This document shows positions 1-32,000 of a stretch of 32,000 bases of DNA, one piece after another. The DNA comes from Mycolicibacterium smegmatis (GTDB lineage Bacteria > Actinomycetota > Actinomycetes > Mycobacteriales > Mycobacteriaceae): the NCBI RefSeq assembly GCF_001457595.1, contig NZ_LN831039.1:5220001-5252000 (forward strand). The letters run 5' to 3'. The stretch's first letter is position 1, and each line of letters opens with the position of its first letter. The translations under genes were made by a program, and so were the position numbers. A model generated the notes under the pieces. The model did not search any database. It was not told the DNA's origin and saw only the letters and a list, made by a program, of their open reading frames with translations.

Positions 1-333
1 GTCGACGACGGGTCCGACATCGGCGGCGGCGCGTCGATCATGGGCACGCTCTCGGGTGGCGGCAAAGAGGTCATCAAGGTCGGCAAGCGTTGCCTGCTGG
101 GCGCCAACTCGGGTCTGGGCATCTCACTGGGCGACGACTGCGTCGTCGAGGCGGGCCTTTACGTGACCGGCGGTACCAAGGTCACCACTGCCGACGGACA
201 GGTCACCAAGGCCATCGAGCTGTCCGGCGCGAGCAACCTGCTGTTCCGTCGCAACTCGCTGTCGGGTGCGGTCGAGGTGGTCAAGCGCGACGGTACGGGC
301 ATCACCCTCAACGAGGCCCTGCACGCCAACTGA
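1..333 (+). CDS. dapD: Tetrahydrodipicolinate N-succinyltransferase (DapD), C-terminal fragment; the 5' end lies outside the window
   Basis: Frame 1 is open from nt 1 to TGA 331-333. Left-handed beta-helix hexapeptide-type sequence ([28 protein letters not shown]) and a C-terminus typical of actinobacterial DapD. Synteny with Rv1201c. Confidence 0.8.
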
Positions 334-345
334 CGTTGACCGCGG

Positions 346-807
346 TCACTGCGTGAACGCGTGGGAGATGTGGATCTTCCAGCGCCCGTCGGGCTGACGC
401 TGGAAGACGTCCACCCCGTCCTCGTGAACGGTTTCCAGAACCGCGCCTGCCGAGTCGCGCACCGTCAGCGTCCAGACCAGCCGCACCGTCGCCAAATCCC
501 CGTCGACGAGAATCTCTTTGATGTCGGGCTCGTCGTAGTGCAGTGACTTCGACGGGTCGTTGAACCGGTCACGCATCTGATCGCAGAACCCATCCCGGTC
601 GCGGTCGGCCGAGTCCGGATACGCGAGCACCGCGTCGTCGGCGAACAGTCCGCACACCGCGTCGATGTCACGATCGTTGAAGGCCTGGGGCCACTGTCGC
701 AGTGCTTCTTCGATGGCCTGGCGATCCGCATCCCGGTCTGGGTTTCCGCACCCAGCAAGCACACTGACCGCTGCAACCACGAGAGCGAGCGCGCGCAACA
801 CCGTCAC
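346..807 (-). CDS. Lipoprotein with NTF2-like (SnoaL/DUF4440-type) domain
   Basis: 153 aa with a GTG start. Signal peptide plus lipobox (VSVLAGC). The mature part (AFNDRDIDAV...DGRWKI) resembles NTF2-fold DUF4440 proteins. Confidence 0.7.
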   Translation of the reverse strand: MTVLRALALVVAAVSVLAGCGNPDRDADRQAIEEALRQWPQAFNDRDIDAVCGLFADDAVLAYPDSADRDRDGFCDQMRDRFNDPSKSLHYDEPDIKEILVDGDLATVRLVWTLTVRDSAGAVLETVHEDGVDVFQRQPDGRWKIHISHAFTQ

Positions 808-825
808 ATTGTGACGGCACTGCCG

Positions 826-2667
826 TCAGAACGGTGGGGGTTTGTTGTGTTCGGCGACGAGGTCGTCGTTGAGTTTGCGTTCGGCGGCGATGGTGCGGGC
901 GGTGTTCTGGGCGCGGGTGCGGCGTCGTTTGGGCATCTTGACCCCGCGCAGGTCGGGGTCGGCGGTAGGGATCGGGGTGGCCGGTAGGTCCAGTGCGCCG
1001 GTGGGTGCGGCCAGTTCGGTGATCGACAGGCGCCGGTGGCTTCCGGGCACAGTGGTGTACTCCCGCCCGGAAGGGGAGGTCCATACGATGGTGCCGTCGG
1101 GGTGTTGTCGGTCTGTCCAGCCGCGGGGGCCGGTCCAGAACGTTTTCAGAAGATGATGAAAACGACACAGACACTTCAGGTTTGAGGCATGCGTGGGCCC
1201 TGCGGGGTAGGGCACGGTGTGGTCGATGTCGCAGCGGTCGGCAGGTTTGTCACATCCGGGGAACCGGCAGGTCAAATCGCGGCAGCGCACATAGTCCGCG
1301 AGCGCGCGTGAGGGGATGTAGCGGTCTTCCGGTGGGGTGTCGCCGGGGTGGATCAGCGGGCGGATGGTGGCGTTGTTGATGATCTCGGCCAGCGCGTAGG
1401 CCGGCAGCACCCCGCCGCCGAACAGCACTGCCGGTGGCACCCGATCCAGGGGCTCCTCGTGCGGGGCGAGGAACGCCGACGGTGTGCCGCTGCTGGTTTC
1501 GGTGAACTCGGCGACAGTGAGGGATCCGGCGTCGCAAAAGGTTCCAGCGGACTCGGCGGTCTCGGTGGCGGTGTCGGTGTCGGCGGCGGGTGCGATACCG
1601 GGGTCGTTCTCGGTGCCCACGGTCTCGGTGTCGGCGGCGGTGTTGTCGGTGGCGGTGTTGCCGGTGTTGTCGGTGTCGGGTTCCCCGTCGGGGGTGGGTT
1701 CACCATAGGTGGGCGGTGCGCTGGTCTGCGCGGCGGCGTGTTGGGCGGCGGTGACGGTGTCTTCGCGGGCGATGACGTGCAAAACGAGGTGTCCGCGGGG
1801 GGATGTTTCGCGGCCGCGCGCACATTCGGGGTCGGCGCACTCACAGGCCAGGGTGGTGTGGTCGAGGATGGCGCCGAGGGCGTCGTGGCGCAGCTCGTTG
1901 AGGGTGCGCGGGTCTTCCGGGCACACCCCTTCGATGAGTTCGGCGATCCGGGCGTCGTAGGCGTTGCCGAGGTCGGCCTGCAGCCGCCCGTTGACCGACA
2001 GCACACCGGGGGCGTCGGTGGGGGAGCCGATGTCGAAGTAGCGACCGCGGCGTGAGGCGCGGCCGCGGCGGAAGGAGCCCGGGTCGTGTTTGAGGATCAG
2101 ATCATCAATGGTGTTGTCGATCTGTTTGAGGGTGAGTTTGCCCCAGGAGGTGATCTGGGCGGCCAGCTCGGCGTCGATGGCGGCGAGTTTGTTTGGGTCG
2201 AGGAACAGTGCGGTGCTCCAGCAGATGTTGCGCACGAGCATCTCGCTGACCAGCCCCGCGGCGAACACCTCGTTGACCTTGGGCAGCCGGTCACGCAGCG
2301 CGACCCCGCGCTGGGCCTGGTGCAGCGCGGCCCAAGCGGTGATGCCCTGGGCGGCGCCGAGTTGGGCGCCGACGGCGGCCTCGGGGTCGACGAACCACCC
2401 CCGCCGGTCCTCGGCGGTGGGGGTGGTGGTGGCGCGGATGAACAGCTCGGCCATCGCGGCGTGCTTGCGTGCCGAGGCGGAGGCTTCGGCCTGCGCCCAG
2501 CCGCGGGCCTGGCCTTCCAGGGCAGCGTCGGACAGCGCGGCAAACTGCGCGATCTCCACCAACGACCCTTCGTACATACGTTCGAATCTACCGTCGGCGA
2601 ACCCGCCGAGAACCCCCGCGAACCCGATCTGTGGATGAAAACGCATCTGGGGATAACCACAGCTCAC
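826..2667 (-). CDS. DUF222 / HNH endonuclease family protein (REP13E12-like)
   Basis: 613-aa ORF. The C-terminal HNH motif is CDIDHTVPYPAGPTHASNLKCLCRFHHLLKTF, and the N-terminal two thirds look like mycobacterial DUF222. The true start may be the internal Met at 2577 (MYEGSLVEIAQ...). A central acidic Thr/Asp/Asn-rich low-complexity insert is present. Confidence 0.85.
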   Translation of the reverse strand: MSCGYPQMRFHPQIGFAGVLGGFADGRFERMYEGSLVEIAQFAALSDAALEGQARGWAQAEASASARKHAAMAELFIRATTTPTAEDRRGWFVDPEAAVGAQLGAAQGITAWAALHQAQRGVALRDRLPKVNEVFAAGLVSEMLVRNICWSTALFLDPNKLAAIDAELAAQITSWGKLTLKQIDNTIDDLILKHDPGSFRRGRASRRGRYFDIGSPTDAPGVLSVNGRLQADLGNAYDARIAELIEGVCPEDPRTLNELRHDALGAILDHTTLACECADPECARGRETSPRGHLVLHVIAREDTVTAAQHAAAQTSAPPTYGEPTPDGEPDTDNTGNTATDNTAADTETVGTENDPGIAPAADTDTATETAESAGTFCDAGSLTVAEFTETSSGTPSAFLAPHEEPLDRVPPAVLFGGGVLPAYALAEIINNATIRPLIHPGDTPPEDRYIPSRALADYVRCRDLTCRFPGCDKPADRCDIDHTVPYPAGPTHASNLKCLCRFHHLLKTFWTGPRGWTDRQHPDGTIVWTSPSGREYTTVPGSHRRLSITELAAPTGALDLPATPIPTADPDLRGVKMPKRRRTRAQNTARTIAAERKLNDDLVAEHNKPPPF

Positions 2668-2782
2668 GCACTGAAAATGTCACACCCATGGTGTAAGGAG
2701 TCACCTTGTCGATTCCGCGATGGTGACCCACGTCGAGCGCTATGTTCCGCAGAGAGTGGGCCACCTGAGCCTGGAGGTCGTC

Positions 2783-3181
2783 ATGACCACAATCGGATCG
2801 CCAACCCGTTATCGGCTTCTCCAGATCGCACTCGTTGCCGCTGGGGTGGCGATGATCCTCCTCTATCCGCTGGCTGTCGTCTGGCCGTCCGGGTGGGCGT
2901 GGCATTCCGGGCCCCCGTATGAGTCGAACTATTTCATGATGATCGTCGGCCTGTACGTGACCCTGGGAGCGTTCCTCATCAACGCCGCGAGGCGCCCCGA
3001 AGCCAATGTGAGCCTCATCTGGTTCGCGGTGTGTTCCAGCGTCGTTCACGCGGTGATCATGGCGGTGCAGTCGTTCGGCAGTGGCCATCACATGGGGCAT
3101 CTGTGGGGAGATGTCCCGGCGCTGCTCCTCGCCGCCATCATCTTGGCGGTCCTCATGAAGGTGCCCGACCGTCAGGCGTGA
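2783..3181 (+). CDS. Small integral membrane protein (about 4 TM helices), function unknown
   Basis: ATG 2783 is preceded by GGAGG at 2773-2777. There are four hydrophobic segments. The longer track ORF (from 2720) lacks an SD. Confidence 0.55.
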   Translation: MTTIGSPTRYRLLQIALVAAGVAMILLYPLAVVWPSGWAWHSGPPYESNYFMMIVGLYVTLGAFLINAARRPEANVSLIWFAVCSSVVHAVIMAVQSFGSGHHMGHLWGDVPALLLAAIILAVLMKVPDRQA

Positions 3182-3837
3182 GCGGCCTGCCGGATGAAGG
3201 CCGCAACGGCGTGCGGCTGGGACATGTAAACGGCGTGGCTCGCGGCGACCTGGATCGTGGTTGCGCCGGCCCGTGCCGCCATGGCACGTTGTGCGGCAAA
3301 GGGAATCATGCGGTCCTCGGTTGCGATCAGATACCAGCACGGTTTATGCCGCCACGCGGGGTCGGTCACTGTCGAGGTCATGGCGGCTTCCGACCATGGG
3401 ACCTGCGAATCTGCCAGGAACGCCGCGTCGGCCGCGGGTAGGTCCGCACCGAAAGAACTGTGGAACTTCGCTCGCGCCTGCACCAGGAATCCACCAGAGA
3501 GCGCGACGATCGGTGAGCCCGGTGCGCCTGGGTGACCGCCGAGCGCCTCGACCGACTCGCCGTCATCAGGTACGAATGCCGCGATGTAGACCAGAGCCGA
3601 CACGCTGTCGTGGCCACCCGCCTCGGTGATCACGGCGCCGCCGTAGGAATGGCCAACGAGCACAACCGGTCCCACGAGACCGTCGAGAACGCGCCGCGTT
3701 GCCTCCACGTCGCCGGACAACGACAGATTCGGTGTCTGCACCACATCGACGTGGTGCCCCACCCCCACAAGAAGGTCATACACCGCACGCCAGGTGGACC
3801 CGTCGACGAAAGCGCCGTGCACCAGGACGATGTTCAC
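3172..3837 (-). CDS. Alpha/beta-fold hydrolase
   Basis: 221 aa. The N-terminus is IVLVHGAFVDGSTW and the nucleophile elbow is GHSYGG. The GTG start overlaps the upstream stop (GTGA), which suggests translational coupling with the MBL gene. Confidence 0.85.
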   Translation of the reverse strand: MNIVLVHGAFVDGSTWRAVYDLLVGVGHHVDVVQTPNLSLSGDVEATRRVLDGLVGPVVLVGHSYGGAVITEAGGHDSVSALVYIAAFVPDDGESVEALGGHPGAPGSPIVALSGGFLVQARAKFHSSFGADLPAADAAFLADSQVPWSEAAMTSTVTDPAWRHKPCWYLIATEDRMIPFAAQRAMAARAGATTIQVAASHAVYMSQPHAVAAFIRQAAHA

Positions 3838-4673
3838 GTCCCCGGCTCGAAGGTGTAGGTATCTCCGTGCGTGAGGTACACGAACTCTGTGGCCGCATCG
3901 GAGGTTTGGGCCGCACTCTGGAAATCGTCGAGTCCTGAGAGGAAAACGGAGAAATCGTTGTAGTGAATCGGAATCGCGACGCGCGGCTTGGTGATCTCGA
4001 CAGCGCGGACTCCCTGCTCACCCGTCATGGTGACGACGGTGACCAGGTACGTCGTACCACCGGTGTGGATCAGGCCGAGGTCGATCGCCGGGTAGCGACG
4101 CGGGATGTCGTGAAGGTCCTCGACAAGCATCGTGTCCCCCGTGATGTAGAGCCTGTAGAGCCGCTCTCCACCACGGCTGAAATCCAACAGATGTCCGTTG
4201 ACCGGCATGAGCATCGCGTCGACGGCGTCGTCCGTCGCGTGCTTGGCGGGCATCGCGGTGATGATCAGTGTCGCTTCGCCTTTGCGCACCTCAAGCGATT
4301 CCCAGGTGCTCAACGCGTACCCCTGATCGAAACCGAGCGGAGTCAGCTTCTCGATCGCGTCGGCAGTCGAGACGATTGGCAGCTTCTTGTCGAGTTGCTG
4401 GGCGGCGACGTCATCGAAATGGTCGCCGTGGTAGTGCGACAGCACCACGAGATCGATCGGTGGCAGGTCCGCGATCTGGCAGGCGGGCTCGACCTCGCGC
4501 CGGGCCCAGATACCGTGCCCCAGGTGGACGTGCTCGCCTTTGTGAAGGAAGGCGGGGTCGGTCAGGATGTTGAGCCCACCGAACCGGATCACCGTGGTGG
4601 CGTTGCCGACGAAGTAGACCTCACCCGTGCTGAAATCTGCGGCCTCACCGCCCGCGAGCTCCAAGGAAGTCAT
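3834..4673 (-). CDS. MBL-fold metallo-hydrolase
   Basis: 279 aa with the metallo-beta-lactamase motif LSHYHGDHFD. SD-like GAAGG lies upstream of ATG 4673. Confidence 0.85.
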   Translation of the reverse strand: MTSLELAGGEAADFSTGEVYFVGNATTVIRFGGLNILTDPAFLHKGEHVHLGHGIWARREVEPACQIADLPPIDLVVLSHYHGDHFDDVAAQQLDKKLPIVSTADAIEKLTPLGFDQGYALSTWESLEVRKGEATLIITAMPAKHATDDAVDAMLMPVNGHLLDFSRGGERLYRLYITGDTMLVEDLHDIPRRYPAIDLGLIHTGGTTYLVTVVTMTGEQGVRAVEITKPRVAIPIHYNDFSVFLSGLDDFQSAAQTSDAATEFVYLTHGDTYTFEPGT

Positions 4674-5031
4674 CGCATCCCGCCTTCCGGTCGTCGCACG
4701 TCCAGTGTGGGCTCGAATCGTCGGAATGGATAGAGGCCGCGGCGACCACTCCCCGTACGTGTAGGCGACGTGAGCGCATCACGGCCGTGTGAAAGCGTTT
4801 GTACGACACATCTTCAGCGCACACCCGGCAGGCGCTCGGCGACCACAGCATCACTCGGACTCTGCGACATGCCGCCGGTGTGGCATCGGCCGCCCAGCGA
4901 AACGCATGTCGCGTATGGGCGCGCCGGTCCCCCGACACGTCGTTTTGGCATATGACACTGACTTTGCCTGCTACAGTTCCGCGCACCGGAAGACGCGAGG
5001 TCGTAGTCCGCCTCTCCGAGAGGAGTTGCCC

Positions 5032-5403
5032 ATGGCCCTGATGTCATCCACCGCGCGGTGGGTCCTGTTGCCGGCGGGCGCCGCCTGCGCGGCGGTGGTC
5101 ACCGGTCTACTCGGATCGGTCACCGCGACAGCCGAGCCTGCGCCGCCGCGGCCGCCGAACTGCACGGCCGCCGACCTCGCCGGGATAGCGTCGGGCGTCG
5201 CGGCCGCGACATCGTCGTATCTGTTCACCCACCCCGACGTCAACGACTTCTACACGAGCGTGCGTGGCCGTCCGCACGAAGAGGCCTCCGCGGCCATCGA
5301 CGCCTACTTCGAAGGCAACCCGCAGGCCCACGCCGACCTCGCCGGTATCCGTCAACCACTCGTGGACTTCCGCAACCGCTGCGGTATCGCTCCGCCCAGT
5401 TAA
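5032..5403 (+). CDS. Secreted hemophore-related protein (Rv0203-like family)
   Basis: ATG 5032 is preceded by GAGAGGAG. It has a signal peptide, then PNCTAADLAGIASGVAAATSSYLFTHPDVNDFYT...NPQAHADLAGIRQPLVDFRNRCG, which matches my memory of the mycobacterial hemophore-related family. The track ORF start at 4789 is an artefactual extension. Confidence 0.65.
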   Translation: MALMSSTARWVLLPAGAACAAVVTGLLGSVTATAEPAPPRPPNCTAADLAGIASGVAAATSSYLFTHPDVNDFYTSVRGRPHEEASAAIDAYFEGNPQAHADLAGIRQPLVDFRNRCGIAPPS

Positions 5404-5418
5404 CGTTCGGAGACAACG

Positions 5419-5742
5419 ATGTTCCGATCAGCATCACGACCGCTCGGTCTACGCGCGGCCATAGCCGCCCTGGCGTTCACCGCGCTTCCCGGCGCGATCA
5501 TCCTGCTCGCACCGGCAGGCACCGCCGCTGCCGACGTCTGCGCGAGCGCCGGCAGGCGGATCACGGTGGGCGGGTGTGTCAACGTCGCCGACGCCGTGGC
5601 GCCCTATGTCCCGCCGCCTGCCTACTACGCCCCGCTGCCCGGCGAGGCACCGCCACCACCGCCGCCACCACCGCCGGGCTCCAACGTCACCGGGTGTGTC
5701 GGCTGGAACGGCCGGTGGGTGAGCGCCAGCGGCTGCAACTGA
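5419..5742 (+). CDS. Small secreted Cys/Pro-rich protein, unknown function
   Basis: 107 aa. GGAGA lies 7 nt upstream of the ATG and the gene starts 15 nt after the hemophore-like stop. The signal peptide ends ...GTAAA/DV. The mature part has 4 Cys in two C-x11-12-C loops separated by a proline-rich segment containing a run of nine Pro. Confidence 0.6.
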   Translation: MFRSASRPLGLRAAIAALAFTALPGAIILLAPAGTAAADVCASAGRRITVGGCVNVADAVAPYVPPPAYYAPLPGEAPPPPPPPPPGSNVTGCVGWNGRWVSASGCN

Positions 5743-5756
5743 GCGATCCTGGCCGG

Positions 5757-6107
5757 CTACGACTCGGCTGCCAATACGCAGAACTCGTTGCCCTCAGGGT
5801 CGGCGAGTACCACCCAACTCTGCTCGCCCTGCCCGATGTCGACGTGGCGCGCGCCAAGGCCGATCAGCCGGTCGACCTCGGCCTGCTGGTCGTCGGGGGT
5901 GAAGTCGACGTGGAGGCGGTTCTTGACGGTCTTGCCGTCGGGCACCGCGAGGAACAACCAGACGGGGCCCTGTCCCGGCGGTGGCGTCAGCACGACGTCC
6001 CCGTCGGAGTCGGTGTGCTCGGGCCACCCGAGCGCCTGTGACCACCAGTGCCCCAACGCCTCCGGGTCGTGGGCGTCGATGCAGAGCTCGGAGAACCTCA
6101 ACGCCAC
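5757..6107 (-). CDS. VOC (glyoxalase/bleomycin-resistance fold) family protein
   Basis: 116 aa. LCIDAHDPEALGHWWSQALGW...NRLHVDF...DPEGNEFCV is typical of small actinobacterial VOC proteins. It overlaps the upstream ligase gene by 10 nt. Confidence 0.8.
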   Translation of the reverse strand: MALRFSELCIDAHDPEALGHWWSQALGWPEHTDSDGDVVLTPPPGQGPVWLFLAVPDGKTVKNRLHVDFTPDDQQAEVDRLIGLGARHVDIGQGEQSWVVLADPEGNEFCVLAAES

Positions 6108-7504
6108 TGCGCGAGCTCCTTTTTGAGCACCTTCCCCATGGCGTTGCGTGGCAGGCTGTCCACGATCCTGACCTCGCGGGGCCGCTTGTGCACCGAGAGT
6201 TGCTTTGCGACAAAGTCGATGAGCGAATCGGACTCGGCATCGCCGACCACGTACGCGACGATGCGTTGCCCCAGATCGTCGTCGGGAACGCCGACGACGG
6301 CGGCTTCCTTGACGCCGGGGTGGCCGAGCAGCACGGTCTCGATCTCACCCGCGCCGATGCGGTAACCACCGGATTTGATGAGGTCGACCGACTCGCGGCC
6401 GACGATGCGGTGCATGCCGCCCGCGTCGATCACCGCGACGTCACCGGTACGGAACCAGCCGTCGTCGTCGAACGCCTCCGCGGTGGCCTCCGGGCGGTTG
6501 AGGTAGCCCTCGAACACCGTCGGGCCCTTGATCTGGAGACGTCCGATGGTCTCGCCGTCGTGCGGCACCTCGGCACCGTTCTCGTCCACCAGGCGCGTCC
6601 GGACACCCTCGATCGGCACCCCGACCCAACCGGGCCTGCGTTCGCCGTTGACCAAAGTGGTGATGGTGATCAGGGATTCGGTGCTGCCGTAGCGCTCCAC
6701 CGGCGGTTGACCGGTGAGCTTGGTCAACTGCTCGAACACGGGCACCGGCAGCGGGGCGCTGCCCGACACCAACAGGCGCGCCGACGACAGCGCGAGCGCG
6801 GCGTCGAGGTTGTTGACGACGCGCGACCACACCGTGGGCACCCCGAAGTACAGCGTGCCCTTGGCCTCGGCGTAGCGCTCCGGGGTGGGCTTGCCGGTGT
6901 GCACGAAGCGGTTTCCGATGCGCAGCGAACCGATCAGGCCGAGCACCAGACCGTGCACGTGGAACAGCGGAAGTCCGTGCACCAGCGTGTCTTCCGGCGT
7001 CCACTCCCACGCCTTGGCCAGCCCGTCGATGTCGGCGGCGATGGCGTTGCGCGTGATGGGCACGCCCTTGGGCAAACCCGTGGTGCCCGAGGTGTACATG
7101 ATGATCGCGGTCGATTCCGGCGGCGGTTCGGCGTAGCGGTGCCACGACCGGGCGTGCAGGCGCACCGGGATGTGCGGCAACCCCTCGGCGTCGTCGGGCC
7201 GCTCGCCGAGCCAGGCCTGAGCGCCGGAATCTTCGAGCATGTGGCGGCGCTCGGCGACGCCGACATCGGCGGGCACCGGGACGACGGTGACACCCGCGAT
7301 GAGGCAGCCGGTGATCGCGAGCACTGTGGTGGCGGTCGGTTTCGCGAGGACAGCGACGCGCTGTGCGACGGCGACGCGCTCGGCGACCGAGGTCGCACCG
7401 CCCACCAGGTCGCTACGGCTGAGGACGGCACCGTCGATGCGGACCGCGTCAGCGATGTCAGCGCCGGCGGCTACCGCTGCGGGATTCAGTGAGGCCAGCA
7501 GCAT
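6098..7504 (-). CDS. AMP-dependent acyl-CoA synthetase/ligase (FadD36-like by synteny)
   Basis: 468 aa. AMP-binding signature MYTSGTTGLPKGV, plus GYRIGAGEIE and a C-terminal LPRNAMGKVLKKEL motif. Confidence 0.9.
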   Translation of the reverse strand: MLLASLNPAAVAAGADIADAVRIDGAVLSRSDLVGGATSVAERVAVAQRVAVLAKPTATTVLAITGCLIAGVTVVPVPADVGVAERRHMLEDSGAQAWLGERPDDAEGLPHIPVRLHARSWHRYAEPPPESTAIIMYTSGTTGLPKGVPITRNAIAADIDGLAKAWEWTPEDTLVHGLPLFHVHGLVLGLIGSLRIGNRFVHTGKPTPERYAEAKGTLYFGVPTVWSRVVNNLDAALALSSARLLVSGSAPLPVPVFEQLTKLTGQPPVERYGSTESLITITTLVNGERRPGWVGVPIEGVRTRLVDENGAEVPHDGETIGRLQIKGPTVFEGYLNRPEATAEAFDDDGWFRTGDVAVIDAGGMHRIVGRESVDLIKSGGYRIGAGEIETVLLGHPGVKEAAVVGVPDDDLGQRIVAYVVGDAESDSLIDFVAKQLSVHKRPREVRIVDSLPRNAMGKVLKKELAQWR

Positions 7505-7590
7505 AGTGCGAGGCTACCCGGCGCGGTTTGCCCCCTGACCCGCGGCCGAAGGTACTCGACATCGCGCCGAATGATCGACAGGCTGGAGTC

Positions 7591-8085
7591 ATGAGTCCGT
7601 CGGCGCACCGTGACCGCGACGAATCGGGCCGTCCTCGCAATTCCCGGCCGCGCGACGCGCTGGGCCGCCCGTTGCCGTACGGCAGCAAGGGCATGGAGCG
7701 CATACCGGATGACCTGCATCTGTCGCCGACGGAATCGCTGGCCTTCGCCCAGCGGCTGCTGGATCTGGGGCATGCGTTCGCGGCCCACGAGGTGCTCGAG
7801 GCCGCGTGGAAGAACGGCCCGTCCGGTGAGCGCCCGCTGTGGCAGGGGTTGGCGCAACTGGCGGTGGGCATCACCCACGTGCAGCGGGGCAACCTTCCCG
7901 GCGCGGCCGCACTGCTACGACGAGCCTCGGAGCGGCTGGCGAAAGTCGACCTGCCCGCCCCGCACGACGTCGACGTCACCGACCTCATCCGGTATGCCGA
8001 GGCGCTCGCGAAAGACCTCACCGACGGGCGTGACATCGACGCCGAGCGGCTGCGCGTCCAGCTCATCGACAAGGCATCGCGATAA
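7591..8085 (+). CDS. DUF309 domain protein
   Basis: FAQRLLDLGHAFAAHEVLEAAWKNGP...LWQGLAQLAVGITHVQRGNLPGAAALLRRA is the DUF309 helical signature. ATG 7591 has GGAG 4 nt upstream. An alternative start is at 7528. Confidence 0.7.
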   Translation: MSPSAHRDRDESGRPRNSRPRDALGRPLPYGSKGMERIPDDLHLSPTESLAFAQRLLDLGHAFAAHEVLEAAWKNGPSGERPLWQGLAQLAVGITHVQRGNLPGAAALLRRASERLAKVDLPAPHDVDVTDLIRYAEALAKDLTDGRDIDAERLRVQLIDKASR

Positions 8086-8092
8086 TGGGGCG

Positions 8093-8632
8093 ATGGGAAT
8101 GATCCGGCAGGTCTCGACGCGTGAGGTGTACCGGAACAACTGGCTCACGCTGCGCGAGGACGCCATCGAACGCCCCGACGGCAGCGACGGCATCTACGCC
8201 GTGGTCGACAAACCCACTTACGCGCTGGTGATCCCACACGACGGCGAACGTTTCCACCTCGTCGAGCAGTACCGGTACCCGCTCGGCCTGCGCCGCTGGG
8301 AGTTTCCGCAGGGCACCGCGCCCGACCGGCAGGATCTGGAACCGCATGCGTTGGCCGAACGCGAATTACGCGAGGAGACCGGCCTGCGCGCGGCGCACCT
8401 GGTCAAGCTCGGCCTGCTCGACGTCGCAGCCGGCATGAGCAGCCAGCGCGGCTGGGTGTTCCTGGCGACCGAGCTCACCGAGGGCGACCACGAGCGTGAG
8501 CACGAGGAACAGGACATGCACAGCGCGTGGTTCACCCGCGCCGAGATCGAGGACATGATGCGCAGCGGTGACATCACCGATGCCCAGTCGATCGCGGCGT
8601 GGGCGTTGCTCCTGCTCTACGAGCGCCGTTAG
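8093..8632 (+). CDS. NUDIX hydrolase (ADP-ribose pyrophosphatase-like)
   Basis: Nudix box region GTAPDRQDLEPHALAERELREETGL. The start is ATG 8093 (or 8099), just after the DUF309 stop. The upstream part of track ORF 7610 is an out-of-frame overlap artefact. Confidence 0.85.
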   Translation: MGMIRQVSTREVYRNNWLTLREDAIERPDGSDGIYAVVDKPTYALVIPHDGERFHLVEQYRYPLGLRRWEFPQGTAPDRQDLEPHALAERELREETGLRAAHLVKLGLLDVAAGMSSQRGWVFLATELTEGDHEREHEEQDMHSAWFTRAEIEDMMRSGDITDAQSIAAWALLLLYERR

Positions 8633-9582
8633 CGACGTTCGGCCAGCGCCCGCAGGAAGAACGTGAGGTTCGCCGGGCGTTCTGCCAGGCGCCGCACGAA
8701 GTACCCGTACCACTCGTAGCCGAACGGTACGTACACCCGGACGTGATTGCCCTCGTCGGCCAGGCGGCGCTGCTCCCCGTCGCGGATGTTGTAGAGCATC
8801 TGGTACTCGAAATCGTCCACCCCGCGGTGGTATTCGCGCGCGAGTGCGGGCACGGCGGCAATGATCTCCGGATCGTGCGACGCTACCATCGGGTAGCCGC
8901 GGCCGGCCATCAGGATCCGCAGGCACGTCAGGTACGAGTCGGTGACCTCGTCGGGGTCGCGGTACGCGACCGACGCGGGCTCGTCATACGCGCCCTTGCA
9001 CAGGCGGATTCGCGCACCCGAGGCCGCGAACTCCGCGCAGTCGGCGCGGGTGCGCTTGAGGTAGGCCTGCAGAACCGTTCCCAGCCAGTCGAACTCGGTG
9101 CGCAGATCCCGCACGATCGACAGCGTCGAGTCCGTGGTGGTGTGGTCCTCGGCGTCGACGGTCACCCAGGCTTCGATGTCACGGGCCTTGGCGCAGATGG
9201 TGTGCGCGTTCTCCAGCGCGATCTTCTCGCCGTCGCGTGGCAGCGCCTGCCCCAGCGCGGAGAGCTTGAGCGACACCTCGAGTGGCCGCACCTTCGCGTC
9301 ACTGTCGCTCTTGAGGCCCTCGAGCAACGCGAGGTACGCGGCCACGGTGTTGTCGGCGTCCTCCTTGCTGGTGGTGTCCTCGCCCAGATAGTCGATGGTC
9401 ACCAGCCGGCCCGAAGCACGCAGCGCCGCAGTGGCATCCAGTGCCTCGGGCACCGTCTCGCCCGCGACGAATCGGTCCACCACGCGGCGCGTGACCGGGA
9501 GTCGTTCGGCGGTGGCACGGAGGCGCTGCGAACGGGACGCGGCCAGGATGGCGGGTCGGGCGACCCGATCGAAGATGCCCAT
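8629..9582 (-). CDS. pruB: Proline dehydrogenase
   Basis: 317 aa of the monofunctional PutA-type proline dehydrogenase family (LVTIDYLGEDT..., RLCKGAY). It lies 1 nt downstream of the P5C dehydrogenase gene. Synteny with Rv1188. Confidence 0.9.
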   Translation of the reverse strand: MGIFDRVARPAILAASRSQRLRATAERLPVTRRVVDRFVAGETVPEALDATAALRASGRLVTIDYLGEDTTSKEDADNTVAAYLALLEGLKSDSDAKVRPLEVSLKLSALGQALPRDGEKIALENAHTICAKARDIEAWVTVDAEDHTTTDSTLSIVRDLRTEFDWLGTVLQAYLKRTRADCAEFAASGARIRLCKGAYDEPASVAYRDPDEVTDSYLTCLRILMAGRGYPMVASHDPEIIAAVPALAREYHRGVDDFEYQMLYNIRDGEQRRLADEGNHVRVYVPFGYEWYGYFVRRLAERPANLTFFLRALAERR

Positions 9583-9583
9583 G

Positions 9584-11212
<1,629 letters not shown>

Positions 11213-11246
11213 AGCTCAAGAATCGCTGACCTGGAGCCGTTTAGTT

Positions 11247-11294
11247 TTGTCCGATCCAACAACACTGCATCGTCAACCCAGTAACATCGGACAA
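11247..11294. promoter_or_regulatory. Perfect 9-bp inverted repeat (TTGTCCGAT ... ATCGGACAA) in the divergent pruA/pruC intergenic region; candidate operator
   Basis: TTGTCCGAT is at 11247-11255 and its exact reverse complement is at 11286-11294. The right arm ends 1 nt before the pruC ATG (11296). Confidence 0.35.
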
Positions 11295-11295
11295 C

Positions 11296-12873
11296 ATGCA
11301 CGCGCCCGGTGTCAGCCTGGGCCAACTGCTGTTGGCCCTCGACGCGACGCTGGTCCGGCTCGTCGAGGCACCACGCGGGCTGGACCTGCCGGTGGCGTCG
11401 GCCGCGCTGATCGACTCCGACGACGTCCGCTTCGGTCTCGCGCCCGCGGCGGGCTCGGCGGATCTGTTCTTCCTGCTGGGGGTATCCGAATCCGACGCGC
11501 TCGCCTGGGTCGACCATCAGGCGGACCACCGGCCTCCCGCGGCGATCTTCGTCAAGGAACCGTCGCAGGCGATCGTCGACCGTGCCACCGCGGCCGGTAT
11601 CGCCGTGGTCGCCGTCGACACCCGCGCCCGCTGGGAGCGGCTCTACCGCCTGGTCAACCACGTCTTCGAACACCACAACGACCGTGCGCTGCACGATTCC
11701 GGGACCGACCTGTTCGGCCTCGCGCAATCGGTCGCCGAACGCACCCACGGCATGGTGAGCATCGAGGACGCACAGTCCCATGTGCTGGCGTACTCGGCGT
11801 CCAACGAGGAGGCCGACGAACTGCGCAGGCTGTCGATCCTCGGGCGGGCCGGTCCGCCCGAGCACCTGGACTGGATCGCGCAGTGGGGCATCTTCGACGC
11901 GCTGCGGGCCAAACCCGACGTCGTGCGTGTCGCCGAGCGTCCCGAACTGGGGCTGCGGCCGCGGTTGGCCATCGGGATCTTCCAGCCGGCGCCCGACGAG
12001 CGTCGTGCACCGACGTTCGCGGGGACGATCTGGGTGCAGCAGGGCAGCCGACCGCTGGCCGAGGACGCCGAGGAGGTGCTGCGCGGCGCCGCGGTGCTGG
12101 CGGCACGCATCATGGCGCGGTTGGCGGCGACCCCGTCGAGCGACGCCGTGCGTCTACAGGAACTGCTGGGCCTGCGTCCCACCGACGAACCCGTCGACGT
12201 CGAGCAGGTCGCACGCGAACTCGGCATCACCGCCGACGGACGCGCCGCGCTGATCGGGTTCGACGCGGGCTCACCGAGCACACGGATCGCCGACGTCCTG
12301 TCGCTGAGCGCCAGCGCATTTCGTTCCGACGCACAGATCACGTCGTCGCGCACGCGCGTGTACGTGCTGTTCCCCAACACCGGCAAGCCCGGCGCGGTCA
12401 CGTCGTGGCTCCGCGGCACGGTCTCGGCGCTGCGCGCCGAGCTCGGCATCGAGTTGTACGCCGTCATCGCCGCCCCGGTCGCCGGCCTGGCGGGCGCCGC
12501 GGCAGCGCGCACCGAGGTGGATCGGGTCCTGGACAGCGCCGGGCGTCATCCCGGCGCGCTCGGCCAGGTCACCTCACTGGCCGAGGCCCGCACGACCGTG
12601 CTGCTCGACGAGATCATCACCGCGATCGCCTCGGACGACCGGTTCATCGATCCGCGGGTCCGCGCGCTGCGCACCGAAGAACCCGTGCTCGCCGAGACCC
12701 TGCGCGTCTACCTGGACAGCTTCGGAGACGTCGCGGCGGCGGCGCAGTCGATGCACGTGCACCCGAACACCGTGCGCTACCGCGTCCGCCGCGTCGAGCA
12801 ACTGCTCGGAACGTCGCTGGGAGACCCCGACGTGCGCCTGCTGTTGTCGCTGAGTCTGCGCGCGACCGCGTGA
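11296..12873 (+). CDS. pruC: PucR/CdaR-family transcriptional regulator (proline-utilisation activator PruC-like)
   Basis: 525 aa with the C-terminal PucR-type HTH (AAAAQSMHVHPNTVRYRVRRVEQLLG). It is divergent from the pruAB operon, as described for M. smegmatis PruC (from memory). Confidence 0.8.
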   Translation: MHAPGVSLGQLLLALDATLVRLVEAPRGLDLPVASAALIDSDDVRFGLAPAAGSADLFFLLGVSESDALAWVDHQADHRPPAAIFVKEPSQAIVDRATAAGIAVVAVDTRARWERLYRLVNHVFEHHNDRALHDSGTDLFGLAQSVAERTHGMVSIEDAQSHVLAYSASNEEADELRRLSILGRAGPPEHLDWIAQWGIFDALRAKPDVVRVAERPELGLRPRLAIGIFQPAPDERRAPTFAGTIWVQQGSRPLAEDAEEVLRGAAVLAARIMARLAATPSSDAVRLQELLGLRPTDEPVDVEQVARELGITADGRAALIGFDAGSPSTRIADVLSLSASAFRSDAQITSSRTRVYVLFPNTGKPGAVTSWLRGTVSALRAELGIELYAVIAAPVAGLAGAAAARTEVDRVLDSAGRHPGALGQVTSLAEARTTVLLDEIITAIASDDRFIDPRVRALRTEEPVLAETLRVYLDSFGDVAAAAQSMHVHPNTVRYRVRRVEQLLGTSLGDPDVRLLLSLSLRATA

Positions 12874-12874
12874 A

Positions 12875-13978
12875 CTAGCCGGCGAGGCGTTCGGCGGCCT
12901 GCTGAATGCGCTCGTCGGTGGCTGTCAGTGCCACCCGCACGTACCGGTCCCCCGCGGGCCCGTAGAACTCGCCCGGTGCGACCAGGATGCCGAGTTCGGC
13001 GAGCCACCGCAGCGTGTCGCGGCAGGCCTCGCCGCGGGTGGCCCACAGATACAGGCCCGCCTCGGAATGGTCGACGGTGAAACCCGCCTCGCGGAACGCG
13101 GGCAGCAGCAGGTTGCGACGCTGCGCGTAGCGATCCCGTTGCACGGCTTCGTGTTCGTCGTCGTCGAGCGCGGCGACCATCGCCACCTGGATCGGGCCCG
13201 GCACCATCATCCCGGCGTGCTTGCGGACCGCGAGCAGTTCGGCGACCACGGCCGGATCTCCCGCGACGAAACCGGCGCGGTACCCCGCGAGCGATGACGT
13301 CTTCGACAGCGAATGGATGGCCAGCAGCCCGGTGTGGTCACCGTCGCACACGGACGGATGCAGCACGCTGACCGGATCGGCATCCCAGCTCAGCCCCAGA
13401 TAGCACTCGTCGGAGGCCACCAGCACGCCCCGCTCACGGGCCCAGGTCACGACCTTGCGGAGATGGTCGCGGCCCAGCACCCGGCCGGTGGGATTGCTCG
13501 GCGAGTTCAGGTAGATCAGTGCGGGCACCTGCGGCCCGATCTGCGTCAGCGAGTCCGCGCGCAGCACCTGCGCGCCCGCCAACCGCGCGCCCACCTCGTA
13601 TGTGGGATAGGCCAGTTCGGGCACGACGACCACGTCGTCGGGCCCCAGGCCGAGCAGCGTCGGCAACCAGGCGATCAGCTCCTTGGTGCCGATCACGGGC
13701 AGCACGGTCTGCGGCGTCAGTCCGGTGATGCCGTAGCGGCGGTGCAAGGCACGCACCATGGCCTCACGCAGTTCCGGCGTCCCCGCGGTGGTCGGGTAGC
13801 CGGGTGACGAACTCCCGGCCGCCAACGCGTCGCGGATGACGGGCGCCACCGGGTCCACCGGGGTGCCCACCGAAAGGTCGACGATGCCGTCAGGGTGTGA
13901 ACGTGCCAGCGCCGTGACGTCCGCCAGGGTGTCCCACGGAAACTCTGGCAGTGTCGCCGAGCGGCGCTGACGCACCAT
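12875..13978 (-). CDS. dapC: Class I PLP-dependent aminotransferase (succinyldiaminopimelate aminotransferase DapC-like, Rv1178 homologue)
   Basis: 367 aa. The sequence shows LPEFPWDTLADV, NSPSNPTG, and SLSKTSSLAGYRAG with the PLP lysine. It lies directly downstream of the ferredoxin gene, as in M. tuberculosis. Confidence 0.8.
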   Translation of the reverse strand: MVRQRRSATLPEFPWDTLADVTALARSHPDGIVDLSVGTPVDPVAPVIRDALAAGSSSPGYPTTAGTPELREAMVRALHRRYGITGLTPQTVLPVIGTKELIAWLPTLLGLGPDDVVVVPELAYPTYEVGARLAGAQVLRADSLTQIGPQVPALIYLNSPSNPTGRVLGRDHLRKVVTWARERGVLVASDECYLGLSWDADPVSVLHPSVCDGDHTGLLAIHSLSKTSSLAGYRAGFVAGDPAVVAELLAVRKHAGMMVPGPIQVAMVAALDDDEHEAVQRDRYAQRRNLLLPAFREAGFTVDHSEAGLYLWATRGEACRDTLRWLAELGILVAPGEFYGPAGDRYVRVALTATDERIQQAAERLAG

Positions 13979-13995
13979 CGGTGTCCCGACCGTGA

Positions 13996-14319
13996 TCAGT
14001 CCTCACCCTGAGGCGGAAGATCCTTGATGGCCTGCGGATCGTTGTCCGTCTGGCCCACCTTGGAGGCCCCGCCCGGCGAGCCGAGTTCGGCGAAGAAGTC
14101 GGCGTTGGCCTGGGCGTAGCTGCTCCACTGGTCAGGCACATCATCTTCGTAGTAGATGGCCTCGACGGGGCAGACCGGCTCACAGGCGCCACAGTCCACG
14201 CATTCGTCGGGGTGGATGTACAGCATGCGTGCGCCCTCGTAGATGCAATCGACAGGGCATTCCTCGATGCATGCCTTGTCCTTGACGTCGACGCAGGGTT
14301 CGGCAATGACGTACGTCAC
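13996..14319 (-). CDS. fdxC: 7Fe ferredoxin (3Fe-4S plus 4Fe-4S)
   Basis: 107 aa with a GTG start preceded by AGGAGAG. The Cys clusters are CVDVKDKACIEECP and CVDCGACEPVCP. Synteny with Rv1177. Confidence 0.88.
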   Translation of the reverse strand: MTYVIAEPCVDVKDKACIEECPVDCIYEGARMLYIHPDECVDCGACEPVCPVEAIYYEDDVPDQWSSYAQANADFFAELGSPGGASKVGQTDNDPQAIKDLPPQGED

Positions 14320-14540
14320 TGATGTCTCTCCTGTCCAGTGGGCTGCTGGTCGGGTGCGGGGTCAGGACTCGTGAGTCCGTCGCGACAGTATGCGTTGCCC
14401 ATACTTGGACGCGCGTCTCAGTGTGCCCTAACTTGCGCGCCGCCCAGTTAAGGGTGGCGCGTGGTTACTGATACTAAACGTCGCACATACAGCTCGCCTA
14501 GTGGCCACGCTGTGCAGTCGCACAGGCCTCCTGGCCGGCC

Positions 14541-15671
14541 TCATCCGAGCAGGGCCTTGCCGAACAATTCGTTGCCCACAGCCGCGTTGAAGGCGGCGTG
14601 CCGCGCCCCGATGGCGATGTCACCGGCCATGCGCCGCAGGGGGCTTGCATCGAAAAGCCCACTCGATCCGTGAACATCGACCAGCGTGTCGACCGCAGCA
14701 CGGATCTCTCGGACCGCGTGGCTGCTCTGGGCTTGCGTTCGGGCCTGGGCGAGCCCGTCCGGGAACGAGCCGGCGTCGGCATGCCGGATCACGAATTCCG
14801 TCACGGACCGTGCGTGCAGCTGCGCGGTCTGCAATCCCAGCGCGGCGTCGGCGATCTGGAGCTGAACACCCACCGACTCGCCCTGGGTGCGGTTGCCCGG
14901 GGTGTGGGCGATCTTCTTGTGGGCAGCGGCCTCGACGACGAAGTTCAGCGCAGCGGTACCCACGCCGAGCAGCGCGCCGAGCAGCACGGCTCCTCCGACC
15001 GCCTGGAACGGCAGACGGTAGAGCGGATCGAGCCCGGACACCGCCTCGTCGCGGAGCGCGTCCAGCCGGATGAACCGGTGGGTCGGAACGAAGACGTCGT
15101 CGACGACCACGGTGTTGCTACCGGTGCCCCGCAACCCTGAGGTGTGCCACGTATCAGCGATGTGAACCTCGGCCATGGGCATGACGGCGAACGCCGGCGC
15201 CGACGGTGATCCGTCCTCGTCGGTCGGCGTCACCACAACCGCGGCCCACGAGGCATGGCGTGATCCCGAGGCGTAGGACCACCGTCCGCTGACCACGAGG
15301 CCTCCGGCTGCGGGCCGGGCCGTACCGCTTCCCGAGCCCCCGCCGGCGATCCGGGCGTCAGGATCGGCTCCGAAAACTTCGTCCTGCAGTTCGGGCGATC
15401 CGTGCGCCATGAGCCACGACGACCCGGCGGCGACGCCGACCAACCACGCCGCCGACCCGTCGGCCTCGCCCAGGACTGCGGCCACCTCCTGCACCGTGCC
15501 AAGGTCCGCCTCCAGTCCGCCGAACCGCCGGGGCGTGAACATCCGGAACATCCCGGCGTCCTGCAGCGCCTCGATCACCTCGTCGGCGGCGCGCCGGTGG
15601 ACATCACCGAACTCGGCGAACTCACGCAGTACCGGATGCAGGCCGTATGCAGCTTCGATGATGTCGGTCAA
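14541..15671 (-). CDS. Acyl-CoA dehydrogenase-fold flavoprotein (possibly a flavin-dependent monooxygenase type)
   Basis: 376 aa. SGRWSYASG and WHTSGLRGTGSNTVVVDDVFVP are characteristic of the ACAD-like subfamily lacking the classical catalytic Glu context. Confidence 0.75.
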   Translation of the reverse strand: MTDIIEAAYGLHPVLREFAEFGDVHRRAADEVIEALQDAGMFRMFTPRRFGGLEADLGTVQEVAAVLGEADGSAAWLVGVAAGSSWLMAHGSPELQDEVFGADPDARIAGGGSGSGTARPAAGGLVVSGRWSYASGSRHASWAAVVVTPTDEDGSPSAPAFAVMPMAEVHIADTWHTSGLRGTGSNTVVVDDVFVPTHRFIRLDALRDEAVSGLDPLYRLPFQAVGGAVLLGALLGVGTAALNFVVEAAAHKKIAHTPGNRTQGESVGVQLQIADAALGLQTAQLHARSVTEFVIRHADAGSFPDGLAQARTQAQSSHAVREIRAAVDTLVDVHGSSGLFDASPLRRMAGDIAIGARHAAFNAAVGNELFGKALLG

Positions 15672-15701
15672 CAGTGAACCTCACAGATAGGCGATGCTTG
15701 A

Positions 15702-17804
<2,103 letters not shown>

Positions 17805-17814
17805 TCGGTGCCTT

Positions 17815-17881
17815 CTTTGCACCGCGAGCACTTTGCACCGCGAGCACTTTGCACCGCGAGCACTTTGCACCGCGAGCGTGC
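17815..17881 (+). repeat. Tandem array of 4 x 16 bp (CTTTGCACCGCGAGCA) immediately after the fadH stop
   Basis: The core GCACCGCGAGC starts at 17819, 17835, 17851 and 17867, each separated by ACTTT. The last copy extends to GCACCGCGAGCGTGC. Confidence 0.9.
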
Positions 17882-17933
17882 ATGCCTGCCGCCCAACACG
17901 CCGCCGAACAGCAGCATTGCGCGCACGCTCGCC
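17867..17933. terminator. Roughly 65-nt stem-loop element (copy L) between convergent fadH and yceI; probable bidirectional terminator
   Basis: GCGAGCGTGC (17872-17881) pairs with GCACGCTCGC (17923-17932) across a 41-nt spacer. The inner arms ATGCCTGC and GCAGCAT extend the stem imperfectly. Confidence 0.5.
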
Positions 17934-17938
17934 GGGGC

Positions 17939-18487
17939 TCACGCCTGCTTGAGCGCCTCGATGTTCAGGGTGATGGTGATGTTCTCACCGACCACGGCGC
18001 CGCCGGTTTCCAGCGGCATGTCGATGTCGATGCCGAATTCCTTGCGGTTGAGCACGACGGAGGCCTCGAACCCGGCGACCGCGCCGTGGCCCATGCCCGG
18101 GTTGACGCCGTCGAACACGAGATTCAGGCTGACCGGCTTGGTGATGCCCTTGAGGGTGAAGTCGCCGTCGACCACGTAGCCGTCGCCCTTCTGCGTGACA
18201 CCGGTGGAGACGAATGTGGCGACCGGGAACTTCTCGACGTCGAAGTAGTCGGCCGACTTGAGGTGCTCGTCGCGCTGCTCGTTGCCCGTGTGGATCGAGT
18301 CGACCGCGATCTCGGCGCTCACTGACGGAGTGCCGTCCTCGGCCACGGTGATCTCACCGCTGAACTTCTCGAACGTTCCACGCACCTTGCTGACCACCAG
18401 GTGGCGGACCGAGAAGCTGATGGACGAGTGCAACGGGTCGATGGCCCAGGTGCCGGTGGTCAGGTCGGTGGCTACCGCAACGGTCAT
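17939..18487 (-). CDS. YceI-family (polyisoprenoid-binding-like) protein
   Basis: 182 aa from ATG 18487, preceded by AAGGAGAA. WAIDPLHSSISFSVRHLVVSKVRGTF..F.G and HTGNEQRDEHLKSADYFDVEKFP are YceI signatures. The track start at 18571 is an extension. Confidence 0.85.
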   Translation of the reverse strand: MTVAVATDLTTGTWAIDPLHSSISFSVRHLVVSKVRGTFEKFSGEITVAEDGTPSVSAEIAVDSIHTGNEQRDEHLKSADYFDVEKFPVATFVSTGVTQKGDGYVVDGDFTLKGITKPVSLNLVFDGVNPGMGHGAVAGFEASVVLNRKEFGIDIDMPLETGGAVVGENITITLNIEALKQA

Positions 18488-18615
18488 GACTTTCTCCTTG
18501 CCAGTTCGGGGCCGGCCTTTCCGGCACCCTTGCACCATCCAAACGGACCGCAGTCCGATTTGATTCCCCAAAAGGGTGTCAGTTGGCTGGGAGTTTCTGG
18601 TGCACGCTCACAGCC

Positions 18616-18683
18616 CGCGAGCGTGCGCGGGCTGCTGCTATTTCACGGCGTTTTGTACAGCAGCCACGCACGCTCGCGGTGCC
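18616..18683. repeat. Roughly 65-nt stem-loop element (copy R), an inverted copy of 17867-17933; probable fbiC terminator or yceI 5' region element
   Basis: CCGCGAGCGTGC (18616-18627) pairs with GCACGCTCGCGG (18669-18680), again with a 41-nt spacer. The inner stem is GGCTGCTG / CAGCAGCC. The 15-mer at 18669-18683 is the exact reverse complement of 17867-17881. Confidence 0.8.
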
Positions 18684-18719
18684 GGGTGCGCTCGCGGTGC
18701 CGGGTCCGCTCGCGGTGCA
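18669..18719 (-). repeat. Tandem array of 3 x 18 bp (core GCTCGCGGTGC on the + strand, which is GCACCGCGAGC on the - strand) downstream of the fbiC stop
   Basis: Cores start at 18673, 18691 and 18709, separated by CGGGTGC and CGGGTCC. A degenerate fourth copy, CCTCGCGGTGA, is at 18735-18745. Confidence 0.85.
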
Positions 18720-18758
18720 GAGGTGACCCCCGACCTCGCGGTGAAGGGCCAGAGACCT

Positions 18759-21383
18759 CTACGCGGCCAGGGGCGCGTAGGTGGTGGTGCGCTGGCGGGC
18801 GGGACGGCCGATGCCCTCGGCGATCGCGACCAGCTCTTCGACGGTCTTGGCCGAACCGTTCTCGGAGCCGGCCATGCGGGAGATGGTCTCCTCCATGAGC
18901 GTGCCGCCGAGGTCGTTGGCGCCGCCACGCAGCATGACCTGCGTGCGCTCGATGCCGAGCTTGACCCAGCTGGTCTGGATGTGGTCGATCCGGCCGTGCA
19001 GCATGATCCGGGCCAGGGCGTGGACGGCACGGTTGTCGCGGTGCGTCGGGCCGGGGCGGGAGCCGCCGGCCAGGTACAGCGGCGACGACTGGTGCACGAA
19101 CGGCAGCGGCACGAACTCGGTGAACCCGCCGGTGCGGTCCTGGATGGACTTGATGACGTTGAGGTGTCCGACCCAGTGACGTGGCTGGTCGACGTGGCCG
19201 TACATCATGGTCGAGCTGGACCGCAGGCCGACCTCGTGCGCGGTGGTGATCACCTCGATCCACATCGAGGTGGGCAGCTTGCCCTTGGTGAGCACCCAGC
19301 GGACCTCGTCGTCGAGGATCTCGGCGGCCGTGCCGGGGATGGTGTCCAGCCCGGCCTCGCGCAGCACGGTCAGCCATTCACGGATCGACATGCCGCTGCG
19401 GGTCACGCCGTTGGCGATCTCCATCGGCGAGAACGCGTGCACATGCATCGACGGCACACGCTTCTTGACCGCACGCACCAGATCGGCGTATCCGGTCACG
19501 GGCAGTTCAGGGTCGATGCCGCCCTGCATACACACCTCGGTGGCACCTGCGACGTGCGCCTCCCAGGCACGGTCGGCGACCTCGTCGACCGAGAGCGAGT
19601 ACGCGTCGGCGTCGCCCTTGCGCTGCGCGAACGCGCAGAACCGGCAGCCGGTGTAGCAGATGTTGGTGAAGTTGATGTTGCGGTTGACGACGAACGTGAC
19701 GTCGTCACCGACGGCATCGCGGCGCAGTGAATCAGCCAGTGCGGTAACGGCTTCCAGCGCAGGGCCGTCGGCGGTTGCCAGCGCCAGGTACTCGTCGTCG
19801 CTGCATCCGCCCGGGTTGCGTTCGGCCGATCGCAGTGCCGACAGCACATCGGTGTCGATGCGCTCGGGGGCACGTGCGGCGAGTTCGGAGACCTTCTCGC
19901 GGATCGACTCCCAATCACCGAACGCGCTGTCGAGATCGCTGCGGGTGTCGGTCAACCGGCCCTCGGCGTCGATCGCGGTGTGCAGATCGGTGCGGCCCAG
20001 GGATTCGGAGGCCTCGTCGGGCTCCTGCCACGGCAGGCCCGACGGGTTGACGTCGAGCGCGTAACCGGTGTCGGGGTCGGCCAGCGCATCGACGTGCGCG
20101 CGCACTCGCGGATCGATCCACGCCGCGCCGGCCTGTACGTACTGCGGCTGGGCGGTCAGACGCTGCACCAGGTCGTAGCCGGCCTCGGCGGTGACGTCGG
20201 CCAGCTCATCCAGTGCGGGCCAAGGCCTTTCGGGGTTCACATGGTCCGGCGTCAGCGGCGACACCCCACCCCAGTCGTCGACGCCTGCGCCGATGAGCGC
20301 CAGACATTCGTCGCGCGACACCAGGTTCGGCGGCGCCTGGATGCGCATCTTCGGCCCCAGCACCAGCCGCGTCACCGCGACGGTCGCGAGGAAGTCGTCG
20401 ATGTCGGCATCGGGTGTCGACGCCATCGCCGTGCGGTCCTTGGCGCGGAAATTCTGCACGATCACTTCCTGGACGTGCCCGAACTCCTTGTGCGAACGCC
20501 GGATCGCGTGCATGGTCTCGGCACGCTCGGCCAGCGTCTCACCGATGCCCACCAGCAGTCCCGTGGTGAACGGGATGGACAGCCGTCCCGCGTCGTCGAG
20601 CGTGCGCAGGCGCACCGCGGGATCCTTGTCCGGGCTGCCGTAGTGCGCTTCGCCTTTGGTCTCGAACAGGCGCCGCGACGTGGTCTCCAGCATCATGCCC
20701 ATCGACGGCGCGACCGGCTTGAGCCGCGACAGCTCCGACCAGCTCATGACGCCGGGATTGAGATGCGGCAGCAGGCCGGTCTCTTCGAGCACGCGGATCG
20801 CCATGGCCCGGACGTAGTCCAGCGTGGAGTCGTAACCACGCTCGTCCAGCCACTGGCGGGCTTCCTCCCACCGGTCCTCGGGGCGGTCGCCGAGCGTGAA
20901 AAGGGCCTCTTTGCAACCCAGTTCAGCTCCTTGACGGGCGACGTCCAGGATCTCGTCAGGCTCCATGTACATGCCCATGCCCTGCGCGCGCAGCTTGCCG
21001 GGCACGGTCACGAACGTGCAGTAGTGGCACGTGTCGCGGCACAGATGTGTCACCGGGATGAACACCTTGCGCGAGTAGCTCACCGGCAGCCTGCCGTTCG
21101 GACCGCGCCGCCCCGCCGTGGTCAACCCGGCGTCGCGCACCCGGGCCGCGCTGGCACACAGGTCGGCGAGATCGTCGCCGCGTGCCGTCATCGCGATGGC
21201 GGCTTCATCCACGTTCAGGGCGACACCGTCGCGGGCTCGCCGCAATACACGTCGCAGAGCTGCAGGACTCGGCGTTACGGCGGGCGGAGGGACCAGTGGG
21301 ACACCCAGATCGGCGCCGTGCTCGGAGTTCAAAGCCACTCCCGAATAACTCCACGAGAGTCGAGATTCATCCACGCGTCTCAC
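18759..21383 (-). CDS. fbiC: FO synthase (7,8-didemethyl-8-hydroxy-5-deazariboflavin synthase, fused CofG/CofH)
   Basis: 874 aa, collinear with M. tuberculosis FbiC as I remember it. It has two radical-SAM CxxxCxxC motifs ([10 protein letters not shown] and [10 protein letters not shown]). The exact start is uncertain; an alternative GTG lies 15 codons downstream. Confidence 0.95.
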
Positions 21384-21586
21384 ATTCTGGATCTACTACG
21401 CCTGGCATACGGGTCACAGTAGTCCCAGCAGCCGGTGCCGTGCCGACCTGCCCGCGCATCGCGGGGGTCGACGCGCGTCATCCGACTCGCCTTGAGAAGA
21501 CCCGGGAAATTTTATTGCTCCGCCCAGTAAAGTCACATCAGCGATACGGCCGAATTTTTGTCAGGGTGGGTTTCTGGGGTGCTGTC

Positions 21587-22741
21587 ATGACTGTCTCTGT
21601 CCGCGCTTACCTGATGGCGGGTGCGGCCGCGGCCACGGCAACGACCATCGCGCTGACCTCGGTGCAGGTGACACCCCCTGACGTCGTGGTTCCCGCGCAA
21701 CCGACCGCGCCGCAGCCCGAGCTGACACAGGCCATGGTCGACCTGCTGGCCGCGGCACGCCGGACCACCATCACCATCCCCGTACCGCCCGACGCGCCCA
21801 GGGTGGCCCCGCCGCACGGCAACGCCGCCCCCGACGCGCAGGCAACCGCCTCAGGCGACGTCACGGTGCAGAACGCGGCGAGCGATTTCGTCGTCGACGC
21901 GTGGGAAGCGGCAGTGCCGTGGATCGACTACGGGGTCGGCCTGGTCGACGGCGCGCTCGGCTGGGTTCCCGGCCTGGCGATCGTCGGCAATCAGGTGTCG
22001 CTGCTGTGGACGTATCTCGGATACCCGGTCGCCAACAGCGTCGTGCTGGATCTGGTGGCACCGGTGGTGAACGCGCCGCTGAACCTCGACGTGTGGGCCA
22101 ACGGGTTCGGTGCGGTGGCCTCGACAACCGCGAACAGCCTGGTCAACACGGGTGTGGCGGAGTTCAACTACTTCTTCGGCTGGCTGATCCCGCCCGTCGC
22201 GCTCACCACGCCGACCGAGACCCTTGCCTTCGACGCGACGGTCGGTGCCGATCTGCTCAAGCAGGCGCGTGCGGCTGTGACGAGCCTCGTCGAGCCCGCC
22301 GAGGGTGCCGAAGCTGCGGAAGCCTCTGAGGCACCGAAGGCGCCTGAGTCGCTCGAGTCACCCGAGAAGCCCGAGACGAAGACGCCAGATGCACCGGCGG
22401 CCGAGTTCTCCGCGCCGGCCGGGACCACGGAGAACACAGCGAGCGGGGTCACCGAAAACGCCGAGAACACCGAGGTCGTGGAAGACACCACGACACCCAC
22501 GAAAGCCGACACCAGCACCAAAGCACCGGTCAAACCGGTGCGCACCATCACCAAGAACATCAAGCGCGATCTGAAGAAGGCCACGGCCGGTCTGCGGGGC
22601 GTCGTGAAGGACATCCGTGACGGGCTGGTCAAACCGAAGAAGCCCGCGACCAAGCCCAGCAAGAAGGCAGAGCCCACCAAGAAGGCCGAGCCTTCCAAGC
22701 AGAGTGCTTCAGAGTCGTCGAGCAGCGACTCCGACGACTGA
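21587..22741 (+). CDS. Envelope-associated protein: N-terminal hydrophobic anchor or signal, Trp/Gly/Val-rich core, acidic Glu/Thr-rich linker, Lys-rich C-terminal tail
   Basis: 384 aa from ATG 21587 (the upstream part of track ORF 21182 overlaps fbiC). The N-terminus is MTVSVRAYLMAGAAAATATTIALTS. The tail is ...KNIKRDLKKATAGLRGVVKDIRDGLVKPKKPATKPSKKAEPTKKAEPSKQSASESSSSDSDD. No family is recognised. Confidence 0.65.
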   Translation: MTVSVRAYLMAGAAAATATTIALTSVQVTPPDVVVPAQPTAPQPELTQAMVDLLAAARRTTITIPVPPDAPRVAPPHGNAAPDAQATASGDVTVQNAASDFVVDAWEAAVPWIDYGVGLVDGALGWVPGLAIVGNQVSLLWTYLGYPVANSVVLDLVAPVVNAPLNLDVWANGFGAVASTTANSLVNTGVAEFNYFFGWLIPPVALTTPTETLAFDATVGADLLKQARAAVTSLVEPAEGAEAAEASEAPKAPESLESPEKPETKTPDAPAAEFSAPAGTTENTASGVTENAENTEVVEDTTTPTKADTSTKAPVKPVRTITKNIKRDLKKATAGLRGVVKDIRDGLVKPKKPATKPSKKAEPTKKAEPSKQSASESSSSDSDD

Positions 22742-23248
22742 CTAGTGGAAGCGGCGCCGCAGGAACCACACCGCGGGTAGCGAGCCCACCGCGAGGAAGA
22801 TCATCGCGCCGAAGGCATACAGGCCGGTGCCGGCGAAGATCAGGTCGCCGCCCGGCCCGCCGAGCGTCATCACCACGACCATCGCGAGGAACGTCCACAG
22901 CGGCAGTCCCGCGAGCAGCAGCGAGTCCGACCAGTGGGCGGCCGCCCATACGAGCGCGAGGTTCACCGCGCCGGTCAGCACGGCGCTGATGGGAAAAGGA
23001 ATGGTGCCGATGTAGATCGGCAGGAAGAGCGCGCCCACGACGGCCGAGATGACGCCGTCGATGGCGAGCAGGGTCAGAACGATTCCGGCCCTGGAGGTCA
23101 GGTCGGGATGCTGTCGAGCAGCGACACCAGCGAGCCGACGACCCACTGGAAGTTGTCCGCCCGGTCCTGCCAGTGCTGGAGATTCGGATCCAGATCCTGG
23201 TCCATGCGCATCCCTTCGACGACTGTCCCGGAGCCTACCCCGTGCCAT
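22742..23248 (-). CDS. Conserved integral membrane protein (Rv1171-like by position)
   Basis: 168 aa with an Arg-rich N-terminus followed by 3-4 TM segments. It starts 6 nt after the mshB stop. The exact start is uncertain. Confidence 0.6.
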   Translation of the reverse strand: MARGRLRDSRRRDAHGPGSGSESPALAGPGGQLPVGRRLAGVAARQHPDLTSRAGIVLTLLAIDGVISAVVGALFLPIYIGTIPFPISAVLTGAVNLALVWAAAHWSDSLLLAGLPLWTFLAMVVVMTLGGPGGDLIFAGTGLYAFGAMIFLAVGSLPAVWFLRRRFH

Positions 23249-23253
23249 CGCAT

Positions 23254-24126
23254 CTACTCCAGATCAAGCCCGGCAAGAAGATCGGTTTCCCATCCGCGGG
23301 AATCCCGCGGCCCGGCCTCACCGGAGACCAGGACGTAGTGTTCCTCCCCCAGGACCGGAAGCGCGATGTTGTTGGACAGCGCGAACGCCCGGCCGTCGGG
23401 CGCGACGGTGATCTGCGTGGCGTGCGCGCGCATCGCGCCCACCTTGGCAGGCAGTTCGGCCGTCACGTCGACGACCGCGTCGATCTGGTCGTCGCCGAAC
23501 CCGAGCGGGATGTCCTCGGCGTTCACCCGGATCCACTCGGACGGGATGTCGCCGAGCGCCTGCAGGCCCGCCGTCATCGCGCTGGTGGCCGTCACGGTCC
23601 AGTAGAACTTGGGGACGGTCCAGCCGACCGCCTCGGGTGAAGCGGCGACGGCCCGCGTGGTGACCACGTGTGTCTGGATGTGATCGGGGTGTCCGTAGCC
23701 GCCGTTGGGGTCGTAGGTGACGACGACATGCGGCCGCACCTCACCGATCACGGCGACCAGCGCACCCACGGCCTCGTCGAGGTCGGCGTCGACCCAGCGC
23801 TGCCGCCCGCGCGACGGCGTGCCTGCCATACCGGAGTCACGCCAGTGCCCGGCGCCGCCGAGATACCACGGGCCCCGCAACCCGAGAGACTGCAGCGCGG
23901 CCGTCAGCTCCGCGATGCGGTAGCCGCCGAGTTGATCGGCGTGGTCGACGGCGAGTTGCGCGTAGCGCTCGCCGATCACCTCGCCCTCCTCACCGAGCGT
24001 GCAGGTGACGACATGGACCTCGGCCGACCGCGCGACGTAGTGCGCGATGGTCCCGCCGGTGGTCAGGGTCTCGTCGTCGGGGTGGGCATGGACGAACAGC
24101 AGCCGGGGCGATTCATGCGATGACAT
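23254..24126 (-). CDS. mshB: GlcNAc-inositol deacetylase of mycothiol biosynthesis
   Basis: 290 aa. The LmbE/MshB zinc motif is [17 protein letters not shown], with HPDH further on. Synteny with Rv1170. Confidence 0.9.
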
Positions 24127-24150
24127 CGTGTACAGACGCTACCGCCTGCG

Positions 24151-26034
24151 CTACTTGGTCTTCGTCCAGTCACCGGCGTCGCCGACGATCCCTACCGGCA
24201 CCGCCCCGGTGAGGCTCACGTTCTGCACACTCGGCCCGGCGGCCACGATCGTGGTGTCCTGCAGGATCGGCAGCACGGTCGCCATGTTCCACAACCGCGG
24301 TTCCACCGCCTGGATCACGTCGGCGATGTCGTCCGTACCGTCCAGTGCCGCATCGATTCTCGGCTGGATGCTGCGATCGCAGATGCCGGTGATGTTGCTG
24401 GGCGCCTGCACCAGTTCACCGGACTCCGGCGCCGGGATCGGCGCGGTGGGCGTCGGTGTGGTGGTCGCAGGCGGCGTGGTGGTGGTCGTGGTGGTGGGGG
24501 CCTGCGACGTGGTGGTGGCGGGCCCGGGAACCGCCGTGGCCACGGGCGTGGCCTCAAGCGCGCGGCATCCGTAGCGCGACGCCAGAACGGTCGCGAGGTC
24601 ACCACCGGCCTGGCGCCAGCCGACGACGGCGTCGACGCGGTTGTTGACCAACGCGTCGCCGTACAGCGCAACCGGATCCAGGGCGAGCACCGAGGCGTCG
24701 ATGCCGACGTTGCGCAACTGATCGGCCGCGGTGTTGGCCACGGCCACCGACGTGGGGTCGTTGGAGGCGACGCCCAGGACGATCGTCAGCGGCACCCCAT
24801 CTTTCACGATTCGTTCACGCCCGTTGTCGGGCGGTGGGTCGTCCGCGGTGTTGTCCGGGGGTGGCACGGGTTCGCTGACATATCCCGCGTCCCTGAGCAA
24901 TTCGAGCGCGTCGTCACGCGTCATCGCAGGCGGCGCGGTCGGCACGTAGCCGGGATCCGACGGCGAACGCACCTGCGCCTGCGCGAGTGTCACGGTGTTG
25001 TCGTCGCCGGCGCCCACCGATGCCAGGAGGTCGACGTCGATCAGACCCAGGATCGCCTTGCGCACTTGGGGATCGGCAAGCTTGGGCTGCTGCGCCCGCA
25101 GCGTGAGCTGCATGACGCGCGGGGTCACGATGCGTGCGGTCCGGACGTCGGGGATGGCGCTGAGCTGGGCGAAAGTCGCTGCGCCGCCGTGCACCTGAGC
25201 GACCTGTGTGTCACCGTTGCGGATCGAGTCCGCCAGCGCGGCCGGAGCGCCGCCGCGACGGAACAGCACCAGGTCGGGTTTGGCGGGCACGCTCCAGAAC
25301 CGGTCGTTGCGAGCCAGCAGGATCTCGTCGCGCTGGGGATCGATGGTCTCGACGCGGAACTGGCCTCCTGTCACGGGCATCGCGCGGGCCAGGCCCGCGC
25401 CGAACCCGCCCGGGATGTCCTTGACGATGTGCGCGGGAAGGATGTCGTTGAACAGTTCACGCCACGCCGGGTACGGCTGCGAGAACGTCACGACGGCCTG
25501 CTTGCCGCCCTCGACGGACTGCACGCCGGTGATCAGGTCATAGCCGGCCGGGTCGACGACACCGGGCTGGCTGACCATCTGCCGCCACAGATACCAGTAG
25601 TCGTCGGCGGCGATCGGCGCGTTGTCGGTCCACTGCGCTTCCGGCCGGATCTTGTAGGTCACGGTGAACGGGTTCTCGTTGGTCACCTCCGCCGACTCCA
25701 GCAGTGTGGTGTCCAGTTCCCACCGCGACCCGGTGGGCGACGTGGGATCCGGCACCGGCCGGAACGAGCTGGGCAGCACCAGCGACGCGATCGCGGCGTT
25801 CACCGGGGACTGATCGGACAGCAGGTGCGGATTGAACCCCGGGCCGATCGAGTCGATGGCCATGATGATCTGCGTAGGCGCCTTCGGCGGGGGCGGCGGC
25901 GTGGTCTCGGTGGTCTCGGTGCTCTGCGGCGCGGGAGGCGGGCTCACCGTGCAGCCGCCGAGCAGCAGTGTCGGCACCGCGAGGAGCGCGCCGAACGTCA
26001 AACGGGCGCGGCGGGCTGGTGTCGGCACGCCCAT
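24151..26034 (-). CDS. lpqW: LpqW lipoprotein (family-5 solute-binding-protein fold; PIM/LAM biosynthesis regulator)
   Basis: The start is taken at Met 26034, giving a signal peptide and lipobox (LLLGGC). It resembles a peptide/nickel SBP. It sits next to mshB and typA, as for LpqW in mycobacteria. The track start at 26175 is an extension. Confidence 0.82.
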
Positions 26035-26529
26035 CAGGGTAACGAGCCGCCCCGCGTGTGCGACGTCACGTTGAGACGGGGTCTCTGACCTGGAAGAACT
26101 TCGCCGGCTGCCGTCGCGGCCAGCCGCATGGATTGCTGGAACCCCGAATCTGTGGCGACGGGCATGAACAGGCAAACGGCAGATTCGGACATGCCGTTAC
26201 GCCGCGCAGCATTCTCGTCACCGCGTCGCGCGGATGTATGTCGGCCGTTCGGCCGAAAAATCATGATCGGCAAGATCATTCGATATTACGAAAAAACAGA
26301 ACCTCGGCGGGCCCGAAAATGTTCACACATCCGTTGCCAGGATCAGCTACACGCCCCTCGTTCGACGGCCCTGTTGGCTGATACCGGCAGATCACGACCA
26401 GCAAACTCGCTGCCGGGTCCGATGTTTGCGTCAGAAAAGATCTGGGGGCATGCCCTCGGTTTTCGAGGGCGAAGATTCGCTGTCGGCGCTAAATTTCCTT
26501 TGCCAAGCACTACCAATCGAGGGGCGAAT

Positions 26530-27729
26530 ATGTATGTCAGAGTGAAGAAATCCGTCACCGCAGGGACAGCGGTGTTGGCCGCGGGGGCGATTGCTCTCGG
26601 CCCGGTCGTGTCCCAGGCGCCGGAAGCGCAGCGCGCCATGCGGGCGGCGGATCTCGCTCTCTCGGCCGCGGCGAACCCGATCGAGGCCGCGGCTTTCATC
26701 GTCGAAGGGTTCGGCACGTCGGGGGTGCGGCTGGTGCAGGGGGCACTGACCGCGCCGCTCGGGCTGATCCCGCTGGTCGAGGCGCTGGGCGCGCAGGACA
26801 GCGAGGCCCTGTACAGCGTGCTCAGGGAGTACAACGACGCCCCGCTGTGGGTCGCCGACCCCACCATCGACGGCTTTGCCGAGGCCCTGCCCCGCTGGCT
26901 CGGTGGCGGCACCGACGGCGACCGCTACGTCAACTCGTCGGAGGACGGCGCGATCATCGACTTCCGCGACAACGTGCTGTGGGTCGCGACCGACAACGCA
27001 CGCACGCAGATCAACAACGCGCTGCACGTTGACGCGGGACCGCCCGCGAGCCTCTTCGAAGGTGCGGTCACGCTGTCGGTGGGCGCGGGCGGCACCGCGG
27101 TGCGCCTCGTCGAGGGCGCGGCGCTCGCACCCTTCGGCCTGATCCCGGTGGCGCAGGGGCTAGCGACCTCGGCCACCACCGGTGACAACACCGCGCTGTA
27201 TGTCGCTGTGCGGCAATACATCGACGCGCCCCTGTGGGTCGCCGACCCCGCGATCGACAGCGTGGCCAAGGTGCTCCCCCGCTCGCTCGGCGGCGGCACC
27301 GACGGCAACCACAACGTGTCCTCTGATCTCGACGGCGCGGTGGTCAAGTTCCGCGACAACGCGCTGTGGGGTGCCACCAACGCCGTGCGCACCGCTGTGG
27401 CCAACGTTCTCAACGTGAATCCCAACGCAGGCAATGTGCCTGCCGCGCCCTCAGCGGCATCCCCGAAGAAGGCGAATGTGGCCGGCAGCGTGAACCTGGG
27501 CAAGTTCCTGCCGGGCGCGTCGGCACCTGAGGGCGCCACGAAGACCCGGCCGGGCCGGGCCGCGGTCGGTGCGCTGCGCAATCAGGTCAGGGCGTCGGTG
27601 GCCAAGGTCAATGCCGACATCAACGCCGCGGTCAAGAAGGTCACCAGCGGCTTGCCCGCCAAGAAGGCGGCGGCCAAGGAGAAGACGGCCGCCACCTCCG
27701 AGAAGGCAGCGGAGGGCTCAGAGGACTAG
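26530..27729 (+). CDS. Envelope-associated protein with two tandem domain repeats of about 115-120 aa and a Lys/Ala-rich C-terminal tail
   Basis: 399 aa from ATG 26530 (GAGGGG upstream). The N-terminus is MYVRVKKSVTAGTAVLAAGAIALGP. The repeats cover about aa 53-167 and aa 176-296 (for example YNDAPLWVADPTIDGF versus YIDAPLWVADPAIDSV). The tail is ...AVKKVTSGLPAKKAAAKEKTAATSEKAAEGSED. Confidence 0.7.
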   Translation: MYVRVKKSVTAGTAVLAAGAIALGPVVSQAPEAQRAMRAADLALSAAANPIEAAAFIVEGFGTSGVRLVQGALTAPLGLIPLVEALGAQDSEALYSVLREYNDAPLWVADPTIDGFAEALPRWLGGGTDGDRYVNSSEDGAIIDFRDNVLWVATDNARTQINNALHVDAGPPASLFEGAVTLSVGAGGTAVRLVEGAALAPFGLIPVAQGLATSATTGDNTALYVAVRQYIDAPLWVADPAIDSVAKVLPRSLGGGTDGNHNVSSDLDGAVVKFRDNALWGATNAVRTAVANVLNVNPNAGNVPAAPSAASPKKANVAGSVNLGKFLPGASAPEGATKTRPGRAAVGALRNQVRASVAKVNADINAAVKKVTSGLPAKKAAAKEKTAATSEKAAEGSED

Positions 27730-27739
27730 GGGGGCCAAG

Positions 27740-27785
27740 GGCCGGTCATGCCCGCTCAGAGGGGGAGAGCGGTGCATGGCCGGCC
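27740..27785. terminator. Long GC-rich hairpin between convergent genes (bidirectional intrinsic-terminator candidate)
   Basis: GGCCGGTCATGCCCGCTC (27740-27757) pairs with GAGCGGTGCATGGCCGGCC (27767-27785). That gives about 17 bp with one bulge and one G-U, and a 9-nt loop. There is no clear U-tract, which is common in mycobacteria. Confidence 0.55.
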
Positions 27786-27816
27786 ATTCTCGGCTGTAGG
27801 ACGGGTGAAGGGAAGG

Positions 27817-29718
27817 CTAGCCCCGTGCCTTCGCGCGGGCCTTGGCACGCGCCCGCAGGCTCGCGGTCAGCTCCACCTTGCGCACCCGGACCACCTCGGG
27901 GGTGACCTCGACGCACTCGTCCTCTGCGCAGAACTCCATGGCCTTCTCGAGGTCGAGTTCCAGCGGACGGGCGAGGGTCTCCATCACGTCGGCCGTCGAG
28001 GACCGCATGTTGGTGAGCTTCTTCTCGCGCGTCACGTTGATGTCGAGATCCTCTGCGCGCGGGTTGATCCCGACGACCATTCCCTCGTAGGTCTCCTGGC
28101 CCGGCTCGACGAAGAACTGCCCACGGTCGGCCAGTTGGATCATCGCGAACGGCGTGATGGTGCCCGCACGGTCGCTCACCAGTGAACCGGTGTGGCGCGC
28201 GCGGATCTCGCCGGCCCACGGCCGGTAGCCGTCGAACACGGCGTTGGCGATACCGGTGCCGCGCGTCAGCGTCAGGAAGTCGGTGCGGAAGCCGATCAGA
28301 CCGCGGCTGGGCACGATGAAGTCCATCCGGACCCACCCGGCGGCGTGGTTGGTCATCTCCTCCATGCGGCCCTTGCGGGCGGCCATGAGCTGGGTGATGG
28401 CGCCGACGAACTCCTCGGGGCAGTCGATGGTCATCGCCTCGAACGGCTCGTGCAGCTTGCCGTCGATGTTCTTGGTGACCACCTGAGGCTTGCCGACGGT
28501 GAGCTCGAAGCCTTCACGTCGCATCTGCTCGACGAGCACGGCCAGCGCGAGTTCACCACGGCCCTGCACCTCCCAGGCGTCGGGCTTGCCGATGTCGACG
28601 ACGCGGATGGACACGTTGCCGATGAGCTCGGAATCCAAGCGGTTCTTGACCATTCGAGCGGTGAGCTTGTGGCCGGAGACCTTGCCGGCCAGGGGCGAGG
28701 TGTTGGTGCCGATGGTCACCGAGATCGCGGGTTCGTCGACCGTGATGCGCGGCAGCGCGTGCGCATGGTCCGGATCGGCCAGCGTGTCACCGATCATGAT
28801 CTCGGGGATGCCCGCGACGGCGACGATGTCGCCCGCCACGGCCTCGGCCGTGGCCGTGCGCTCCACGCCCTCGGTGACGAGCAGTTCGGTGATCTTGGCG
28901 CTCGTGACGACGGGGGCGCCGTCGACCTCACGCATCCACGCGACCTGCTGCCCCTTCTTGAGCTTGCCGTTGTAAATACGGACCAGTGCGAGGCGTCCCA
29001 GGAACGCCGACGCGTCGAGGTTGGTGACGAGCGCCTGCAGCGGCGCCTCGGGATCACCCGATGGCGGCGGGATGTGCTTCATCAGGACGTCGAACAGCGG
29101 ATCGAGGTTGTCGCCCTCGGGCACCTCGCCGTCGGCGGGCTGGACCGTGCTGGCCACACCGGCGCGGCCCGACGCGTACAGCGTCGGCAGGTCGAGCGCC
29201 TTCTCGGCCGCGGCCTGGGCGTCCTCGTCGAGATCCGAGGCGACATCGAGCAGCAGGTCGTGGCTGTCCGACACGACCTCGGCGATGCGGGCGTCGGGGC
29301 GGTCGGTCTTGTTGACCACGAGGATCACCGGCAGGTGCGCGGCGAGCGCCTTGCGCAGCACGAAGCGCGTCTGCGGCAGCGGGCCCTCGGAGGCGTCGAC
29401 GAGCAGCAGCACGCCGTCGACCATGGACAGACCGCGTTCCACCTCACCGCCGAAGTCGGCGTGGCCGGGGGTGTCGATCACGTTGATGACCGTCACGGTG
29501 CCGTCGGCGTTGTGCCGGTGCACCGCGGTGTTCTTGGCCAGGATCGTGATGCCCTTTTCCCGCTCCAGGTCACCGGAGTCCATGATGCGCTCGGTGGAGT
29601 CGTCACCTCGGTGGGTCAACGCGCCGGACTGCCGCAGCATTGCGTCGACCAGAGTGGTCTTGCCGTGGTCAACGTGGGCCACAATGGCGACGTTGCGAAA
29701 ATCTGGGTGCGAACTCAC
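27817..29718 (-). CDS. typA: Translational GTPase TypA/BipA
   Basis: [34 protein letters not shown] and NKTD G-motifs, with EF-G-like domains throughout. The probable start is GTG 29718. The track ORF extends to 29751. Confidence 0.93.
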
Positions 29719-29774
29719 TCGGTGATTCTCGCAGGTAGTCGAGCCGATCACGAAAACGAGAGAGCCCCGTCACG

Positions 29775-29942
29775 TTGAAGCCCAGCAAGATCGCGGCCCT
29801 GAAACCCAAGAAAAAGTGTTGCCGGAGCAAGCCGCGGTGCAAGCGTTGCCCGGTTGTACTGCACAAAGTCCGCAAGGCCGAGCTCAACGGATTGCGCGGG
29901 AAAGACTTGGAGAAGGTCTACAAACGCTCCAGGAAATCCTAA
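29775..29942 (+). CDS. Candidate small, highly basic Cys-motif protein (55 aa, TTG start); not in the supplied ORF track
   Basis: My translation is (M)KPSKIAALKPKKKCCRSKPRCKRCPVVLHKVRKAELNGLRGKDLEKVYKRSRKS*. The frame is open from 29739. It has a CC-x5-C-x2-C motif and mostly G/C third positions. A weak purine-rich GAGAGAG lies about 10 nt upstream. Confidence 0.4.
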   Translation: MKPSKIAALKPKKKCCRSKPRCKRCPVVLHKVRKAELNGLRGKDLEKVYKRSRKS

Positions 29943-30027
29943 GGTTCGCGAGTACCGTTCTAGGTATCAGTCAACACAGGTGAGACCGCTAAATGGCCTC
30001 GAATTCGGCACACCTGGAGGTACCGTC

Positions 30028-30291
30028 ATGTCGGTTTACGAAGCACTCACCCTCGCTTTGATCATGGTGCTGGCCACCGCCACCACGGTCGCCATCTATG
30101 TCGGGTTGGCCAATTGGATCGGCGCCTGCTACATGGTCCGGTGCAGTGAATGCCATCACCTGACCTTCGCGTCGAAGAACGCGCCGCAGTCCTCCTGCGC
30201 CCACTGCCGTCACCCGATGCTCATGCATCCGATGTACGCGATCCAGCACCCGGGTTCTGTGCGGGTGGTCAACGACCGCCTGCGTTACTGA
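30028..30291 (+). CDS. Small membrane-anchored protein with a zinc-ribbon-like CxxC...CxxC motif
   Basis: 87 aa. GGAGG lies 8 nt upstream of ATG 30028. There is one N-terminal TM helix (LTLALIMVLATATTVAIYVGLANWIGA), then CSECHH...CAHCRH. The track ORF start at 29854 is an extension. Confidence 0.6.
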   Translation: MSVYEALTLALIMVLATATTVAIYVGLANWIGACYMVRCSECHHLTFASKNAPQSSCAHCRHPMLMHPMYAIQHPGSVRVVNDRLRY

Positions 30292-30296
30292 CTGCT

Positions 30297-30749
30297 TCAG
30301 GGCGTCGAGGTCTGCGCCTCTGCGCCCTGGTAGTGCGGCACACCCCGCTCACGGATCTGACGGCCGGTGATCCGCTCGGTGCGGATCCGCACGAAATGGT
30401 CACGCTTGCCGTCGACCCACGGCTGCACGAAGGTGCCGGCCACCTCGACCAGCTGGTCGATGTCGGTGATGGGCTCGGCATGGCCGACGACCGTCACGCT
30501 CCAACCGGTGCGCAGGTCCGGGTCCAGCTCGTCGGCCTCGAACGCGACCACCTGGTTCTTGGCCGCCGCCGATAGCTTGCCGCCACCCGCGACGCGGATG
30601 ATCACATCGTCGTGTGACAGGCGGAAGTTGACCGGCTGCACCGCAGGAAGCGCGTCTTCGGTGAACACGAGGCGGCCCACCCGCACCCGCTGGAGCAGAT
30701 CCAGGCACTGCCTACGGCTGAGCACGTCCAGCTCCTGACCTTTCGGCAT
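30297..30749 (-). CDS. Pyridoxamine 5'-phosphate oxidase-family (PPOX-class, possibly F420-dependent) protein
   Basis: 150 aa with AGGAGG upstream. LSRRQCLDLLQRVRVGRLVF...PAVQPVNF...WSVTVVGHAE is the split-barrel PPOX-like pattern common in mycobacteria. Confidence 0.75.
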   Translation of the reverse strand: MPKGQELDVLSRRQCLDLLQRVRVGRLVFTEDALPAVQPVNFRLSHDDVIIRVAGGGKLSAAAKNQVVAFEADELDPDLRTGWSVTVVGHAEPITDIDQLVEVAGTFVQPWVDGKRDHFVRIRTERITGRQIRERGVPHYQGAEAQTSTP

Positions 30750-30830
30750 GACCGACCTCCTGTGAGTGTTCTGTGTCTTTCACTCTCGCGCACAGCACGG
30801 CCGGGCGGCAGTGCCAAAAGTCCCTTCTTG

Positions 30831-31565
30831 TCACCAGCCGCGGCGGTGCGGTTGCGAGCCAACCAACTCGCCGCGCCCGGCGACGTCGCGGCTCCGGTAG
30901 ACGATGTAGGGCCGGAACAGGTAGCCGATGGGTGCGCTGAATACATGCACCAGTCGGGTGAACGGCCACAGGCAGAACAGGACCAGCGCGATCATCACGT
31001 GGATGTGGAAGTACAGCGGCGCCTGCACCATGAGATCGCCGCGTGGCTGCAGGATCCAGATCGACCGGAACCACGGCGACACCGTGTGCCGGTAGTCGTG
31101 CTCGTCGCCCAGCGGGGTGGCGCCCAGCAGGGTGCAGGACAGCCCGGCCAGGATCGCCAGCACCAGCACCAGATACATGACCTTGTCGTTGACGGTCGTG
31201 GCGAGGAACACCGGGCCGGTGGTGCGCCTGCGGTAGATCAGCAGCGCGATGCCGCTGAGCGTGGCGATGCCGGCGATCGCCCCGAGGATGACGGCCTGCA
31301 CGTGGTAGGCGTGCTCGCTGAGCCCGATGGCGTCGGTCCAGGATTCCGGGATCACCAGACCGATGACGTGCCCGACGACGACGACGAGGATGCCGAAGTG
31401 GAACATCGGGCTGCCGATGCGCAGCAGCCGGGATTCGTAGAGCTGTGAGGAGCGCGTGGTCCAGCCGAACTTGTCGTAGCGGTAGCGCCACCACAACCCG
31501 ACGACCACCACGGCCAGCGTCACGTACGGCACCACGTCCCAGAAGATCACCCAGCCCGACATCAC
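30831..31565 (-). CDS. narI: Respiratory nitrate reductase gamma subunit
   Basis: 244 aa. It has five TM helices with heme-ligand His residues (SPMFHFGILVVVVGHV, FHIHVM). The start (GTG 31565 or ATG 31562) overlaps the narJ stop. Confidence 0.9.
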   Translation of the reverse strand: MMSGWVIFWDVVPYVTLAVVVVGLWWRYRYDKFGWTTRSSQLYESRLLRIGSPMFHFGILVVVVGHVIGLVIPESWTDAIGLSEHAYHVQAVILGAIAGIATLSGIALLIYRRRTTGPVFLATTVNDKVMYLVLVLAILAGLSCTLLGATPLGDEHDYRHTVSPWFRSIWILQPRGDLMVQAPLYFHIHVMIALVLFCLWPFTRLVHVFSAPIGYLFRPYIVYRSRDVAGRGELVGSQPHRRGW

Positions 31566-32000
31566 ACACCTCCCTGTGCCCGGCGCGGCGGCACGGTCAG
31601 TTGGAACGGCTCCAGCCCCACCGATTCCCGGGGCGGGCCGGTTCCGAGCAGAGTGCGTGACTGTGTTTCGGCGACGCCGGGCAAGGTTGCGCAGACGGCC
31701 GCGATCGCCGGGGCGTACGGCGAGCAGGCATCGACCAACGCCCGGCGCAGCACGTCGATCGGCACACGGTGGTCGGCGAGCAACCGGCGGCCCGCGACCG
31801 GGTCGACAGTCGCGGCGAACTCCAGGACCACCGGAAGATGATCGGGTGCTTCATGTTTCGGCGGTGCGACGCCCGCGGCCCGGTACGCCTGGGTGAAGGC
31901 CACCATCTGCACACCCCGGTTGCGGGTGTCACCACCGGTCCAGTACGTCAGCAGCATGGTGGTCTGCTTGCGCAGATCGAACGTGTCGACGTACTGCGTG
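31562..32000 (-). CDS. narJ: Nitrate reductase molybdenum-cofactor assembly chaperone, C-terminal part; the 5' end lies outside the window
   Basis: The frame stays open upstream of the track Met to the window edge (...TQYVDTFDLRKQTTMLLTYWTGGDTRNRG...PDHLPVVLEFAA), matching NarJ family motifs. It lies immediately upstream of narI. Confidence 0.85.
   Translation of the reverse strand, partial: TQYVDTFDLRKQTTMLLTYWTGGDTRNRGVQMVAFTQAYRAAGVAPPKHEAPDHLPVVLEFAATVDPVAGRRLLADHRVPIDVLRRALVDACSPYAPAIAAVCATLPGVAETQSRTLLGTGPPRESVGLEPFQLTVPPRRAQGGV

Follow-up and report, generated by a model that had tools for sequence, protein, structure and literature searches.

The fadH–fbiC interval of the window (the whole stretch of DNA analysed here, 32,000 nucleotides) raises the question of why a composite repeat, consisting of a tandem array joined to a hairpin, should occur twice in inverted orientation around a single YceI-like gene. 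The results presented below make it likely that each repeat is a separate member of a family of ~72-nt hairpins dispersed at gene ends in the Mycobacteriaceae, very probably the family known as TRIT, and that the arrays were added to both by slippage. The striking local pattern is then an ordinary one, in which two copies of a genome-wide family lie behind two converging genes. The inverted arrangement arises because fadH and fbiC converge, with one copy behind each of them.

The two composite repeats and their genes

The left element lies in the 3' flank of a fadH-like 2,4-dienoyl-CoA reductase gene (15702–17804, plus strand; Pfam Oxidored_FMN and Pyr_redox_2), the stop codon of which ends at 17804. 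Its array (17815–17877, plus strand) was identified by Tandem Repeats Finder (TRF) as 3.9 perfect copies of the 16-bp unit CTTTGCACCGCGAGCA (score 126, 100% matches). The core GCACCGCGAGC occurs in it without mismatch at 17819, 17835, 17851 and 17867, corresponding to four 16-bp units, each of which is made up of the pyrimidine-rich leader of the element and the first 6 nt of its 5' arm. The final unit merges into the left hairpin (61 nt, 17872–17932, canonical on the plus strand), whose stem is formed by GCGAGCGTGC (17872–17881) paired with GCACGCTCGC (17923–17932) across a spacer of 41 nt. Because the array intervenes, the hairpin arm is 67 nt from the fadH stop codon, and the 3' arm ends 6 nt from the stop codon of yceI on the opposite strand.

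The right element occupies the 3' flank of fbiC (18759–21383, minus strand; Pfam Radical_SAM and CofH_C), a gene for FO synthase (CofGH). Homologues of FbiC are annotated as bifunctional FO biosynthesis protein CofGH, the top ones being 91% identical. Here the array (18671–18748, minus strand) comprises 2.7 copies of an 18-bp unit at 18671–18718 (TRF score 89) and a degenerate fourth copy at 18735–18748. Read on the minus strand, its unit is GCACCGCGAGC followed by 7 nt, with the core located at 18672, 18690 and 18708. The right hairpin (61 nt, 18617–18677, canonical on the minus strand) has arms that extend to 12–16 nt and again a 41-nt spacer; folding of its minus-strand RNA gave a z-score of -4.1. 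It is found 81 nt from the fbiC stop codon, with the array in between.

The presence of inverted composite repeats around yceI, reported in a first-pass annotation of this DNA, was confirmed by TRF, by an inverted-repeat search and by comparison with shuffled sequence. The long inverted repeat pairs 17855–17935 with 18614–18694 (81 nt, 77% complementarity), and the window contains the arm-gap-arm pattern two times, compared to no occurrence in 100 shuffles. There are exactly seven occurrences of the core 11-mer in the window, all of them inside the two arrays. A covariance model of the family, run over the 32 kb window, detected two copies only, namely those of fadH (59.4 bits at 17860–17938 on the plus strand vs. 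26.7 bits on the opposite strand) and fbiC (62.1 bits at 18611–18689 on the minus strand vs. 35.4 bits on the plus strand). The annotation had placed the left copy correctly and every feature of the right copy one base too high. The 15-mer that it had described as having a perfect reverse complement at 18669–18683 does have one, located at 18668–18682. Its count of 28 matches over the 41 spacer positions (68%) was reproduced, as was the order of gene stop, array and hairpin at both copies.

Between the two elements lies the YceI-like gene (17939–18490, minus strand, 183 amino acids; Pfam YceI, E = 1.5e-49), which is a bystander and not cargo. A conserved region upstream of this gene (18500–18570, minus strand), situated downstream of the right hairpin and before the yceI start codon, contains the palindrome CGGAC-N4-GTCCG at 18544–18557. 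This region aligns with the corresponding regions of the related loci L122 and L121, whose upstream neighbours differ, and the palindromic motif is also present in L089 and L066. Judged by this sequence conservation, it is probably a promoter or operator belonging to yceI itself.

A dispersed hairpin family in the Mycobacteriaceae

Related genomes were searched for the element, as the first-pass annotation had proposed, and copies were found at many loci, so that the element is not unique to the window. A scan with the arm pattern, using one genome per species, gave matches at >120 loci. Of the 125 matches listed, 100 have a length of 59–62 nt, and nearly all of these come from Mycobacterium, Mycolicibacterium or Mycolicibacter. 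Arm-pattern matches in other phyla have scattered lengths and do not share the interior. With the covariance model, 104 copies scoring at least 55 bits were recovered from 95 loci, together with approximately 12 further copies with imperfect arms. Among the matches listed, canonical copies are limited to the three genera named and to Actinomycetota metagenome-assembled genomes, and slow growers are represented by M. celatum, M. kyorinense, M. interjectum and M. simulans. One copy was also observed in a metagenome-assembled genome labeled ‘Bifidobacterium breve’, on a contig that looks mis-binned. The density of the family is approximately one copy per 30–60 kb; the ferredoxin locus of M. basiliense, a paralogue, has no copy in 20 kb. 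Pairs of convergent copies 100–200 bp apart are common.

Alignment of 72 copies and a model alignment of 104 copies show the parts of which the element is composed. These are a G-poor, pyrimidine-rich leader of ~10 nt, an outer stem and a variable interior. The leader is rich in C and T from position -11 to -4, where G accounts for 6–16% (6–8% at -8 to -6 and at -4). The outer stem, (C)GCGAGCGTGCG / CGCACGCTCGC(G), is invariant throughout the family, the copies having been sampled for perfect 10-nt arms, so that this conservation is partly an artefact of selection. Paired bases make up 85% of the stem cells, and the interior carries the loop motif CGACACGCCG, which is at least 90% conserved and is found on one strand.

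The element is palindromic to the extent that reverse-strand matches of 26–51 bits accompany nearly every copy; the canonical strand nevertheless outscores the reverse by 25–35 bits in the covariance model, and two G-U wobble pairs are conserved within the stem on this strand. Folding energy does not separate the strands (-35.3 kcal/mol for the canonical vs. -35.0 kcal/mol for the reverse, p = 0.19, not significant), and energy therefore cannot show the sense RNA to be the selected form. The interior contributes only ~2 kcal/mol over a shuffled interior. Covariation exceeds that of shuffles only modestly, and the model of the inner stem fits poorly, with many unpaired cells, because its register varies.

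No corresponding family is present in Rfam 15. A Rfam scan of 17000–19500 with E-values up to 10 returned only noise (mir-666, 18.5 bits, and HCV_SL669), and a search of literature text with the arm sequences retrieved only unrelated primers.

Placement behind stop codons

For the analysis of distances to stop codons, open reading frames were filtered by the GC content of the third codon position. At 52 of 112 copies, a same-strand gene ends 8–25 nt upstream of the arm. Expressed for same-strand gene ends, 52 of 75 lie at this distance, with a mode of 10–14 nt and a sharp lower limit of approximately 8 nt between stop codon and hairpin. When gene ends within 60 nt are considered, 46 copies have a same-strand gene only and 18 have a convergent gene only. 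The suggestion in the first-pass annotation of a REP-like or terminator-like family was therefore essentially right, the hairpin belonging to a dispersed Mycobacteriaceae-wide family at the 3' ends of genes.

In the mechanism considered most likely, the element would form part of the 3' untranslated region of the mRNA of the preceding gene, and a hairpin of about -35 kcal/mol would fold just beyond the footprint of the terminating ribosome. Such a hairpin may define or protect the 3' end of the mRNA, whether by blocking 3'-to-5' exonucleases, by inducing a pause or by bringing about a factor-assisted stop. REP elements are known to protect upstream mRNA from 3' exonucleases. Work of Liang, Rudd and Deutscher from 2015 is also reported to have found that translation termination is affected when a REP lies within ~15 nt of the stop codon. 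The minimum distance of ~8 nt from stop codon to hairpin, the leader poor in G and the loop motif present on one strand are handles for experiment. At 67 and 81 nt from their stop codons the two copies of the window are outside the usual spacing of the family, as the arrays have shifted them, and they may work poorly if spacing matters.

Relationship to known repeat families

A family of this kind has been known since 2008–2011, in bacteria with few classical terminators. The hairpin is very probably TRIT, the ‘Tuberculosis Rho-independent terminator’ of the RNIE paper, an assignment made from matching descriptions. In the published account of TRIT as used here (Gardner et al., 2011; PMC3152330), it is a palindromic hairpin conserved in both sequence and structure, and its 147 copies in M. 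tuberculosis occupy a narrow range of positions at stop codons. According to the same account, it occurs only in Mycobacterium, including M. smegmatis, M. gilvum and M. vanbaalenii. The present family agrees with it in being conserved in sequence and structure, in scoring on both strands, in its location at stop codons and in its occurrence in fast- and slow-growing mycobacteria. The densities also correspond, with one copy per 30–60 kb here and 147 copies in a genome of 4.4 Mb. Two differences were noted. Matches of the TRIT model are described as centering around -8 from the stop codon, ‘within the coding sequence’ (PMC3152330), whereas the arms of the present family start at +8 to +25, a discrepancy that disappears only if ~20 nt of 5' flank form part of the TRIT model. 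Leader-plus-arm tandem arrays were encountered here only, as far as the account of TRIT drawn on extends.

The family is probably also the same as Myt-1, a structured stem-loop family that, in the description consulted, has 75 members of 72 nt in M. tuberculosis (Cozzuto et al., 2008; PMC2267715). The match is inferred from length and description, in which the 72 nt of Myt-1 would equal the 10-nt leader plus the 62-nt hairpin seen here, and the description consulted gives length, copy number and a score for structure.

More distant resemblances exist to the REP and BIME elements known from E. coli and its relatives, which are likewise short palindromes in 3' untranslated or intergenic positions and form stable RNA hairpins. 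REPs are 20–40 nt long, end in a GTAG or CGTC tag and are linked to RAYT transposases (PMC3733652), whereas the family described here is ~60–72 nt long and its ends, (C)GCGAGCGTGCG, lack either tag; the M. tuberculosis families are listed as untagged in the same work. Like MITEs and composite cassettes, the family has inverted terminal arms, and in the window two copies bracket a single gene in inverted orientation; unlike them, it shows no target-site duplication, the gene does not co-occur with the repeats in relatives, and each copy takes its orientation from its outer gene.

Mobile element or terminator

One alternative, which we consider unlikely, is that the family consists of selfish REP-like or MITE-like mobile elements, whose folded single strand is recognized by a transposase and which insert preferentially a few bases past stop codons. 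In this case the arrays would be scars of insertion or stalled replication and any effects on the host would be incidental. Presence of the element is patchy at the same gene ends even where flanking genes are 80–85% identical, and the copies at the 3' end of fadH share identical arms with strongly different interiors and flank lengths, as would be expected of a hot spot hit by separate insertions. Conservation and inversion of the terminal arms and the frequency of convergent pairs within 100–200 bp would also fit mobility. Copies within a genome are also slightly more alike than copies of different genomes (70% vs. 67%, p = 0.008), although this excess is small and therefore gives no sign of recent bursts. 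Against mobility, comparison of filled and empty sites revealed no target-site duplication, which the first-pass annotation had suggested looking for, and the tight spacing to the stop codon and the conserved leader are equally explicable by functional selection. The element is, moreover, essentially absent from plasmids and phages. The consensus gave no blastn match to these, and among 2.9 million viral contigs scanned for the exact arms there was one true copy in addition to two chance matches.

It is quite improbable, too, that the elements are true factor-independent terminators of a special mycobacterial type, with the left one ending both fadH and yceI. Their positions right behind stop codons, the stability of their GC-rich hairpins (about -35 kcal/mol whichever strand is folded) and the location of the left copy between two convergent stop codons would all fit such a role, and TRIT was put forward as a terminator by its describers, who, in the account used here, also suggested an extra factor (PMC3152330). 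However, the U-tract of 7–9 nt that follows the hairpin of a canonical intrinsic terminator is missing on both sides, the 10 nt past the 3' arm containing 1.2 T on average and those on the reverse strand 0.96, and for this reason the element is not a classical terminator. In vitro, mycobacterial RNA polymerase depends on a U-tract (PMC3993855). In M. tuberculosis Term-seq data each predicted class of terminator, TRIT included, overlaps only 2–4% of the mapped transcript ends. The conservation of sequence is also stronger than a simple hairpin terminator needs, and a simple terminator scan picked up small sub-hairpins only.

Independence of the two copies

The preferred reading, that of gene-end hairpins belonging to separate genes, was examined at the locus itself by comparison with relatives. 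The two copies of the window are independent family members, one after fadH and one after fbiC, since the identity of their interiors (68%) equals the family average (67%) and since their presence differs at the same gene ends in relatives. At five related loci yceI is found in the fadH–fbiC slot together with one copy or none, these including L089 with the fbiC copy only, L066 and L122 with the fadH copy only, and L121 without any copy. The fbiC copy is kept in L224, a metagenome contig, in which yceI is lacking. The view of the first-pass annotation that this slot is variable was correct, as related loci differ in content. No direct repeats flanking either single elements or a repeat-yceI-repeat unit were detected when filled and empty sites were compared.

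These comparisons bear on two further explanations raised by the annotation. The first, that the arrays let the yceI mRNA pair its 5' end with its 3' end and in this way control its stability or translation, is very unlikely. If both regions were on one RNA their cofolding energy would be -214 kcal/mol, compared to -160 kcal/mol separately, but the transcript would then have to start upstream of 18722, as a read-through from fbiC, and the pairing is not conserved in any relative. The conserved upstream region of yceI, probably its own promoter or operator, separates the right hairpin from the start codon and also speaks against the pairing. As both arrays together occur in no relative, the paired arrangement is a lineage-specific accident and not a conserved design.

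The second, in which yceI would be the cargo of a non-autonomous cassette and the composite repeats its terminal inverted repeats, is scarcely credible and was rejected. Exactly one gene is bracketed by inverted repeats of at least 81 nt with 77% complementarity and the slot does vary between genomes, but repeats and gene do not co-occur in relatives (yceI with one copy in L089, L066 and L122 or none in L121; the fbiC copy without yceI in L224), orientation and leader tie each copy to its outer gene, the two are no more alike than random family members, their array units differ in length (16 vs. 18 bp), and target-site duplication is absent.

Tandem arrays at the hairpin junction

The arrays behave like slippage minisatellites, with lengths that vary among close relatives. 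On the fadH side there are four units in the window and three, one of them degenerate, in L206, a metagenome contig that is 94.7% identical overall, while the fadH copies of L122 and L066 have no array. The fbiC copy has one unit in L089, where it lies 12 nt past the fbiC stop codon without an array, two units of 19 nt in L224 and three to four in the window. An orthologous copy at another locus has 1, 2.1 and 2.8 units in L032, L078 and L073, respectively. Junction-spanning arrays that take in part of the arm are also found at L073, L078, L070, L064 and L033, and units across loci measure 16–22 bp. Strong tandem repeats adjoin 12 of 112 elements, compared to 14 of 486 gene ends used as controls (odds ratio 4, p = 0.001). 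A scan of metagenomes for two adjacent core 11-mers gave 120 loci, of which three were relevant (L206, L224 and L172), the rest being mostly coding repeats of high-GC organisms.

The arrays probably arose by replication slippage at the hairpin junction, with duplication of the leader together with the first bases of the arm. They resemble the MIRU-VNTR loci of M. tuberculosis in being intergenic tandem repeats whose number of units varies among close relatives, and differ from them in that MIRU-VNTR units are 40–100 bp and not derived from a hairpin edge, whereas those described here are 16–22 bp and consist of the hairpin's leader and proximal arm. The leader-plus-arm arrays add a small new point, in that elements of this kind can seed short minisatellites.

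A more far-reaching proposal, to which we assign a low probability, is that the family is or recently was a structure-recognized mobile element landing ~10–14 nt past stop codons, that its junctions are hot spots of tandem duplication and that the arrays are undescribed hypervariable loci tuning the 3' end of the upstream gene. If so, the arrays that move the hairpin from ~13 nt to 67 and 81 nt would tune the 3'-end behavior of fadH and fbiC. The differences in array length could serve as strain markers in environmental mycobacteria and as natural spacing variants for probing the role of the hairpin.

Repeat elements between fadH and fbiC

The fadH-like gene (15702–17804, plus strand; Pfam Oxidored_FMN and Pyr_redox_2) is followed on the same strand by an array in which a 16-bp unit is repeated perfectly 3.9 times (17815–17877) and then by a hairpin whose 10-nt arms (17872–17881 and 17923–17932) are separated by 41 nt. 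The 3' flank of fbiC (18759–21383, minus strand; product 91% identical to its closest homologue among the matches listed) reads on its own strand as a degenerate unit (18735–18748), 2.7 copies of an 18-bp unit (18671–18718) and a hairpin (18617–18677), also with 41 nt between its arms. A YceI-like gene (17939–18490, minus strand) lies between the two hairpins. The arm-gap-arm pattern of the hairpins did not occur once in 100 shuffles of the window. The arrays, hairpins and order described in the first-pass annotation are present in the sequence, and its match between the spacers (28 of 41 positions) was recomputed with the same result; its right-hand coordinates were all one base too high, while the rest of that description holds. 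An acyl-CoA-dehydrogenase-like ORF of 376 aa (14541–15671, minus strand) is located between the ferredoxin gene fdxC (13996–14319) and fadH, its place being taken by a PadR regulator in the related loci L121 (Mycobacterium sp. 3519A) and L122.

A mycobacterial hairpin family

A scan of one genome per bacterial species with the pattern GCGAGCGTGC, 30–55 nt, GCACGCTCGC returned at least 120 loci. The length was 59–62 nt in 100 of the 125 matches listed, and nearly all of these were from Mycobacterium, Mycolicibacterium, Mycolicibacter or Actinomycetota metagenome-assembled genomes; matches listed from other phyla had scattered lengths and unrelated interiors. The mycobacterial copies have the consensus GCGAGCGTGCGTGTCTGC..CGACACGCCG....GCA..TTGCGCACGCTCGC in common, the interior of which makes the element asymmetric even though its arms are palindromic. 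When a covariance model was made from 72 copies and run over the 32-kb window, it picked out two copies and no more; these score 62.1 and 59.4 bits in family orientation (the strand that reads as the consensus), whereas the opposite strand gives 35.4 and 26.7 bits. Among the loci listed by the pattern scan, the model identified 104 copies of at least 55 bits in 95 loci, as well as about a dozen others whose arms are imperfect, beyond the reach of that scan's selection. No family matching the hairpin was found in Rfam 15.

The left copy has plus orientation and the right copy minus orientation, being mutually inverted because fadH and fbiC converge. Their interiors are 68% identical, compared to a mean of 67% over all family pairs, and they are two ordinary family members rather than a recently duplicated pair.

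A canonical copy was also seen in a metagenome-assembled genome assigned to 'Bifidobacterium breve' (L021, 3159–3219), on a high-GC contig that is probably of mycobacterial origin and mis-binned. In a search of 2.9 million viral contigs, the sole true family copy (L244, 11999–12058; IMG/VR, GC 0.60) was near one end of its 17.6-kb contig and may belong to host DNA next to a prophage.

Comparison with published families

As described by Gardner et al. (PMC3152330), the 'Tuberculosis Rho-independent terminator' (TRIT) is a motif well conserved in sequence and structure that has a tightly restricted position with respect to stop codons and numbers 147 copies in M. tuberculosis. Its range is given as Mycobacterium only, with M. 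smegmatis, M. gilvum and M. vanbaalenii among the species; it mostly scores on both strands owing to its palindromic nature, and binding of an additional factor was suggested. Every feature tested agrees between TRIT and the window family as compared by published description, with the published position of '-8' fitting the family's arm starts only if the TRIT model has a long 5' flank. A structured M. tuberculosis family, Myt-1, is described as 72 nt long with 75 copies (Cozzuto et al., PMC2267715), and M. tuberculosis families have been counted as REP-like repeats without GTAG or CGTC end tags (PMC3733652). The window observation, for which a REP-like terminator family had been one reading, is a correct and careful sighting of what is very probably a known repeat family.

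Placement, folding and possible role

Using gene ends called by a filter on third-codon-position GC content, a same-strand gene end was found within 300 nt of 75 of the 112 copies listed. The stop codon preceded the 5' arm (the first arm in family orientation) by 8–25 nt in 52 of these 75, most commonly by 10–14 nt, and was closer than 8 nt in only two. Gene ends within 60 nt of the copies listed were same-strand only (46), convergent only (18) or both (23). Convergent pairs of copies only 100–200 bp apart, one belonging to each of two converging genes, are common (L045, L069, L101, L104, L119, L028, L064 and L107), and the window's inverted pair is of this type, except that a gene separates the copies.

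The 10 nt before the arm form a pyrimidine-rich, G-poor leader (G 6–16% at -11 to -4, lowest at 6–8% at -8 to -6 and -4), and the bases next to the arms, C at -1 and G at +1, extend the stem, so that the full element comprises a leader of about 10 nt and a hairpin of about 62 nt. On the family strand the stem contains two conserved G-U wobble pairs, despite which folding energy does not differ significantly between strands, and the variable interior gains only about 2 kcal/mol over a shuffled one. No T-tract follows the hairpin on either strand in the family copies; mycobacterial RNA polymerase requires a U-tract in vitro (PMC3993855). In a Term-seq study each predicted-terminator class, TRIT included, overlaps only 2–4% of mapped transcript ends, a share of all mapped ends and thus no measure of the share of TRITs with an end. 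The element would work as a hairpin at the 3' end of the upstream gene's RNA, serving as an exonuclease barrier or a factor-assisted stop, and the lower limit of about 8 nt between stop codon and arm may reflect the stretch that a terminating ribosome covers.

A selfish, mobile origin of the family would account for its patchy presence at the same gene ends, for the copies found at one and the same fadH 3' end, which agree fully in their arms and differ greatly in their interiors, and for within-genome copies being slightly more alike than between-genome copies. We consider it improbable, however, as no target-site duplication is seen and nothing points to recent bursts, and the element is practically absent from the plasmids, phages and viral contigs searched.

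Tandem arrays at the hairpin junction

The array unit consists of the element's leader and the first bases of the 5' arm, the core common to both arrays (GCACCGCGAGC) being GCACC plus GCGAGC. Tandem duplications spanning the junction also occur at other loci and in other species, for example L073 (22 nt, 2.8 copies), L078 (2.1 copies), L070, L064 (both junctions) and L033 (3' junction). Strong tandem repeats (TRF score of at least 50) adjoin 12 of the 112 listed elements versus 14 of 486 control gene ends that lie in the same loci and lack the element (odds ratio 4.0, p = 0.001), but weak repeats are not enriched over these controls. In metagenome contig L206, 94.7% identical to window 16429–18101, the left array has three units (one degenerate) against four in the window, with one base different in the hairpin. 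The fbiC copy has one unit in L089, two of 19 nt in L224 and 3–4 of 18 nt in the window, and another orthologous copy has 1 (L032), 2.1 (L078) or 2.8 (L073). The arrays therefore behave like small minisatellites, for which slippage at a replication-stalling hairpin would be the simplest cause, and they place the window hairpins 67 and 81 nt from the stop codons, far beyond the family's usual spacing. That element junctions seed variable tandem arrays is the modest new point here. In metagenome contig WNFC01584448.1 (L134, 1550–1660), seven tandem 15-nt units GCACCGCGAGCGGCA directly follow a stop codon and precede a different, terminator-like hairpin; their core 11-mer is identical to that of the window arrays, and no family hairpin is present.

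The yceI slot in related genomes

It had also been proposed that the ends of the yceI mRNA pair. The two arrays cofold very favourably, though only when carried by one RNA, which requires a transcript starting upstream of the right array. A block of about 100 nt in front of yceI, containing the palindrome CGGAC-N4-GTCCG, is conserved in relatives with differing upstream neighbors and in the window sits downstream of the right hairpin, where yceI therefore probably has its own promoter. Given this putative promoter, and as none of the relatives compared has both arrays, the pairing proposal is unlikely to hold. In every relative the palindrome (AAACGGAC-N4-GTCCG) precedes the yceI start codon by about 60–70 nt, regardless of the upstream neighbor (window 18540–18560, L122 9805–9830, L121 ~9745–9770, also L089 and L066), and it resembles the operator of a dedicated regulator.

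Each hairpin copy is present or absent on its own in relatives: L089 has only the fbiC copy, without an array and 12 nt after the stop codon, and the stop codons of its fadH and yceI lie 7 nt apart; in L066 and L122 the fadH copy is the only one, without an array (13 nt from stop to arm in L122); and in L224, which lacks a nearby yceI, the fbiC copy is present. The suggestion that yceI is the cargo of a cassette bounded by terminal inverted repeats is thus dismissed. In L121, yceI (9136–9696) is inverted relative to fbiC and fadH when compared to the window, L089, L066 and L122, and as this slot has no hairpin copy, the inversion is not attributable to recombination between repeats.

The fadH–fbiC interval (L089, L066, L121, L122, L224) is a hot spot for gene turnover, holding, depending on the genome, a DUF2231 membrane protein, a DUF1353 protein, a small secreted protein or a peptidase-like gene of about 400 aa. 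In L066 a truncated SnoaL-like cyclase fragment (4320–4600) adjoins the hairpin, and AtuA-like genes occupy the interval in L224.
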